Source of the DNA: an uncultured Gemmataceae bacterium
Lineage (GTDB): Bacteria; Planctomycetota; Planctomycetia; Gemmatales; Gemmataceae
Length of the DNA stretch: 64,000 bases
Direction: 5' to 3'
Assembly (NCBI GenBank): GCA_963750165.1
Contig: CAVVPN010000011.1
Coordinates: 576,001 to 640,000 of the forward strand
A program made the translations under genes and the position numbers. This document shows positions 1 to 64,000 of the stretch, in pieces; position 1 is the stretch's first letter, and each line of letters starts with the position of its first letter. Below the pieces are notes generated by a model. It saw only the letters and a program-made list of their open reading frames with translations. It had not been told where the DNA came from and ran no database searches.

Positions 1-1
1 C

Positions 2-205
2 CATCACGTCCACCTCAGCGCCGACGTGGCCACTGCGGTCAAGGTCGGCGCCCGCCGCGGCCGGCCCGTCGTCCTGGTCGTGGACGCGGCGGCGATGCAC
101 CGGGCAGGCCACCTGTTTTACTGCTCCGCCAACGGCATCTGGTTGGTGGACGAGGTGCCGCCGTATTTCCTGCGACGACTCGACTCCGAACAACCAGCCG
201 GTTGA
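2..205 (+). CDS. kptA: RNA 2'-phosphotransferase (Tpt1/KptA), 3' part only
   Basis: Manual translation of frame 2 gives [54 protein letters not shown], the KptA C-terminal motifs. Stop at 203-205. Confidence 0.9.
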
Positions 206-457
206 TCAAGTGAGCAGAGGATTGGTCTCCGGAAGGATGCCACGAGAGCGGAGGATCCCCAGCACCAAACCCATGTGTAACGGCTCCACCGGGTCGGTCG
301 GAGTGTGCTCTGGGAGCACGATCATACTCGCGGCCACCTGGGGGTGCTCGAACACCTGCACGCGCTGGCCGCGCACCTCTGCCTGATTCTCCTCGAAGCC
401 AAGTTCGCGGAGTTTGGCGTACAACCGGCCGTAAGTCAAAACCTTGTCCTTTGCCAT
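206..457 (-). CDS. Small HicA-like (dsRBD-fold) hypothetical protein
   Basis: MAKDKVLTYGRLYAKLRELGF...FEHP...IVLP has a HicA-like layout. It starts 1 nt after the DUF4365 stop. Paralog at 35436. Confidence 0.6.
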   Translation of the reverse strand: MAKDKVLTYGRLYAKLRELGFEENQAEVRGQRVQVFEHPQVAASMIVLPEHTPTDPVEPLHMGLVLGILRSRGILPETNPLLT

Positions 458-458
458 T

Positions 459-1004
459 TCAGGTTTCCCTCCGCGTGCCGCTGCGAATCTCCTCGGCACG
501 CTGTAGCTTCCGTTGCCGCATGAGCCGGAAGGTCTGGACGCCCAGGATGTGGTTACGTGGGACGCGCAACCTCACGATTTTTCCCTGGGCCTCCTGCTGC
601 TGGGCCGCGGTCAGGTCGTGCAGATCGAGCCAGTATGCCTCCGCCAGCCGTGCATCGTACAGGATCAGGAAGACGGGCAGCGGTTCCTCACGCCACAGGC
701 GATAGTCCTTGGCGCTGACAGGAAAGGAGAATGCCTCTTCTTGAGCCAGTTCGTAGGGTTGAAGGCTGTCGCTCGCTTTCAACTGGAGGAGGACGTAGGC
801 ACCTTCAATCTGGCCCGCCTCGTTGTAGGTTGTCAACCACAAATCGTAGCCGTAATCGGCGACAATCCGCTGCACCGTGTAGCCACACTTGAGAGCCAGA
901 CCCTCAACGTGGTGGACGCTCTGGTCCGCGATCACATGCTCGCGCGTTCGCCGCTTGCGGTCGGCTTCTCCGGGGGAAGGACTCTTCGGCGCCTTCTTGG
1001 CCAT
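459..1004 (-). CDS. DUF4365 family PD-(D/E)xK nuclease-like protein
   Basis: Motifs KRRTREHVIAD, DYGYD, LQLKAS and LILYDA..AYW. ATG at 1004. Confidence 0.8.
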   Translation of the reverse strand: MAKKAPKSPSPGEADRKRRTREHVIADQSVHHVEGLALKCGYTVQRIVADYGYDLWLTTYNEAGQIEGAYVLLQLKASDSLQPYELAQEEAFSFPVSAKDYRLWREEPLPVFLILYDARLAEAYWLDLHDLTAAQQQEAQGKIVRLRVPRNHILGVQTFRLMRQRKLQRAEEIRSGTRRET

Positions 1005-1194
1005 CGTGTGCCGTCCGTAGATTGGAGCTTTTTCCCTTCTTGCGATTGTCTCGTGCAGCCTGATCGAAGTCAATCCCGCAACTGGGCAACTCACGGCGGT
1101 CGGCGACTCCGCCCCGCGACTTTGCCACACCTCCGCTCCGCTTCGCTCCGAGTTTGTTCGTTCCCTCGGCTCAACCTGCCTGATCTGCTTGCCT

Positions 1195-1317
1195 GTTGTG
1201 GCAGGGTCTCCAGACCCTGCCACGGCGTTGGACCGAAGGTCTCCTTCGGGTGGTAGCGACAAAAAGAGGAGACCTTCGGTCGCTGCGGGTGGCATGGTCA
1301 GGAGACCTTGCCACAAC
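1195..1317. repeat. Composite REP-like palindrome
   Basis: gttgtggcagggtctcc...ggagaccttgccacaac outer arms with an inner gaccgaaggtctcc/ggagaccttcggtc pair. Confidence 0.8.
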
Positions 1318-1475
1318 GAGGCGATACGACCTTGCTCCTTACCATTCTCTATCGACTGCTGCCGTTCCCGCCTTCAAAATCGAAAAATAAAAAGATAGCA
1401 AATATATTTAATTCTATGCGCGGCCCCTCGCTGCGCTCGGGGCAAAGGGTAAAAAGACAAAGAGCATAGTGTAAA

Positions 1476-3775
1476 TCAGTCCAGGCGGAAACACACGCGG
1501 AAACCGATGATGTCGCTCCGGTCGCCGGGCGCGCTCCTGATACGGGCGGCGGAACGGCAGCCCCCGGGATTGCCGACCCACGACCCGCCGCGCAACACAC
1601 GGGCATCCTCCGATTTGATACCTTTGGGGTCGCTAATATACTTATTGAGATCGCCGATGTCCATTTCCGGGTAAGGTCCGTAATAATCCTCGCACCACTG
1701 CCAGACGTTGCCGGCCATGTCGTACAAACCCCAGGGGTTCGGCTGCTTGGTGCCGACCAGCTGCGTCGAGTTGTTGCTGTTGGCAAAGTACCAGGCGTAG
1801 GCGCCCAGCTGGTTCGCATCGTTGCCGAAGAAGTAGGCCGTCTGCGTGCCGGCCCGGGAAGCGTACTCAAACTCCGCCTCGGTCGGCAGCCGATACTCCC
1901 TGCCGTCCTGCGTCTTCGCTTGCAATTGCTTCAGGAAGTCCTTGCACCTGTTCCAGAAAACCATCTCCACGGGATAATTGTCACCGTTCTTGAAAGTGCT
2001 GGGATTGTCCCCCATGACCGCCCGCCATTGACCCTGGGTGACCGGGGTAACGCCCATGTAGAAGCCCTTTGTCAGCTTGACGCGGAACTGCCGTTCATTG
2101 TCGAACCGATTCGCTTCGCCCGGTGGACTGCCCATCAGGAAAGTGCCGGGCGGAATCCAGCGGAACTTCATGTCCACGGAGTTGGTGACGTGCAGGGGCG
2201 GTTCCTTGTCCCCTGGGATTTTGTCCGGTCCCTTGTCGCGGGGCGGGTTGGACGATTTTTTGGGATCGGGTTGGTTGACTACCGGGCTGGAAGGATCCGC
2301 AGGCCTGCCGCCGAAATTGGCCCACCAGATGCCGCCCACCAGCACCACCGCGAGGAGCACGGCCAGCAGCAGCCCCACCGCCACGCCGCCACCTGGCGCC
2401 GCTGTCTGTTCCTTGACGGGAGGACGCGGTCTCGAAACCGGGGGCGGCGGCGCCACCGGCCTGGCAACGGGGACCACCGCCACCGGCTCGTCCTGGATCG
2501 CCTGGAGCCGTTCGGCCAGGGCGTGGCCGTCGGCAGGCCGTTCCTGCGGGTCGTCATCGACGCAGGCTTCCAGCAAGTCCAGCACCGCCGCGTCCAGGCG
2601 CAGGTCGGCGACGCGCTTGCGCCACTTGCCCGCGGGCCGCTCCAACGTCAGGTCGCCCAGCAATAATTGGTGCCACATCACCCCGAGCGCGAACACGTCG
2701 TCGCGCACGTCGGCGTCCTTCATCAGCTTCTGCTGCGGTGAGGCGTACAGGGGAGTGTGGCGCCGCGCAGGGTGGGGGCCACGCTGCCGCGCGGCGTGGT
2801 GCGGCGCGACAACTCCAGGGCCTGGTGAGCGGTGACCTGGCTGATGCCGAAGTCGCAGATGCGCAGGCGGAGTTTGCCGTCGGGACCGTGACACACGAGG
2901 ATGTTGGCCGGTTTCAGGTCGCGATGGACAATCGGCACCTGAAGGCGATGGAACTGGCCCACGACGGTGGCGAGGCGGCGGACCACCACCGTCGCCTGCC
3001 GGGCGCGCTGCGCCGGCGTCAGGCTGACCCAGGTGCGCACCAGCCCCGCCAGGTCGTGCCCCTCGACGTATTCATACTTCAGCCACGGCGGGTCGCAGGT
3101 CAGATTGGCGTCCTGCAACGGGACGATGCCGTCGGCGCCGGCGAACCGGAGACCGGCCTGGGCCTTCATGGCGAGCTGGACCTGCCGGCCCTCGTGCTTG
3201 AGGAAGTGCTCACGCGCCACGGCATCGAGGCAGAATTTGAAGGCGGCGCGCAGGTCGGGGAAGCTGACGTTGCGCGCCAGCCAGACCTCGCCGAAGCCGC
3301 CCATGCCGAGCAGATCGACCAGTTCCCAGCCGCCCAGCGCCGCCGGCCGCTCGCCCGGCTGGAAGCGCGGCGCCTGCTCGGGCAACAACCGCAGCAGGTC
3401 TTCGGGCCGGCCGAGCGGCAGCCCGGGCGGGACGGTGGTGCCGGTCGGATCGTCGGGCCGCTTGAACGATTGCCGCACCGCGGACGGCAGCAGCGACAGG
3501 TAAATCGCCAGGGCCTGTCGCGCCGGGGCCGGCAGTTGGGCGGCGACTTCGCGGCTGACCTGCTCGGCCACGCGGCGGGCCTGGTCCGCGGTGACCTGCT
3601 GCGCGACCTGTTGCAACTCGGCGCGCAACTCGGCCTCGCGGCGGTGCGCGTGCCAGCGCTCCCAGGCATCCACGGCCACGTCGTAGAGGAATTCGCCCAG
3701 CGGCAATTCGCCGATCAGACCGCGAATGCCCTTGCCCACCACCGCCTGGCCCACGCAACGGAAGAACAGCAGCAT
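1476..3775 (-). CDS. Helical N-domain + Ser/Thr protein kinase + TM + FGE-sulfatase (SUMF1/CLec) domain protein; apparent frameshift near 2760
   Basis: GMGGFGEV, HRDLKPAN and DFG lie in ORF 2723-3775. TPLYASPQQ, DVFALG, a TM helix, RLPTEAEFEYA and NPWGLYDMAGNVWQWC lie in ORF 1476-2894. One extra base restores LRGAHTPLYAS. Confidence 0.88.
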
Positions 3776-3950
3776 GAGAGTGATTCCCGGAGTATCGGTG
3801 CAGGACGTTTCACGGGGTTATTCGACGGCGGCGGCAGCGGATTTTAGAATATTCTACTCGCCACAGGAGCAAACGGCGTCCGGCGGATGGACGCAACGCC
3901 GCCGGCATGCGTAAAATGGCTCGAAACTAACCTCAACCCAGGCCACTGCG

Positions 3951-5369
3951 ATGACCACTCCCCTGCACCACTCCCACGAACCGACTTCCAACGGCGTCCG
4001 CGATCAGGTGGCCGCCCTGGAGCCGAAGGCGCTGCGCACCTTCACGCCGACACAGGCGGTGCTGGCCCGCAGCGCCGGCGTCGAGCACTGGACGCCGGAG
4101 GGCCGCCGGCTGTACGACTTCACCTCTGGCGTGCTCGTCGCCAACCTCGGCCACAACCCCACGCGCTGGCAGCAGCGTTTCAGCGGCTACATGCAGTGGC
4201 CGTCCTTCGCCGCGGGCCTGGGCGATGGCGGCGAGTATTTCGAGGGCTTGCCGCTGACGGCGTACAACGCGGTGACGCCGCTGGAACTCGAAACGACGCA
4301 GCGACTCACCACCTTGCTGCAAAGCCGGCCCGGCGGCCAGCGCTTGCAACAGGTCATGTGGGCCGCGTCCGGTTCCGAGGCGATTCAGAAAGCGTTGTGG
4401 GCGGCCCTGGCCCGCGACCCCAACCGCGAAATGATTCTGGCCACGCGCTACGGCTTCCACGGCAAGAAGGGCCTGGCGGGCGCCGTCACCGGCTGCGAAA
4501 CCGACCACGACCGCGACCCGCGTGTGCGCTTCATCAGCTTCCCAATGGCCGAGTGCGCCGACGTCAGCCAGCGCGACCAGCCCTTCGACCCGGAGCCCTA
4601 CCGCAAGGAATTGCTGGCCCTGCGCGGGCAGTTCGGCCGTCAGCTCGGCGTGCTCATCACCGAGCCCTACCTCGGCGGCGGCGGCTCCTATCATCCGCCG
4701 AAAGCATATCTGCACCTGCTCCAGCAGTTCTGCCGCGAACAGGACATTGTCTTCATTCTGGATGAGGTACAGTCGTGTTTCGGCCGCACCGGCGAAATGT
4801 TCGCCTTCGAGACCTACGGCATCGAGCCGGACATCGTGGTGCTGGGCAAGGGCCTGGGCAACGGCGTGCCGGTGGCGGCGGCGGTCGGCCGGGCGGACCT
4901 GTTCGCGGCCCTGGACTACGGCGAAGGCTCCGACACCTGGAGCGCCAACCCGCTGTGCTGCGCCGGCGTGCTGGCGACGCTCGACGAGTTCGCCGAGCGC
5001 GACGTGCTCGGCCAGTGCCGTCGCTCCTCCGCGGTAATTGAGGAGGGCTTAAATCGCTTGAAGCAGTTGCCGTTCGTGGCCCGGGTGCGCGGCGAACGCG
5101 GCGGCATGGTTTGGGGCGTCGAGTTGCGCGACCACGCCGGCCGCAGCGCCGCCGACTGGGCCGCGGCGGTGGTGCTGGCGTGCTACCGCGGCGCCGGCGG
5201 CGCCGGCATTCACCTGCTCGGGCCGCTGGCGAAGAAGGTGCTTCGCATCGCGCCGCCGCTGGTCATCACGGAATTGCAGGCCCGGGAGGCGCTAGAATTG
5301 ATGTACCGGTTGCTGGCGCCGCTGGCGGAACCGGTCGGCCCGCGCCCGGCCCTGGCCCACGCGCATTGA
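3951..5369 (+). CDS. Class III PLP-dependent aminotransferase
   Basis: SGSEAIQKAL, YGFHG, ILDEVQSCFGRTG and PDIVVLGKGLGNG motifs. Confidence 0.92.
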   Translation: MTTPLHHSHEPTSNGVRDQVAALEPKALRTFTPTQAVLARSAGVEHWTPEGRRLYDFTSGVLVANLGHNPTRWQQRFSGYMQWPSFAAGLGDGGEYFEGLPLTAYNAVTPLELETTQRLTTLLQSRPGGQRLQQVMWAASGSEAIQKALWAALARDPNREMILATRYGFHGKKGLAGAVTGCETDHDRDPRVRFISFPMAECADVSQRDQPFDPEPYRKELLALRGQFGRQLGVLITEPYLGGGGSYHPPKAYLHLLQQFCREQDIVFILDEVQSCFGRTGEMFAFETYGIEPDIVVLGKGLGNGVPVAAAVGRADLFAALDYGEGSDTWSANPLCCAGVLATLDEFAERDVLGQCRRSSAVIEEGLNRLKQLPFVARVRGERGGMVWGVELRDHAGRSAADWAAAVVLACYRGAGGAGIHLLGPLAKKVLRIAPPLVITELQAREALELMYRLLAPLAEPVGPRPALAHAH

Positions 5370-5404
5370 CCGCCCTGCCCTGCCCGTTTTCAGCGAGGTC
5401 CACC

Positions 5405-6976
5405 ATGTTGCACCATCGTCGGTTCCGTGTCGCGGCGCCCATCACGTTGCTGCTGGCGGCCTGGGCCGGGCTCATCCCCGTGGCCCGCGGACAGGATCTC
5501 ACCGCCGACGACTACACCAAACGCGGTCACGCCCTGGTCAGGAAGGGCCAGTATCGCGCGGCCGTCGCCGAATACACCCACGCCATCCGGGTCGATCCCA
5601 AATTCGCCAGGGCGTACGCCTACCGCGGCAGCGCCTACCTGCGGCTCAAGGACGACAAGCAGGCGCTGCAGGACGCGGAAGCGGCGCTGAAACTGGATGC
5701 CAGCCTGCACGACCCGTACAACACGCGCGGTATCGTGCGGACCAACCAGGGCAAGTATGCCGAGGCCATCAAGGATTTTGGCGAGGCCATCCTGCGCAAG
5801 CCCGGCGGGTTTGCGTACTACTCCAACCGGGCCTGGGCCTACAACCTCAACCGCGAACCGCAGCAGGCGCTGGCCGACTGCGATGCCGCCCTGCGGTTGC
5901 CGGGGGGCAGGCAGGACGCGCTGACCTGGAACGAACGCGGCCTGGCCCTGTCCGCCCTGGCCCGCACCGACCTGGACCACGGCCGAGCGGACATGGCGCC
6001 GACGAAGTGGCGCCAGGCCGTCGCCGATTTCACCGAGGCGGTCCAGCTGGCGCCCCGGGTCTGCACGTATTACGCCAACCGGGCCCACGCGCGGAACTTC
6101 CTCAAGGACTACCAGCACGCGGCAGAGGACGCCACCACGGCGGTGGACCTCAACCCCCGAGATGCGGCGGCATTCAACGAACGCGGCCTGGCGTTGACCC
6201 ACACGGGCCGGTATCCGGACGCCGTCAAGGACTTCACGAAGGCCATCGAACTGCGGCCGGGCCAGCACGTCTACCACCTCAACCGTGCCTGGGCGCACAA
6301 CCTCAACCACGACCGCGACCAGGCCATCGCCGACTGCACCGCGGCCCTGAAACTCAACGCCGGCTACGCCCGGGCCTACAACGAACGCGCCAACGCCTTC
6401 CTGGCGAAAAACCAGGTGCAGCTGGCCCTGCAGGATTACACGAAGTGCATTGACCTGGAGCCGAGCAATGGCTTCTATTACGGCAACCGTGCGTCCGTGT
6501 ACAACCGGCTGAAAAAATGGGACCAGGCCATCAAGGATTGCACCGAGGCCATCCGGCTGCTGCCGAACGACGCCTACGCTTACAACCAGCGTGGCGTCGC
6601 CCATGATTACAAGAAGCAGTATGACAAGGCCGTGGCCGACTACACCGAGGCCATCCGTCTCAGGCCGAACGAGCCGCAGTATTACCTGAACCGCAGTTAC
6701 GCCCACACGCGCAAGAAGCATTTCGATCAGGCCATTGAGGACTGCACCGCGGCCATCGCGCTCAACCCGAAATTCGCCCTGGCTTACAAGGACCGTGGGT
6801 TTGCCTACGCCAACAAGCGCGACTACCAGAAAGCCATCGCCGACTATGGCGAGGCGATCAAATTACATCCGCACGACGCCGAGGCGTTCCGCTGGCGCAG
6901 CCAGGCGTATGAGGCTGTGGGCGACAACGCCAGGGCGCGGGCGGATTTTCAGGAGTATCAGCGCTTGAAGAAGTGA
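5405..6976 (+). CDS. Secreted tetratricopeptide-repeat protein
   Basis: Signal peptide followed by many 34-aa AY.NRG...A.AD.T.AI.L.P repeats. Confidence 0.92.
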   Translation: MLHHRRFRVAAPITLLLAAWAGLIPVARGQDLTADDYTKRGHALVRKGQYRAAVAEYTHAIRVDPKFARAYAYRGSAYLRLKDDKQALQDAEAALKLDASLHDPYNTRGIVRTNQGKYAEAIKDFGEAILRKPGGFAYYSNRAWAYNLNREPQQALADCDAALRLPGGRQDALTWNERGLALSALARTDLDHGRADMAPTKWRQAVADFTEAVQLAPRVCTYYANRAHARNFLKDYQHAAEDATTAVDLNPRDAAAFNERGLALTHTGRYPDAVKDFTKAIELRPGQHVYHLNRAWAHNLNHDRDQAIADCTAALKLNAGYARAYNERANAFLAKNQVQLALQDYTKCIDLEPSNGFYYGNRASVYNRLKKWDQAIKDCTEAIRLLPNDAYAYNQRGVAHDYKKQYDKAVADYTEAIRLRPNEPQYYLNRSYAHTRKKHFDQAIEDCTAAIALNPKFALAYKDRGFAYANKRDYQKAIADYGEAIKLHPHDAEAFRWRSQAYEAVGDNARARADFQEYQRLKK

Positions 6977-6995
6977 CCGAACTTCTGCCCGTTTT

Positions 6996-7704
6996 TAGCG
7001 CGGATTGCAGGTGCGTGTAGCGGGTAGTAGGTCCGGCGAGCCGAGCCGGACCCGCCGCGGGTGCCGCTCGGCTCGCGGCACCTACCCCAGACCGCTACAC
7101 CCAACCGCAATCCGCTTTGGTTTCGCGCGCTGCCAGCGCGCGAAACTAAAAAACGAGCCGCGCGAGCGAACCTTCAAACAAACGCCGCCGCCTGCTTGGA
7201 GCTGGTGGCGGAAAGAACTGTTTTCGTTCGTAGTACCGCCTTTAGCGCGGTTCGCAAGCGCGTGGATCACGCCCCGTAGGACGGCTCTCCAGAGCCGTCT
7301 CCGAGACATGGACGGCTCTGGAGAGCCGTCCCACAGGCTGTGCGCAAACCAAGTGTGAACCGCGCTAGACGGAATCTGCCTGTCAGATTCCGCCTGGCGC
7401 GGTTCGCAGTGGCGTGGACCACGAACGGCAGGCCGGCGCTGCCAGGCGCCGCATCTCGACGTATGAAAAAGTTGGCGTCCTTGGCGTCCTTGGCGTCCTT
7501 GATTTGACAACCGCCGCCGGTGGGTGTCGCGCCGTGCCACCCCTACGGAGCCAGGGCGCCGCATCTCGACGTGTGAAAAAGTTGGCCCCCTTGGCCTCCT
7601 TGGCCCCCTTGCTGTGGCAGTGCAGGCCGCTGGTGGTCAGCCCGTGCCCGCCCCCTCGTGTGCAAACCGTGCGTGAACCGCTCTAAAGGCGGTACTACGA
7701 ACGA
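6996..7704. repeat. Cluster of several nested palindromic repeat families
   Basis: Separate inverted repeats at 6996-7119, 7117-7149, 7222-7257 paired with 7670-7704, 7277-7332 and 7354-7407, plus a 110-bp tandem dimer at 7445-7650. Confidence 0.85.
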
Positions 7705-7716
7705 AGAACCCAGAGG

Positions 7717-8766
7717 ATGCCCGCTGTTCGCCACAACTTTACAGAATCTTTTCCTCCCCCGGTGGTCACCGTGCCAACCTCCATCCTGCTCCCCGCCCAG
7801 TCCGGTCCTGAATGGTTGCTCGCAGTCATCCACTGGCTGTGCAACCAGTTCCCCCCGGGCGAATTCCTGTCGTACCCGTGGAACATGCAGGGCCTGATCG
7901 CCATCGCCCTGGTTGGGATGATCTGCGGCGCGGTCGGCTCGCTGGTGGTCGGCAACCGCATGGCCTTTTTCAGCGACGCCCTGGCGCACTGCGCCTTCGC
8001 CGGCGTCGCCCTGGGACTGCTGCTCGGCGTCGTCACCGGCGCCGGCGACGAGGACTTCGCTGAGTGGGTCACCCTGGTGATGATCGTCTTCGGCATCGTC
8101 ATCGGCCTGGGCATCGCCTTCGTGCGCGAGTTCACTGCCCAGGCCAACGATACCGTCATCGGCGTCTTTTACGCCGGCGCCATTGGCCTGGGGGCGGTCT
8201 TCCTCAAGGCCGGCAGCGGTCGCCGTTACCTGCCGCCGGAGGACTTCCTGTTCGGCAACCTCGTCACCATCCAGCCCGTGGACCTGCTCGTGCTGGCGGG
8301 CCTGACCGTCCTGGCCGCCGTCGTGCTGGGATTCATGTACAACCAGCTCCTGTTTACCAGTTTCAACCGTAGCCTGGCGCTGTCGCGCCGCATCCCGGTG
8401 CGGTTGTGCAATTACCTGTTCATCGTGCTGCTGGCGCTGATCGTCAACCTGTGCCTGAAGGTGGTCGGGGCCATGCTCATCAACGCCCTGCTGGTGGTAC
8501 CCGCCGCGACCGCCGCCAACCTGGGCCGCAACATGCGGCAGCTGTTCTGGTGGTCGATGCTCCTGTGCCTGGCCGTCGGCGTCGGTGGCTTCTGGCTCAG
8601 CTGGGATCTCCGGCTGCCCTCCCCCGGTGGGACGGAGACGACGCGGCCCGGTGAGAGCGGCACCATTGTCGTGCTGGCGGTGCTGCTGTTCTTCCTGTCG
8701 ATGTGGGTGCCGATGCTGCGCCGGTGGTGGGCGGAGCGTAAAAAGCCCGGCACTGCGAGGGTTTGA
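7717..8766 (+). CDS. Metal (Zn/Mn) ABC transporter permease, ZnuB-like
   Basis: RMAFFSDALAHCAFAG, FLFGN and VVGAMLINALLVVPAATA motifs. The start may instead be GTG 7771. Confidence 0.9.
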   Translation: MPAVRHNFTESFPPPVVTVPTSILLPAQSGPEWLLAVIHWLCNQFPPGEFLSYPWNMQGLIAIALVGMICGAVGSLVVGNRMAFFSDALAHCAFAGVALGLLLGVVTGAGDEDFAEWVTLVMIVFGIVIGLGIAFVREFTAQANDTVIGVFYAGAIGLGAVFLKAGSGRRYLPPEDFLFGNLVTIQPVDLLVLAGLTVLAAVVLGFMYNQLLFTSFNRSLALSRRIPVRLCNYLFIVLLALIVNLCLKVVGAMLINALLVVPAATAANLGRNMRQLFWWSMLLCLAVGVGGFWLSWDLRLPSPGGTETTRPGESGTIVVLAVLLFFLSMWVPMLRRWWAERKKPGTARV

Positions 8767-8788
8767 TGGCAATGAGTGGATCGCGGCC

Positions 8789-8817
8789 TTGCAGAACCCC
8801 GGCCAGCGCCTGAGAAT
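8789..8817 (+). promoter_or_regulatory. Putative sigma70-type promoter
   Basis: TTGCAG-N17-GAGAAT upstream of 8902. Confidence 0.35.
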
Positions 8818-8901
8818 AACCCTCACCACTGAACCCGGCGCCGGCGGCCCGCGTAAGGACGTACAGGCCCGGGCCTGCGCCGCCTCAAGGTTGCCACCGA
8901 C

Positions 8902-9927
8902 GTGGACTACACCGACCTTATCATCACGTTCGCCAGCATCATCTACGAGGCCCTGCCCTTTATCGTGCTGGGCGTCGTGCTCGCCGGTTTGCTGGAAGAG
9001 TTCTTGCCCCAGCAACTGCTGGCGCGCCTCATCCCGCGCGGCAAGACGCTCATGGTCGGTGCCATTTGCCTGGGCGGCCTGCTCGGCCTGCTCTTCCCCA
9101 TGTGCGAGTGCGGTATCATCGCCGTCATGCGCCGATTGCTCCGCAAGGGCATCCCGCTCAGCGTCTGTGTCTGCTACATGCTCGCCGGGCCAATTATCAA
9201 CCTTGTCGTCATGATGAGCACCGCGGTCGCCTTCTCGGCCACCAAGGACAACGTGTTCGGCAACCCGTACATGGCCGTGATCCTGCGCTGCGGCATGGGC
9301 TACGTCGTGGCCGTGGTCGCCAGCCTGATCGTCGAACGGCAGCGGCGCAAGCACGGCATGAGTCTGCTCAAGCCCAGCCTGGTCGCCGAGACCCAGGGCG
9401 TCACCCGTGACGAGGACGCTCCGGGGCAGCGCAAAACCTTGATGATGCGCATCAACAACATCACCGCCACGGCGCTGAGCGACTTCGTGGACATCATGGC
9501 GTTCCTGGTCATCGGGGCGGCGCTGGCGTCGATGGGCCGGTTTTTCCTGACGCCCGCCCTCGCGGCTGGCTCGCACCCGGTGGTGAAAATCCTCATCATG
9601 ATGGGCTTCGCCTTCGTCTTCTGCCTGTGCAGCGAGGCGGACGCCTTTGTCGCGGCCAACTTCCAGCCGGTCGGCGCCTGGCCCGCGGCTTCCAAACTCG
9701 CTTTCCTGGTGCTCGGGCCGATGCTTGACATCAAGCTGTATCTGATGTACACGCGCGTCTTCCGCCACCGCCTCATCTGGACGATTGTGACGGCGGTGGT
9801 CCTGCAAGTGTTTGTGTTCTGCGTGCTGTTCCACTACCTCGACGAGGAGTTCCTGTTGATTGACCAGGCGAAACAGTATTTCCCAATCTCCGCTCCCGAA
9901 AAGACGGTGTCGCCCGGCACCGAATAG
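8902..9927 (+). CDS. DUF318 (YcgR/ArsP-like) permease
   Basis: EALPFIVLG, PMCECG, CLCSEADAFVA and GPMLDIK motifs. Confidence 0.9.
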   Translation: MDYTDLIITFASIIYEALPFIVLGVVLAGLLEEFLPQQLLARLIPRGKTLMVGAICLGGLLGLLFPMCECGIIAVMRRLLRKGIPLSVCVCYMLAGPIINLVVMMSTAVAFSATKDNVFGNPYMAVILRCGMGYVVAVVASLIVERQRRKHGMSLLKPSLVAETQGVTRDEDAPGQRKTLMMRINNITATALSDFVDIMAFLVIGAALASMGRFFLTPALAAGSHPVVKILIMMGFAFVFCLCSEADAFVAANFQPVGAWPAASKLAFLVLGPMLDIKLYLMYTRVFRHRLIWTIVTAVVLQVFVFCVLFHYLDEEFLLIDQAKQYFPISAPEKTVSPGTE

Positions 9928-9939
9928 GAGAACCCGTTC

Positions 9940-11264
9940 ATGGCAGCCCACGACCATCATCACGAAAATGACTCGTTTTACCTCGACCAGCTGTGCCTGA
10001 TCGGCATCAGCGGGGCCTTCGCCGCCATCTGTGTGACGCTCTACCTCGTCCGGCAAAACATGCTGCGGGCCATGTTCGGCCCCCTCGACCAGACGTGGTT
10101 TGGATGGTTCGTGTTCGTGAGCGGCATCATCCTGGCGGTGCTGGTGTTTTTCCGCGCCCTCGCAGTCTGGCGCTCGGTCGGCAACCCGGCCCTGCGCGGC
10201 ATGGGCCCCGAGCACGACCACGGCTTCGAACACCATGAAGCCATGCACCCGGACGAGCCCCACCATCACCACGAGCACGGCGTCTGCGACCACGGCCACG
10301 AGCACGGTCACCATCACCACGCCGAGGAAGGCATTCAGGCGGCCCCCTCCCCTGCCCAGGCCGGCGCCGTGCCGCACACCCACACCCACGACCACGGGCA
10401 TGATCACGGCCACGGACATGACCACGACCACGACGATCACGATCACGGCTGGGCGCCGTGGCGTTACGCAGTGCTGCTGGTGCCGGTGGCCCTGTTCCTG
10501 CTGGGGCTGCCGAACCAGGGCCGGGCGGTCAAGGCGCTGGAGAACGTGGACACCACGCAGGAGGCGATGAATGTGGCCACCTTCCTCGCCCTGGGCCCGA
10601 ACCCGTTGCTGCAGCTGACGCCCCTGGCCGCCGCCACGGGCGGCAATAACAATGAGACCCCCATTTACCTCAACGGCACGCTGAGTTCGTTCAGTGAACT
10701 GAAGCCGGACATGAAGGTGTTCCTCAAGCTGGCGCGCGGCAACGTGATCGGTGTGGGCGTGGAGGAAATCCGCGATAAGGCTTCGGCCCACGGCAAGAGC
10801 GGCCTGGTGCCGGCGGTCATCAAGGCGGTCCACCCCGAGGACCGCAGCGTCACCCTGGAGCTGGACCGGGACGGCAGCAAGCAGACCGAGCGTGTGGATC
10901 TGCGCAGGGGCCGGTGTACGGCATGGACTTCAAGACGCTGGAAGCACTGGCCGCCAATGAGATCCAGCGGAAAAAATGGGAGGGCAAGGCGGTCCAGGTC
11001 GTCGGTCAGTACGCGCCGAAGGGAGATCGCTACTTCGGCCTGGCCCGGATGCGCATCCAGTGCTGCGGGGCCGACGCGGTGCAGCTCAATGTGCCCATTT
11101 TGTCGCGCGAGCCGATCCGCGGCTTCGCGGCCAACGACTGGATTCAGGTGACCGGCCGCGTGGAGTTCCGCCAGCAGGGCGGTCGCTGGAACACCGTGCT
11201 GCTCGTCAACCGCCGCGATCAGGTGCGACCCGCGCCGCCAGAGCCGGATATTTACATCCGCTGA
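9940..11264 (+). CDS. DUF1980/TIGR03943 (YcgQ-like) membrane protein with His-rich loop; apparent frameshift near 10905-10910
   Basis: TM helices and a His-rich linker. The C-terminal GKAVQVVG...CCGADA...DWIQVTG segment is in a shifted frame. It follows the DUF318 gene as expected. Confidence 0.8.
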
Positions 11265-11294
11265 CCGCGGGGACTGAGGAACCGGAGCGATTTT

Positions 11295-11326
11295 ACCGGG
11301 GCGCCGGCGGCGCCCCGGTTTTTTTT
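11295..11326 (+). terminator. Intrinsic terminator
   Basis: accggggcgcc-ggc-ggcgccccggt followed by a T run. Confidence 0.8.
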
Positions 11327-11448
11327 GCCCAGCCTGTTGCTCTTGCACGGTCGGCGACGGCATAATACAAGAAGTGCCGGCGCCTGCCTGCCGCCGACCA
11401 CCCCCCGTGATGACGCGACCCCGAAGTTCGTTTTCAGGAGATGTGCTG

Positions 11449-12678
11449 ATGGCTGCCGTGCGCTTTGGCCGTTTGGCGGCGGTGCTGGCCGGGTTCGGGC
11501 TCCTTGGGGCCCTGGCGCTGGCCCCCAACCGGGCGGAGGCCTGTCCCTTCTGCTCGGCGGAATCCAAGGGCCCGACGCTGGTCGGCGACTTCAACCAGGC
11601 CACCATCGTGCTGGTGGGCACCTTCAGCAACCCCCGGCGCATCGGCGGCCGGGGCGACCTGGAGAGCGGCTTGACGGACTTCACCATCAACCAGTGCCTC
11701 AAGGGCGGCAACCACGAACTGGTCAAGGGCAAGACCGTCATCGTCCTGCCGCGGTACCTGCCATCGACCAGGAGCAAGTTCGTCATCTTCTGCGACGTGT
11801 ACAAGAACACCATCGACCCCTTACGCGGCGTTGAGTTGTCGGCCCAGAGCGACCTGGTGAACTACCTGATGAAGTCACTGGCGCTGAAGGACCGGCCCCT
11901 GAGCGAGCGACTGCGGCACTGCTTCAACTACCTCGACAGCGCCGACCCGGAGGTGTCGCTCGACGCCTACCGCGAGTTCGCGGCGGCCGACTACGCCGAC
12001 TATCGCGACATGGCGAAGAAGCTGCCGGCGGACAAAATCGCCGGCTGGCTGAAGGACGAGAAGACGCCGGCATACCGCTACGGTCTGTATGCCTCGCTGC
12101 TGGGCCTGTGCGGCGACAGCAAGAAGCACGGCGACCTGCTGCGCAGCATGGTGGACGACCCCAAGAAGCGCACCGGCTCCGGCATTGAGGGCCTGATGGC
12201 CGGTATGCTCATGCTGCAACCGAAACAGGGCTGGACCTACCTGGAGAACATCCTGAAGGACGAGAAGGAAGAGTTCCTGGTGCGCTACGCCGCGTTGACG
12301 ACGCTGCGGTTTTTCTGGAGCACGCGGCCGGACGTGTTCCCGAGGGAGCGACTGGCCCAGGGCGTTTGTCTGTCGCTGGTCCACAGCGACATGGCCGACT
12401 TCGCCATTGAGGATCTGCGCAAGTGGCACCGCTGGGAGTTGACGCCGCGGGTGCTGGGGCTGTTCACCCAGGAGTCGCATGACTTGCCGGTGGTCAAGCG
12501 GGCGATTCTGCGCTTCGCCCTGCAGGCAGCCAAGGAAGGCAAGAACCGCGAGGCCCAGGCGTTCGTGGACGCACAGACGAAACTGAATCCGGAGATGGTG
12601 AACGACACCTGGGAGCTGCTGCGGATCGACCTCGAAGCGACGCCGCCGGAAGCCACGCCGGCGCCCGTGAAGAAGTGA
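11449..12678 (+). CDS. Secreted hypothetical protein with CxxC at the mature N-terminus and a helical-repeat C-terminus
   Basis: AGGAG RBS, signal peptide ending AEA|CPFC. Paralog of 12800. Confidence 0.8.
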   Translation: MAAVRFGRLAAVLAGFGLLGALALAPNRAEACPFCSAESKGPTLVGDFNQATIVLVGTFSNPRRIGGRGDLESGLTDFTINQCLKGGNHELVKGKTVIVLPRYLPSTRSKFVIFCDVYKNTIDPLRGVELSAQSDLVNYLMKSLALKDRPLSERLRHCFNYLDSADPEVSLDAYREFAAADYADYRDMAKKLPADKIAGWLKDEKTPAYRYGLYASLLGLCGDSKKHGDLLRSMVDDPKKRTGSGIEGLMAGMLMLQPKQGWTYLENILKDEKEEFLVRYAALTTLRFFWSTRPDVFPRERLAQGVCLSLVHSDMADFAIEDLRKWHRWELTPRVLGLFTQESHDLPVVKRAILRFALQAAKEGKNREAQAFVDAQTKLNPEMVNDTWELLRIDLEATPPEATPAPVKK

Positions 12679-12700
12679 CCTGGTCTTTTATCGTCGGGTT

Positions 12701-12765
12701 CGAGCGGCGCGGCGTCAGGCCGCCGGTACTGCGATGTTACCGGCGGCCTGACGCCGCGCCGCTCG
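12701..12765. repeat. REP-like palindrome family A, copy 1
   Basis: cgagcggcgcggcgtcaggccgccggt...accggcggcctgacgccgcgccgctcg. Confidence 0.9.
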
Positions 12766-12799
12766 CCCAGAGCAAACGCCCGAACAGAAGGAGAAGTGC

Positions 12800-13969
12800 A
12801 TGACGCGCTCACTCTGGCCGGCCCTGGGATTGCTGCTGCTCGCGCTGCCCTGCCCTGCCCCGGCGTGCAGCCTCTGCGGCTCGCTGCGCGACAAGCTGAC
12901 GTTTCGACAGGAGGTCCAGCAGGCGGTCGTGGTGCTCTACGGCACCGCCGCCAACCCGCGCTTCGACAACGACCCGAAAGCCCCGCCCGGCGCCGGCAGC
13001 ACGGACTTCCACATCCGCGCCGTCCTCAAGTCGGCCCCAATCCTGGGCGAGCAGAAAAGCATCGTCCTGCCGCGCTACCTCCCCGTGCTCAACCCCAAGG
13101 ATCCGCCGCGCTTCGTGGTTTTTTGCAGCGTCCGCGAAGGCAAGCTCTTCGCCTATGAGGGCCGCACCGTCAAATCGGAAGCCCTGCTGAAGTACCTCGA
13201 AGAAGCGAAGGCCATCCAGGGTAAGGACCGCACCACCGCCCTGCTCTTCTACTTCCGCTACCTCGACCACGAGGACGACGTGATTGCCCAGGATGCGTTC
13301 CTGGAGTTCGCCCGCTCGTCGGACCAGGAAATCGGCCAGGTCGCCAAACATCTGCCCGCGGACAAACTGCGGCAACTGCTGGCCAACCCGAAAACGCCCT
13401 CGGAGCGCATCGGCCTGTATGCGTTCCTGCTCGGCGCGGTCGGCGGCGACCAGGACGCGGCGTTCCTCAAGGCCATGATTGACCGGCCGACCGAGCGCAA
13501 TGTGAACGCCCTCGACGGGCTGCTGTCCGGCTACATCCATCTGCGCGGCCGCGCCGGCTGGGATGTGGTGGTGGCGTTACTGGCGGACTCGAAACGGAAT
13601 TACAACGAGCGTTTCGCCGCGGCCCGAACGCTGCGCTTTTACCAGTCGTGGAAGCCAGCGGAGGCGAAGGAGCACATCCTGCGCGGCCTGGCGGTGCTGG
13701 TCGCGGACGGCGAGTTGGCGGACATGGGCATCGAGGATTTACGCAAGAACAAAATCTGGGATCTCACCGACCTGGTGCTGGCCCAGTATAGCAAGGCCAG
13801 TCACAACACGCCGATCATCCAGCAGGCCATTGTCCGCTACGCCCTGGACTGCGCCGCGCAGAAAGGGCCGGCCCGCGCCGCCGCGTTCGTCGAGCAGGTG
13901 CGCCGTCAGAACGCCGACCTCGTCCGCCAGGCGGAAGAAGCGCTGGCATTCGAGAAACAGAATCCCTGA
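12800..13969 (+). CDS. Secreted hypothetical protein, paralog of 11449
   Basis: Signal peptide ending APA|CSLC. Shares IVLPRYLP, DAF.EFA, GLYA.LLG and IEDLRK with the 11449 protein. Confidence 0.8.
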   Translation: MTRSLWPALGLLLLALPCPAPACSLCGSLRDKLTFRQEVQQAVVVLYGTAANPRFDNDPKAPPGAGSTDFHIRAVLKSAPILGEQKSIVLPRYLPVLNPKDPPRFVVFCSVREGKLFAYEGRTVKSEALLKYLEEAKAIQGKDRTTALLFYFRYLDHEDDVIAQDAFLEFARSSDQEIGQVAKHLPADKLRQLLANPKTPSERIGLYAFLLGAVGGDQDAAFLKAMIDRPTERNVNALDGLLSGYIHLRGRAGWDVVVALLADSKRNYNERFAAARTLRFYQSWKPAEAKEHILRGLAVLVADGELADMGIEDLRKNKIWDLTDLVLAQYSKASHNTPIIQQAIVRYALDCAAQKGPARAAAFVEQVRRQNADLVRQAEEALAFEKQNP

Positions 13970-13992
13970 CCTTTCGCACTGGGTTGTCGTTC

Positions 13993-15483
13993 ATGCCGTT
14001 CACCGTGCAGTTTGCTCCCCTGGCCGAGGTCGCGGCCGACTGGCTCATCGTGATCGTTCCCGAGGACGAGGCGCCGTTCGGCTCACTCGCCGAGCTGGAC
14101 GCCCGGTTGGAGGGGGCACTGTCCAGGCTCAAGCAGGCCGGCGATCTGACCGGCAAAGCGCTGGAAATCACCACCCTGTTTGACCGCCCGGGCATGGCCG
14201 CGCGGCGGCTGTTGCTGGTCGGGCTCGGCAAGCGCGACAAGGCCGACCGGGCGGCGCTCACCAGCGCTGCCGCGGCTGCGGCGCTGGCCGTCACGGACAA
14301 ACAGCACCAGCGTGTCGCCCTGGCGCTGCCGGAGAACGAACCGCACCTGGACTGGGCGGCGGTGACGCTGGCGGTCGGCGTCGGTCTGATGCAGGGCAGC
14401 CAGGGCTCCGGCATCCGCAAGAGCAAGGCAACGCGCTTCACGCCGCGCGAAGTGGTGTTGGTGGCGCCACCGACGGCGCCGGCCGCGGAGATCCAGCAGG
14501 CGGCCCACCGTGCCGGCGTCGAGGCACGGGCCGTGACGCTGGCCCGGGAGCTGATCAACACTCCCCCCAACGAACTCTATCCCGAAACCTTCGCGGCCCG
14601 CGCCCAGCAGGTCGCCCAGGCTGTCGGCGTCGAGTGCGTTGTCTGGGACGAGCGGCAGCTGGAGGCGGAGCACATGGGCGCGCTGCTTGGCGTCGCCCGC
14701 GGCTCCGACCGGCCGCCGCGCTTCGTGGCGCTGCGCTACCGCCACGGCGGCGGCGAACGCACGCTGGGCCTGGTCGGCAAGGGCGTGACCTTCGACAGCG
14801 GTGGCCTGTCGCTGAAGCCGACCGATGGCATGCTCGACATGAAGTGCGACATGGCCGGCGCCGCCACGGTGCTGGCCGCGGTGCAGGCGCTCGCGGAGAT
14901 GCAGGCGCCGGTGAACGTGCTGGGCGTGATGCCATTGGTGGAGAACATGCCCAGCGGCAAGGCGCTCAAACTCGGCGACGTGCTCCGCGCGCGCAGCGGC
15001 AAGACCATCGAGATTCACAACACTGACGCGGAGGGCCGGTTGATCCTGGCGGACGCGCTAGCCTACGCGGTTGAGCAGAAGGTCGATCATCTGGTGGACC
15101 TGGCGACACTGACCGGCGCGTGCCTGGTGGCGCTGGGCACGGACGTGGCGGGGCTGATGACGAACAACGAGGCCTGGGCGGAGCAGGTGCGGTCGGCGGC
15201 GGCGCGCTGCGGCGAGCTGGTGTGGCCGTTGCCGATGTTCCCGCACTACGCCGAGCTAATCAAGAGCAAGGTCGCGGACATCAAGAACACGGGCGGCACG
15301 CGCTGGGGCGGCGCCATCACCGCGGCGAAGTTTCTGGAGGAGTTCGTCAACGGCGTGCCGTGGGTGCATCTGGACATCGCCGGGCCGGCATGGGCCGAAC
15401 ACGAAGGGCCAACACGCGAGGCCGGCGGCACCGGGACGTATGTGCGGACGCTGGTGGAACTGGCGCTAGCTTATGGGAAATGA
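13993..15483 (+). CDS. pepA: Leucyl aminopeptidase (M17)
   Basis: VGKGVTFDSGG, MKCDMAG, NTDAEGRL and HLDIAG motifs. Confidence 0.96.
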   Translation: MPFTVQFAPLAEVAADWLIVIVPEDEAPFGSLAELDARLEGALSRLKQAGDLTGKALEITTLFDRPGMAARRLLLVGLGKRDKADRAALTSAAAAAALAVTDKQHQRVALALPENEPHLDWAAVTLAVGVGLMQGSQGSGIRKSKATRFTPREVVLVAPPTAPAAEIQQAAHRAGVEARAVTLARELINTPPNELYPETFAARAQQVAQAVGVECVVWDERQLEAEHMGALLGVARGSDRPPRFVALRYRHGGGERTLGLVGKGVTFDSGGLSLKPTDGMLDMKCDMAGAATVLAAVQALAEMQAPVNVLGVMPLVENMPSGKALKLGDVLRARSGKTIEIHNTDAEGRLILADALAYAVEQKVDHLVDLATLTGACLVALGTDVAGLMTNNEAWAEQVRSAAARCGELVWPLPMFPHYAELIKSKVADIKNTGGTRWGGAITAAKFLEEFVNGVPWVHLDIAGPAWAEHEGPTREAGGTGTYVRTLVELALAYGK

Positions 15484-15606
15484 AAAGACGAATCACGAAA
15501 ACACGAAAAAAGACAGAAAAATTGATAAATCAGAGTTGAAGTCTACCGTCGAGGATCTGATTACTCACTCTTTCTGTCTTTTTCGTGTTTTCGTGATTCG
15601 TCTTTT
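15483..15606. repeat. Long inverted repeat with purine-rich periodic arms between convergent genes
   Basis: aaaagacgaatcacgaaaacacgaaaaaagacagaaa and its reverse complement. Confidence 0.85.
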
Positions 15607-16464
15607 TTACTTCCGCTTCAACTGAGCTGTGGGAATCACCCACAAATCCATGCCGCCCTTGCCGCCGGGCCGATCCGATGCGAAATACAGCTTCCTGTCG
15701 TCGGCGCTCAGGCTCGGGCAGGTGTCGCCGCGCGGCCCCTCCGAGTGATTCAGCGCCGTCAGCGGTTCCGGGTTCGACCACTTCGCACCGACCTTCGCCC
15801 GCTTGCTGACGAACAGGCCCCAGCGCTCCTTTGCCAGCGGCCCCTGCAAATACATCATTAGACCGTTGCTGCTCACGGTGGCGTGATGGAAGCCGGCCGC
15901 AAAGCCCACCTCATCGTCGTCCCTGACCGGCCCCGGCACCGGTCCCTTGGCGACGAACTGTTTCCAGCCATCCTTCGTCTTGCGGCTGAAATAAAACTCC
16001 CGGCCGTTGGCGGTGATCCACGGGTGCAGTTCGTCCATCCGGGTGCTGATGCCCAGCAGCGGCAGCGCCGCCCGCGTACCTTCCTTCATCTTCAGGTCAT
16101 AATTTTTGGCCTTCGCGAACTTCGCGTCCGGCACCGCGTTGGTGGCGAAGTAAAGCACGCGCTCCTTCGTAAAGAACGGGCTGCGCGAGTCGGCGTCCTT
16201 GCTATTGGTCTGAGTGAGCGGCTTGCCCGCCGGCCAGGTCGTGCCGCTGCGTGTGGACGCGAACAGGTTGAAATAACCGCTGCTGTTGGCGGCGTAAAGC
16301 AAATACTTGCCGTCCGCCGTGGCGAACGGATCGACCTCATCGGCGGCGGTGTTGATCCTGTCGAGGTTGACCGGCTTGAGTTTGCTGTCGTCGCCGGCCG
16401 GCGTCGTCGGCACCGTCGTCAGCAGCGACACCAACGTCAGCACCGCGACAAGGAATCGGCACAT
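15607..16464 (-). CDS. Secreted PD40/TolB-like beta-propeller protein
   Basis: Signal peptide, repeats INTAADEVDPFATADG and PSLSADDRKLYFASDRPGGKGGMDLW. Confidence 0.82.
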   Translation of the reverse strand: MCRFLVAVLTLVSLLTTVPTTPAGDDSKLKPVNLDRINTAADEVDPFATADGKYLLYAANSSGYFNLFASTRSGTTWPAGKPLTQTNSKDADSRSPFFTKERVLYFATNAVPDAKFAKAKNYDLKMKEGTRAALPLLGISTRMDELHPWITANGREFYFSRKTKDGWKQFVAKGPVPGPVRDDDEVGFAAGFHHATVSSNGLMMYLQGPLAKERWGLFVSKRAKVGAKWSNPEPLTALNHSEGPRGDTCPSLSADDRKLYFASDRPGGKGGMDLWVIPTAQLKRK

Positions 16465-16719
16465 CGGGGCACACTCCCGGAAGGTTTTTGAGGTTCGTTC
16501 CTGTTCGTTGGACGCCAGGGCGCGGCCGTTGGTTTCCGATTCGCCCCGCGGCGGCGGTCAGGGATACCCTTCACATCCTGCCCGCAGGCGCCCTGATCTT
16601 CAATCCCATTCGCCAGGAATTGCTTACCCCCAAGCAAACTTTTCAGCTGGTGGTCCGTCTTGTTAATGTCCGAAGAGTTGGCTTCATCAGGTTTTCTAAT
16701 TTTGAAGGAGGACACGAGA

Positions 16720-17949
16720 ATGCGTCGCACGCTGACAGGACTGATGGCCGGTGCCCTGCTGATCGGGGCCGCGGCGGGGGCCGGCGCCCAGCAGGCCGGC
16801 GGCAAGCCCCAGGACGTGGCGAACGTGGTCAAGGGCAACGATGCGTTCGCCTTTGACCTGTACGGACAGCTGGCGAAAAAGGACGGCAACCTGTTCTTTT
16901 CGCCGTACAGCATCTCGACGGCGCTGGCGATGACCTATGGCGGCGCCCGCGGCCAGACCGCCGTGGACATGGCCAAAACGCTGCACTTCACGCTGTCGCC
17001 GGACGAACTGCACGCCGCCTACGGCAAGCTGCGCCACCAGATCAACGACGGCAAGGACCGCAAGTATCAGCTGTACACGGTGAATCGTCTGTGGGGCCAG
17101 CGCGATTACCAGTTCCAGCCGGCCTTCCTGAACCTGACGCGCGACCACTACGGTGCCGGTCTCGAAGAGGTCGATTTCGTCGGCGCCCGCGCCCAGGCCC
17201 GCAAGACCATCAACGACTGGGTCGCGAAGCAGACGCAGGACAAGATCAAGGACCTGGTCCCGGCAAAAGCGCTCAGCGTGGACACGCGGCTGGTGCTGAC
17301 CAACGCCATCTACTTCAAGGCGGCGTGGTCCCGGATCTTCCACGACGGGGCCACCCAAAAGGGGAAGTTCCATCTGAACGGCAAGGACACCGTCACCGCG
17401 CCGTTCATGCACAAGGACGAGCACCTGCCGTACTTCGCCAACGACCAGTTCCAGGCCGTGAGCGTGCCGTATGAGAACGGCCAGCTCAATTTGGTGGTCC
17501 TGCTGCCGCGCAGCGCCAACGGCCTCCGCGACCTGGAGAAGCAGCTCAGCGCCGCCCGCCTGGCGGAGTGGCGCGGCAAGATGAAGTGGACCAACGTCCG
17601 GCTGGCGCTGCCGAAGTTCAAGTTCACCTCGACGTTCAACCTGAACGAGGTGCTGTCCGACCTGGGCATGGCGAACGCCTTTTCGGACAAGGCCGACTTC
17701 AGCGGCATGACGACGCAGAACAAGCTGCACATCTCGAACGTCATTCACAAGGCGTTTATCGACGTGCATGAGAAGGGCACCGAGGCGGCCGCGGCCACCG
17801 CGGTCGTCATGGACAAGGAGGCCAGCGCCGTGCAGCCGACGCCGCCGCAGCCGTTCCGCGCCGACCGGCCCTTCGTCTTCCTGATCCAGGAGGCGCGTAC
17901 CGGCAGCATCCTCTTCGCCGGCCGCGTCGCCAACCCGGTCGCCGAGTAA
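16720..17949 (+). CDS. Secreted serpin 1
   Basis: NLFFSPYSIS, LVLTNAIYFK, hinge EKGTEAAAATAV and FRADRPF. Signal peptide present. Confidence 0.95.
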   Translation: MRRTLTGLMAGALLIGAAAGAGAQQAGGKPQDVANVVKGNDAFAFDLYGQLAKKDGNLFFSPYSISTALAMTYGGARGQTAVDMAKTLHFTLSPDELHAAYGKLRHQINDGKDRKYQLYTVNRLWGQRDYQFQPAFLNLTRDHYGAGLEEVDFVGARAQARKTINDWVAKQTQDKIKDLVPAKALSVDTRLVLTNAIYFKAAWSRIFHDGATQKGKFHLNGKDTVTAPFMHKDEHLPYFANDQFQAVSVPYENGQLNLVVLLPRSANGLRDLEKQLSAARLAEWRGKMKWTNVRLALPKFKFTSTFNLNEVLSDLGMANAFSDKADFSGMTTQNKLHISNVIHKAFIDVHEKGTEAAAATAVVMDKEASAVQPTPPQPFRADRPFVFLIQEARTGSILFAGRVANPVAE

Positions 17950-17959
17950 AACATCCCCT

Positions 17960-17994
17960 GCCCCGGGGCCGGTTCGCGGAACCGGCCCCGGGGC
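17960..17994. terminator. 16-bp stem-loop between serpins 1 and 2
   Basis: gccccggggccggttc-gcg-gaaccggccccggggc followed by gatccttttc. Confidence 0.55.
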
Positions 17995-18020
17995 GATCCT
18001 TTCTTGCCCCGAGGTGACCC

Positions 18021-19253
18021 ATGCGACTGACTGCTGGCATGCTGCTCGCCGGCGCCGCGGCGCTGGCCCTGACCGGCCGCGGCGCCGGCCAACCGCCGGC
18101 CCAGGTCCCGCTCGTCCCGAAAGCGGTCGTGGACGGCAACACCGCCTTCGCCTTCGACCTGTACGGCCGGCTGGCGAAGCAGGACGGCAACCTGTTCTAT
18201 TCGCCCTACAGCATCTCGACGGCGCTGGCGATGACCTACGCCGGCGCCCGCGGCCAGACCGAAACGGCCATGAGCCGCACGCTGCACTTCACGCTGCCCC
18301 AGGCGGAGCTGCACCCCGCCTTCGCCGGCCTGATGCGGCACGTGAATGACGACCGTAAGGACCGCAAGTTTCAGCTGGTCACGGCGAACCGGCTCTGGGG
18401 CCAACAGGGATATTCGTTCCTGAAGGACTTCCTGAAGCTGACGCACGACCAGTACGGCGCCGGCCTGGAGGAGGTCGATTACATCGCCGCCCGGGAACAG
18501 GCCCGGCAGAAGATCAACGCCTGGGTCGAGAAGCAGACCCGGGAGAAGATCAAGGACCTGGTGCCGCTCGAGGCGCTCGACGAGCAGACCCGGCTGGTGC
18601 TGACCAACGCCATTTATTTCAAGGCGTCCTGGGCCAACGCCTTCCCGGAAGGGGCGACGTTCAAGGACAAGTTCCGCCTGGCCGGCGGCGGCACGGTCGA
18701 GGCGCCGTTCATGCTCAAGACCGAGCGCCTGCCGTATTTCGACAACGACCAGTTCCAGGCGGTCCTCATCCCGTATGAGCACGGCCAGCTGTACATGACC
18801 ATCCTGCTGCCGCGGCAGCCCAACGGCCTGGCGGAACTGGAAAAGCAGTTGACCGCCGCCCGCCTCAAGGAGTGGCAGGGCAAGCTGGCGCTGGCGAACG
18901 TGACGCTGACGCTGCCGAAGTTCAAGTTCACCTCGACGTTCAACCTCAAGCAGGTGCTGACCGACATGGGCATGGGCGTCGCCTTCTCGAAGGCGGCGGC
19001 CGACTTCAGCGGCATGACCGACACCAAGAAGCTCTACATTTCCGAGGTGATCCACAAGGCGTTCGTGGACGTGCATGAATCGGGCACCGAGGCGGCGGCG
19101 GCCACCGCCGTCATCATGAAAGGGAAGTCCAGGCCGCCGCAATTGCCGGAGCGCACCGTCCGCGCCGACCGGCCCTTCGTCTTCCTGATCCAGGAGGCGC
19201 GCACCGGCAGCGTCCTCTTCGCCGGTCGCGTCGCCAACCCGGTCGCCAAGTAA
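18021..19253 (+). CDS. Secreted serpin 2
   Basis: Same serpin motifs; reactive loop ESGTEAAAATAVIMKGKSRPP. Confidence 0.95.
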   Translation: MRLTAGMLLAGAAALALTGRGAGQPPAQVPLVPKAVVDGNTAFAFDLYGRLAKQDGNLFYSPYSISTALAMTYAGARGQTETAMSRTLHFTLPQAELHPAFAGLMRHVNDDRKDRKFQLVTANRLWGQQGYSFLKDFLKLTHDQYGAGLEEVDYIAAREQARQKINAWVEKQTREKIKDLVPLEALDEQTRLVLTNAIYFKASWANAFPEGATFKDKFRLAGGGTVEAPFMLKTERLPYFDNDQFQAVLIPYEHGQLYMTILLPRQPNGLAELEKQLTAARLKEWQGKLALANVTLTLPKFKFTSTFNLKQVLTDMGMGVAFSKAAADFSGMTDTKKLYISEVIHKAFVDVHESGTEAAAATAVIMKGKSRPPQLPERTVRADRPFVFLIQEARTGSVLFAGRVANPVAK

Positions 19254-19280
19254 AATAACCCCTGTCCCCGGAGGTGATTC

Positions 19281-20492
19281 ATGAAATTGTTTACCGGAAT
19301 GCTGTTCGCGGGCGTCGCGGCGTTCGCCCTGACCGCGACCAGCGCCGGCCAGCCGCCGGCCAAGCTCTCCCCCGACACGAAGGCACTCGTGGACGACAAC
19401 AACCGTTTCGCGTTCGACCTGTACGGCAAGCTCCGCGACGGCAAGGGCAACCTGTTCTATTCGCCCTCCAGCATCTCGACGGCGCTGGCCATGACCTACG
19501 CCGGCGCCCGCGGCCAGACCGCCGAGGAGATGGCCGCGACCCTGCACTTCCACCTGCCGCGCGAGCGGCTGAACGCGGCCTACGCCGACCTGCTCCGCCA
19601 GCTGAAGGGCGGCAAGGACCGCAAGGCCCGCCTCGAAGTCGCCAACCGTCTGTGGGGCCAGCAGGACTACGGCTTCCTGCCCGGCTTCCTGAAGGTGACG
19701 CAGGACGACTACGGCGCCGGCCTGAAGGAAGTCGATTTCGTCGGCCACACGGAGGAGGCGCGGAAGGAGATCAACGCCTGGGTCGAGAAGCAGACGCAGG
19801 ACAAGATCAAGGAACTGATCAAGCCGGGCCTGCTGACCGTGGACACGCGGTTGGTGCTGACCAACGCCATCTACTTCAAGGCGGCGTGGCTGCGGCCGTT
19901 CGACCCGAAGGCGACGAAGAATGACACGTTCTTCGTCACGCCGAACCAGAAGGCGACCGTCAAGATGATGAGCGGAAACGTCCGCACCAACTTCCGCGAC
20001 TTCGGCGACAAGGCCATCCTGGAGCTGCCTTACGAGAATCTGGAGATGTCGATGGTCGTGCTGCTGCCGAAGCAGGCGGACGGCCTGCCGGCGCTGGAGA
20101 AGGAGCTGACCGCGGCGAACCTGAAGCAGTGGCTGGCGAAGCTGAGCGATCATCGCGTGGACGTGAAGCTGCCGAAGTTCAAGTTCACCGCCGAATTTCG
20201 GCTGGATGACCAGCTCAAGGCGCTGGGCATGAAAAAGGCGTTCGGGCCGGGGGCGGACTTCAGCGGCATGACCAGCCGGGAGAAGCTGTACATTTCCGCG
20301 GTGGTTCACAAGGCGTTCGTGGACGTGAACGAGGCCGGCACCGAGGCGGCCGCCGCGACGGCGGTCATCATGGAACGGCTGTCGGCGCCGCCGCCGGGCA
20401 CCTTCCGGGCCGACCACCCGTTCGTGTTCCTGATCCGCGACAACCGCACTGGCACCGTGCTGTTCGCGGGCCGCGTCGTCAACCCGGGCTGA
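19281..20492 (+). CDS. Secreted serpin 3
   Basis: Same serpin motifs; reactive loop EAGTEAAAATAVIMERLSAPP. Confidence 0.95.
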   Translation: MKLFTGMLFAGVAAFALTATSAGQPPAKLSPDTKALVDDNNRFAFDLYGKLRDGKGNLFYSPSSISTALAMTYAGARGQTAEEMAATLHFHLPRERLNAAYADLLRQLKGGKDRKARLEVANRLWGQQDYGFLPGFLKVTQDDYGAGLKEVDFVGHTEEARKEINAWVEKQTQDKIKELIKPGLLTVDTRLVLTNAIYFKAAWLRPFDPKATKNDTFFVTPNQKATVKMMSGNVRTNFRDFGDKAILELPYENLEMSMVVLLPKQADGLPALEKELTAANLKQWLAKLSDHRVDVKLPKFKFTAEFRLDDQLKALGMKKAFGPGADFSGMTSREKLYISAVVHKAFVDVNEAGTEAAAATAVIMERLSAPPPGTFRADHPFVFLIRDNRTGTVLFAGRVVNPG

Positions 20493-20516
20493 GCGGAGCG
20501 GCTGTCTCTGCCCTGA

Positions 20517-20559
20517 CCCCGTTTACGTTTCGCGCGGCGTGCGCGAAACGTAAACGGGG
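20517..20559. terminator. Palindrome, probable terminator between convergent genes
   Basis: ccccgtttacgtttcgcgc-ggcgt-gcgcgaaacgtaaacgggg. The core resembles 7117-7149. Confidence 0.65.
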
Positions 20560-20583
20560 TTCTTTTGGGTTCAGGTTTCTCGA

Positions 20584-21619
20584 TCATCGACCGCGCCAGA
20601 AAGCGATGCTGATGTGCAGGATGCTCCAGTACGCGAAGCTGGAGCGGGCGAACAACTCGCAGAACCACCCTGCCCTGCCCCAGCAGTGGACCCGCAGCGC
20701 CATCAGCAGCAGCACCGCCAGCGCCACGCCGAGGTGCAGTATCACGAAGCCGCGCGGCGTCGTCCGCAGCCATTGCCACCAGGACGGCCGCTCCACCGGC
20801 GGCCGGCCGGCCAGCTGCCGGCACACGAACACCAGCCAGGCGGTGACGTGGACCAGGATGATGAGGTTGAAGCCGACCGACCCCAGCACCGCGCCAATCA
20901 TCAGCAGACCGAGGATGCCAGCGTAAACCAGCCACAACGGCCGGTGCAACCGCAGTAACTCCCCTGCCCTGCCCCTGCCCCACAGAGCCAGGCTGAGCAG
21001 TCCGCAGCTGGCGGCCGTTAGCAGGACCATCAACACCATCAGCCACACCCGCGGCGAGTCCACCAGGGCGCGCGTTCTCGCAACGGCGCTGCCGTGCAGG
21101 AGGTAGACGCCGACCAGCACCGCCGTCAGCAGCAGGGCCACCGCCACGCTCAGGCGGCCGAGCAGCCGCGCCGTCGCCGCGGGGTCGCCGGGGGCGTCGC
21201 CATACGCCTGAAATAGCCGGGCCTGGTCGCGGACCTCGTGAATCAGGAAATAGGCGTAGAACAGCAGCAGCAGCAGAGGATTGCGCAGGCCGCCGAGCCG
21301 GGCCAGCAGCACGCACAGGGTCACGCCCAGGGTGGTCCAGCCGGCACAGCGCCAGCGCCGCGGGGCGGCGCAGCTGCGGTGAGGTGAGCAGGAATAACCA
21401 GCCGACCAGGAAATGCGCCAGGCCGAGCGCCCGCATCATCACGTCGCTGGGGTTTTCCAGGAAGCGGCGCGGGCTGCGCAGCAGGCCGGTTTCGACGGCG
21501 TAACCGAGGCAGCCCAGCGCGAGCGCCGCGGCGGCGACCAGGACGGCCCGGCCGAACTGGCGCACCGTCGTCGAGGACCACGCGGGCCGTGCGGCCGCCG
21601 ACAGCGCGACGCTTGCCAT
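20584..21619 (-). CDS. Polytopic membrane protein with several TM His residues; apparent frameshift near 21345
   Basis: The hydrophobic N-terminal part (from ORF 20306-21619) joins hydrophobic ORF 20584-21324. Confidence 0.65.
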
Positions 21620-21720
21620 GATGGCGGGCCTCCCTGCCCTGCCGAGGAGGACGGACCACTCCCGAAGTCGGCGGATTATACGCCAGGGGCGCCGCGGACA
21701 AAAGAGAGGATAGATTGTGA

Positions 21721-21788
21721 GGCAAGCGGCGCGGCGTCAGTCCGCCGGTGCGGACCAGCACCGGCGGGCTGACGCCGCGCCGCTCGCC
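21721..21788. repeat. REP-like palindrome family A, copy 2
   Basis: Same arms as 12701. Confidence 0.9.
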
Positions 21789-21919
21789 AAAGCCGACTCA
21801 TTGTCGAGGTCTTCTACCGAGCACATCGCGCTTGCTTTCGACGTTTCTCCACTCGATACTACTTCCAGGGCTGACCCCCTCGCCCCACTTTCCCAAATCA
21901 CCGCAGGAGAAGCCATCCC

Positions 21920-24378
21920 GTGAACGAACAATCTTCCCCCGGCACCCCCGCCCGTTGCGCCGCGGCGTTGACCGCGCTGCTGGGCCTGTTCACCGCGTCG
22001 CCGCTGGAGGCCCAGACCGGCTATCAGAAACCGCCGAAGGAAATCCTGGACGCGCTCAAGGCCCCGCCGACGCCGCAGGTGTCGGTCAGCCCGGACGCCG
22101 AGCACGCGCTGCTGATGCAAGGCGAGACCGCCCCGGGCATCGCCGAGGTGGCCCAGCCGATGCTGCGCCTGGCGGGCCTGCGGATCAACCCGGCGACCAA
22201 CGGTCCACACCTGCCGCCGCGCATCCAGGGCCTGACGCTGGTGCGTCTGCCGGGGGGCGAGCACGTCCCGGTGAAGGGTCTGCCGGAGCAGGCCAACCTG
22301 AACGCGGCGCTGTGGTCGTTCGACGGCAAGCGCTTCGCCTTCACGCACACCACCAGGACCGGCATCGAACTGTGGGTCGGCGACGCGGCCACGGCCCAGG
22401 CACGGCGGTTGCCAGGCGTGACGCTGAACGCGGTCTACGGGCCGACGGTGCAGTGGCTGCAGGATGGCAAGACGCTGCTCTGCCTGGTGGTGCCCGTCGC
22501 GCGCGGCCCCGCCCCAGCCGTCCCCATGGTTCCGACCGGCCCGACCATCCAGGAGAGTTACGGCAAGGTCTCCCCGGCATGGACCTATCAGGATTTGCTG
22601 CGAAACGCCCACGATGCGGCCCTGTTTGACTATTACGCCACCGCCCAGCTGGCCCGCGTGGACACGGCCACCGGGAGGCGAACCGCCGTCGGCAAGCCCG
22701 CCATTTTTGGCACGGTGACCCCGTCGCCGGACGGTAAATTGCTGCTCGTTAGTCGGGTAGTGCGGCCCTACTCTTACCTGCTGCCTGTCACCTCCTTCGC
22801 GCGTGAAATCGAGGTGTGGGACCAGAACAGCAAGAAGGTGCATACGGTGGCCAGCCTGCCGCTGGCGGACCAGGTGCCGATCGAGGGAGTGCCGACAGGA
22901 CCGCGGCAGGTCCACTGGCGGCCGACGGCACCGGCGACGCTGATCTGGGCTGAGGCGCTGGACGGCGGCGACCCGAAAAAGAAGGTGGCGCACCGCGACC
23001 GCTTGCTGGCGCTGGCGGCGCCGTTCACGGGCAAGCCGACGGCCTGGCACAAGACGGTGCAGCGCTTCCTGGGCGTCACCTGGGGCGAGCCGGACCTGGC
23101 ACTGATCCAGGATTACGACCGGAATAAGCGCTGGTCCCGGACGGTGCTGGTCAACGCCGACAACCCGGCGAAGAAACCGCGTGAAGTCTGGAGTTTGTCG
23201 AATCAGGACCGCTACAAGCACCCGGGAGCGCCGGTGCTGCGCACGCTGCCGAACGGTCACCGCATCCTGCAACAACACAACGGCAACATCTTCCTGATCG
23301 GCCAGGGGGCCTCGCCCAGGGGGGATCTGCCGTTTCTGGACCGCATGAACCTGACCACGTTGAAGACGGAGCGCTATTCCGCAGCGCGGAGAAAACCTAC
23401 GAGGCGGTGCTGGCCGTGCTGGCGCCGGACGGCTCCCGAGTGCTGACGCGCTTCGAGACGCCGACGGACCCGCCGAACTATTTCACGCGCGCGCTGCCGG
23501 ACGGCAAGAAAGGCCGGCTGACCGACTTCGCCGACCCGGCCCCGCAACTGCGCGGCATTCAGAGCCGGCTGGTCACGTACAAGCGCGCCGACGGCGTCCC
23601 GCTGTCATTCACACTGTACCTGCCGCCGGGCTACCAGGAAGGCCAGCGGCTGCCGGCGGTGCTCTGGGCGTACCCGCGGGAATACCTGGACGCCAGCACT
23701 GCCGGCCAGGTCAGCGGCTCGCCGTACCACTTCACGACCCTGCGCGGCCCAACGCACCTGTTTTTCCTGTTGCGCGGCTACGTCGTCCTGGACGGCGCCA
23801 CCATGCCGGTCATCGGCAACCCGGAAACGGTCAACAACACCTACGTCGAGCAAATCGTCTCCAGCGCCAGGGCGGCCATCGACAAGGCGGACGAGCTGGG
23901 TGTGATCGACCGCCAGCGTGTGGGCGTCGGCGGCCACAGTTATGGGGCGTTCATGACGGCGAACCTGCTGGCCCACTCGAACCTGTTCCGGGCCGGCATC
24001 GCTCGCAGCGGCGCCTACAACCGCACGTTGACGCCGTTCGGCTTCCAGAGCGAGCGCCGCACGTTCTGGGAAGCGCCGGAGCTGTACTTCAAGGTGTCGC
24101 CGTTCATGCACGCCCACAAGATCAAGTCGCCGATCCTGCTGATTCACGGCGAGCAGGACAACAACTCCGGCACGTTCCCGATTCAGAGCGAGCGGCTGTA
24201 CATGGCCATCAAGGGCAACGGCGGCGACGTCCGCTACGTGACGCTGCCGCACGAGTCGCACGGCTACCTGGCGCGCGAGTCCGTCGAGCACACGCTGTAC
24301 GAGATGCTGACGTGGTTTGATCGGTTCGTGAAGCACACGCCCGGCGCCCGGAAGAACGGCAAGCCCGGCCCGGAATGA
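21920..24378 (+). CDS. S9 prolyl-oligopeptidase-family peptidase; apparent frameshift near 23375
   Basis: Signal peptide and propeller (YQKPPKEI), then GGHSYGAF, HGEQDNNSGT and ESHGY. One added base gives ERLFRSAEKTYEAV. Confidence 0.9.
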
Positions 24379-24545
24379 CAGAACCGGAACCGGTCCCTGT
24401 GAAAAGGCAACGCCTGCGCCGGCCGTGGCGGACGCTCAACGTTCCACGAGGCCGCTGTCATCGGTTCGCGGATTGCTGAAGGGAACTCTGTGTGGGATAA
24501 CAACAGGGGGTGCTTTCCGTCCCGGGTTCCGGGGAGGTCGTTCTG

Positions 24546-25115
24546 ATGACAAACAACGTGAAGCGTTTCTGGATGGTTATGGTGGGGGCGTTGCTGTGCC
24601 TGACCCTGGCCACCGCGGCGGATCTGGGCGCGATCCGCGGCGCACAGGAGCCCGGCCAAGAAAAAGATAAACCCGACCAGGGCGACAAGGGCAAGAAAAA
24701 GGACGAAAAGAAGAAACCGCGGGAAATCTACGGCACCATCGATTTGCGTGATGGTTCGACGATCCAGTGCCAGTTTCTGACGCCCAAGGAGATCACCCTC
24801 CAACTGGAGGATCTGGGCATGGTGACGGTGCCCCTCGCTCAAATCCGGTTCGTGGAAAGTGAGTCCGCCCAGAACCGTGTCTCCACCTTCGGTCTGGACC
24901 TGTTCGTCGGCACGATCACCACGCCGGAGTTCAAGGTGCGACTGCTGAACACCAAACAGGAGGTGACCGTCAAGCGCGAACGCATCAAGCGCATGAACTT
25001 CCCCGATGCGCCGCAGCCGATGGAGTCGCTGTTCTCCGAAGCAAAACCGTTACCGATACCGAAAGACAAGAAGGACAAGAAGGACAAGAAGGGCAAGTCA
25101 AAACCCGAAATGTGA
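24546..25115 (+). CDS. Secreted hypothetical protein
   Basis: GGAGG RBS, signal peptide and Lys/Asp-rich tails. Confidence 0.7.
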   Translation: MTNNVKRFWMVMVGALLCLTLATAADLGAIRGAQEPGQEKDKPDQGDKGKKKDEKKKPREIYGTIDLRDGSTIQCQFLTPKEITLQLEDLGMVTVPLAQIRFVESESAQNRVSTFGLDLFVGTITTPEFKVRLLNTKQEVTVKRERIKRMNFPDAPQPMESLFSEAKPLPIPKDKKDKKDKKGKSKPEM

Positions 25116-25134
25116 GCCCGTTTGGCAGGTCGTT

Positions 25135-25201
25135 TTCGTTCGTAGTTTCGCCTTCAGGCGGTCTTCGCTCAAGACCGCCTGAAGGCGGAACTACGAACGA
25201 A
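25135..25201. repeat. GTAG-type REP doublet
   Basis: ttcgttcgtagtttcgccttcaggcgg...ccgcctgaaggcggaactacgaacgaa. Confidence 0.85.
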
Positions 25202-25205
25202 CCCC

Positions 25206-26222
25206 TCAGCCCAGGTCGCGGCCGAGCGCCCGGGCCACCTGGCGGCACTCCTGCATCAGCTGGCGGAAGGCCGCGGGCGTCAGCGCCTGGAAGCCGTCGC
25301 TGAGCGCCTTGCCCGGGTCGGGGTGGACCTCCACGATCAGCCCGTCCGCGCCCGCGGCCACCGCGGCGCGGGCCATCGGCACCACCAGGTTCGCCTTGCC
25401 GGTGCCGTGGCTCGGGTCCACCATCACCGGCAGGTGCGTGGTCTGCTGCAGGTGCGGCACCGTCGCCAGCGGCAGCGTGAAGCGCGTGTGGTCCTCGAAC
25501 GTGCGGATGCCGCGCTCGCACAGGATCACCTGCGCGTTGCCCGTTTTGAGGATGTACTCCGCCGCCAGCAGGAACTCGTCCATCGTGGCGCTGGGGCCGC
25601 GCTTGAGCAGCACCGGCAGCTTGCTTTCGCCGACCGCCTCCAGCAGCGGATAGTTCTGCATGTTCCGCGCCCCTACCTGGAGCACGTCCGCGTAGTTGCC
25701 GACCAGCGCCACCTGCTCCGGCGCCATCACCTCCGTCACGACCGCCAGCCCCGTCTCCTCGCGGGCCAGGGCCAGCAGCTCCAGGCCCTTTTCCTTCATG
25801 CCCTGAAAACTGTACGGGCTGGTGCGCGGCTTGAACGCGCCGCCGCGCAGGCCGGTCGCGCCCGCCTCCTTGACAAGGTGCGCGATTTCGAGGATTTGCG
25901 CCCGACTCTCGACCGAACACGGGCCGGCGATGACGCCGATGACCTTGCCGCCGACCTGGAGCCGGCGGGCACTGACGCAGGTGCGCTCCTTCTTGACCTC
26001 GGTGCTCGCCATCTTGTACGGGGCCAGGATCGGAACCACTTTCTCCACCCCTTCCAGTGTCTCGAGCGCCTGCTTGGCGCCGTCGCGCTTCTCGCCGAGG
26101 GCCGCCACCACCGTGCGCTCGGTGCCGACGATCACCTGGCTGTTCAGTCCGAGTTGCCGGATGCGCTCGACCACGTCGTCGAGCAGGCGCTGCGCCGCGC
26201 CCGGTTTCATGACCACGATCAT
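25206..26222 (-). CDS. aroF: 3-deoxy-7-phosphoheptulonate (DAHP) synthase, type I-beta with N-terminal regulatory domain
   Basis: [41 protein letters not shown] and DPSHG motifs. Confidence 0.95.
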
Positions 26223-26329
26223 TGGGAAACTCCCTGGGGTACTGGTTACGGAACCTGCGCTCTTCCCTGCGACCCTGCCGGCGTTTCCCTCCGCCAGAAG
26301 AACCGTCCTGCCGTGAGGTCGCACAACTG

Positions 26330-26391
26330 CCGTACCGGCAAGCGGCCCGCTTGCCGGTTGTCGTCGGCAAGCGGGCCGCTTGCCGGTACGG
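26330..26391. repeat. REP-like palindrome in the aroF 5' region
   Basis: ccgtaccggcaagcggcccgcttgccg...cggcaagcgggccgcttgccggtacgg. Confidence 0.85.
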
Positions 26392-26397
26392 GGCACA

Positions 26398-26441
26398 CAA
26401 ACGCAAACGGCCCTGAAACCCGTGTTGGGTTTCAGGGCCGT
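26398..26441 (-). terminator. Attenuator terminator upstream of aroF
   Basis: Perfect 15-bp stem (26407-26421 with 26427-26441), followed on the minus strand by TTGCGTTTG. Confidence 0.75.
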
Positions 26442-26471
26442 GAGTGTTTCAAGAGCAAACCCGGAACCACC

Positions 26472-26534
26472 TCACATCCTGACACCCAGGAGAGGGGTAA
26501 AGTAAAACCAGAACCGGGAAACCAAGCTCTGCAT
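26472..26534 (-). CDS. Aromatic-amino-acid leader peptide MQSLVSRFWFYFTPLLGVRM
   Basis: Manual translation shows five consecutive aromatic codons upstream of the terminator and aroF. Confidence 0.8.
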   Translation of the reverse strand: MQSLVSRFWFYFTPLLGVRM

Positions 26535-26549
26535 CGTCAATCCGGGTTG

Positions 26550-26588
26550 GAAAAGAGGCCCCGCGGTGAGATAGACACCGCGGGGCCT
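26550..26588 (-). terminator. Intrinsic terminator
   Basis: 13-bp stem aggccccgcggtg/caccgcggggcct, followed on the minus strand by CTTTT. Confidence 0.65.
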
Positions 26589-26770
26589 TACGAACAAATT
26601 ACGGCTGCACCGACGGCAGCCCGTCGGCGGCGTCAGCTCAGCCGCACCTGGTTACCACTACACACGGGACCACCTCCTTCCGCTAGACACTCCCCAGCCC
26701 CGGGCGGATACCAGCACACACGGGGGTGGGCTCTAGCCCGTCACGCCACGGTAGCGCGACCCGATCAAAC
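26550..26770 (-). ncRNA. Candidate structured small RNA or micro-ORF transcript
   Basis: Bounded by a promoter and a terminator. Contains several hairpins, the extended SD GGAAGGAGGTGGTCC and a 10-codon ORF at 26633-26665. Confidence 0.4.
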
Positions 26771-26776
26771 AAAGAG

Positions 26777-26805
26777 ATCATACACACGACCGAAAACCGG
26801 GGCAA
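26777..26805 (-). promoter_or_regulatory. Sigma70-type promoter
   Basis: TTGCCC-N17-TATGAT with TG dinucleotides just upstream of the -10. Confidence 0.6.
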
Positions 26806-26871
26806 GCGGTTCGCGCCTTTTTCTCGATTTCCCGCCCGGCGCCGCGGCCGCACAATCTCTATAATGCCGGC

Positions 26872-27543
26872 ATGTATGTATTGCTGTTTGACATCGACGG
26901 CACCCTGCTGAACAGCGGCGGCGCCGGAAAGTCCGCCATCGAGGAAGCGCTGGCGGTCCAGTTCGGCGTCGCGGTTACCGCTCAGGTAACCTACAGCGGC
27001 CGTACCGACCGCGCCATCGGCCGCGACCTGCTGCGGCTGCACGGCATCGCCGAGACGGCCGAGAACTGGCAGCGGCTGCTGACCGGCTACCTGGAGCGCC
27101 TGCCGGCGGCCCTGGCGCGACACCGCGGCCAGGTGTTGCCGGGCATCGCGGAACTGATCGGACAGCTGGAGGCGCGGACGGACGCGGTGCTGGGGCTGCT
27201 GACCGGCAACGTCCACGCCGGGGCACGGCTGAAGCTCGGCCATTTCGGCCTGTTCGAGCAGTTCGCGTTCGGCGGCTTCGGCGACCACCATTACGACCGC
27301 GACGAGGTGGCGCACCTGGCCCTGGCGGCGGCGCGGGCGCATCTGAAGCGTGAGGTTGCCGCGGAGCGGGTGTGGGTGATCGGCGACACGCCGCTGGACG
27401 TGCGCTGTGCGCGGGCCATCGGGGCGCGGGCCGTGGCGGTGGCGACCGGCTGGCATTCGCTGGGGGAGTTGGCGGCGGTGGGGCCGGACGTGCTGGTGGC
27501 GGATTTGTCGGACCCGCTGCCGCTGCTGGAGCGGTTGACCTGA
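26872..27543 (+). CDS. HAD-superfamily hydrolase (phosphoglycolate phosphatase-like)
   Basis: LLFDIDGTL, LLTGN and VIGDTPLD motifs. Confidence 0.92.
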   Translation: MYVLLFDIDGTLLNSGGAGKSAIEEALAVQFGVAVTAQVTYSGRTDRAIGRDLLRLHGIAETAENWQRLLTGYLERLPAALARHRGQVLPGIAELIGQLEARTDAVLGLLTGNVHAGARLKLGHFGLFEQFAFGGFGDHHYDRDEVAHLALAAARAHLKREVAAERVWVIGDTPLDVRCARAIGARAVAVATGWHSLGELAAVGPDVLVADLSDPLPLLERLT

Positions 27544-27558
27544 GAAGGAGAGTCGGCC

Positions 27559-29616
27559 ATGCACACCTGGCAAGTCGGTGTTGTCGGCGGGTTGGTGGTC
27601 GTTGCTCAGCTGCTCGCCCAGCCAGGGGCCGCCCCCGGCCAGGAAAAGGAGAACGTGTTCAAGGCGGACGTGGTCGTCTACGGCGGCACGCCGGGCGGCA
27701 TCATCGCCGCCGTGACGGTGGCACGCGAGGGCAAGCGCGTCGTGCTGCTGGAGCCGGGTAAGCACCTCGGCGGCATGCTCACCGGCGGCCTGTGCGCCAC
27801 CGACACGGGTAACCGCGCCACCATCGGCGGTTACTCCCGCAAGTTCTTCAACCGCGTCCGTGCCTACTACGTCAAGAAGTACGGCGCGAAGTCCGAGCAG
27901 GTGCGCGACTGCTCCGACGGCTTTCGGCCCGAGCCGCACGTCGCCGCCATCATCTTCAAGGAGATGCTGGCCGAGGCGAAGGTCACGGTGCATTATGATT
28001 CCCCGCTCGCGGCCGTGGGGTTTGAAAACAAGATCCCCCGCATATTAAACATCGGGACCCGTGAGAAAATCTATTTCGCCAAGGTCTTCATTGATGCGAC
28101 CTATGAGGGTGATTTGCTCGCGCTGGCCGGCGTCAAATACGCCGCGGGCCGAGAGGGCCGAGAACAATACAACGAGTCGCTGGCCGGCGTTCAGGAATTC
28201 AGCAAGTTCCACCAGTTCTCCGTCAAGGTGTCGCCCTACGACGACAACAAAAAGTTGCTTCCGTTGGTGCAACCGTGGCCCTACGGCAAGCCGGGCGAAG
28301 GCGACAAGAAAGTGCAGGCGTACAACTTCCGCCTGTGCCTGACGCGGAACCCCGACCTGCGGATGCCCTGGCCCAAACCCAACAAATACGATCCGAAGCG
28401 CTTTGAATTGCTGGCCCGCTATCTGGAGAAGAACCCCACGGTCAAGTTCGGTCAATTGTGCAACCCCGTCAAGTTGCCCAACGGCAAGACCGACACGAAT
28501 AACAATGGCCCCATTTCCACGGACCACATCGGCGCCAACTACGATTATCCGGACGGCGATGTCAAGACTCGCAAGCGCATCCATGACGATCACGTCGAGT
28601 ACACCAAGGGCTTCTTCTACTTCCTCGCCACCGACCCGCGCGTGCCCAAAAAGTTGCAAGCGGAGGTCAACAGCTGGGGCCCGTCAAAGGGCGAGCACGT
28701 GGACAACGACGGCTGGCCGCACCAGCTCTACATCCGCGAAACGCGGCGCATGATCGGCGCCTACGTGATGACGCAAAGCGATTTGCTGGTCAATCGCACC
28801 AAACCCGATTCCGTTGGCCTGGGCTCTTACAACGCCGACTCGCATCACGTGCAGCGCGTCGTCAAGGACGGCTTCGTCATCAACGAGGGTGATTTCCAGG
28901 TCGGCGTGAAGCCGTATGCCATCCCCTACCGCAGCCTGATCCCGAAGGAAACGGAGTGTACCAATCTGCTGGTGCCGGTGTGCGTGTCCACGTCGCACGT
29001 GGCCTACGGGACCGTGCGCATGGAGCCGGTGTTCATGATTCTCGGCCAGGCGGCCGGCAACGCCGCGGTGCTCGCCATCGACGGCGGCAGCAGCGTGCAG
29101 AAAGTTTTGATAGAGAAATTGCAGGCGAAACTGAAGGTTCAGAAAGCAGTGCTGTCACCGGAGGGCCTGACGCCGAAAAGCCCGCTCAGCCTGGACCCCG
29201 CGAAGTTGCCGGGCATTGTCGTCGATGACACGCAGGCGAAAAAGACCGGCACCTGGCACGAGTCCAAGTCGGTCGGCCCGTTTGTGGGCGCCGGCTACCT
29301 GCACGACAACAACGAGAACCAGGGCAAATGCAGCATCCGCTTCACACCGAACCTGCCCGCCGCAGGCAAGTATGAGGTGCGCGTGTTCTACACCGCCAAC
29401 CCCAACCGCGCCACCCGCGTCCCGGTGAAAGTCTTCAGTGACGAAGGCTCGCTCTACGACCAGATCAATCAGCGGCAGCCGCTGAAGAACAACGAGGGCC
29501 GCAGCCTGGGTGTGTTCGAGTTTGTCGCTGGAATGAAGGGCTACGTGGAAATCCGCAATGACGGTGCCAACGGCTTTGTTGTCGCCGACGCGGTGCAATT
29601 TATTCCGCAAAAGTAA
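27559..29616 (+). CDS. Secreted FAD-dependent oxidoreductase with C-terminal xanthan-lyase/golvesin-like beta-sandwich
   Basis: DVVVYGGTPGG, FIDATYEGDL, YIRETRR, RMEPVFM and VVADAVQF motifs. Confidence 0.88.
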   Translation: MHTWQVGVVGGLVVVAQLLAQPGAAPGQEKENVFKADVVVYGGTPGGIIAAVTVAREGKRVVLLEPGKHLGGMLTGGLCATDTGNRATIGGYSRKFFNRVRAYYVKKYGAKSEQVRDCSDGFRPEPHVAAIIFKEMLAEAKVTVHYDSPLAAVGFENKIPRILNIGTREKIYFAKVFIDATYEGDLLALAGVKYAAGREGREQYNESLAGVQEFSKFHQFSVKVSPYDDNKKLLPLVQPWPYGKPGEGDKKVQAYNFRLCLTRNPDLRMPWPKPNKYDPKRFELLARYLEKNPTVKFGQLCNPVKLPNGKTDTNNNGPISTDHIGANYDYPDGDVKTRKRIHDDHVEYTKGFFYFLATDPRVPKKLQAEVNSWGPSKGEHVDNDGWPHQLYIRETRRMIGAYVMTQSDLLVNRTKPDSVGLGSYNADSHHVQRVVKDGFVINEGDFQVGVKPYAIPYRSLIPKETECTNLLVPVCVSTSHVAYGTVRMEPVFMILGQAAGNAAVLAIDGGSSVQKVLIEKLQAKLKVQKAVLSPEGLTPKSPLSLDPAKLPGIVVDDTQAKKTGTWHESKSVGPFVGAGYLHDNNENQGKCSIRFTPNLPAAGKYEVRVFYTANPNRATRVPVKVFSDEGSLYDQINQRQPLKNNEGRSLGVFEFVAGMKGYVEIRNDGANGFVVADAVQFIPQK

Positions 29617-29726
29617 CGGCGTTACGGCATCACAGCGCCTTATTTTGCTTGACGGCGATTGCCGGTAGTGTTCAACTGTCTAAACGTTCGCCACCGTTCA
29701 CCCACGTTCAACGAAGAGAGCCCACC

Positions 29727-30617
29727 ATGCCCGTCATCAATTGCCCCAACGGCCACTCCATCCGGGTCGGCGACCAGCACGTCGGTCAGCTGGTCAAATG
29801 CCCCACCTGTCAGGCGTCGTTTGTCGCCAACGGCAACGGCCAGGGTGGCGAATTCGCCGAGTTGAGCGGCGGCGGCAGTACGGCCACACCCCGCGGCGGC
29901 AAGGCCGTGGCTGGGTTGTCAGGCCTCGTCGGGATGGTCAACTCGTTCGTCGGCAAACCGCTGCTGTTCGTGGGGCTGTTCCTCGTGGTCCTCGGCCGCG
30001 GCTGTGACGCGACCAGCATGCGGGCGGCCTCGCGGAGTGAGGCGCAGTATCGCCAGCTCCGGGTGCCGTTCCAGATGGAATGGGACACCAAACTGGCGAC
30101 CGCCCAGCAGAACATCGAGAAGAAAAACCGGCAGATGCACGAGTTGAATGCGAACCGCTTCAAGAAGGACGCCGGGGACCCCGCGGAACTCCAGAAGCGG
30201 TCGGAAAAGCTGAATGAGGAAATGACCGCCCTGAACAAGGAGCAGACCAAGCTGCGCGAGGATTATCAGACGGCGCTGTTCGATAAAGAGCACGGCGACT
30301 GGAAGCCGACGCACGAGGCGGCGCTGAGCGCCGTGAACCACCACCGCATGTGGGGCTACTGGTTCGAGATGGTGTTCATCTTCGGCACCATGGTGCTGCT
30401 GGCCGGCATCCTGACGCTGGCCTTCACCGGCCAGGGGGCCGAGCGCTGGGTCGCCTACATCATGATCGCCATCATCACCTTCAGTATCTACGTCGGCGGC
30501 GCCGCCTGGATCGAATCGATCGTTACCTCCACCACCAGTAATATCCCCGGCTCCGGAGGCGGCGGCGGCCCACTTGGGGGGCCGCGCTTCGAGGAGAAGG
30601 GTCCGCGCTTCCCCTGA
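29727..30617 (+). CDS. Zn-ribbon + coiled-coil membrane protein
   Basis: CPNGH...CPTC, then TM, coiled coil and two further TM segments. Confidence 0.75.
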   Translation: MPVINCPNGHSIRVGDQHVGQLVKCPTCQASFVANGNGQGGEFAELSGGGSTATPRGGKAVAGLSGLVGMVNSFVGKPLLFVGLFLVVLGRGCDATSMRAASRSEAQYRQLRVPFQMEWDTKLATAQQNIEKKNRQMHELNANRFKKDAGDPAELQKRSEKLNEEMTALNKEQTKLREDYQTALFDKEHGDWKPTHEAALSAVNHHRMWGYWFEMVFIFGTMVLLAGILTLAFTGQGAERWVAYIMIAIITFSIYVGGAAWIESIVTSTTSNIPGSGGGGGPLGGPRFEEKGPRFP

Positions 30618-30676
30618 TGCACCCCGGCCGCCGGCGCGGCGCCGACGGCCCGCCCGCACCACGACCCGAGGGCACC

Positions 30677-32005
30677 ATGTCCGCCGATGACTTTTCACGC
30701 CGCGACTTCCTCGCCACGAGCGCCGCCGGCCTCACTTTAGCCCCGGCCCGGGCGGGCGACGACAAACAACCCCGGCCGCGCAGCTCACCGCCGCCACGGC
30801 CCGCCAAGGCCAAGCGCCGCCTCGCCGTGGTCACGACGGCGTACCACTACCTGTCGCATGCGTACCACATCTGCGGCCGTTTCCTGCACGGCTACCTGCG
30901 CAACGGCCAGATGCACTACCCGGACTGGCAGATCGCCGGCATGTACGTCGATCAGCCGAAGCACGCCGGCGACCTGAGCGCGGAGCTGGCGCAGCGGCAC
31001 GGCTTCACGCGCTACGGCACCGTGGCCGGGGCGCTGACGCTCGGCGGCGACAAACTGGCCGTGGATGGCGTGCTGCTGATCGGCGAGCACGGCAACTATC
31101 CGTACAACGACCGCGGCCAGAAACTGTACCCGCGCTACGAACTCTTCCAGCGCATCGTCGAGGTCTTCGAGAAGTCCAAGCGGACTGTCCCTGTCTTCAA
31201 CGACAAGCATTTCTCCTACAGCCGCAAGCACGCCTTCGCAATGACGGCGACCGCCCGCAAGCTCGGCATCCCGCTGTACGCCGGCAGCAGCCTACCGGTC
31301 ACCTGGCGGCGGCCGGAGTTGGAACTGCCGCTGAACGTGCGCCTCACCGACGCCCTGGTGGCGTCGCGCGGCGAGCTGGAGATTTACGGCTTCCACGCGC
31401 TGGAGGCGCTGCAGTGCATGGTCGAGCGGCGGCGGAACGGCCAGCAGGGCGTGACTGCCGTGCGCTGCCTGGAGGGTGACGCGGTGTGGAAGGCGGGCGA
31501 CGCGGGCGTCTGGTCGTGGGAGCTGCTGGAGCACGCGCTGGGGCGCACGCCGTCGCTGAACGTCGGCGACGTGCGCGACAACTGCCGCCATTACAGGCCG
31601 CCAGCCGGCCGGCCGACGTTCCCGCGCGCCCCGGTCGCGTTCGTGGTCGAGTACCGCGACGGCCTGCGGGCGACGGCGCTGCTGCTCAACGGCCACCTCG
31701 ACGACACCTGCTTCGCGGCCCGCATCGCGGGTGAGAAGCGGCCGGTTTCGACGCAGTTTTATCTGCCGCCGCCTCCCGGAGCGTCGTTCCTGCAGGCGCT
31801 GGCGATGAAGATCGAGGGCTTCCTGGCGAGCGGGCGGCCGCCCTACCCCGTTGAGCGCACGCTGCTGACCAACGGCATTCTCGACGCGTCGCTGGAGTCG
31901 CGCGTCAAGGGCCAGCAGCGACTGCTGACACCGGAGCTGGACGTGTCGTATGACCCGCCGAAGGACTCGGGGTTCATGCGCGGGGACGCGACCAACCCAG
32001 CGTAA
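30677..32005 (+). CDS. Tat-exported conserved protein, Gfo/Idh/MocA-like
   Basis: SRRDFL Tat motif; VDGVLLIGEHG, VPVFNDKH, AGSSLP and YGFHALE. Confidence 0.75.
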   Translation: MSADDFSRRDFLATSAAGLTLAPARAGDDKQPRPRSSPPPRPAKAKRRLAVVTTAYHYLSHAYHICGRFLHGYLRNGQMHYPDWQIAGMYVDQPKHAGDLSAELAQRHGFTRYGTVAGALTLGGDKLAVDGVLLIGEHGNYPYNDRGQKLYPRYELFQRIVEVFEKSKRTVPVFNDKHFSYSRKHAFAMTATARKLGIPLYAGSSLPVTWRRPELELPLNVRLTDALVASRGELEIYGFHALEALQCMVERRRNGQQGVTAVRCLEGDAVWKAGDAGVWSWELLEHALGRTPSLNVGDVRDNCRHYRPPAGRPTFPRAPVAFVVEYRDGLRATALLLNGHLDDTCFAARIAGEKRPVSTQFYLPPPPGASFLQALAMKIEGFLASGRPPYPVERTLLTNGILDASLESRVKGQQRLLTPELDVSYDPPKDSGFMRGDATNPA

Positions 32006-32099
32006 ACGGCACTCGAGGTGGTTCGGATCGTGGTGCAGGCGTCGCGCCCGCGGACCCTCCACGCAGGCGCGACGCCTGCACCACGGCAATGCCAGGCGT

Positions 32100-32280
32100 T
32101 GCCGGGTGGCGCAAGGACGCCAAGAACGCCAAGAACGCCAACTTTTTCACACGTCAAGAATGGGCGCCCTGGCTCCGGACTGGTGGCACGGCGCGACCAC
32201 CAGCGGCGGCGGTTGCCACAGCAAGGGGGCCAAGGGGGCCAAGGGGGCCAACTTTTTCACACGTCGAGATTCGGCGCCAG
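32100..32280 (-). repeat. 110-bp tandem dimer, inverted copy of 7445-7650
   Basis: actttttcacacgtc at 32141 and 32251, each preceded by three 9-nt units. Confidence 0.85.
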
Positions 32281-32407
32281 TGCGCCGTTATATTGGCGCT
32301 GGCGGCGTGCCTTCCGGGATGAGAAAATCGACGGTCACAGGCAATCCATCCGCGCCGGGAACGAATGGCTGAATGTGCTCCCCTGAATCACCACGGAGAT
32401 CTCCCCC

Positions 32408-35059
32408 ATGACCTGGACGTTCCAAACATTTCTCTCCAAATGGAAACCAACTGCCCGGTTCGTCGTCGCCTGTCTGCTCAAAGCCGCGGGCGGCGCAGCA
32501 GCGGCAACCGATCCTGCCAACGTGCAGCTTTACCAGTGCCTGACCGCCAGCAGCGAACAGGCGGCGGAACACCTCTTCGACACACTGGCCGTGGAGCAAC
32601 AGCGGGAAGTCGAAGACTGCTTCACGCGACTGCGACCATACCTCGACCAGCACGCCGCGTTGATCCGCCGGCTGGAAGCGCTCGCCGAGCAACAGGAAGG
32701 CCAAATCCTCTCCGTCGAATCACTGAGCGAGTTGATCCGCAGCCGGCTGCCGGCAGACCTGAAGCCGGCGTTGCACTGCTGCCTGGATCAACTGGGCGGT
32801 ATCCAGAAGCAACTGCGCGAGATCAAGGGCATCCTCAACAAGTTCAAGCCGGGTGTCTCCTACGAGAATGAGGAGGAACGCGCCATCCTGCGGCAACTGC
32901 GCGAGAAGTTCCGCAGCCTGCCTCCCGAGCAACAAAAGGCCGCCAACTGGTCCGAGATGGCCGACCGTCTCTTTGATGCCGGCCTGTTCGACCTGGCGCG
33001 CGAAGAGCACGAGAACGCCGCCAGGGCTGCCGAACAGGAGCACAACCGGGCACTGGCGGCGGCGGAGCATTTCAAGGCGTACCGCGCCGCTTGCGAGAAG
33101 GAGCGATGGCCGGCAGCGCTGGCGTCGTTGCGGCAGGCGGTCGAGTTGAACCCGCAGCTGGCGCCGTTCGACTGGGAGCAATACGAGTTGTTAGACATCC
33201 TGGGAGCGGGTGGTTTCGGCACCGTGTTCCGCTGCCGGGACCGGCACCTGGACAAAGAGGTCGCCATCAAGGCCATTCACACGGGTGAGTTGGCCCGCGG
33301 GGTTCAGGAGGTGTTCAAGGAAGCGGCCATCCTCACGAAGTTGAAGCACCCGGCCATCATCGCCGTCCAGGGGGCCCACTTCGCCGATGCGTCCAAACAG
33401 CGGCCCTACATCGTCATGGACTATTTTCCGAGCCAGAGCTTGGCAACGCGCTTGAAGCAGCACGGGCCGTTGCCCGTGGCAGAGTTCATGCGCGTCGTCC
33501 GGCCGGTTGCGGAGGCGTTGCGGGCCGCCCACCAGGCCAAACCCCATCCCGTTTACCACCGCGATGTCAAGCCGGACAATTTGTTGCTGGGAGAGGCAGG
33601 GCAAATCAAGGTGATCGACTACGGCCTGGCCGTGCGCGTGGCCGCGGCCCACAATAGCGTCTCGCGACCGGCGGAGCGCCGCACGGTGCGGGACCAGTGC
33701 TACGCCGGCACCCTCGAATACGCGCCCCCTGAGCAGAAGGGGGAACTGAGCCAACCGGTGGGGCCCTACTCGGACATTTACGCCTTCGGCCGCACGTGCT
33801 GCAAGCTACTGTTTGGCGTCCCCACCCTCCACCGCCATCCCACCGACCCCAAACCCCACCACTACAACCGCACGGTGGATCCCCTTCCTCAAGCCCTGGT
33901 GGACCTGCTGGAACGCTGTGGGCAACATAAAGTGGAAGACCGGCCGCAGGATTTTCAGGACGTGCTGGACGTGCTGGACGCCATCGCTCACGAACTGGAC
34001 CTCCAGCAACAGCGGCAGCGCGAGCATGAGGAAGAAGCCCGGCGGCGCGAAACTGCCGCGGTTCGCCAGCGCGCGGAGGCAGAGGAGCGTCAGCGCCTGA
34101 TACTGTTGCAACAGGAAGGCGAAAAGAAACTGGCCGAACTGCACCGCACCACCCTGGACGAGACGCGGGGCAAGCATTATGCGAATGACGCGGGGTTGCG
34201 CGAGTATTACCACATCACGGCGGAGCGAGCCGAACACATTCGGAACAATGTGTGCGACCTGTGGTTGAAGGCCAATCCGCCCAGGAAGGAACGCCCGGCG
34301 GGCGAATTGTTCACCAACAGTCTCGGCATGAAGTTCGCCTGGATCCCACCGGGCACGTTCCTCATGGGCAGCCCGCCAAACGAACCCGGCCATCAGCCCA
34401 ACGAATGCCAGCACCCCGTCACCTTGACCCGCGGCTTTTACATGGGCATCTTTCCGGTGACCCAGGACCAGTGGCGCGCGGTAACGGGCAAAGCGACGTC
34501 GCACTTCCGGGGCGACGCCTTGCTGGGCGGCCTGCAAATGACCCGGGCGCTCCTGTCCGCGGTGGAGAGCGAATTGCCGGTTCACCTCCGGGGTAACCGA
34601 CTGCCGGTGGAGCAGCTGTCGTGGGAGGATTGCCAGTCCTTCTTGAGGGAACTGAGCCGCCGGGACGGCCGGACCTACTGGCTGCCCACCGAGGCCCAGT
34701 GGGAGTATGCCTGCCGCGCGGGCACGACCACCGCGTATGCGTTCGGGGCCAACCTGACCCCGCAACGGGCTAACTTCAATGGCGGCCAGACGACCGCCGT
34801 CGGCTCGTATGCTCCCAACGCATGGGGGTTGTACGACATGCACGGCAACGTCTGGGAGTGGTGCGCCGACTTCTTTGCTGAGGATTACTACCTGAAAAGC
34901 CCGCAGGTGGACCCGGTCAACCTGGAGGACACCGGGAAGCGGTCGATTCGTGGCGGCGCCTGGATGTCAACGGACTGTCGCAGCGCCGTCCGGCAGGGGT
35001 GGAAGCCAACCTTTATCTATAAGGATCTCGGCGTGCGCGTGTGTTTCTTTCCGGAATGA
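32408..35059 (+). CDS. Helical N-domain + TPR + Ser/Thr kinase + coiled coil + FGE-sulfatase domain protein
   Basis: GAGGFGTV, HRDVKPDN, DYG, GTLEYAPPE, LPTEAQWEYACRAG and NAWGLYDMHGNVWEWC motifs. Confidence 0.92.
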   Translation: MTWTFQTFLSKWKPTARFVVACLLKAAGGAAAATDPANVQLYQCLTASSEQAAEHLFDTLAVEQQREVEDCFTRLRPYLDQHAALIRRLEALAEQQEGQILSVESLSELIRSRLPADLKPALHCCLDQLGGIQKQLREIKGILNKFKPGVSYENEEERAILRQLREKFRSLPPEQQKAANWSEMADRLFDAGLFDLAREEHENAARAAEQEHNRALAAAEHFKAYRAACEKERWPAALASLRQAVELNPQLAPFDWEQYELLDILGAGGFGTVFRCRDRHLDKEVAIKAIHTGELARGVQEVFKEAAILTKLKHPAIIAVQGAHFADASKQRPYIVMDYFPSQSLATRLKQHGPLPVAEFMRVVRPVAEALRAAHQAKPHPVYHRDVKPDNLLLGEAGQIKVIDYGLAVRVAAAHNSVSRPAERRTVRDQCYAGTLEYAPPEQKGELSQPVGPYSDIYAFGRTCCKLLFGVPTLHRHPTDPKPHHYNRTVDPLPQALVDLLERCGQHKVEDRPQDFQDVLDVLDAIAHELDLQQQRQREHEEEARRRETAAVRQRAEAEERQRLILLQQEGEKKLAELHRTTLDETRGKHYANDAGLREYYHITAERAEHIRNNVCDLWLKANPPRKERPAGELFTNSLGMKFAWIPPGTFLMGSPPNEPGHQPNECQHPVTLTRGFYMGIFPVTQDQWRAVTGKATSHFRGDALLGGLQMTRALLSAVESELPVHLRGNRLPVEQLSWEDCQSFLRELSRRDGRTYWLPTEAQWEYACRAGTTTAYAFGANLTPQRANFNGGQTTAVGSYAPNAWGLYDMHGNVWEWCADFFAEDYYLKSPQVDPVNLEDTGKRSIRGGAWMSTDCRSAVRQGWKPTFIYKDLGVRVCFFPE

Positions 35060-35131
35060 GTGCCGAATCGAGAGGCGTAGCCGCCAACAAATCGCGCAGC
35101 CAGTGGGTCCGGGAGGAGATACCGGTCATTT

Positions 35132-35233
35132 TAGAGCGGTTCGCAGTTGGGTGTAGCGGAAGTCGCCAGACTTCCGTCCGGTGCTGCTCGGAAGTCTGGC
35201 GACTTCCGCTACACCCATTCGCAATCTGCAATA
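35132..35233. mobile_element. MITE-like element with internal 29-bp palindrome
   Basis: TA-flanked ends resemble those of 6996-7119. Perfect arms at 35148-35176 and 35189-35217. Confidence 0.6.
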
Positions 35234-35419
35234 GTCTCGTTCGACGCCACCCGAAGATGGGCCTACTGGCTCTCCATCCAGCAGTATTTCAAAGGGAAGA
35301 CTGCTCGGAAGCCGAAGAAGAGCGCGAAGAGTGTTCGCATCCGCGTGCCAAAACGCCAGCCGGTGACCCGGCGGGCCATCGCAATCATGCGCGCGCTGAT
35401 GTTGGCGGCACTCCAGTAA
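35234..35419 (+). pseudogene. 5'-truncated DUF4365 remnant
   Basis: VSFDATRRWAYWLSIQ...SVRIRVPKRQPV...MR aligns by eye with ILYDARLAEAYWLDLH...IVRLRVPRNHIL...MR of 459-1004. Confidence 0.7.
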
Positions 35420-35435
35420 GCTTGAGGAGCAGACG

Positions 35436-35693
35436 ATGAAACGCGCGGACGTTACCTACGGCCAAATGGACCGAGTGCTCCGCGCGCTCGGTTTCTCCTG
35501 CACGCCCTCCAAGAAGGAGCCTCCCGGCCGCTTTTACGAGCATAAGGAATCCGGGGCGAAGATTGTGTTGCCCACATTTCCGGACAACGCGCGCGTCTAC
35601 GAGCACCATCTGCTCACCGTTCGCATCACCCTGGACAACTTCGGCATCGCGGACCCCACGACGTTCGACGCCAAACTGCAGAAGGCCGGTTAA
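35436..35693 (+). CDS. Small HicA-like hypothetical protein
   Basis: VTYGQMDRVLRALGF...FYEHKESGAKIVLP with a GAGGAG RBS. Paralog of 206-457. Confidence 0.7.
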   Translation: MKRADVTYGQMDRVLRALGFSCTPSKKEPPGRFYEHKESGAKIVLPTFPDNARVYEHHLLTVRITLDNFGIADPTTFDAKLQKAG

Positions 35694-35777
35694 TGTCGTG
35701 CGGTTTGGCGGCGAACAAGCGGCGGAGCGCCCGCGCCAGGGTTGAGGTGACCACACTCGGAGAACCAGGAGGGATTC

Positions 35778-36194
35778 ATGACGCCCACACCCATCGCGAT
35801 TGGGCTCATACTCTGTGACCGCGTCATCGTGGACAAGGACACCTATTGTCCCTCGGCCATCGGCATCTTCACCGGCCTGGCCGTCGAACACTTCCCGTCC
35901 GACCCCCAGCGCTTTTCGGTCTTCGCGGTGCTGACCGACGCGAAGGGCGAAGGCCGGGGGAGGTTGGTGGTGTACCGCCTGGACGATCACTGGCAGCGTC
36001 AGGAGGAAATCTACAGCACCGAGAACACGATCCGTTTCCCGGATCGCTTCACCGTGGTAAACTTCAACCAGAGGGTGCGAAGCATTCGCTTCGCAATCGC
36101 CGGTTATTACGAAGCTGTCTTGTTCATTGACGGCGACGAGGTTGCTCACCGGCGCATAAAAGTCTACCAATCTGCTCCCGGCACCGTTCTTTGA
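35778..36194 (+). CDS. DUF6941-like hypothetical protein
   Basis: LILCDRVIVD...IGIF...GYYEAVLFIDG, with an AGGAGG RBS. Confidence 0.7.
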   Translation: MTPTPIAIGLILCDRVIVDKDTYCPSAIGIFTGLAVEHFPSDPQRFSVFAVLTDAKGEGRGRLVVYRLDDHWQRQEEIYSTENTIRFPDRFTVVNFNQRVRSIRFAIAGYYEAVLFIDGDEVAHRRIKVYQSAPGTVL

Positions 36195-36206
36195 GAGGAA
36201 TACGCC

Positions 36207-36434
36207 ATGCACGACCCCTCGGATCCCACGAACAAATATCCGACCCGCGAGGACCTCTACGGTTATTACGTCGAGGCGAACGAAAACGAAACCACGCGCG
36301 TCAACTGCACAATGCCCGCCGGGCAACCGATGCCTGCGAATCAGCCGCCACCGAGCCGTGAAGATCTGTACGGCATCACGATCACCGTGACGGACACGCC
36401 GGACCCGGAACAACCGAAGCCCTCGGAGGGGTGA
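36207..36434 (+). CDS. Small protein with a duplicated P(T/S)REDLYG motif
   Basis: GAGGA RBS, 12 nt after the preceding stop, internal repeat. Overlaps the convergent gene by 53 nt. Confidence 0.5.
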   Translation: MHDPSDPTNKYPTREDLYGYYVEANENETTRVNCTMPAGQPMPANQPPPSREDLYGITITVTDTPDPEQPKPSEG

Positions 36435-37800
36435 GAACGACCGTGGTGTTTTCCAGGGGCAACGGCTTCTGCCCGCGCCAGCTCGCCAACCACTGGCAAA
36501 GCGCGTGACAACCGACGCCCGCACAAACGCACAGCAGCGGCGTGTAAATCACCCGAAACCGCGGACTCGCCTCGCTGCCGCCCGTCAGCAGCAGCACGTA
36601 CAGCGCCGGCAGCCCCAGCGCCAGCAGCAACCGCCGCTGCCGCCGCCACAGACTGACCACGCCGAGCCCCAGCAAAACGAGGAGCCCCCCCTGCCCTGCC
36701 AGCGCCTGGTAGCGCAACACTTCCGGCAACGGGCTGGCGTGGGCGGCGCTCGCGGCGCGGATGCCGTCGTCGGTCAGTTTCTCATGCGGCCCTGCGGCCA
36801 ATCGACCATAAGCCATCCGCGAGAACAGGTCGCGCTCCGGCCCGGTCAGTTCCAGGAGCATCCCCTGCGCGTGCAGCCGGGCGTAGAGCACCGGATGTTG
36901 CAGCAGGATTTCGCCGCCCTTGCGCTCCCAGGCCCGCCAGCGCTGGGCGGCCGTCGCGTCGGCGGGCAACTCGGCGTCACACTCCCGCGTCAGGCGGTCG
37001 CGCTCCACCTCGCGCGTGGTGCCGTTCAGCGCGGCGCACACACTGGCGGCCTTGTACTTCATCAGGTTAATGGCACCGACACAGGTGTAATTGGCGTAAC
37101 CCGTCGCCGCGTAATTCCGCGCCACCCATGCAACCGCCGGCAGCAGCGCCAGCAGCATGACCGCGGCCGTCCGCAACCGCTCCACACCGCGACCGCGGCC
37201 CCACAGCAGCAGCACCAGCGCCACGACCACCGGCATGAGCAGCAGCAGCGGGTGAACCAGCAGGCCCACCGCCAGTAGCGCCGTCGTTAGCCACAGGAAT
37301 TTCCGCTGACCCGTTTGCAGGTAACGCGCCACCGCCGCCAGGGCCGCCGTAACGAACAGGGCCGAATACACCTCCGAGAGCAGCAGATTCGTGTAATACG
37401 TGGTCACCGGCTCCAGCGCCAGCAGTCCCGCAGCGGCCAGGGCCGTCGGGACGTTCGCGCCCAGCACGCGCGCCAGCCAGAACGTCAGCGCCACCGTCAG
37501 CAAGGCGACGATGTGTTGCAAAACAATCGCCGCCTGCACCGCGTCGCCGGTCAAGGAATACAGCCCCGCGAGCAGCACCGGCAAGCCCGGCGGCCGGTAG
37601 ACGTTGGGCAGGTACGGCGGCTCCGCTGCCGCGCTGTAGCCGTGGCCAGCGTGCAGGTTGACGGCCAGCTGGTGATAGCCCCACGAGTCGTACTCCAGGA
37701 ACACCAGCGGTCGCTGCCAGTTCAGCACCAGCGGCAACAACCGCAGCAGCACCGCGACCAGCAGCAGCAAAAACAGCAGCCATCCGTTGCGTTTGTTCAT
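36382..37800 (-). CDS. GT-C type (ArnT/GT39-like) membrane glycosyltransferase
   Basis: DSWGY..LA.NL..G.GYS, YRPPG.P, LLSE and PRFR motifs with many TM segments. Confidence 0.75.
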   Translation of the reverse strand: MNKRNGWLLFLLLLVAVLLRLLPLVLNWQRPLVFLEYDSWGYHQLAVNLHAGHGYSAAAEPPYLPNVYRPPGLPVLLAGLYSLTGDAVQAAIVLQHIVALLTVALTFWLARVLGANVPTALAAAGLLALEPVTTYYTNLLLSEVYSALFVTAALAAVARYLQTGQRKFLWLTTALLAVGLLVHPLLLLMPVVVALVLLLWGRGRGVERLRTAAVMLLALLPAVAWVARNYAATGYANYTCVGAINLMKYKAASVCAALNGTTREVERDRLTRECDAELPADATAAQRWRAWERKGGEILLQHPVLYARLHAQGMLLELTGPERDLFSRMAYGRLAAGPHEKLTDDGIRAASAAHASPLPEVLRYQALAGQGGLLVLLGLGVVSLWRRQRRLLLALGLPALYVLLLTGGSEASPRFRVIYTPLLCVCAGVGCHALCQWLASWRGQKPLPLENTTVVLTPPRASVVPGPACPSR

Positions 37801-38086
37801 GCGCTCGCAAGCTCGATAGTGGGACCACCGCCGCGTCCTGGCGCGACCCCCGGCTGCGCCGCCAGACCACCGCCAGAACAGGTTGACGAAGGACAGCACT
37901 TCAATCTCGGTTCCTCAGGAGTAAAGGAAGGTATTTGGATCGATCCGGATTTGCAAGCCGAGTTTGCCAATCCTGCCGTTGGAATCAGTGTTCCAGCGGG
38001 CTTCGGATGCGCCTTCCGAAGTCTCACGACTTCGGCTACAAAGACCACTACACCCCGCAAGGTCCGCGAACTGGTCGGAGGGCTTC

Positions 38087-38496
38087 ATGAACGACATCCT
38101 GGCCGTGGTGGAGACGGGCATTTACGCGGACGATCTGGACCAGGCGGCACACTTTTACCGTGACGTGCTTGGGCTGCCGCTGATCGCCCACGAGGCGGGG
38201 CGGCACGTGTTCTTCCGCGTCGGCGCTGCCAGCATGTTGCTGGTGTTCGCGCCGGCAAGCACGCTGAAGGGCGACCACCTGCCGGCGCATGGGCGCGCGG
38301 GCCAGGGCACTTCGCCCTCGGCATCCCGGCGGATGCGCTGGATTACTGGCGGCAGCGCTTGCGGGCGCACGGCGTCGCCATCGAGCAGGAGGTGGCGTGG
38401 CCGCGCGGCGGTCATTCGCTGTACTTCCGCGACCCGGCGGGCAACGCGGTGGAATTGCTGACGCCCGGGCTGTGGGGGTTGCCCTCGGGATGGTGA
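38087..38496 (+). CDS. VOC/glyoxalase family protein; apparent frameshift near 38292
   Basis: ETGIYADDL...FYRDVLGL. One added G gives HGARGPGHFA...WPRGGHSLYFRDPAGNAVEL. Confidence 0.85.
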
Positions 38497-38514
38497 CCGT
38501 CCGCCAACTCCGCT

Positions 38515-38901
38515 TCAGGCTGCTCGGGCGCGACCCAGCGATTGGTAGGCCATGATAAACAGGATCAACATAATACCGTCCACGATGGCGAACGGCTTGA
38601 ACAACAGCGGCAGGTCGGTGGTGACCCAGTAATAGCCGACGAGGCCGGTGTAGCTCAGTTTCAGCAGCACGCCAAAGGGAATGAGGTTGCGGTTGGACCG
38701 CGGCGCGGCCGCAACCGTGAGGAACATGACCCCGAAGATGACCAGCAGCAGGGCGCCAAACTCAATGTAGCCCCAGTGATTCGGAAAGGGGACGCCGGCT
38801 TCCTCGAACAGCTGCGGCCCCCAGCCGAGAAAGACCACGCCGATGACGCCATCATAAAGAGCCGCGACGAAAAACAGCAAACGCACCATCATCGTGGACA
38901 T
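38515..38901 (-). CDS. Small four-TM membrane protein
   Basis: MSTMMVRLLFFVAALYDGVIG..., with a GAGGA RBS. Confidence 0.75.
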   Translation of the reverse strand: MSTMMVRLLFFVAALYDGVIGVVFLGWGPQLFEEAGVPFPNHWGYIEFGALLLVIFGVMFLTVAAAPRSNRNLIPFGVLLKLSYTGLVGYYWVTTDLPLLFKPFAIVDGIMLILFIMAYQSLGRARAA

Positions 38902-39090
38902 GACACATCCTCCCCACCCAGGTTGTATTTCCGGCAGCGAATCGGTCCACGGCATTCTGGCCATCGCCTTGGGCAATTGCAAGCATCGAGTCGCTACCAG
39001 TGGGAGACGCGCGTTTGCTTGCCCGGCCTGTCCGGCGTGGGTAAAGTAACACCGTCCCTCAATCCTCTTCCTCTTGCGGAGCACCAGGCA

Positions 39091-39873
39091 ATGGCCGACC
39101 AGATTCCCCGCACGGTGAGCCGTGAATTGCAGTTCGCGCACGGCAAGGCCCTCGGCATCAGCAACCGCTGGCAGGGTGGGCAATACTGCTCCATTCTGAC
39201 GCCGGCGGGCATCGTCGGCTGTGGCATCTACGACCTGGAAACGCCGGCGGAGTTCGGCCAGGCCATCGCCATCGCCCGCGGCACTCCCGCCTGCCCCCTG
39301 ACCGAACCAGAGGACCTGTTCGACGCCCGTATCGTCGGCGTCACACCGCAGGCGGCCGCGTACGGCATCCACGTCGGCCTGACCGGCCGCGAAGCGGTCG
39401 AACTGCTGTTGCAGGCGTCGCCGCTCCCGGCGCCACGGCAGGAAGCGGCGCCGGCCGCCGGCATTCGCGTCAAGACCATCGACCATGTGACGCTGGTGGT
39501 GAAGGACCTGGAGCGATCGCGGGCGTTCTACGTGCGGACGCTGGGAATGCGGGAGGTGCCGCGGCCGGCGTTCTCGTTCGCGGGGCTGTGGTTCCAGGCG
39601 GGCGCGACGCAGGTTCACCTGATTTTGGAGTTCGCCGGCTCAGGGCCCGCGGGCAACCTGCTGCCGGCGGCCCAGCGCGGCAGTCGCACGCACCACCTCG
39701 CCTTCGCGGTAGAGGACGCCACGGCGGTCGCGGGGCGGCTGCGCGAACTCGGCGTCCCCGTCCTGAGCGGCCCGCAGCCACGGCCGGACGGTTACACGCA
39801 GGTGTTCGTCACCGACCCGGACGGCCACGTTATCGAGTTGTGTTCGGCCCCGCGATCAGATAAAACAGAGTAA
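39091..39873 (+). CDS. DUF1805 (YunC) - VOC fusion protein
   Basis: GIVGCGIYD...GLTGREAVE, then IDHVTLVV..LERSRAFY...DPDGHVIEL. Confidence 0.82.
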   Translation: MADQIPRTVSRELQFAHGKALGISNRWQGGQYCSILTPAGIVGCGIYDLETPAEFGQAIAIARGTPACPLTEPEDLFDARIVGVTPQAAAYGIHVGLTGREAVELLLQASPLPAPRQEAAPAAGIRVKTIDHVTLVVKDLERSRAFYVRTLGMREVPRPAFSFAGLWFQAGATQVHLILEFAGSGPAGNLLPAAQRGSRTHHLAFAVEDATAVAGRLRELGVPVLSGPQPRPDGYTQVFVTDPDGHVIELCSAPRSDKTE

Positions 39874-39908
39874 ATGTTTGGACTCACCACGTTATGCCGG
39901 GGGGCATC

Positions 39909-41237
39909 ATGTTGACGTTGGTTACGGGCAAGCAACGCTTCTGTGACGGCATGAGCCGGCGGTCGTTCCTGCAAATCGGCTCGCTGGCGCTGGGCGGCCT
40001 GAGTCTGCCGGGACTGCTCCAGGCCGAGCAGCACAGCGGCCGGGGGTCGCGGCGCTCGGTCATCATGGTCTACCTGTCGGGCGGCTTGTCCCACCACGAC
40101 TCCTTCGACCTGAAGCCGAACGCCCCGCGCGAGATTGCCGGCGAGTTCCGGCCCATTGCCACGCGCGTGCCGGGCATCCAGATCGGCGAGCTGCTGCCGC
40201 GTCTGGCCGGGATGATGGACAAACTGGCCATCGTCCGCTCCGTCGTTGGCCAGCGCGACGAGCACTCCAGCTTCCAGTCGCTGACGGGCTACACCATGGA
40301 CCTGGCCCGCCGGGAGGGCCGACCCAACGTCTGCTCGGTGATCGCCCGCACCCTGCGGCAGACGGCGCCGACCGTGCCCGCCTTCGTCGATCTGTTCCCG
40401 ACGATGCAGCACCGGCCGTACAACATCCCCGGCCCCGGGTTCGCCGGCCCGGCCTTCGCCGGCGCCAAGGTGGAGAACGACGGCCTGGGCGTCATGCGCC
40501 TGCGCGACCTGACCGTGGCGCAGTTTCAGGACCGCCGCCGGTTGCTGCAAGCGGTGGACGGCCTGCGCCGCGGTCTGGACAACGCCCAGGTCGAGCGCAT
40601 GAACACATCTTACCGGCAGGCTTTCGAGGTGCTGACGAGCAATCGGCTGGTGGAAGCGCTGGACGTGGGGCGCGAACCGCGGGCGGTCCGCGACCGCTAC
40701 GGCCACGGTTCGCCACGGCACCAGGGCGACGGGGCGCCGCTGTGGAACGATCAATTACTGGTGGCCCGGCGCCTGGTGGAGGCAGGGGTGCGCTGCGTCA
40801 CGGTGGCCTACGGCTTCTGGGACACGCACGGCCAGAACTTCCGCCACCTGCGCGGTAACCTGCCAGTGTTCGACCGCGGCATTTCGGCGCTGGTCGAGGA
40901 CCTGCACCAGCGCGGCCTGGACCGCGAGGTGACCGTGCTGGTCTGGGGTGAGTTCGGCCGCACGCCACGCATCAACCGCGACGCCGGCCGCGACCACTGG
41001 GCGCCGGTCAACTGCGCGTTGCTGGCGGGCGGCGGCATGCCCACCGGTCAGGTCGTCGGCGCCACCGACCGCTTCGGCGGCCACGCCACGGTGCGGCCGG
41101 TGCATTACCGTGACATCCTGGCCACGGTCTACCACAACCTCGGCATCGACCCGCACAGCCACCTCCGCGACCAGCTCAACCGTCCCGTGCCGATCATGCC
41201 CGAGGACGCACGGCCGGTGGCGGAACTGTGCTCCTGA
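39909..41237 (+). CDS. DUF1501 Tat-exported protein
   Basis: SRRSFL, GGLSHHDSFD, ARRLVEAGV, WDTH, GEFGRTP and GRDHW motifs. Confidence 0.92.
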   Translation: MLTLVTGKQRFCDGMSRRSFLQIGSLALGGLSLPGLLQAEQHSGRGSRRSVIMVYLSGGLSHHDSFDLKPNAPREIAGEFRPIATRVPGIQIGELLPRLAGMMDKLAIVRSVVGQRDEHSSFQSLTGYTMDLARREGRPNVCSVIARTLRQTAPTVPAFVDLFPTMQHRPYNIPGPGFAGPAFAGAKVENDGLGVMRLRDLTVAQFQDRRRLLQAVDGLRRGLDNAQVERMNTSYRQAFEVLTSNRLVEALDVGREPRAVRDRYGHGSPRHQGDGAPLWNDQLLVARRLVEAGVRCVTVAYGFWDTHGQNFRHLRGNLPVFDRGISALVEDLHQRGLDREVTVLVWGEFGRTPRINRDAGRDHWAPVNCALLAGGGMPTGQVVGATDRFGGHATVRPVHYRDILATVYHNLGIDPHSHLRDQLNRPVPIMPEDARPVAELCS

Positions 41238-41260
41238 CGCCGCTGCACTCCACGGCTGCT

Positions 41261-41328
41261 GGCAAACGGGAGGGATGAACCCCCCTGCTGGTGTGCGAAC
41301 CAACAGGGGTTCACCCCTCCCGCTTGCC
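41261..41328. repeat. Palindrome between convergent genes
   Basis: ggcaaacgggagggatgaacccc...ggggttcacccctcccgcttgcc. Confidence 0.75.
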
Positions 41329-41337
41329 CGTTACGGA

Positions 41338-41973
41338 TTACTTCACCTTCCCCAAACGATCGATGGCCTGTTTCATGGCGTTCAGGACGGCCGGTTCGCC
41401 GCCGACAAACACCTCGCGCACCTCCCCCTTGCGGTCGAGCAGCACCATCTGCGGCACCTGCTCGATCTGATAATCCGCCATCGCCTTGTCCGCTTCTTCC
41501 TTGTTCAACACCCACAGCCGGAATTTCAGCTTTTGCAGGGCCATGTATTCCTTGTACAGCTCCTTTTCCGCCTCCGGAGGAAGGGCGCCCTTGGCCAGGG
41601 TCATCTGCCGGCTGACGGGATTGAGCGTCAACTTCTGTTTGAACGCGCCGGCGTAGACGGTCACGCCAACCACGACCACGCCGCGGATCTCGAATTCTTT
41701 CTGCCAATCGTTCCACAATGGCAGACAGTTCACGCAGGTGGTGTTCCACAACGTACAGAAGTTCAGCACGACGACCTTGCCCTTCAACTCGGACAGTTTG
41801 GTTTCCTTGCCGTTGACGGCATAATCCGCCTGCAGGGGCGGCGCCGGCTGGCCGCGCAACTGTTCGGGGTTTTTCTTCTTGCCCTGCGGCGCGGCGGCCA
41901 CCGGAAGCAGCACCGCCGCCAGAACTAAAGCGGTCAGACCAAGCAGAACGGAGAACCGTTTGCACAAAACCAT
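41338..41973 (-). CDS. TlpA-family thiol-disulfide oxidoreductase
   Basis: Signal peptide, LKGKVVVLNF..W...CVNC and VPQMVLLDRKG. Confidence 0.85.
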   Translation of the reverse strand: MVLCKRFSVLLGLTALVLAAVLLPVAAAPQGKKKNPEQLRGQPAPPLQADYAVNGKETKLSELKGKVVVLNFCTLWNTTCVNCLPLWNDWQKEFEIRGVVVVGVTVYAGAFKQKLTLNPVSRQMTLAKGALPPEAEKELYKEYMALQKLKFRLWVLNKEEADKAMADYQIEQVPQMVLLDRKGEVREVFVGGEPAVLNAMKQAIDRLGKVK

Positions 41974-42150
41974 TGCAGACTCCGGGGAAATGAGTTGGGC
42001 ATGGTGAGCCGCTGCGGTCGGGGCGCCCCGAGCCGGCTTTCATTAGCATAGTCAATATAGCGGGGCCGACTCAACCGCCGAACGGGGAAAATGCTCTCCG
42101 TGCCTGGCCGAGCGCCCGCGCCACGATTTTTTTGGGCACAGTTTGCCCAA

Positions 42151-42253
42151 TTAGGTATCAGGCTTTAGTTATCCGGGTTCCAGTCCAGGTCTGAACTGTT
42201 GCCCGAGACTGCGACCCAGATAACTAATGCCTAATGCCTGATGCCCAATGCCT
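42151..42253. repeat. Inverted repeat with 7-nt tandem units (aatgcct)
   Basis: ttaggtatcaggctttagttatccgggt pairs with acccagataactaatgcctaatgcctga. Confidence 0.65.
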
Positions 42254-43993
42254 ATTTTTTCAAGTCATACGCGAAATCCACCCAGCCGATCATCATCTCC
42301 TCCCACGTCTGATCGCCCCAGGTCACCGCCTGCGATGGGTCGGGGTTGTTGGGATTGTCCTTCGAGTTGTCGAAGTGCGCGACGCAATGAATCTTGGTGC
42401 CCTTCGGCGTCGGCACCGGCTCGACGGGGCGGTAGACGCTCTGCCAGTTGAAGTCGAAACGCGGCACCGACAGCAGCGTTTGCTTGGTGCCATCGGGGTA
42501 AAGGGCGTAGTAGATGAAGTCCTTGCCGCGCAGATGCATGTGCGGCATGAAACCGACGATGTGGCCATCCTTCTGGCAAGTGTATTTCGCCTCCACCTGA
42601 TGATTCGCCGCACCGGCCGGGATGCGGAAGTAGGGGAAGAACACGGGGGCCGTCACGACCACCTTCGTCGGCGGCTGTTTGGCGAAAATCAAACCGATGG
42701 CGGAGCGGTCCTTCTGGGCCTTGCCGTTGGGCGTGTAGTGCATCTGGAAGACGAGCGTGGCACCCTTCGGCAGCAGCTTGGCCATGCCGGGTCGCAGGAT
42801 CAACGGCATGTCGCCGGGGGCGGTGCCCGACAGCGTGGACGTGAAGGATCCTTCCGGTGAGAACTTCTTGCCCTTCGGCACCACGAACACGATGATGTGA
42901 TGCACCACCGCCGGCGCCCCGGCTGCGACTCGGCCCGCTCCACCCAGCGATCCTCCGGGAAGTCCGTCTTCACGCTGAAGTATTGATAGGGGATGCCACC
43001 CTTCGGCGCCACCGCCGGCACCGCGTACTCGACCGGCATGTGCAGCACCACGTCTGGCTTGCCAATGCGCCAGCCGGGGACGTACTCCTTCGCCGGCGGC
43101 AGGTCTTTCTCATCGCCCCGGGGACAGCCCTGCTCGATCCAGGTGAGCAGCGTCTCGCGGTCCTCCTTCGACAGGCTGCGGTCATTGGAAAACTTACCGA
43201 ACCGCGGATCGGCATGCCACGGCGGCATACGGTTCTCCTGCACGACTTCCCGGATGGTTTCAGCCCAGGCACTGACGTCGCTGTAGGTCAGCAGCGCCAT
43301 CGGGCCGATGTGACCGGGGCGGTGGCATTCCTGGCAGCGGTTCTGCACGATGCGGCTGACGTGCTTCGCGTAGGTGACGGCGCCCTGTTTCGGCACACTG
43401 ACGCGGGCAATGTAGCAACCGGCGACGGTCGTGCTGGGCACGCTGACCTGCTTGCCGGCCAGCACCTCGTTGATGGCCTCGGCCAGATCGCGACGCGTCG
43501 GCTGGTTGCGCTGGTAGCCGATACCGAACTGATCGTCGATGCGGCCCTGGTAGCGTACCTTGCGTTCGCCGTCCAGCAGGACCGCCTCGGGCGTTCGCTT
43601 CGCACCCACGAGGTCCGCGACCTTGTTCAGTTCATCGCGCAACACCGGAAAGGCGAGCGCGTGTTTTTTCGCGTGCTCGGCGATGCGCGGCGGCGTGTCC
43701 TGGCGATTGGCGTTGACGGCCAGGAACTGCACGCCGCGCAGCGCGAACTCCTTGTGCAGTTCGTTCAGGCGCGGCAGGAAGAAGTTGTTGACCGGACACT
43801 CGGTGCCGACGAACACTAGCACAACCGCTTTTTTGTCCTTGAACTGGGCCAGCGAAACGGCCTTGCCCTGCGTGTCCTTCAACGTGAAGTCCGCGATGAC
43901 CTTGCCGGATGGTGGCTGAGTCGATCCCGAGCGCAGGATCAGCAGGCCGCCACAGAGCGCCACACCAACTAGCAGGGTACGATACCGCTTCAT
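42252..43993 (-). CDS. Redoxin + c-type heme (CxxCH) + copper type II monooxygenase-like protein; apparent frameshift near 42918
   Basis: ECPV, CQECH, MPPW, VHH, QMHY, PHMH and EEMM. One added base gives QPGAPAVVHH. Confidence 0.85.
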
Positions 43994-44013
43994 GAGTGCA
44001 ATCCTCCTCGCGT

Positions 44014-44104
44014 TTCACCACAAAGACACAAAGAGCACAAAGAAAAAAAGAGCCAGCACTTGCCTTCCGTTTTTCTTTTGTGCTCTTTGTGTCTTTGTGG
44101 TGAA
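44014..44104. repeat. Inverted repeat with 9-nt periodic arms
   Basis: ttcaccacaaagacacaaagagcacaaag and its near reverse complement. Confidence 0.85.
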
Positions 44105-44114
44105 TCCTTTGTTG

Positions 44115-44947
44115 CTACAACCCCGGCACCACCGTCACGGTCAACTCCAGTTCCTTGCCGGCGCGGCGCACCACCAGGACCGCCCGACTGCCGGGCGCAC
44201 ATGGCTGGCGGCCTGGTAGCAATCCAGGATGCTATCCGTCCAGCGGCCGTCGAGAGTCAGCAGCCGGTCGCCCTGCTTGAGTCCCGCGGCGGCGGCGGCA
44301 CTGCCCGGCAGCACCGCCGTCACGTCCACGCCGGCGTCCGTGTCCTTCGTCTCCTTGGCGATGCGGAAGCCCCACTGCCCCGCGGGCGCCACCACTGGCG
44401 GCGGCGCGTCCTTGGGCCGGTTCAGCACCGCCATCATCTTGTTCATCACGTTCGGCGGTTCGAACCGGGTCGGCACGAACGTCATCTCCTTCCGCTGGTA
44501 ATCGATCGTCATCCGGTAGCGGGCGAAGAACGACAGGCCAACGATGCCGTCAATGCCCTCGTCCTTGCTGAGAACCTCGGAAATCTTCTTGATGAGCGGG
44601 TGATCCATGACCATCGTCGGCAGGTTCTCCGCCTTGAGGTCGCCCATCGCAAATGTCTTGATCTTGTAGTTGCCCACGCCGGGGAACAACGGCATCACCG
44701 GCTTCTGTCCCTTCGGCACCACCTCGGTGCGGATCGCCAGATCGCGGCCCAGCAGCGTGTACGGCGCCCCCGTGTCGAAGATGAGCCGCACCGGCGGCTC
44801 GCCGTTGATCTTCACCTTGACGACCATGTGCCGCGTCTTCAGCATCTCGAACGGCACCTTGAACGTCTTGGCCGGGGGGTCGCCGGCGCGGGCCGCGGGC
44901 GCCAGCGCCGCCAGGAACAGGCCAGCCGTCAGCAGCAGATTCTTCAT
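44115..44947 (-). CDS. Secreted retropepsin-like aspartyl protease + PDZ; apparent frameshift near 44191
   Basis: IFDTGA, DGIVG and GSAAAAAGLKQGD. The corrected end reads VRPGSRAVLVVRRAGKELELTVTVVPGL*. Confidence 0.85.
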
Positions 44948-44949
44948 GG

Positions 44950-45819
44950 TTACAGGCCCTCCCCGGCGGTCAACGTGATCTGCACCGTCTTGCCGCCGCG
45001 CTCCACGGTCAGCATCAATTCCTGACCGGGCAGCAACTTGGCGGCCTGACGCAGGACTTCCTGGACTGTTTTCACCTGCTCGCCCTTGATCGCGGTGATG
45101 CGGTCGCCGGCCTTCAGGCCCGAGTCCGCGGCCGGACCTTTGGCCAACATCGCCTTGACCTGGACGGCTCCGTTGGCCTCTTTCAATTCGACGCCCAGGA
45201 AGCCGCGCGGCGTCGGTGGCGGCGGCGGTTTCATGCCCGTGAACTTGGCCATGCCCTGCATGAATTTGCCGACGTTGTCCAGGTCGTTGAGGGTTTTGTC
45301 CTTCTTGTCGAGGCCCAGTTTGATCGGCGCCGGCGGCTGGTAATTCAGCTTCGTCCAGACCATCTTGTCCCTGGTGAAGTCGATCTCCAGCTTGTAATGC
45401 GACAACACCGTGTAGCCGATCATGCCGTGCAGCTCCACGCCGGCCATGCCGAAGGCGTTCATACCCGTCAACTGGAACGGCGTCTCAACGTGGCACTGGA
45501 AGTCGCGCAGCACCGGGCCGCCCTCGATCTCCAGTTTGGAAATGGTGCCTGTCCCCTTTTTGTCCGCCTTCACCCCGGCCTTCTCGGCGATCGGGATGGA
45601 GACGTACAGCAGCGGCGCCCCGGTGTCCACGATGAAGTTGTACGGCCCCTTACCATTGATCTTGAGCCGCACCATGATGTGCTGCGAATCGGTCAGCCGA
45701 TAGGGGACGTGAAAGACCTTCCTGTCCTGAGCCTTGCCCTGGCCCTTGGGGGCCTGGGCGGCCAGGGGTGGTGCCAGGGCGATCAGCAGGGCGCCGCACA
45801 GCAGCCAGGGACATCGCAT
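44950..45819 (-). CDS. Secreted retropepsin-like aspartyl protease + PDZ
   Basis: IVDTGA, HGMIG, GFLGV and GPAADSGLKAGD motifs. Confidence 0.88.
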   Translation of the reverse strand: MRCPWLLCGALLIALAPPLAAQAPKGQGKAQDRKVFHVPYRLTDSQHIMVRLKINGKGPYNFIVDTGAPLLYVSIPIAEKAGVKADKKGTGTISKLEIEGGPVLRDFQCHVETPFQLTGMNAFGMAGVELHGMIGYTVLSHYKLEIDFTRDKMVWTKLNYQPPAPIKLGLDKKDKTLNDLDNVGKFMQGMAKFTGMKPPPPPTPRGFLGVELKEANGAVQVKAMLAKGPAADSGLKAGDRITAIKGEQVKTVQEVLRQAAKLLPGQELMLTVERGGKTVQITLTAGEGL

Positions 45820-45985
45820 ACGAAAACTCCGCGGGGTGTCGGGTTCAGAATGGACCGGTGCCGCAGGCGTGCGGCGATGGACTATTATAGCAGAAACGGT
45901 GAACCCACGGCGCGGGCCGTGGGTTCGGGAATATCGGCCTCCTGGGGTGAGTCGGGGCTGCTTGTTTTCTGCCGCTTGCGGCTTA

Positions 45986-46138
45986 GTGGTCCGTACCGCA
46001 ATTAACTGGAGGGTTGGGGGTGACGGCCTGGGACCGTAGGACGGCTCTCCAGAGCCGTCCCGCTCACCCCGGGACGGCTCTGGAGAGCCGTCCTACGAAC
46101 GATCTCGCAACCCTCCAGTTAATTGCGGTACGAACCAC
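45986..46138. mobile_element. 153-bp MITE with 31-bp TIRs and TTA duplication, inserted in a palindrome and carrying a REP
   Basis: TIRs at 45986-46016 and 46108-46138 (1 mismatch). TTA at 45983-45985 and 46139-46141. Confidence 0.8.
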
Positions 46139-46211
46139 TTAGCGCGCTGCAACCCTGCTGACGTCAGAAGGGTTGCAGCGCTAAGCCGCAAGCGGCAGAG
46201 GAAAGGTCCAC

Positions 46212-48113
46212 CTACTTCTTGTCCTTTTTCTTGAGCCCCGCCAGGAAGCTGACCGGCAAGCGCCCGCCGGGACGACCCGACGTGCCGCCAAGGAAGACAA
46301 AGCACATCTCATCGGTCGTCTGTTCGCCGAAGCGCACGTTGCGCGGCGGGTCGGACGGATTGTTCGGGTTGCTGGCGCTGTTGTTGTAGACGGCCTCAAT
46401 CTCGAAGCGCGTGCCGGCCTTGACCGTCAGCGGTTGCTTGAGGACGTAGGTTTCCTGCCAGTTGTAATCCCACTCCTTGATCGCCAGCAGGGTCTGCTTG
46501 CCGCCGTCCGGCGTGACCAGCGTCACCTTGATCTCCTTGCCAAGCATGTGCATGTGTGGCATCACCGAGTGCAGCTCGAAGTCGGCGCTGGCCGTGGCGG
46601 TGCCCTTGATCTGGAAGCGCTCCTGGCCGGCAGGGATCTTGTTGAACCAGGCCATCGTCACGCCGCCCTGATACCGGTGCGTGACCGGCTTTTTGGCGAA
46701 GTACAGGCCGATGGACGTGCGGTCCTTCTCGGCGCGGCCGTTGCGGTGATAGTGCATTTGCATGACCACGTCCGCGCCCTTGGGCAGGAAGATGCCGGAA
46801 CCCTCGGGCACGAAGCGCGGCAGCTGTCCGGGGGCCCAGCCGCCGATGCTCGCCTCGGGCAAAAAGCCGATACCCATGCCGGCCACGTAGCCAGGGCCCT
46901 TATCTAGTGCCGCGTGGCCGCCGGGCGGCGTCAACTTGATTTTGTTCTGATACTGCTCCTCCAGCTTGCTGGCGCGGCCCTTGGTGTCCACAAACAGCAG
47001 CGTGTGATGCACCACGCGCGGATTGCCCGGCCGCACCTCGACCGCCGCCACGTACTTGTCCTCCAGCAACTTCGTCGGCAGCACGAAGCAGCGGAAGTGG
47101 TCGGGGCCCGTGGGGCCGATCTGCATATCGTCGCAGACGGTCAGGATCAAATCAGGCTTGCCCAGCTGCCAGCCCTCCGGGAATTTGGCCGGCGGCGGCG
47201 CATCCTTGGGATTGCCCTCCGGCGTGTTGCCGTCCGCCCACGCGGCCAACGTGGCGATGTCCTTGTCGCTCAGGCGGCGGGCGTTGTGGAAGGCAACACC
47301 CTCGTCAATCTTCCAGGGCGGCATCTGCCGGGTGCGCGTGTATTCCTTGATGTCCGCGGCCCAGTTGACGGCCTGGCGATAGGACATCAGCGCGAACGGG
47401 CCGACCTCACCGGGGCGGTGGCACTGCTGGCAATTGGCCTGCAGGATCGGCAGCACGTCGCGGTAGTAGGTGACGGCGCCGGCCTTGGGCGCCGCCCTGG
47501 TTTCGCGGACGATGGCGCAGCCGACGGGCAAGGTCGCCGCCGTGGACACGGGCCGGCCGGAGACGATTTCGGCGAGCACCTGTTCCAGGTCGCGGCTGGT
47601 GATCTGCTGATTCTTCTTGAGGCGGGCGTAATAGCTGTTGTCGATGCGGCCGCGGTAGCGCAGCACGAAGTCGCCGTCGAGCACGAACGCCTCGGGGGTG
47701 ACCGCGGCCTTGAAGGCGTCCGTGGCGCGGAAGCCGGCGTCACGGAAGACCGGGAACTTGACGTTGTTTTCCTTGACGTGCTTCGCCACGTCTGCGGCGG
47801 TATCGTCCTGGTTGACGGTCAGGCCGACGAACGCCACGTCCTGCTTGCCGAACTCGGCTGCCAGGTCGTTCAGCGGCTGCGTGTAGCTGAGCGACACCGG
47901 GCAATCGAAGGAGAGGAACACGACCACGACGGCTTTCTTGCCCTTGAGGTCGTGCAGAGCAAGTTTCTTGCCGGCAGCGTCCTGCACGGTGAAGTTGGCG
48001 ATCTTCTTGCCAACCTGGGCGGTGCTCGGCTTGTCCTGCTCGCCGGCGCGGGCGCCGGTGGCGAGCAGCAGGCCGGCGAGCAGGGCCACGGTGGGGGCAG
48101 CGAATCGGTGCAT
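46212..48113 (-). CDS. Redoxin + c-type heme + copper type II monooxygenase-like protein (paralog of 42252)
   Basis: Signal peptide, DCPV, CQQCH, MPPW, VVHH, QMHY, PHMH and DEMC. Confidence 0.88.
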   Translation of the reverse strand: MHRFAAPTVALLAGLLLATGARAGEQDKPSTAQVGKKIANFTVQDAAGKKLALHDLKGKKAVVVVFLSFDCPVSLSYTQPLNDLAAEFGKQDVAFVGLTVNQDDTAADVAKHVKENNVKFPVFRDAGFRATDAFKAAVTPEAFVLDGDFVLRYRGRIDNSYYARLKKNQQITSRDLEQVLAEIVSGRPVSTAATLPVGCAIVRETRAAPKAGAVTYYRDVLPILQANCQQCHRPGEVGPFALMSYRQAVNWAADIKEYTRTRQMPPWKIDEGVAFHNARRLSDKDIATLAAWADGNTPEGNPKDAPPPAKFPEGWQLGKPDLILTVCDDMQIGPTGPDHFRCFVLPTKLLEDKYVAAVEVRPGNPRVVHHTLLFVDTKGRASKLEEQYQNKIKLTPPGGHAALDKGPGYVAGMGIGFLPEASIGGWAPGQLPRFVPEGSGIFLPKGADVVMQMHYHRNGRAEKDRTSIGLYFAKKPVTHRYQGGVTMAWFNKIPAGQERFQIKGTATASADFELHSVMPHMHMLGKEIKVTLVTPDGGKQTLLAIKEWDYNWQETYVLKQPLTVKAGTRFEIEAVYNNSASNPNNPSDPPRNVRFGEQTTDEMCFVFLGGTSGRPGGRLPVSFLAGLKKKDKK

Positions 48114-48205
48114 AAATGGCCTCGATGGGTTGGCTTCACGGTTCCGCGTTCTATGAGGATACTGCCGCGCCCGGCGCCGGGTTTCAAGGCCGAAGTGACA
48201 TTCCA

Positions 48206-48275
48206 CGGCGAGCGGCGCGGCGTCAGCCCGCCGGTACGGACTGTCACCGGCGGGCTGACGCCGCGCCGCTCGCCG
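48206..48275. repeat. REP-like palindrome family A, copy 3
   Basis: Same arms as 12701. Confidence 0.9.
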
Positions 48276-49157
48276 GAGGATCGTCGGCGGAAAAACGCAC
48301 ATTGGTGGGGATGAGCCGATCACGCAGCGCCACGAACAGACAGGCAGTCACGAGGTCCGCGGTGGTGCCGGGGTTGCGCTGGTGGCCCTCGTCCCGCAGC
48401 CAGCGGTCCAGGTCGCGCAACTCTTCCCAGCCCGCCGTCGGCCAGCCTGCGCCAACACTCTTCGGGCCAGATCACATGCTTCTGCAGCTTCGTCAATGCC
48501 GCGCTTACGCTGGATCAAGCTGTCGGGAAACGCCTTCAGCAACTGCAACTGGCAATAAATGATTGCTCGTTCGAGGTCACCGGCTAGTGTCAAGCCGTGT
48601 TCCAGTTGCGAAAGGCCGAAAAGAAAAATGTCCTCGAACCAGTTGTCGTATTGTCGTGCGATCAGATCGCGATCCGCGGCGAGGCCCATCACCTGGCGAA
48701 GTCCCATGGTCGGGCGGTCGTGAACATCCTGCTCCGCCACTCGGCCGAGTCCTCCCGGTACTGCCAACCGAATCGCCTCATAAACCGCAACGGAATCGGC
48801 CTCGTCCAGACTGCAGAGCACAGCTTTCAAGGTAATTTGCAATGAAAGCCCAGTCGAATGAGCGGATGCGCACGCCAGCGGCGCCAGCAGCAGCACGATG
48901 CCAAGGTTCGTGTTCGTCGCGGTAACCCGCCGGGTGGCGCGGATCGCCTCCAGTACCGTTTCGCCAACCGAACGATCCCGAGCAGTCTCCATCACCGGCG
49001 CGATGGCCGCCGCACTGACGATGAAATCCAGATAACGCACGTCCTCAAAATCCTGATAACGATGGACGTTGCCGGGCTTGCGGGCGGTCGCTTCCCAGAT
49101 GCACGCCAGCTGGGCACACAGTCCCACGGAGGGCGGCGGATCATCGGGCTTGCTCAC
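48244..49157 (-). CDS. CitG-family triphosphoribosyl-dephospho-CoA synthase-like protein (Orf7 of C1 clusters); apparent frameshift near 48450
   Basis: EATARKPGNVHR, NTNLG and DSLIQRKRG. NPGTTADL lies in the shifted frame. Confidence 0.85.
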
Positions 49158-50010
49158 GGACGGCCTCGCTGAAATGGCGAACAATTTCCGCGGCGACATC
49201 CACGCCCGTCACCGGCGCCAGGGCGCGCCAGCCCGGCACGGCGTTGACCTCCAGCACGAACCAGTCGCCGTCCGGCCCCGGCAGCAGATCGACGCCGGCG
49301 ACCGTGACGCCCAGCGCTGCCGCGGCGTGCAGGGCCAACCGCTCCTGTTCCTGCGTGACGCATACCGCCTCAGCCTTGCCGCCCTGGGCGACGTTGGTGC
49401 GCCAGCCGTCCCGGGCGTGGCGGCGCATGCCGGCAACGACCCGGTCGGCGATCACGAAGACGCGCAGATCCCATCCAGGATGGTTTATGAATTGCTGCAC
49501 GTACAGCACCGTCTGTGTGCGTTCCAACGTGCGGAAGGTGCGCCAGGCCAGTTCCGGATCGCTGACGCGCACCATGCCGCGGCCCTCGGAGCCGAACAGC
49601 GGTTTGACCACCACGTCACCGCCGAGCAACTCGAACGCCGCCAGGGCGTCGTCGGCTTGCTGACAGGCGATGGTCGGCGGCACGCGCAGCCCGGCGGCTT
49701 CGAGGCGGGCGCTGGCGAGATACTTGTCGATACAGATTTCCAGGGCGCGGGGGCTGTTGAGGATGACGACGCCGGCGGCCTGCCAGCGCTGCAGCACGTC
49801 CATGCGGAAGACGACCTGTTCCAGCGAGCCGGGCGGCATGGTGCGAACAACCACGGCCGGCGCCGGCGGAAACGGGTTCGGCGTCACACCGACGGCGGCG
49901 CGGAGGCGGCGGAAGTCGAGCACCTCAACTTCATGCCCCTGAGCCCGGGCAGCGCGGCGCAGGTCGAGCACGTGCCAGCCCTCACCGCCGGAGATCACCG
50001 CGATTCGCAT
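49141..50010 (-). CDS. RimK-family ATP-grasp glutamate ligase (Orf5-like)
   Basis: GSLEQVVFRMD, VVKPLFGSEGRG, WRTNVAQG and EVNAVPGW motifs; position in the C1 cluster. Confidence 0.9.
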   Translation of the reverse strand: MRIAVISGGEGWHVLDLRRAARAQGHEVEVLDFRRLRAAVGVTPNPFPPAPAVVVRTMPPGSLEQVVFRMDVLQRWQAAGVVILNSPRALEICIDKYLASARLEAAGLRVPPTIACQQADDALAAFELLGGDVVVKPLFGSEGRGMVRVSDPELAWRTFRTLERTQTVLYVQQFINHPGWDLRVFVIADRVVAGMRRHARDGWRTNVAQGGKAEAVCVTQEQERLALHAAAALGVTVAGVDLLPGPDGDWFVLEVNAVPGWRALAPVTGVDVAAEIVRHFSEAVREQAR

Positions 50011-50061
50011 GACTGGCCTGCTGGACCTGTGCGCCGTTGCTCTACCGGAGAGGGACGCAAT

Positions 50062-50478
50062 TTAGACCTCGGCCGCACCCGGTGAGCCGCTCAGCTCCCG
50101 GCTGATGCCGCTGATCCCCACCTCCCCCTGGTGAAGACGGCCCCGCTCCCGCGCCCGTTGCAAAGTGTCCCAGCGATCGCCCCCGGGCTTGACCCGTGTC
50201 AGTCTTTCCAGAAGCATCTGCTCGAACCGATCCGCGGAAACCCGGATGCCAATGTCGAGATCGGCGTCCGGCTCCGCCGTGCCGCGCCCGCGGCTGCCGT
50301 GAACGAACAGATCATCGCCCAGGTCGCCGATCCGGCCTGCTTCTTGCCGCAGGCGCTCGCGCAACCGCAGCGACACCAGCTGGAACTGCTCCTCCGTCAT
50401 CCCCTGGAGCGGTCCCGGCTTCGTGAAAATGTTGTCGTAGTTATACCGCGCTCGCGCCGACGCCGCGACAGGTTTCAT
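50062..50478 (-). CDS. Pol-beta-fold nucleotidyltransferase-domain protein, possibly truncated
   Basis: VHGSRGRGTAEPDADLDIG motif. ATGA overlap with the mch stop. Confidence 0.65.
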   Translation of the reverse strand: MKPVAASARARYNYDNIFTKPGPLQGMTEEQFQLVSLRLRERLRQEAGRIGDLGDDLFVHGSRGRGTAEPDADLDIGIRVSADRFEQMLLERLTRVKPGGDRWDTLQRARERGRLHQGEVGISGISRELSGSPGAAEV

Positions 50479-51439
50479 GACGCCGCGCCAAAGAACGACT
50501 CGTGCAACACCTCCGGCGCAATCTTGCCGAAGACGTGGCTCTGGCCGCTCTTCAGATTGTTGAACACGATCTGCGCCGGGCTGAACAGCATCGGATCGAT
50601 TTTGTAGAAATCGTGGTTGTAGCGTGCAAAGATGTCCGCGAACGGTGTGCCGTGGTCCGGCGACGCAGACGACGGCACCTTCGAACCGATCTCCGCGATG
50701 TGCTCGTCGTCTGTCTGCACCCACAACACCACACGGCCGCCGTACAGGATCGCGTCATTGGTGCGGCCGATTGCGCTCAGCTCGTCCCGGGCCACCGGCG
50801 GCAGCGGTGCCGACCCGAAGCCCGACACAATGCAGCCCAGGTCGAACTTCAGTTCGTGTAATTTGTGCAGTGCCGTCTCCAGGCGCGAGCGACCACCTGA
50901 ATCGTCCCCGCCAGGCTCGACGCGGGCGCCGCCAGCAGCGTCAGCTTGTTCGCCGGCAGCTGCAGCGCCTCGCTCAGGTGGCTCACGACCGCGTCGTCCG
51001 GCAGTTTGCGCGTCTCCAGCACGCCGACCGCCACCGGCGACGTTTCGCGGCCCGGAATGTGGTCGTACAACTCCTCCTTGCCGTAGGCGGCCCGCATCGG
51101 TCCGGAGCCCATTGCGAAGAATTTTTCGACACTCACCTGCCAGCCGGCGTACTGCGCCGCCAGGCACGCCAGCACCGGCTGGTCGGTCAGCACCTGCACG
51201 ACGGGACACGGCACCCCCGCCACGTCGCCGGCCAGCAACGACACCTCCCCCTGCCCCGCCAGGCACACACGCGCCAGCGACAGGCCCGCCTGCAGACCGC
51301 CCGGCATCTCGACGCCGCAGTCCAGGATTTTGGCGCCGGCGGTCGTGATCTTGACGTTGATGCGCAGCGCCGCCGCCGTCGCGGCCATGTGATCGGCCAG
51401 GCGCATTGCCCGTTCGTTCAAAGTCGGAGTGAGGGCCAC
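50475..51439 (-). CDS. mch: Methenyltetrahydromethanopterin cyclohydrolase; apparent frameshift near 50885
   Basis: QYAGW, FAMGSGPMRA, LETALHK, GRTNDAILYGG and FYKIDPMLFSPA motifs. Confidence 0.92.
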
Positions 51440-51492
51440 CGGTTCGGTCTCCTTTGCCTTATTGCTGGCAAGCTGGGTAGTTGTGGCGTACT

Positions 51493-52653
51493 TTACTGCC
51501 GGAACAGCCAGCGGTCGAGGTCTTTCGCGGTTTGTTGCAGCGCTTGCAGACAGGCTTCCTCCGTTTCGGCACGGGCGAAGCACGTCAGCGCTGGCCAGCC
51601 CGCGGCGATTACCTCGCCGGGCGCGGGGATGTCTGCGAAGGCGGGCAGTTGCGTCACCGGAGTGGCCAGGCGCAGCGCGTCGCGCCAGGGGCCGTCAGCA
51701 TGAAACCGGCAAGCAGTCGGCGCGAACACCACGGCTTTGCCAACCACCCCGTTCGGCGGTCGCGGCTGCTGTACCGGCGGCTGGTTGACAGCTGCTTCAA
51801 AAACCCTCTGGTGCAGTGCCAGGGCCGTCAACCCGGTCGCATATTCCAGCACCTCCACGGAGGCGGTGTAGCGCGGATTGATTTCGACCGGCCACGGCAC
51901 GCCTTTCTTCAAGACGCAATCGACACCGAACAGGCCGCGCAAGGAAAAGCCCTCCACCAGGGCCTGGCCGAGCCAGGAGAAGCCGTTTTCCGCATCCGGG
52001 GGGAGCGGCATCGGGCCGATGCTACCGGAATAGTGAAACGGTGCGGCGTGCAGCCAGCCCGCGCCGACGAGCTGGCGCGTCACCCCCAGCAGCCGCGCCC
52101 TCCGCCCGTCGCCGAGGAAAACGGCGGCGCATTCCGTTCCGTCCACGAATTCCTGGAAAAACCAACCCCCAGTGTCCGACGGCCTGTCATCCCCATGCCT
52201 CCAGTGCCGGATGCCACGGCCCCCCGCGCCGGCGAGCGGCTTGAGCAGCCACGGCACATTCAGCCACGGCTGCTTGCTGGCGCGACACACAGCGGGCGCG
52301 GGCACCTCGAAATGGTTGCAGACCGCCTTGACCGCGAACGGCGAACGAACCGGCTTCAACACCCGCGCCCGGTTGCCCCACAGGGGCCGCAGCGCGCAGA
52401 GGCGGCGGACGATTTTGCGCTGATTCTCCAGCGCCCCGGTGTACATCCACGGTCCAGGCGGCATCGACTCAAGGGCGTGCGGCAATCCCTCCGGGTAACG
52501 CTCCACCGGCACCCGCTCGACCGGGCAGTGCTGCCGCAAATCCACGTCCGCGAACAGGTCGGCGCACCACGGTCGCAGCCCGGCTCGTAGCGCCGAGAAC
52601 GCCGCCGCCCGGGCGCTGGCGCCCACAATAATCAGCGCTTCGTCCGCTTTCAT
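51493..52653 (-). CDS. ATP-grasp protein (OrfY-like)
   Basis: GASARAAAFSA, DLFADVDL, LLKP..GAGGRGI and EINPRYTAS motifs; upstream of mch. Confidence 0.85.
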   Translation of the reverse strand: MKADEALIIVGASARAAAFSALRAGLRPWCADLFADVDLRQHCPVERVPVERYPEGLPHALESMPPGPWMYTGALENQRKIVRRLCALRPLWGNRARVLKPVRSPFAVKAVCNHFEVPAPAVCRASKQPWLNVPWLLKPLAGAGGRGIRHWRHGDDRPSDTGGWFFQEFVDGTECAAVFLGDGRRARLLGVTRQLVGAGWLHAAPFHYSGSIGPMPLPPDAENGFSWLGQALVEGFSLRGLFGVDCVLKKGVPWPVEINPRYTASVEVLEYATGLTALALHQRVFEAAVNQPPVQQPRPPNGVVGKAVVFAPTACRFHADGPWRDALRLATPVTQLPAFADIPAPGEVIAAGWPALTCFARAETEEACLQALQQTAKDLDRWLFRQ

Positions 52654-52728
52654 TTGACACGCCGCCCCGCAATCGCCATGATCGCTTGGGTAAGCCGCAA
52701 CCGAAAAACCTTCGCCGACGATGCCACC

Positions 52729-55700
52729 ATGCTAACACCTCCCTCCGCCTGGCACTGGCCCGTTGCCTGCCTGTTGCTGGGCTTATTCATCTTCCCCGCC
52801 ATGATGCCAGCCCAGCAGGAACCGGCCAAGCAGCCGAAAACCGCCGGGCCGCTGCTGCCGCGCGACGAACAAATGACGATCCGCGTCCCCAAAGGCTTCC
52901 GCGTCGATCTCGTGGCCAGCGAACCGGAGGTCGTCGATCCCGTGGCGATGGCCTTCGACGAGGACGGCCGACTGTACGTCGCGGAGATGGTCGGCTACCC
53001 CAACAAGGGCGTCGGCACCGGCATGATCTTCTCCGGCCGCATCAAGCTGCTTGAGGATCGCGACGGCGACGGCTTCTTCGAGAAGAGCACCGTCTTCGCC
53101 GACAAGCTGCGGTTGCCAACAGCGGTGATGCCGTACAGGGGCGGCCTGCTGGTCGCCAACGCTCCGGACCTGCTCTATTTGAAGGACACCAAGGGGACCG
53201 GCAAGGCAGACCAGCGCGAGGTGCTGTACACCGGCTTCGACCTGGCCAACATCCAGCAACTGCTGAACGGCCTGCAATGGGGCCTGGACAACTGGGTGTA
53301 TGCGTGCGCCGGCGGCAAGGGCGGCACCATCACGTCGCCGCAGAAGAAGATGGCGCCGGTGACGCTGCGCGGCCGTGGCATTCGTTTCAAGCCGGACGTG
53401 CCCGGCAGCCTGGAGCCGACTTCCGGCGGCGGTCAGTTCGGCCTCGCCGCGGACGACTGGGGCCGCTGGTTCACCGCCACCAACAGCCAGCATCTGCGGC
53501 ACATCGTCCTGCCGGACCATTATCTACGCCGCAACCCATATCTCCCCGTAGCTGCGACGACGCTCGACATCCCCGACCACAGCCCCGCGTGCAAGGTCCA
53601 CCGCATCAGCCCGTTCGAGGCGTGGCGCGTCGAGCGCACCACGCGCCGCAAGGGCAGCCCCGACAGCAAGCGCTTCCCCACGACCGAGCTGGTGCCCGGT
53701 GGCTACATCACCTCGGCGTGCAGTCCCGTCGTGTACACAGCGGACCTGTTTCCGAAGGAATATCGCGGCAACACCTTCGTCTGCGACCCGGCCAACAACC
53801 TTATCCACCGCGATGTGCTCGTGGAGAACGGTGCCACGTTCATCGCGCAGCGCGGCGACGCGGACCATGAGTTCCTGGCTTCGACGGACAACTGGTTCCG
53901 GCCGGTGTGCCTGACCATCGGGCCAGGCGGGGCGCTGTACGTGCTGGACTTTTACCGCGAGGTGATCGAGTCGCCGTTGTCGCTGCCGGACGACATCAAG
54001 GCGAACTTGAACCTGGAGAGCCGCAGCCGCGGCCGCATCTGGCGTGTGGCGCCGGCGGGCAAGCGCAAGGTGGTGCGGCCGCATTTGAGCAAGGCGACAG
54101 CGAAAGAGCTGGTGGGGCACCTGGGCGACGCCAACAGCTGGTGGCGCTGCACTGCGCAACGGCTGTTGATCGAACGCCAGGACAAAACCGTGGTGGCGGC
54201 GCTGCGGACGCTGGCGCGGACGGCGAAGGTCGCGCCCGGCCGGGCCCACGCGCTGTGGACGCTGCGCGGCCTGGGCGCGCTGACGGAGGAAGACATCCTG
54301 AAGGGGTTGGCCGATCCGGTGGCGGGGGTGCGCGAGCAGTCATTGCGCCTGGCCGAGGAGAAACTCGACAGCGCCCACGTGCGGGCGTTGGCCGATGACC
54401 CGTCGCCCCGTGTCCGCTTTCAGGCCGCCTTTACCCTGGGCGGAACCGACGATGCGGGCACAGTGACGGCGCTGGCGAAGATTGCCTGCCAGGACGTGAG
54501 TGACACGCGCTGGACGCAGACTGCCCTGCTCAGTTCCGCCGGCAAAACGGCTCCGGCGCTGCTGGAAGCCCTCACCGCGGACGGGAAATTCGCGGCGGCC
54601 GGGGCGCCCGCCCTGCAATTCCTGACGCGGCTGGCCCAACTGGTGGCCAGTCAGCCCGGCGACGCGGCCCTGGCACGGACGCTGCATTTGCTCTCGCCCA
54701 TGGGTAAGGCAGCCCCCGCCGCCTGGCAAATCGCCGTGCTGGACGGCCTGGGACAGGGGCTGCAGAACGGGCCCCGGCCGCTGGCGAAGTTGTGGGAGGC
54801 GCCGCCGCCCGGGCTGAAAGCGGCCATCGAAAAAGCCCGGCCGCTGTTCACGCACGCCGCCGCGGTGGCCCGAGACGACAAGCGCTCCGCCACGGAGCGC
54901 GGCACCGCGGTGCGGCTGCTGGGTTACGGCCCATTCGCCACGGTCAAGCCGTTCCTGCAAGAACTGCTGGCACCGCAACAACCCGGCGAAGTGCAGCTGG
55001 CCGCGGTACGAGCGCTGTCGGTGCAGGAGAATGCCCAGGTCGCCGACGTGCTGCTGGCGGGCTGGGGCGGCCACAGTCCCGGTGTCCGCCGGGAAGTGCT
55101 GGAGGCGCTGTTCGCCCGGCCGCAGCGGCTGGATCGGCTGCTGACGGCGATTGAGAAAAAGAAGGTGATCGCCGGCCAGCTGGAGCCCGCACGGCTGGCG
55201 CAGCTGCGCAAGCACCCCAACGCCAAACTCCGCCAGCGCGCGGAAAAACTGCTGGCCGGGCTGGTGACGCCGGCGCGGCGGAAGGTGGTCGCGGATTATC
55301 AGCCGGCCCTGGATTTGAAAGGCGACGTGGCCCGCGGCCGCACGCTGTTCCGCAAGACCTGCGTCGTCTGCCACCGCCTGGAGGACCACGGCGTCGAGGT
55401 TGGCCCGGACCTGCTGTCGGTGCTGCGCAACAAGACGCCGGAGGCGCTGCTCGTGGACATCCTGGACCCGAGCCGCGAGGTCGATCCGCGTTACATCGAT
55501 TACCTGGTGACGCTGAACAACGGCAAGCAGGTGACCGGCATGATCGCGACGGAAACAGCCGTGAGCGTGACGCTGCGGCGCGCGGAGAAGGCCGAGGACA
55601 CCCTCCTTCGCAACCAGATCGACACCATTCAGGCGACAGCCAAATCGGTAATGCCGGAGGGCCTGGAGATGCAGCTCAGCCGCCAGGACGTGGCGGACGT

Positions 55701-55737
55701 GATCACCTACCTGCAGTCGGTGGCGGCGCCGAAATGA
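52729..55737 (+). CDS. PVC-type heme-binding CxxCH protein (beta-propeller + HEAT + cytochrome c)
   Basis: ASEPEVVDPVAMAFDEDG, DNWFRP, CVVCH, GPDL and SVMPEGLE motifs. Confidence 0.9.
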   Translation: MLTPPSAWHWPVACLLLGLFIFPAMMPAQQEPAKQPKTAGPLLPRDEQMTIRVPKGFRVDLVASEPEVVDPVAMAFDEDGRLYVAEMVGYPNKGVGTGMIFSGRIKLLEDRDGDGFFEKSTVFADKLRLPTAVMPYRGGLLVANAPDLLYLKDTKGTGKADQREVLYTGFDLANIQQLLNGLQWGLDNWVYACAGGKGGTITSPQKKMAPVTLRGRGIRFKPDVPGSLEPTSGGGQFGLAADDWGRWFTATNSQHLRHIVLPDHYLRRNPYLPVAATTLDIPDHSPACKVHRISPFEAWRVERTTRRKGSPDSKRFPTTELVPGGYITSACSPVVYTADLFPKEYRGNTFVCDPANNLIHRDVLVENGATFIAQRGDADHEFLASTDNWFRPVCLTIGPGGALYVLDFYREVIESPLSLPDDIKANLNLESRSRGRIWRVAPAGKRKVVRPHLSKATAKELVGHLGDANSWWRCTAQRLLIERQDKTVVAALRTLARTAKVAPGRAHALWTLRGLGALTEEDILKGLADPVAGVREQSLRLAEEKLDSAHVRALADDPSPRVRFQAAFTLGGTDDAGTVTALAKIACQDVSDTRWTQTALLSSAGKTAPALLEALTADGKFAAAGAPALQFLTRLAQLVASQPGDAALARTLHLLSPMGKAAPAAWQIAVLDGLGQGLQNGPRPLAKLWEAPPPGLKAAIEKARPLFTHAAAVARDDKRSATERGTAVRLLGYGPFATVKPFLQELLAPQQPGEVQLAAVRALSVQENAQVADVLLAGWGGHSPGVRREVLEALFARPQRLDRLLTAIEKKKVIAGQLEPARLAQLRKHPNAKLRQRAEKLLAGLVTPARRKVVADYQPALDLKGDVARGRTLFRKTCVVCHRLEDHGVEVGPDLLSVLRNKTPEALLVDILDPSREVDPRYIDYLVTLNNGKQVTGMIATETAVSVTLRRAEKAEDTLLRNQIDTIQATAKSVMPEGLEMQLSRQDVADVITYLQSVAAPK

Positions 55738-55838
55738 CCGCGGCGGGCGGAACTTTTCAACCGCCGCAGAGTCTAATGGCTGACCCGTCCACTGCCGTTC
55801 CAATCCGGGCAAGGTTGGCAATCGTCTGGAGACATTCC

Positions 55839-56549
55839 ATGCGCAAGAACAATCCGCGGTGGCCGGTGCTGGTCGGCCTGACCACCCTGGCGGCGCTGAC
55901 CGTGACGGTCGGGGCCGCCACGGCTCAGGCGAAACGGACCCGCACTGGCGATTACAACAACTACATCAAGCAGTTGACGGCCCGCTTCAACGCCTGGGAT
56001 ACCAACCGCGACAAGGTGCTCGACAAGTACGAACTGGCCAAAGCCTTTCGCGGCCCCAGCGCCAGGCCCTTCGACGGCGGCAACGACACCACGCCCGCTG
56101 CCCTGAAGGGGACCTTTGATCGCGACTACCTGAAAGTTCTGGCACGTATGACGCCGTATACCGCCAAGGTGGTGCCGGCCATCAACCTGGCCCTGGCGGA
56201 CCTGCTCTACCGCGACCTGTCCGTGGTCAAGAGCGGGAACCTGGCCGACTACAGCAACCTCGCGGACGTGCAGTTCATCCTCATTGCCGGCACCACCGGG
56301 CTGCCGAAGCTCACCAAAAGTGAATACGACGGCTTTGCGAAAACCTACGCCAGCAGCCTCGCCGACGCCGAGGAGGCCAGCCGCAAGTTGAAGGAAGCGC
56401 AGGGCCGACTCCAGAAAGCCAAGACCGCTGCCGCCAAAATGAAGGCCGCTGCGGATGTCATGCAGCGTCAACAGAATCTGGCCGTCGCCAACACCGCTAT
56501 CCAGGCCATCCCGGCCGTCATCCAGCAAAAACTCGCCGTCCGACGCTGA
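55839..56549 (+). CDS. Secreted hypothetical protein with an EF-hand-like motif
   Basis: Signal peptide and DTNRDKVLDKYEL. Confidence 0.7.
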   Translation: MRKNNPRWPVLVGLTTLAALTVTVGAATAQAKRTRTGDYNNYIKQLTARFNAWDTNRDKVLDKYELAKAFRGPSARPFDGGNDTTPAALKGTFDRDYLKVLARMTPYTAKVVPAINLALADLLYRDLSVVKSGNLADYSNLADVQFILIAGTTGLPKLTKSEYDGFAKTYASSLADAEEASRKLKEAQGRLQKAKTAAAKMKAAADVMQRQQNLAVANTAIQAIPAVIQQKLAVRR

Positions 56550-56585
56550 CCTGCCCGACGCTTCCCCGCTTCATACAACAAGGGT

Positions 56586-56621
56586 AAGCCTGGACACCGT
56601 ACAGGTGACCAGGCTTTTTTT
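56586..56621 (+). terminator. Intrinsic terminator
   Basis: aagcctggacacc-gtaca-ggtgaccaggctt followed by a T run. Confidence 0.65.
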
Positions 56622-56695
56622 CGCCCATCGTCAATATTCCTGCCGGCGATCCGAATCAGTAGAAGTAGCACACACTCAACCCAGGGAGGATTGAC

Positions 56696-57862
56696 ATGAA
56701 AATCCAGGGAATGTTGTTGACCTTGTGCGCCATCGTGTTGATCAGTTGCAGCGGGGTGACCGTCACTTCCGGCCCCACACCGAACGAGAACAAGTCGCCC
56801 CAGCCGAAGCCGGTCCAGGACGGCGGCAAGCAAATCGCCCAGGACGGCGGCAAGAAAGACCGCAGGGATAACGCCGGCCCCAAAAAGGGGGACGGCCCCA
56901 AAAAGGATGGCAACAACGGCAAGCCGAATCAGGACAAAAAGATCCCGATCGAGCAACCGAAGTTCGTCGTCAAGCAATTTTACATCACCCCGACCAACGA
57001 CGCCGGCATGGCCAAGCTGCGCGAGATGCCGGACCTGGAGGAACTGACGGTGAACGGCTCCAAGCTCACCCCGGCAGGGCTGAAGCAACTGACCGCACTG
57101 AAGAAGCTCGAAAAACTCAACTTCCAATCCACACCCGCTGCCTTTCAGGAGGAGGGGCTGCGCGTGCTGAAGGAGTTGCCAAACCTGAAGAGTGTGAGCT
57201 TTTTTAATTGCGGCGAGTGTACCACCGCCATCGCCGCCCGCCTGAAAGCGTTGACGGGATTGAAGGGTCTGTCTCTCGACCGCGTGGAAGGCAACGACGT
57301 CCTCGGGCAGCTGAAGGAGTTGACCAACCTGGAAGCCCTGAAAGTCAGTTCGTTCACAATCAACGACGCCGGGGTGGCCCACCTGAGCGGGCTCACCAAG
57401 CTCCAGGACCTCAATCTCCACGTCACCAGCGTCACGGACGCCGGCCTGGTCTACCTCAAAGGGATGAAGGATTTGAAGGACCTGGACATCGGCTTCACCA
57501 AGGTCACGAGCAAGGGGCTGGTCCACCTGGAGGGACTCAAGAACCTCGAACACCTGGATCTGGCCGCCCAGGGTGGCGTCGGGGATGCTGGCCTGGCACA
57601 CCTCAAGGGGCTGACCAACATGAAACATCTCGGCCTGCTGAACACCAGCGTCACGGACAACGGCCTGGCGAACCTTGAGGGCATGACGCAGCTCACGACG
57701 CTGGACCTCCGCTGCCCGCTCATCACCGACGCCGGCCTGGAACACCTCCGGCGCCTGAAACAACTCAAGCGCCTGGAACTCTTCGGCAGCAAGGTCACGA
57801 AGAAGCGGGCGAACGACCTGAAAAAGTCGATTCCCGGGTTGCAATTTTCCGGGGTGAATTAG
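56696..57862 (+). CDS. Leucine-rich-repeat lipoprotein
   Basis: LISC lipobox and 24-aa L..L.L..T.VTDAGL.HL repeats. Confidence 0.88.
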   Translation: MKIQGMLLTLCAIVLISCSGVTVTSGPTPNENKSPQPKPVQDGGKQIAQDGGKKDRRDNAGPKKGDGPKKDGNNGKPNQDKKIPIEQPKFVVKQFYITPTNDAGMAKLREMPDLEELTVNGSKLTPAGLKQLTALKKLEKLNFQSTPAAFQEEGLRVLKELPNLKSVSFFNCGECTTAIAARLKALTGLKGLSLDRVEGNDVLGQLKELTNLEALKVSSFTINDAGVAHLSGLTKLQDLNLHVTSVTDAGLVYLKGMKDLKDLDIGFTKVTSKGLVHLEGLKNLEHLDLAAQGGVGDAGLAHLKGLTNMKHLGLLNTSVTDNGLANLEGMTQLTTLDLRCPLITDAGLEHLRRLKQLKRLELFGSKVTKKRANDLKKSIPGLQFSGVN

Positions 57863-57981
57863 CAAACCGGCAGTTCCCCTTGGTGCTCGCCTTCCGAGAC
57901 TGGGATCCCCTGGCTTGACCTGCCCGCGGTCAGGTTCAACAATGGCCCTGTCGCCCGCACCAACCTGAACGAGGAGCCATC

Positions 57982-58452
57982 ATGGCCACGACGCCGGAAG
58001 CCCGTTTAGCGGAACTGAAACTGACGCTGCCGCCCGCCCCCAAACCCGTCGCCAAGTACAAGCCGGCCGTGCAGGTCGGCAACGTGCTGTACGTCTCCGG
58101 CCACGGTCCACTCAAGGTGGACGGCAAGAACGTGGTCGTCGGCTGCGTAGGCAAGGAGTTGACCCTGGAGCAGGGCAAGGATGCCGCCCGCCTGGTTGGC
58201 CTGGCCATTTTGAGCACGGTGCGCAATACGCTCGGATCGCTGGACCGAGTGAAGCGCCTGGTCAAGACCCTGGGCATGGTCTATGCGACACCGGACTTCA
58301 AGGACCACCCGCAGGTCATCAATGGATTCTCGGAGTTGATGGCGGAGGTGTTCGGCGAGGATGTGGGCGTTGGGGCGCGGAGTGCCGTCGGCATGGGGTC
58401 GTTGCCCGGCAGCATCCCCGTGGAGGTGGAGTGCATCTTCGAGGTGGCGTGA
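57982..58452 (+). CDS. RidA/YjgF family protein
   Basis: LYVSGHGP, NGFSELM, ARSAVG and PVEVE motifs. Confidence 0.9.
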   Translation: MATTPEARLAELKLTLPPAPKPVAKYKPAVQVGNVLYVSGHGPLKVDGKNVVVGCVGKELTLEQGKDAARLVGLAILSTVRNTLGSLDRVKRLVKTLGMVYATPDFKDHPQVINGFSELMAEVFGEDVGVGARSAVGMGSLPGSIPVEVECIFEVA

Positions 58453-58461
58453 AAAGATCGA

Positions 58462-58564
58462 AATTCACCACAGAGAACGCGGAGAGCGCAGAGAAAAGAC
58501 AAAGAAAGAGATCATCAATTCTTCTGTCTTTTCTCGGCGCTCTCCGCGTTCTCTGTGGTGAATT
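58462..58564. repeat. Inverted repeat with 9-nt periodic arms between convergent genes
   Basis: aattcaccacagagaacgcggagagcgcagagaaaagaca and its near-perfect reverse complement. Confidence 0.85.
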
Positions 58565-58571
58565 GCTTTTG

Positions 58572-58967
58572 TCACGCCGCGTTGACACTATCGCTCACCT
58601 CGGCGACCAGCGCCGGCAGGCCGTTGGCCCGCGCCACCAGGGCAGTGGCACCGACGAACCGCGCGAAGCGGCCCATCGACTCCGTGGAGCGCTCGGCGAG
58701 GAGCACCACCTTCATGTTGGGGTGCTCCAGCAAAAGCTTGGCGCAGGTTAACCAGCCGCTCTCGTCGCGGAGGCCGACCGCCAGCACGATGGCCTGGGGC
58801 TCCAGCAGCCGGACCAGCCGGCGCGCTTCGGGGCCGGAACTGGCCAGATGCACTTCCCAGCCGAGCCGTCGGAACTGCCGGCACGTCAACGCCGCGTGGG
58901 CGCTGTGATGATCCGCCAGCACTAACCGTGGGCGGAAATACAGGGGGAGGTCACTTCGAGCGATCAT
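58572..58967 (-). CDS. Stand-alone atypical receiver (REC) domain protein
   Basis: RLVLAD...GWEVHLASSG..A...PQAIVLAVGL.DESG fits the REC pattern without the Asp. Confidence 0.7.
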   Translation of the reverse strand: MIARSDLPLYFRPRLVLADHHSAHAALTCRQFRRLGWEVHLASSGPEARRLVRLLEPQAIVLAVGLRDESGWLTCAKLLLEHPNMKVVLLAERSTESMGRFARFVGATALVARANGLPALVAEVSDSVNAA

Positions 58968-59248
58968 TGGGCACACCCTTCTTCGATTCCGATTCTCGCC
59001 AGGCACTTTCGTTTGTTAAAGGTAGGACATTCCCGGCTACAATGTGGTTCGTTCGTGGGGGAGAAGTCTTACCATCCGCCCAGGAGAGGACGGTTAAGTG
59101 GGCAAATCTTGCACCCGTTTCCAAAAAAATGGCCGAACTGGGCGTCCGGGACAACTTTCTCCTTGCCCAGCCCCCGCGGAGGGGCTATAAGCAGCCCCAC
59201 AGGATCCGATGGCCGACCGTACCGCGATACCGCCGAGGAGTTGACCGC

Positions 59249-60556
59249 ATGGCGAAAAAAATTGCCGTCCCTGTCAAAAAGACGAAGGACAAACCCGCCG
59301 CTGACACCGTCAGCAGCACCAACACGGCTCTGATCAAGCAGGCGCTGGCCGGCAGCGGCGGCGTTCTGCGCCTGGCGCCGACCTGGGTGCCGCGCTCGTT
59401 CCTGATGCCCGGGCGCCGCCTCAAGCTGGCCACCCAGGACCTGTACGCCTACGGGGCCAACCGCGGCGGCATCGACGAGCGCTGGTTCGCCTCGACCACG
59501 CCGGCCGCCAATGAGAACCGCGAACCGGACGAGGGATTGAGTTACGTCGTCCACGACGGCAAGAAGGCGTTCACCCTGAAGGAGGCCATCGACCTCGACG
59601 GCCCGCAGCTCGTGGGCTTGGCGATCTGGGAGAAGTACCGGCGCTGGCCGGTGTACAGCAAGTTCTTCGACAACCTCGGGCCGATCCCGCACCACATGCA
59701 CCAGAGCAACGCCCAGGCCGCTCTGGTCGGACAGCAGGGTAAACCGGAGTCGTATTATTTTCCACCCCAACTGAACTACACCGGCAATCACTTCCCGTAC
59801 ACCTTCTTCGGACTGGAGCCCGGAACGACCAAAAAGGACATCCGCCGTTGCCTGGAGCGCTGGAACGAGGGCGACAACGGCATCCTGGACTACAGCAAGG
59901 CGTACCGGCTCAAGCCGGGCACCGGCTGGTTGGTGCCGCCGTGCATCCTGCACGCGCCGGGTTCGCTGGTCACTTTTGAGCCGCAGTGGGGCTCGGACGT
60001 GTTCGGCATGTACCAGTCGCTGGTGGAGGGCCGGCCGGTGCCCTGGCACCTGCTCGTCAAGGACGTGCCCACGGATCGGCAACACGACCTGGACTACCTG
60101 ATTGAGCAGCTTGACTGGGAGGGCAACGTCGATCCGAGCTTCAAGGACCGCCACTACCTGGAGCCGGTCCCCGTGGCGGACACGGCTGCTGACGGCTATG
60201 TGGATCGCTGGATCGTCTACGGCAAAGTGGGTGGTGAGGAATTGTTCACGGCCCGGGAGTTGACGGTCAACCCGGGTGTGAAGATCACCATCAAGGACAA
60301 CGGCTGTTACGGGCTGATCTGCGTGCAGGGCAGCGGCTGGATCGGCAAGCACCGCTTGCACAGCCCAACGCTGATCCACTTCGGCGACCTGACGGAGGAC
60401 GAGGTGTTCGTCAGCCACGAGGCGGCCCGGGCTGGCGTGAGTTTCGACAACACCGGCACCGAACCGTTGGTGACGCTGCGCTACTTCGGCCCCGGCGTCC
60501 ACCCGCAGGCCCCGGCCGTCGGCGATTATCGCAAACCTAACAGGAACGGCAGATAA
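59249..60556 (+). CDS. Cupin-fold, mannose-6-phosphate-isomerase-like protein
   Basis: DERW, KFFD..GPIPHHMH, GKPE.YY, LHAPG and EPQ..SD motifs. Confidence 0.7.
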   Translation: MAKKIAVPVKKTKDKPAADTVSSTNTALIKQALAGSGGVLRLAPTWVPRSFLMPGRRLKLATQDLYAYGANRGGIDERWFASTTPAANENREPDEGLSYVVHDGKKAFTLKEAIDLDGPQLVGLAIWEKYRRWPVYSKFFDNLGPIPHHMHQSNAQAALVGQQGKPESYYFPPQLNYTGNHFPYTFFGLEPGTTKKDIRRCLERWNEGDNGILDYSKAYRLKPGTGWLVPPCILHAPGSLVTFEPQWGSDVFGMYQSLVEGRPVPWHLLVKDVPTDRQHDLDYLIEQLDWEGNVDPSFKDRHYLEPVPVADTAADGYVDRWIVYGKVGGEELFTARELTVNPGVKITIKDNGCYGLICVQGSGWIGKHRLHSPTLIHFGDLTEDEVFVSHEAARAGVSFDNTGTEPLVTLRYFGPGVHPQAPAVGDYRKPNRNGR

Positions 60557-60582
60557 CCATCAACCGCAGTGAGGCATCTACC

Positions 60583-61509
60583 ATGAAGCGCAAACTCTCC
60601 ATCGGCAGCTGGGCGTACATCTTCAACCAGGAGCAGCCGACCAATGACTTTCACGTCGTTCTGCACAAGTTACAGGATCTCGGCTACGACGGCGTCGAGC
60701 TGGGCAGCTTCGGCGTTCACCCGACTCCTGCCTCGCACCCGACGCGCGCGGATCGGCAGCGTCTGAAAAAAGAGATCGCCGACCACGGCCTGGCGCTGTC
60801 CGGGATCGCCGTGGACCTGTGGAGCTTCAAGAAGCCCGGGCCAAGTATCATGGACGAAAACCCGACGCCCTACCTGGCCGCGTTCCTCGGCTTCGCCACC
60901 TTCGCGGCGGACCTCGGTGTCAAGACGATCCGCGTTGATAGCGTTGAGCCGCCGGACTTCTTCCAGACGAGCAAGATGGACCCGAAGCTGGGCATGGAGC
61001 GCATCGTCAGCGTCTGGGACAGGGCGAGCAAGATGGCGGCGGACGACGGCATGAATATCTGCTGGGAGTTCGAGCCGGGCTTCGTGTTCAACAAACCGTC
61101 GGAGATCCTGCAACTGGTGGACGCGGTGCGCGGCAAGGGCAACCCGAACTTCGGCGTGCTCTATGACACCTGCCACGCATATATGGCTGCCGTTGTCGGG
61201 GCCAATCACGTCGGCGGCAAGGAGATTTTGCCCGGCGGCGATCTGGAACTGCTGCAAAAGCTCAAGGGCAAGATCACGCACATCCACGTGATTGACTCGG
61301 ACGGTTCGCTCAACGAGCACAACACCAGCACGCACAACCCGTTTGGCACCGGCAAGCTAAACTTTGACAAACTCATGCCGGAGTTGATGAATTGCGGCGT
61401 GCCGCATGATTGGTGGTGCGTGGACCTGTGCTTCTGGCCGAACGCCTGGGATGTGACGGCGGACTCCAAGCGCTTCCTGGACGGGCTGCGCAAGAAGTAT
61501 GCCGCGTGA
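60583..61509 (+). CDS. Sugar phosphate isomerase/epimerase (xylose-isomerase-like TIM barrel)
   Basis: GYDGVEL, WEFEPG, YDTCH and HIHVID motifs. Confidence 0.88.
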   Translation: MKRKLSIGSWAYIFNQEQPTNDFHVVLHKLQDLGYDGVELGSFGVHPTPASHPTRADRQRLKKEIADHGLALSGIAVDLWSFKKPGPSIMDENPTPYLAAFLGFATFAADLGVKTIRVDSVEPPDFFQTSKMDPKLGMERIVSVWDRASKMAADDGMNICWEFEPGFVFNKPSEILQLVDAVRGKGNPNFGVLYDTCHAYMAAVVGANHVGGKEILPGGDLELLQKLKGKITHIHVIDSDGSLNEHNTSTHNPFGTGKLNFDKLMPELMNCGVPHDWWCVDLCFWPNAWDVTADSKRFLDGLRKKYAA

Positions 61510-61512
61510 TGC

Positions 61513-61597
61513 GGCGAGCGGCGCGGCGTCAGCCCGCCGGTGCCTCGAAGTGCTTGATACTCCGCAGGACCGGCGGCCTGACGCCGCGCCGCTCGCC
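61513..61597. repeat. REP-like palindrome family A, copy 4
   Basis: Same arms as 12701 with a longer loop. Confidence 0.9.
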
Positions 61598-61655
61598 AGG
61601 GGGGCGTCATTGAACTGTCCGCAGGGCTGAAAAATTATTCTGACGCGCTGGAGTG

Positions 61656-62537
61656 ATGATGACATTCTTGTGTTCTGTTGTGTTGGTCTTGTTCCAGGCT
61701 CCGCAACCGGAGACGCTGGAAAGCCGCCTCGCCCCGTTGGCGAAAGCGCACAAGGGCCGCGTTGCCATCGCCGTCAAGCACCTCGTCACCGGCGAAACCT
61801 ACACGCTCAACGGCGACGAGGCAATGCCGACCGCCAGCCTCATCAAGTTCCCACTCATGCTCGAAGTCTACATGCAGGTCATGGAGGGCAAGCTGAAGTT
61901 GACCGATATGGTCACTCTGACTGAGAAGGACAAGGTGCCGGGCTCGGGCATCCTGACCTATCACTTCAGTGAGGGCGCCACCTTCCCCGTCAAGGACGCC
62001 GTGCGGCTGATGATCGCCTACTCGGACAACACCGCGACGAACCTGGTTCTCGACAAGATCGGCATTGCCTCGACCAACAAGCGCATGGAAGCGTGGGGCT
62101 GCCCCAACACGAAGATCAACGCCAAGGTGTTCCTCGGCAGCAAGACGAGCATCGACCCGGCCCGCACCAAGAAGTACGGCCTGGGTTCCACGACAGCGAA
62201 GGAAATCGTGACGCTACTGGAAAAGGTCCACCAGGGCAAGGTCGTCAGCCCCGCGGTGTGCAAGGAGATGCTGACGCACCTCAAGAATGCCCAGGACAAG
62301 GACTGCTTTCCGCGCTTTCTGCCGGCGAAGACCGTGGTGGCCCACAAGACGGGAGCGGTGTCCGACGCACGCACGGACGGCGGCATCATCTACACGCCGA
62401 GCGGCCCGGTGGCGGTGTGCGTGCTGACGACGGCGAACGCGGACAGGCGCTGGGTTCAGGACAACGCGGGCAGTGTGCTGTGTGCGCGGGTGGCGGAAGC
62501 GGTGTTCAAGCACTTCAACACCAAGACAAAGAAATGA
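61656..62537 (+). CDS. Class A beta-lactamase-like serine hydrolase
   Basis: ASLIK (SxxK), SDN and HKTG motifs; signal peptide. Confidence 0.88.
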   Translation: MMTFLCSVVLVLFQAPQPETLESRLAPLAKAHKGRVAIAVKHLVTGETYTLNGDEAMPTASLIKFPLMLEVYMQVMEGKLKLTDMVTLTEKDKVPGSGILTYHFSEGATFPVKDAVRLMIAYSDNTATNLVLDKIGIASTNKRMEAWGCPNTKINAKVFLGSKTSIDPARTKKYGLGSTTAKEIVTLLEKVHQGKVVSPAVCKEMLTHLKNAQDKDCFPRFLPAKTVVAHKTGAVSDARTDGGIIYTPSGPVAVCVLTTANADRRWVQDNAGSVLCARVAEAVFKHFNTKTKK

Positions 62538-62848
62538 TCGAGAATTGGGTGTGGAAATCGAATTGGGAGCCGGTACTCGCGATACTCGCCTCCCGTGTCG
62601 GCTACGACTTCAGCCTGGATGATGTTGAAGCAATCTATTGGGGGATCGGAGGGACGAACTCGGAAACCGGCCCCTGGTATGAATATCAATTCCCAGGCCA
62701 GCGGGCAGTCTCCCTCAAGTTAGCCCAGGATGTGGGAACGGGCCTGGTTAGCATCCGCCTGGAAGGCGATCCGGAAATCGAGCAGGTGGCTGGCATCGTA
62801 ATGGACATCGCTCAACAATATTTCCTGAGCAAGGCTGGGAGAGAGTAA
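62534..62848 (+). CDS. Small acidic hypothetical protein
   Basis: ATGA and TAATG overlaps with both neighbours; [13 protein letters not shown]... Confidence 0.7.
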
Positions 62849-63990
62849 TGGCGAAGCCCTTGAACATCGGCATGATTGGATACGGCTTCATGGGCCGGGC
62901 GCACAGCAACGCCTTCACCCAGGTCAGCCACTTCTTCGACCTGCCCTACAAGCCGGTCCTCAAGGCCGTCTGCGCCCGCAGCGCCGACAAGGTGAAGCCC
63001 TTCGCCGACCGCTGGGGCTACGAGTCCATCGAAACCGACTGGCGAAAACTGCTCGACCGCAAGGACATCGACCTGATCGACATCTGCACGCCGAACAACC
63101 TGCACGCGGAGATCGCCATCGCCGCCGCCCAGGCCGGCAAGATGATCCTCTGCGAAAAACCGCTCGCCATGAACGGCCCTGAGGGCCTCAAAATGGTCGA
63201 GGCGGTCGAGAAGGCGAAAGTACCCAACATGGTCTGGTACAACTACCGCCGCATCCCCGCCGTCACCCTGGCGAAGCAACTCATTGAGGAAGGCCGGCTC
63301 GGCAAAATCTTCCACTACCGCGCCAAGTTTTTGCAGGACTGGACCATCAGCGCCGACCTGCCGCAGGGCGGCACCGCGCTTTGGCGGCTGGACGTGGCGG
63401 CGGCCGGCAGCGGCGTCACCGGCGATCTGTTAGCGCACTGCATCGACACGGCGCTGTGGCTCAATGGCGGCCTGGCGACCGTCAACGCCATGACCGAGAC
63501 CTTTATCAAGGAGCGCAAGCACAACCTGACGGGCAAGGTGGAGAAGGTCGGCATTGACGACGCCTGTACGTTCATGGGCCGGTTCACCAACGGCTCGCTG
63601 GCGTCGTTTGAATCGACGCGCTATGCCCGCGGCCACAAGGCGCTGTACACCTTCGAGATCAACGGCGAGCACGCTTCGATCTTCTGGGACCTGCACGACC
63701 TGCACCGGCTGCAATACTTCGACCACCGCGACCAGGGCATCGTCCGCGGCTGGCGCTCCATCCACGTCTCGGACGGCGACCACCCGTACATGGGTAAGTG
63801 GTGGGTGCCGGGATTGGCCATCGGCTACGAATCCAGTTTCGTGCATCAGGTGGCCGATTTCCTGGACGGCGTTGGTAAGGGCAAGCCGGCGCAACCGGAC
63901 TTCCGCAATGCGTACAAGACCCAGTTGGTGCTGGACGCGGTGTTGCAGTCGGCGAAGGAACAGAAGTGGGTAAACGTCGCCCAGGGATAG
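62848..63990 (+). CDS. Gfo/Idh/MocA family oxidoreductase
   Basis: [16 protein letters not shown] and GDLLAHCID motifs. Confidence 0.93.
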
Positions 63991-64000
63991 GAGGCCCCAT

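Follow-up and report, generated by a model that had tools for sequence, protein, structure and literature searches.

The mechanism of DGRs, adenine-specific retrohoming, is well established. Cyanobacterial variable proteins that join a kinase to a CLec domain have been published together with remote targets (Vallota-Eastman 2020, PMC7517822), and the sections of that paper devoted to them describe all3226, a dispersed remnant target with no RT nearby, its genome having kept DGRs. The DGR of Treponema denticola serves up to seven non-adjacent targets (Wu 2018, PMC5758913); the relevant parts of the same paper also cover remote targets, HRDC cassettes, and the distinction between IMH and IMH*. 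In clade 5 cellular DGRs of multicellular bacteria (Dore 2024, PMC10907252; Kaur 2020/2021, PMC7159879, PMC8195603), CLec/FGS tips are joined to signalling or effector domains, kinase and TM domains occur among the targets, and sensor roles (invader sensing) have been proposed. Kinase-annotated CLec targets are likewise listed in a section of PMC11661182. Because DGR targets are normally detected only beside an RT, remote targets escape RT-centred surveys, as the pertinent passages of PMC8144416 point out, and orphan targets such as the one presented here are overlooked. For the avd-type DGR family of this planctomycete group, we found no description in the literature on DGRs and Planctomycetes or Gemmata, whose supplements may list planctomycete DGRs.

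The window analysed here is a stretch of 64,000 nt (C11:576001-640000) from a 9.6 Mb planctomycete genome assembly. It contains a kinase–TM–CLec gene (Table 1) which we read, with a probability of roughly three in four, as a former avd-type DGR target whose cassette was lost or never brought along and whose tip is now frozen. Kinase–CLec targets, remote targets, and dispersed remnant targets are an already known kind, as far as the target descriptions of PMC7517822 go. Like those cyanobacterial targets, which are dispersed and in some cases have TM segments, the gene combines a Ser/Thr kinase with a C-terminal CLec domain bearing a 3' VR; unlike them it belongs to a planctomycete, places the TM helix between kinase and CLec, and has no cognate cassette in the assembly. 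Judged from its sequence, the locus appears to work like a DGR target and to descend from one, yet it is without the cognate TR, intact RT, and avd of an active remote target.

Table 1 Features of the kinase–CLec gene and its 3' tail (positions within the window)
Feature	Position	Strand	Basis or remark
Kinase–CLec gene	3775 to 1476	minus	Split over two frames (2723-3775, 1476-2894)
5' reading frame: unnamed N-terminal domain of ~140 aa and Ser/Thr kinase subdomains to the activation loop	2723..3775	minus	PF00069
Frame change within the conserved activation-loop motif	2757..2760	minus	tblastn of homologues
3' reading frame: kinase C-lobe, Pro-rich linker, TM helix, linker, CLec domain	1476..2894	minus	Pfam, homologue comparison
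Single TM helix, predicted	2322..2387	minus	Hydropathy only
FGE-type C-type lectin (CLec) domain	1476..2186	minus	PF03781
DGR variable region (VR)	1506..1601	minus	Match to TRs; substituted codons at 1506-1577
Constant 3' end, putative IMH	1476..1505	minus	Target form ends CTGGACTGA, template form CTGCACTTCC; function inferred
Pyrimidine tract	1444..1475	minus	Common to verified targets
5-bp GC hairpin	1423..1443	minus	Loop motif recurs behind related targets; one copy in genome
AT-rich stretch 3' of hairpin	1383..1417	minus	Likewise behind several A-only targets; putative element

The kinase of the 5' frame matches PF00069 (Pfam, E 2.6e-14), with the Gly-loop, catalytic Lys, and HRD and DFG motifs all located. 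The predicted TM helix has a mean hydropathy of 2.98 over a 19-residue window. Motifs and helix together are those of a Hanks-type Ser/Thr receptor kinase, although they do not lie in one frame. At the C-terminus of the gene product, the CLec domain (PF03781, E 3.9e-42) holds the VR. Its closest solved structure is the Treponema denticola TvpA (2Y3C, E 7.7e-32), likewise an FGE-type CLec variable protein of a DGR, and the alignment runs through the VR. The two differ in setting: the sections of PMC10907252 on TvpA present it as an outer-membrane lipoprotein, with an HRDC-containing cassette, whereas the window target is a kinase fusion of the avd-type family. A single-sequence AlphaFold model of the protein (pLDDT 33) was too poor for use.

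Homologues of the gene are single proteins of 614–1300 aa, and the N-terminal domain plus kinase forms a recurrent module with 143 longer relatives among 7474 candidates. These end in CLec domains or in what we take to be LRR, TPR, WD40 or Sel1-type domains. A comparison of the N-terminal domain with the ESM Atlas gave no match, an uninformative result. A CLec motif closes 34 of the 120 module relatives listed, and seven of these 34 have DGR-type last residues. Since a TM-like stretch occurs in just two of the 34 and in none of the seven, the combination of a TM helix with a DGR-type end is less usual within this kinase-module group.

The initial annotation described a membrane-spanning kinase receptor. 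The kinase–TM–CLec anatomy agrees with this description, on the Pfam matches, the TvpA match, and hydropathy, but the split of the gene over two frames had been overlooked. All six homologues compared by tblastn show the switch at about 2758, each crossing the site as one protein. Three of 52 conserved genes in the assembly contain a frame change, so an erroneous one is expected in ~10% of genes this long, and the change in the kinase may be either an assembly error or a real lesion. Other genes are apparently split between frames (window 9940-11264; L156:12799-13698), which fits an indel-prone assembly.

A class III aminotransferase gene lies upstream, and a DUF4365 gene, a small unknown gene, and a Tpt1/KptA gene lie downstream. 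No MoxR, vWA, STAND or other conflict-system gene was found among the annotated flanking genes, in which the locus, otherwise similar in its CLec tip on a signalling domain, differs from the clade 5 DGRs of the papers above. Between the target tail and DUF4365 there is a palindromic repeat of ~130 nt (window 1191-1321) with dozens of genomic copies (129 BLAST rows, both orientations counted).

The 3' end of the gene aligns ungapped over 127 nt with nine TRs of related avd-type DGRs, its length being identical to that of all nine. The window VR keeps every one of the 40 invariant non-A bases of these TRs and is changed at 14 of their 23 A positions (0/40 against 14/23), so that relative to these related, non-cognate TRs the differences are concentrated at adenines. 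Of its 93 non-A bases, 92 occur in at least one of the nine. Because some of the nine TRs were found by similarity to the window VR, the test was redone with five RT-adjacent TRs, one of which had also been picked up by VR similarity, and with the last 30 nt dropped: 1 of 36 invariant non-A bases was changed against 13 of 21 A positions. An nhmmer profile of 11 TRs, run over the genome, placed the window VR first (E 1.9e-13; runner-up 1.4e-3). As the initial annotation had proposed, the 3' end is, on this pattern of bases, very probably a genuine DGR-type variable region.

The family supports the same origin. The region is matched in 58 of 200 other genomes of the same bacterial family, several of them through the non-coding tail at ~75% identity. 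Avd-type cassettes in the family (L048, L084, L087, L088, L104, L111) share with the window locus the VR length, the IMH/IMH* switch, the pyrimidine tract, and the hairpin, and their VRs differ from their TRs at A only. The adenine-only pattern of DGR change is thereby demonstrated in relatives; in L048, a complete DGR in the order target-VR-TR-Avd-RT, all 16 VR–TR mismatches fall at a template A, and its Avd matches bAvd in Pfam. Unlike the window locus, these cassettes have a TR and RT beside the target, and none is cognate to the window VR: of all 28 TR-like sequences collected, even the nearest has 15 non-A differences from it over 111 nt.

Every element quoted in the initial annotation (codons, stop, pyrimidine tract, GC hairpin) is present on the minus strand at 1423-1601. 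A G/C switch between CTGGACTGA in the VR and CTGCACTTCC in the TR also divides VR from TR in intact cassettes, and the window carries the target form. These ends of targets and templates agree with the IMH/IMH* distinction as set out in the corresponding section of PMC5758913. A putative IMH that differs from the IMH* of the TR, followed by an inverted repeat (the hairpin being weak by energy), is the expected target arrangement, and it is present. The claim of a tract and a GCCCC...GGGGC hairpin after the stop stands for presence and conservation in relatives, where the loop motif was found in 19 of 60 related tails. It does not extend to stability, in which the hairpin does not stand out from shuffled sequences (z 0.26); the argument for this candidate element is its conservation, not its folding energy.

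Ten of 31 VR–TR pairs differ at A only, the remote pairs L113 and L157 among them. Adenine-only pairs make up 8 of 13 with a full tail and 2 of 18 without, a difference that is not significant (Mann–Whitney p 0.13). L049 and L050 retain their tails despite 9–15 non-A mismatches, and their genome has no RT match; we read these VR–TR pairs as decaying cassettes. The rule that an intact tail means an active target was rejected on both counts. As the rank test is not significant and decayed loci keep their tails, an intact tail probably shows past targeting and not present activity. One genome (L106-L124) has just one matching TR alongside dispersed targets that number ten or more, and of these only the targets with the pyrimidine–hairpin tail agree with the TR at all non-A bases.

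The machinery that would serve the window VR was not found in the assembly. A genome-wide search for a TR-like repeat near a DGR RT and avd was run and returned nothing cognate: in an A-blind scan of the whole assembly the best non-self match, of low complexity, had 20 non-A mismatches of 106, and nhmmer with the 11 TRs found no cognate TR. PF22296 gave no Avd match, and a profile of 12 family Avds reached at best E 0.18. Seven PF00078 matches comprise group II intron-type and retron-type RTs and one other RT, with no intact DGR RT; the labels of the split group II intron RT and of an 858-aa RT are provisional readings of their sequences. The group II intron-type RT lies in two pieces ~2.4 kb apart (C11:809061-812951), and two retron-like RTs are located at C11:2295701-2297089 and C3:797801-799450. 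The initial annotation had suggested a remote target with a hypermutable tip. Both parts require a cassette elsewhere in the genome, and none was found in the assembly as searched; TR/RT cassettes of the right type exist only in other genomes of the family. The absence of TR and DGR RT that the annotation named as refuting thus holds for the genome but not for its family.

Searches beyond the genome gave a similar picture. With an exact 3' anchor, neither metagenome nor genome contigs gave a match, and relaxed scans found 16 and 20 loci, none cognate. Viral contigs contained no match to the VR family pattern; an RT search of them gave 15 loci, two at 64% identity, whose TR is not cognate. Plasmids gave a single weak match to the family pattern. 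In read data, no listed run contains the organism at useful depth, and no RNA run was listed as containing it. One soil run contained 0.10 of the words, and three runs yielded a single near-identical contig of 226 nt, which lies outside the VR, with none across it, an uninformative result.

We therefore hypothesize the following history for a former target, since template and enzyme are absent from the assembly and the tip is probably frozen. The gene product would be a receptor-like Ser/Thr kinase with a cytoplasmic kinase, one inner-membrane TM helix, and an outward-facing CLec domain, a ligand on the CLec tip presumably controlling phosphorylation. The last ~125 nt of the gene would have been written by an avd-type DGR: RT and Avd may have copied the RNA of the TR, making errors at adenines, after which the cDNA would have replaced the VR at the IMH and hairpin. 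Later the TR-avd-RT cassette was probably lost, or the target came without it, which would leave the ligand-binding tip fixed on one variant.

Since the assembly is 93% complete and in 12 contigs, the cassette may have been missed. It could lie on an unbinned replicon or in the ~7% of the genome that is unassembled; the change of frame would then be an assembly error of the frequency estimated above, and the tip could still be diversifying as a live remote target. The IMH, tract, hairpin, and AT-rich stretch are all intact at the window VR, and the same family contains remote targets with adenine-only change (18 of 18 differences at A in L113, 17 of 17 in L157). In one genome, moreover, all three tailed targets are free of non-A change, against 3–19 such changes in seven untailed ones. 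Against this, the 9.6 Mb assembled show no sign of a TR, an Avd or a cognate RT, tails persist on the decayed L049 and L050, and the family pattern is missing from the viral contigs and has one weak match in plasmids. A live cassette in unassembled DNA is thus the less likely case; we infer loss rather than an assembly gap, and we consider a target that is still diversifying unlikely.

Far less probable is that the gene is an ordinary FGE/CLec paralog given a mutagenised look by high GC3 and scaffold conservation. The initial annotation had noted that the codons at Asn positions are NNC or AAT, and indeed, where the consensus of the nine TRs reads AAC, the VR has ten NNC codons and one AAT, 11 in all. 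Its caveat about GC3 was just: 11 of 11 codons ending in C or T has P ~0.001 from the third-position usage of the genome and 0.08 given the amino acids, and the paralog at C3:737118, with only 6 of 40 mismatches, is nearly as extreme (10/11 NNY). By itself the codon pattern is weak evidence, and the strong signal lies in the match to TRs. Since some of the invariant positions belong to scaffold codons, a paralog control matters. Thirteen FGE places were examined; one was unparsed and one was the gene itself, and the 11 others differ at 6–17 of the 40 invariant non-A bases and score 60–82 of 93. The paralog at 32408, cited earlier as lacking the pattern, is a valid negative (15/40 mismatches, 4/11 NNY). 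The modest hairpin energy would suit an ordinary paralog, but the VR has the length of all nine TRs, its 92 of 93 bases are not approached by the paralogs, and the ~75% identity of the non-coding DNA after the stop to the tails of verified targets is not explained by protein constraint.

DGR RT sequence occurs in the genome solely as a remnant at C10:23142-23465 (108 aa, then truncated), with up to 68% identity to RTs of family cassettes having TR–VR pairs. Its nearest cassettes form a second class (target-HRDC-RT-TR) with other 3' ends: targets end in RVPSG-like residues and TRs are without the CTGCACT end. An own-class target tip lies 640 nt upstream of the remnant; its HRDC gene and TR were not found. 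At C10:22462-23465 (L058/L059) the target tip is joined to a phage capsid fragment (PF05065), followed by two small unknown genes at the HRDC place and the first 108 aa of the RT. A bare HRDC-class VR and tail, with 34 of 36 invariant bases kept and no CLec gene detected upstream, occurs at C4:79257-79399, and an FGE paralog with HRDC-class last residues at C10:72772-73494 has 8 of 36 invariant bases changed and is perhaps an older ex-target. That this HRDC-type DGR served the window target, as the sole DGR RT sequence in the genome might suggest, was rejected as highly improbable on the differing 3' ends, the remnant's own target tip, and the profile scores of the window VR (E 1.9e-13 on avd-type TRs, 2.6e-5 on HRDC-type). 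With HRDC debris on C10 and C4, the window VR, and no TR, Avd or full RT, the genome seems to show past DGR traffic of two classes with no working cassette in its assembled part.

Orphan targets are common in the family. Among 252 family genomes, the VR-end pattern is found in 33, a DGR RT match in 35, and the TR pattern in nine. Counted by hand, 14 of the 33 VR-pattern genomes have an RT match and six have the TR pattern, and 11 of the 19 without an RT match are at least 90% complete; the figure of 19 of 33 is possibly inflated, as the RT search scored no more than eight candidates per genome and many relatives are fragmented. An RT match is enriched where a VR is present (14 of 33 genomes against 21 of 219 others, kin not being independent). 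These counts, together with the intact tail and the second-class DGR debris, are compatible with a more speculative idea, which we regard as doubtful, namely hit-and-run diversification, where receptor genes of the family would retain their homing tails intact although no cassette is resident, and would be overwritten each time an avd-type TR-avd-RT cassette moves through. If true, the kinase–TM–CLec protein would be a receptor kinase that stays in place, open to re-targeting, with its hypervariable tip outside the cytoplasm.

Taken alone, the window locus is an ordinary example of a former target and is probably inactive. The family counts suggest that planctomycete DGR targets, kinase receptors included, are more widespread than cassettes, and the conserved tail offers a handle for finding orphan targets and for testing which features allow a remote gene to be targeted.

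What the first reader, a model, noticed from the sequence alone, without database searches (positions are those of the whole stretch)
26398..26534. Phe/Trp/Tyr leader-peptide attenuator upstream of DAHP synthase
Seen: an unannotated minus-strand ORF at 26534-26472 encodes MQSLVSRFWFYFTPLLGVRM, with F-W-F-Y-F at codons 8-12. Downstream is a perfect 15-bp hairpin with a U-rich tail. The leader's 3' end (mRNA UGGGUGUCAGG..GUGAG, 26488-26471) is complementary to the terminator 5' arm and the bases just before it (CUCAC...CCUGAAACCCA; 10/11 plus 5/5), forming a mutually exclusive antiterminator. Known: this is the geometry of trp/phe-type ribosome-mediated attenuation, and DAHP synthase is the entry step for all three aromatic amino acids. 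Inference: one leader integrates all three charged-tRNA pools. I do not know of a description in Planctomycetes, but I cannot search the literature.
Basis: partly seen in the sequence, partly recalled or inferred. Interest (0 to 1): 0.85.

Follow-up and report, generated by a model that had tools for sequence, protein, structure and literature searches.

The report
Aromatic leader-peptide attenuator before DAHP synthase
A 20-codon mini-gene packed with phenylalanine, tryptophan and tyrosine codons, followed by a predicted switchable transcription stop, sits before the first enzyme of aromatic amino-acid synthesis here and in most related planctomycetes examined, and likely lets a stalled ribosome turn that gene up when these amino acids run short: a textbook kind of switch in a group where my searches found no report of it.

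Summary
Observation confirmed: ORF 26534-26472 (FWFYF at codons 8-12), a 15-bp hairpin at 26441-26407 and a competing helix (10/11 + 5/5 pairs) lie upstream of a type I-beta DAHP synthase. It is the only such aromatic ORF among 1036 short-ORF/terminator pairs in the genome. The same layout precedes 63 of 102 Planctomycetota orthologs; 57 of 67 leaders hold Phe, Trp and Tyr, and the antiterminator arm pairs best with its own terminator. Best reading: a classical ribosome-mediated attenuator (0.85). That all three amino acids are sensed is inferred only (about 0.65). It sits about 20 nt behind the weak-tailed terminator of a conserved rre-like mini-mRNA, so read-through likely feeds it. Precedents: Corynebacterium aroR (Phe-Tyr-Phe; responds to Phe, not Tyr) and an Acholeplasma aroF uORF. 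My searches found no report for Planctomycetota. This scan has noted the element before (15 notes, at least 12 other genomes). Solid, moderately interesting.

The parts
26777..26805 (-). Sigma-70-like promoter (TTGCCC-17-TATGAT); the only one found in 26200-27100; likely drives the upstream small RNA and, by read-through, the leader
   Evidence: 1 found, 0.2 expected; a TAGAAT-like box at the same place in many relatives
26550..26770 (-). Conserved single-copy structured small RNA of rre/CC2171-like build, directly upstream of the leader; ends approximate
   Evidence: single copy in the genome; found upstream of aroF in 30 of 119 regions; 10 of 27 consensus pairs show a compensatory change; Rfam CC2171 25.5 bits, below its cut-off of 75
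26668..26680 (-). Extended Shine-Dalgarno of the upstream RNA, 13 pairs with this genome's own 16S 3' end
   Evidence: -21.6 kcal/mol
26633..26665 (-). 10-codon ORF of the upstream RNA (GTG start; MCSGNQVRLS); 9-11 codons in all 30 relatives
26549..26588 (-). Terminator-like hairpin of the upstream RNA (13 bp, -29.7) with a short tail (4 T in a row); likely leaky
26472..26534 (-). Leader ORF, 20 codons, MQSLVSRFWFYFTPLLGVRM; no SD, no adjacent -10 box
26499..26513 (-). Control codons TTC TGG TTT TAC TTT (Phe-Trp-Phe-Tyr-Phe)
26466..26498 (-). Predicted protector (1:2) hairpin, which hides the antiterminator arm when no ribosome covers it
   Evidence: (-14.3)
26426..26488 (-). Predicted antiterminator (2:3): 26488-26471 pairs with 26444-26426, which includes the terminator 5' arm
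   Evidence: (-26.6)
26397..26441 (-). Intrinsic terminator (3:4): 15-bp stem 26441-26407 plus interrupted U tail
26331..26390 (.). Perfect 26-bp palindrome in the read-through 5' region of aroF; a few partial look-alikes elsewhere in the genome; probably a REP-like insertion, not part of the switch
   Evidence: -60.7
25206..26222 (-). aroF, type I-beta DAHP synthase (PRK08673 subfamily), 338 aa, with its own SD

Best explanation
This is most likely a ribosome-mediated transcription attenuator: a ribosome translating the 20-codon leader would stall on Phe-Trp-Phe-Tyr-Phe when a charged aromatic tRNA is scarce, the predicted antiterminator would then form, and RNA polymerase would read on into the DAHP synthase gene. 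With ample aminoacyl-tRNA the ribosome would reach the stop codon, cover the antiterminator arm and let the 15-bp terminator form; without translation the protector hairpin would do the same. Shown: the sequence layout, its conservation and the computed folds. Inferred: translation of the leader, the switch in the cell, and a response to each of the three amino acids (about 0.65 for all three; Phe is the safest). In this lineage the leader has no promoter or SD of its own, so its RNA likely arrives by read-through of the weak terminator of the rre-like RNA upstream (about 0.6); how ribosomes start on it is open.
For: Conservation: leader (5 or more F/W/Y in 8 codons) plus terminator in 67 of 119 ortholog upstream regions, 63 of 102 in Planctomycetota, this locus included. 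Background: 1 of 1036 in the genome. Composition: Phe in 67, Tyr in 64, Trp in 60, all three in 57 of 67 clusters. Translation signal: the nearest upstream ATG is in frame in 54 of 65 clusters picked without a start-codon condition, a third expected; 22 of 50 leaders without the upstream-RNA motif have a -10 box 5-8 nt before the ATG, against 21 of 467 control ATGs. Antiterminator: own pairing averages -18.6 against -15.0 for swapped partners, 0 of 10000 permutations; -19.5 against -8.9 and -10.0 for flanking control segments, better in 54 of 56 for each; better than the swap with the nearest relative in 20 of 29 disjoint pairs, worse in 8, p = 0.0013. Switch: mean energy of the free nascent RNA is -30.9 with the ribosome at the first aromatic codon, -24.2 at the last, -2.9 at the stop; here -27.6 at codons 8-11, -22.5 at 12, -1.9 at the stop. 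F, W and Y each lie 12 nt or more before the arm in 53 of 67. No leader was seen before trpE or pheA and TrpR was not found (genome 93% complete). A Leu-rich leader before leuA shows the same design in this genome.
Against: No expression data for the leader. It has no SD and no -10 box, and its first codons are predicted to be paired; only 1 of 17 leaders behind the upstream RNA has a -10 box. The terminator tail is among the 2 weakest of 67. 39 of 102 Planctomycetota regions, and 11 of 24 in the own family, fail the strict test; about seven more pass at 4 of 8 codons; L024 and L028 keep the terminator with no leader. The own partner is the best partner in only 7 of 67, and only 34 of 67 beat their shuffles at p <= 0.05. 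At equilibrium the terminator always wins at full length, so the switch must be kinetic, which I did not model. This leader has one Trp and one Tyr codon; in C. glutamicum aroR the Tyr codon gave no Tyr response. Relatives are not independent, so p-values overstate.
Confidence: 0.85

Rival explanations
1. Same attenuator, but in practice it senses only Phe (or Phe and Trp); the Tyr and Trp codons are weak contributors.
For: Phe is 232 of 449 aromatic residues in the clusters and the last aromatic residue in 54 of 67. C. glutamicum aroR responds to Phe and not to Tyr (PMC11802643). Trp is missing from 7 and Tyr from 3 of 67 clusters.
Against: Trp makes up 94 of 598 cluster residues and is kept in 60 of 67; W+Y codons number 197 in frame against 0 and 41 in the other frames (the frame was chosen for aromatic content, so this is partly circular); all three lie far enough from the arm in 53 of 67.
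Confidence: 0.3
2. Relic at this locus: the leader is no longer translated or transcribed efficiently behind the upstream RNA, the weak-tailed terminator simply leaks, and aroF is expressed at a fixed level.
For: No SD, no -10 box, paired start region; weak tail; relatives that lost the leader but kept the terminator (L024, L028) or lost both (L016, L035, L037, L040); a second I-beta DAHP synthase lies behind pheA.
Against: ATG, frame, cluster, stop and a 15-pair antiterminator are all intact here, and its duplex beats 64 of 66 swapped partners. SD-less leaders behind the same RNA are kept in more than a dozen genomes, each from a different genus bin.
Confidence: 0.08
3. Arrest peptide: the aromatic nascent chain itself stalls the ribosome (TnaC- or SecM-like, recalled) in response to a free amino acid or a drug, rather than through uncharged tRNA.
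For: The cluster is usually followed by Thr or Ser (39 of 67) and then Pro or Gly (34 of 67).
Against: Order and number of F, W and Y vary freely and leader length runs from 16 to 48. The residue after the cluster is ACC in 19 of 21 Thr and AGC in 15 of 18 Ser, which points to an RNA constraint. The gene controlled makes exactly these amino acids.
Confidence: 0.05
4. No translation: the U-rich stretch is an RNA element (pause or protein-binding site) and the aromatic codons are a by-product of U richness.
For: TTT outnumbers TTC 159:45 in leaders against 91:300 in the aroF genes of the same loci.
Against: In-frame ATG in 54 of 65; promoter-defined leaderless ATGs in 22 of 50; TGG and TAC are kept although they are not U-rich.
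Confidence: 0.02

Closest known systems
Corynebacterium glutamicum aroR-aroF attenuator (Mentz et al. 2013, PMC4046766, passages read; Neshat et al. 2014 not held, seen only as summarised in PMC11802643, passages)
   Same: Leader peptide with aromatic codons in front of a DAHP synthase gene; attenuation by ribosome stalling.
   Different: aroR has Phe-Tyr-Phe, no Trp, and responded to Phe but not Tyr. Here Trp is in 60 of 67 clusters, which are longer. Different phylum; common origin was not tested.
uORFC-13-1 motif of Acholeplasma (Brewer et al. 2021, PMC8632094, passages read)
   Same: Predicted uORF with Phe codons and an adjacent terminator, upstream of aroF (3-deoxy-7-phosphoheptulonate synthase).
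   Different: 24 examples, Acholeplasma and environmental; described with an RBS and at least one Phe codon; no Trp or Tyr cluster or antiterminator in the passages I read.
E. coli trpL, pheL and pheM attenuators (PMC11802643) and the Shewanella leuA attenuator (PMC2659441, passages); multi-amino-acid thr and ilv leaders (recalled, no call)
   Same: Four-segment layout: control codons, protector, antiterminator, terminator; spacing of about a ribosome footprint.
   Different: They control terminal branches or a synthetase; this one controls the shared entry step and carries all three aromatic codons. PMC2659441 also lists Shewanella aroF as a possible Tyr-tRNA attenuator. This leader lacks an SD; many relatives look leaderless.
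rreB/rreR small mRNAs with extended SD (Hahn et al., PMC5711450, abstract and section 18 read) and Rfam CC2171 (RF01867), for the upstream RNA only
   Same: Long complementarity to the 16S 3' end, GTG start, short ORF, own terminator.
   Different: 13 pairs here against 16-17; about 220 nt with two extra 5' hairpins; reported for Alphaproteobacteria; Rfam score 25.5 against a cut-off of 75.

Membership tests
Ribosome-mediated (leader-peptide) transcription attenuators | Short upstream ORF with clustered codons for the pathway's end products | tested here: met
   FWFYF at codons 8-12 before DAHP synthase; 63 of 102 orthologs; 1 of 1036 in the genome
Ribosome-mediated (leader-peptide) transcription attenuators | Intrinsic terminator between leader and gene | tested here: met
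   15-bp stem with an interrupted U tail; a terminator starts 18-87 nt after the stop in the 67 leaders counted
Ribosome-mediated (leader-peptide) transcription attenuators | Antiterminator exclusive with the terminator and placed so that ribosome position decides | tested here: met
   computed only:
Ribosome-mediated (leader-peptide) transcription attenuators | Leader is translated (usable start site) | tested here: inconclusive
   in-frame ATG in 54 of 65 and leaderless promoters in relatives, but no SD or -10 box at this locus
Ribosome-mediated (leader-peptide) transcription attenuators | Read-through rises on limitation of the cognate amino acid and depends on the codons | not testable with these tools
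   needs Term-seq, Ribo-seq or reporters
C. glutamicum aroR-type leader | Phe-Tyr-Phe codons upstream of a DAHP synthase | tested here: met
   codons 10-12 are Phe-Tyr-Phe (motif)
C. glutamicum aroR-type leader | Sequence homology to aroR | not tested
   the aroR sequence was not fetched; no NCBIfam model matches the leader and no Rfam leader family matches
Catalogued riboswitch or T-box (Rfam) | Match to an Rfam cis-regulatory family at its cut-off | tested here: not met
   24 weak hits in 26200-26900, all below gathering score, none a T-box, riboswitch or amino-acid leader
rre-type mini-mRNA (upstream RNA) | At least 16 nt complementary to the 16S 3' end before a GTG short ORF | tested here: not met
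   13 pairs in the 13-nt 16S segment tested, GTG and 10-codon ORF present; works like rre, not shown to be a member
rre-type mini-mRNA (upstream RNA) | Co-sediments with 30S subunits | not testable with these tools
   shown for rreB in PMC5711450 (abstract)

The most novel reading that the evidence does not exclude
In Gemmatales aroF sits under two ribosome-read elements in series: an rre-like ribosome-holding RNA whose leaky terminator meters how much transcript passes (and which may deliver the ribosome to an SD-less internal leader), and then an attenuator that sums the charging of tRNA-Phe, tRNA-Trp and tRNA-Tyr. DAHP synthase would thus respond both to ribosome status and to all three aromatic amino acids, and the locus would give a readout for the unexplained rre-type RNAs.
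Probability: 0.15. Interest if true: 0.72.

Novelty: new variant of a known kind. Interest (0 to 1): 0.4.

Why it matters
It extends classical attenuation to Planctomycetota, where my searches found no report, and names a likely main RNA-level control of aromatic amino-acid synthesis in a genome where trpE and pheA show no leader and TrpR was not found. A leader with all three aromatic codons at the pathway's entry is a clean test of whether one peptide can sum three tRNA pools, a question the C. glutamicum case left half answered. The SD-less leader behind an rre-like RNA also raises a testable question on how ribosomes start on internal leaders. The mechanism itself is textbook.

Tried and rejected
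RNA data: 7 public RNA runs held only 5-6% of the words, all as contigs. Near-identical contigs cover 26602-26765, the upstream RNA (151 nt with 0 differences in X4; 164 nt with 1 difference in X5 and in X7). Nothing covered 26201-26585, so they say nothing on the leader, on read-through or on levels, and DNA in the libraries is not excluded. Paralog control: 0 of 20 upstream regions of the second aroF clade have a leader, but here that paralog follows pheA directly, so these regions are probably mostly coding and the control is weak; I rely instead. The first genome scan hid the target through a filter error and was redone. Rfam and NCBIfam gave no family for the leader. The TATCT loop as a -10 box for the leader was considered and not accepted: the spacing to a -35-like word is off and the loop persists in L155, where the RNA is not next to aroF. 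The upstream RNA as an aroF-specific cis switch was rejected as the main reading because look-alikes L153-L155, L157 and L159 lie before other genes (9 of 201 genomes matched the exact pattern, some by chance). Longer frames through the region (26597-26472, 41 aa; 26396-25206) are extensions without support. Neshat et al. 2014 was not held. The leuA family search failed on its id; leuA was judged from the translation. Paper searches gave nothing useful. Attenuator surveys from subscription journals (Vitreschak 2004, Lopatovskaia 2010; recalled) were not read, and no supplements were opened; a listing there is not excluded.

Full report
1. The observation. The minus-strand ORF 26534-26472 reads MQSLVSRFWFYFTPLLGVRM, with TTC TGG TTT TAC TTT at codons 8-12. 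A 15-pair hairpin lies at 26441-26407 (-30.4 kcal/mol), followed by an interrupted U tail with 6 T in 9 nt. A protector hairpin 26498-26466 (-14.3) completes the four-segment layout. The gene behind starts at 26222 and is a type I-beta DAHP synthase (PRK08673, 484 bits against a cut-off of 335). The nearest titled orthologs are mostly Gemmataceae or Gemmatales records, so the genome is probably from that group (inference).

2. More than chance. Of 1036 short-ORF-plus-terminator pairs in the genome, one has five or more F/W/Y in eight codons: this one. The 158-nt region folds at z = -5.4, with 0 of 200 shuffles as stable. No Rfam family reaches its cut-off and no NCBIfam model matches the peptide.

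3. Relatives. I took about 700 nt upstream of aroF orthologs. Dropped before counting: own-genome paralogs, 3 regions under 350 nt, 2 partial matches and 3 duplicates, leaving 119. The set favours close hits; one search scanned 4 of 64 parts of the collection. A leader (5 or more F/W/Y in 8 codons, 8-50 codons long) plus terminator was found in 67 of 119: 63 of 102 Planctomycetota, this locus included, and 4 of 17 others (L102, L105 and L113 titled Chloroflexota, L112 unnamed). In the own family it is 13 of 24. About seven more pass at 4 of 8. Clusters hold Phe in 67, Tyr in 64, Trp in 60 and all three in 57 of 67.

4. Is it translated? With clusters picked without a start-codon condition, the nearest upstream ATG is in frame in 54 of 65 (3 more had no ATG); a third is expected. 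Of 50 leaders without the upstream-RNA motif, 22 have a -10 box ending 5-8 nt before the start, the mark of a leaderless mRNA, against 21 of 467 control ATGs; three of those 50 (L019, L022, L036) do show that RNA's last hairpin, so the split is imperfect. Leaders generally lack an SD: median -3.2 kcal/mol against -7.2 for aroF. TTT outnumbers TTC 159:45 in leaders against 91:300 in the aroF genes, which may reflect slow decoding or avoidance of structure.

5. Is it a switch? The stretch after the cluster pairs with its own terminator 5' arm at -18.6 on average, against -15.0 for swapped partners (0 of 10000 permutations); but the own partner is the best in only 7 of 67, and 34 of 67 beat their own shuffles at p <= 0.05. 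It beats equal-length 5' and 3' control segments in 54 of 56 each (-19.5 against -8.9 and -10.0). Against the nearest relative the matched pairing is better in 20 of 29 disjoint pairs, worse in 8 and tied in 1 (p = 0.0013). Masking 12 nt past the A-site codon, the free nascent RNA folds at -30.9 (first aromatic codon), -24.2 (last) and -2.9 (stop) on average; at this locus -27.6 for codons 8-11, -22.5 for 12 and -1.9 at the stop. All three amino acids have a codon 12 nt or more before the arm in 53 of 67. These are equilibrium folds; at full length the terminator always wins, so the switch must be kinetic. Kin are not independent and the p-values overstate.

6. The leader ATG lies about 20 nt behind another terminator-like hairpin (26588-26556) and has neither an SD (-3.9 kcal/mol) nor a -10 box; its first codons are predicted paired. 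That hairpin ends a single-copy RNA of about 220 nt with the only promoter found in the region (26805-26777), a 13-pair match to this genome's 16S 3' end and a 10-codon GTG ORF whose length stays 9-11 codons in 30 relatives; 10 of 27 consensus pairs show compensatory change. It resembles the rre mini-mRNAs (PMC5711450; lead) and weakly Rfam CC2171. Look-alikes elsewhere in the phylum lie before other genes, so it is probably a gene of its own that is syntenic with aroF in this lineage. Only 1 of 17 leaders behind it has a -10 box. The T run after its hairpin has a median of 3 in 13 loci with a leader and 7 in 7 loci without (p = 0.004; groups assigned by hand, 10 of 30 loci left out). This fits read-through feeding the attenuator, but it is indirect. 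L024 and L028 keep the attenuator terminator with no leader, and L016 has aroF 14 nt behind a long T run, which shows that the switch can be lost.

7. Genome context. No aromatic leader was seen before trpE, its paralog or pheA (the tyrA start was not located, so tyrA is unchecked). TrpR was not found (93% complete). A second I-beta DAHP synthase follows pheA. A Leu-rich leader with the same terminator style precedes leuA on C12.

8. Mechanism. Likely sequence: transcription from about 26770 passes the leaky first terminator; a ribosome starts at 26534; if a charged aromatic tRNA is scarce it stalls at codons 8-12, the antiterminator forms and aroF is transcribed; otherwise it runs to the stop, covers the arm, and the terminator forms. 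Layout, conservation and folds are shown by calls; translation, read-through, the in vivo switch and the response to each amino acid are inferred. Confidence: attenuator 0.85, all three amino acids sensed about 0.65, read-through as source about 0.6.

9. Comparison with what is known. C. glutamicum aroF has a Phe-Tyr-Phe leader (PMC4046766, passages); a review reports that it responds to Phe and not to Tyr (PMC11802643, passages; the primary paper was not held). Acholeplasma aroF has a predicted Phe uORF with terminator (PMC8632094, passages). Shewanella aroF is listed as a possible Tyr attenuator (PMC2659441, passages). PMC4833913 (first of three parts read) counts leader genes in Planctomycetes but names no aromatic attenuator in that part; PMC12125101 (passages) had nothing relevant; bioRxiv 2022.01.24.477521 (passages) confirms CC2171 expression without a function. 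Searches found no report for Planctomycetota; the library lacks most subscription papers and I opened no supplements. It works like a classical attenuator and meets the three structural criteria; translation is inconclusive and regulation untestable here.

10. Earlier notes of this scan. Fifteen notes in at least 12 other genomes describe the same element, and one note on this genome proposes read-through from the upstream RNA (seen after my tail count). These are not independent evidence.

11. Verdict. A real feature and a new variant of a known kind: three-amino-acid leader, new phylum, SD-less and here stacked behind an rre-like RNA. Interest 0.4. The bolder two-tier reading has probability about 0.15 and would merit about 0.7.

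Noticed in passing
window 26550-26805 (-): Conserved rre-like mini-mRNA gene (promoter, 13-pair SD, 10-codon ORF, terminator); a CTGGT loop in its second hairpin could pair with ACCAG inside the ORF. Near-identical contigs in several public RNA runs cover 26602-26765.
   Followed up: partly
G000 contig C12, 512613-512675 (+), terminator just after: Leu-rich 20-codon leader (five Leu in eight codons) with antiterminator-like fold and terminator before leuA; leuA itself appears frameshifted about 100 nt after its ATG, which may be an assembly error.
   Followed up: partly
window 26331-26390: Perfect 26-bp palindrome (-60.7 kcal/mol) in the aroF 5' region, with a few partial look-alikes on C3 and C12.
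   Followed up: partly
window 26548-26541 and 26463-26456 (-): The stretch before the leader ATG can pair (8 bp) with the stretch just after the stop, closing the whole leader into one domain; it could shut off re-initiation once transcribed. Conservation not tested.
   Followed up: no
L113 (Anaerolineae), about 210-110 nt upstream of aroF: Leader with six Tyr codons in a row plus terminator: a Tyr-dominated version outside Planctomycetota.
   Followed up: no
L102 and L105 (Chloroflexota), 570-690 nt upstream of aroF: Aromatic leaders with terminators followed by another short gene before aroF; its start looks like an AroH-type chorismate mutase (recalled, not tested).
   Followed up: no
L024 and L028, between the upstream RNA and aroF: Attenuator-type terminator kept directly behind the upstream RNA's terminator with no leader ORF between: two terminators in a row before aroF.
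   Followed up: partly
L052, L054, L057, L060, L065, L079, L145: A Trp-heavy, Tyr-poor leader subtype (for example WWWSWAF) in Isosphaeraceae-titled and neighbouring loci.
   Followed up: no
G000 contig C11, 1127393-1128484 (+): Third DAHP-synthase-like gene whose N-terminal part and catalytic part match in two separate pieces.
   Followed up: no
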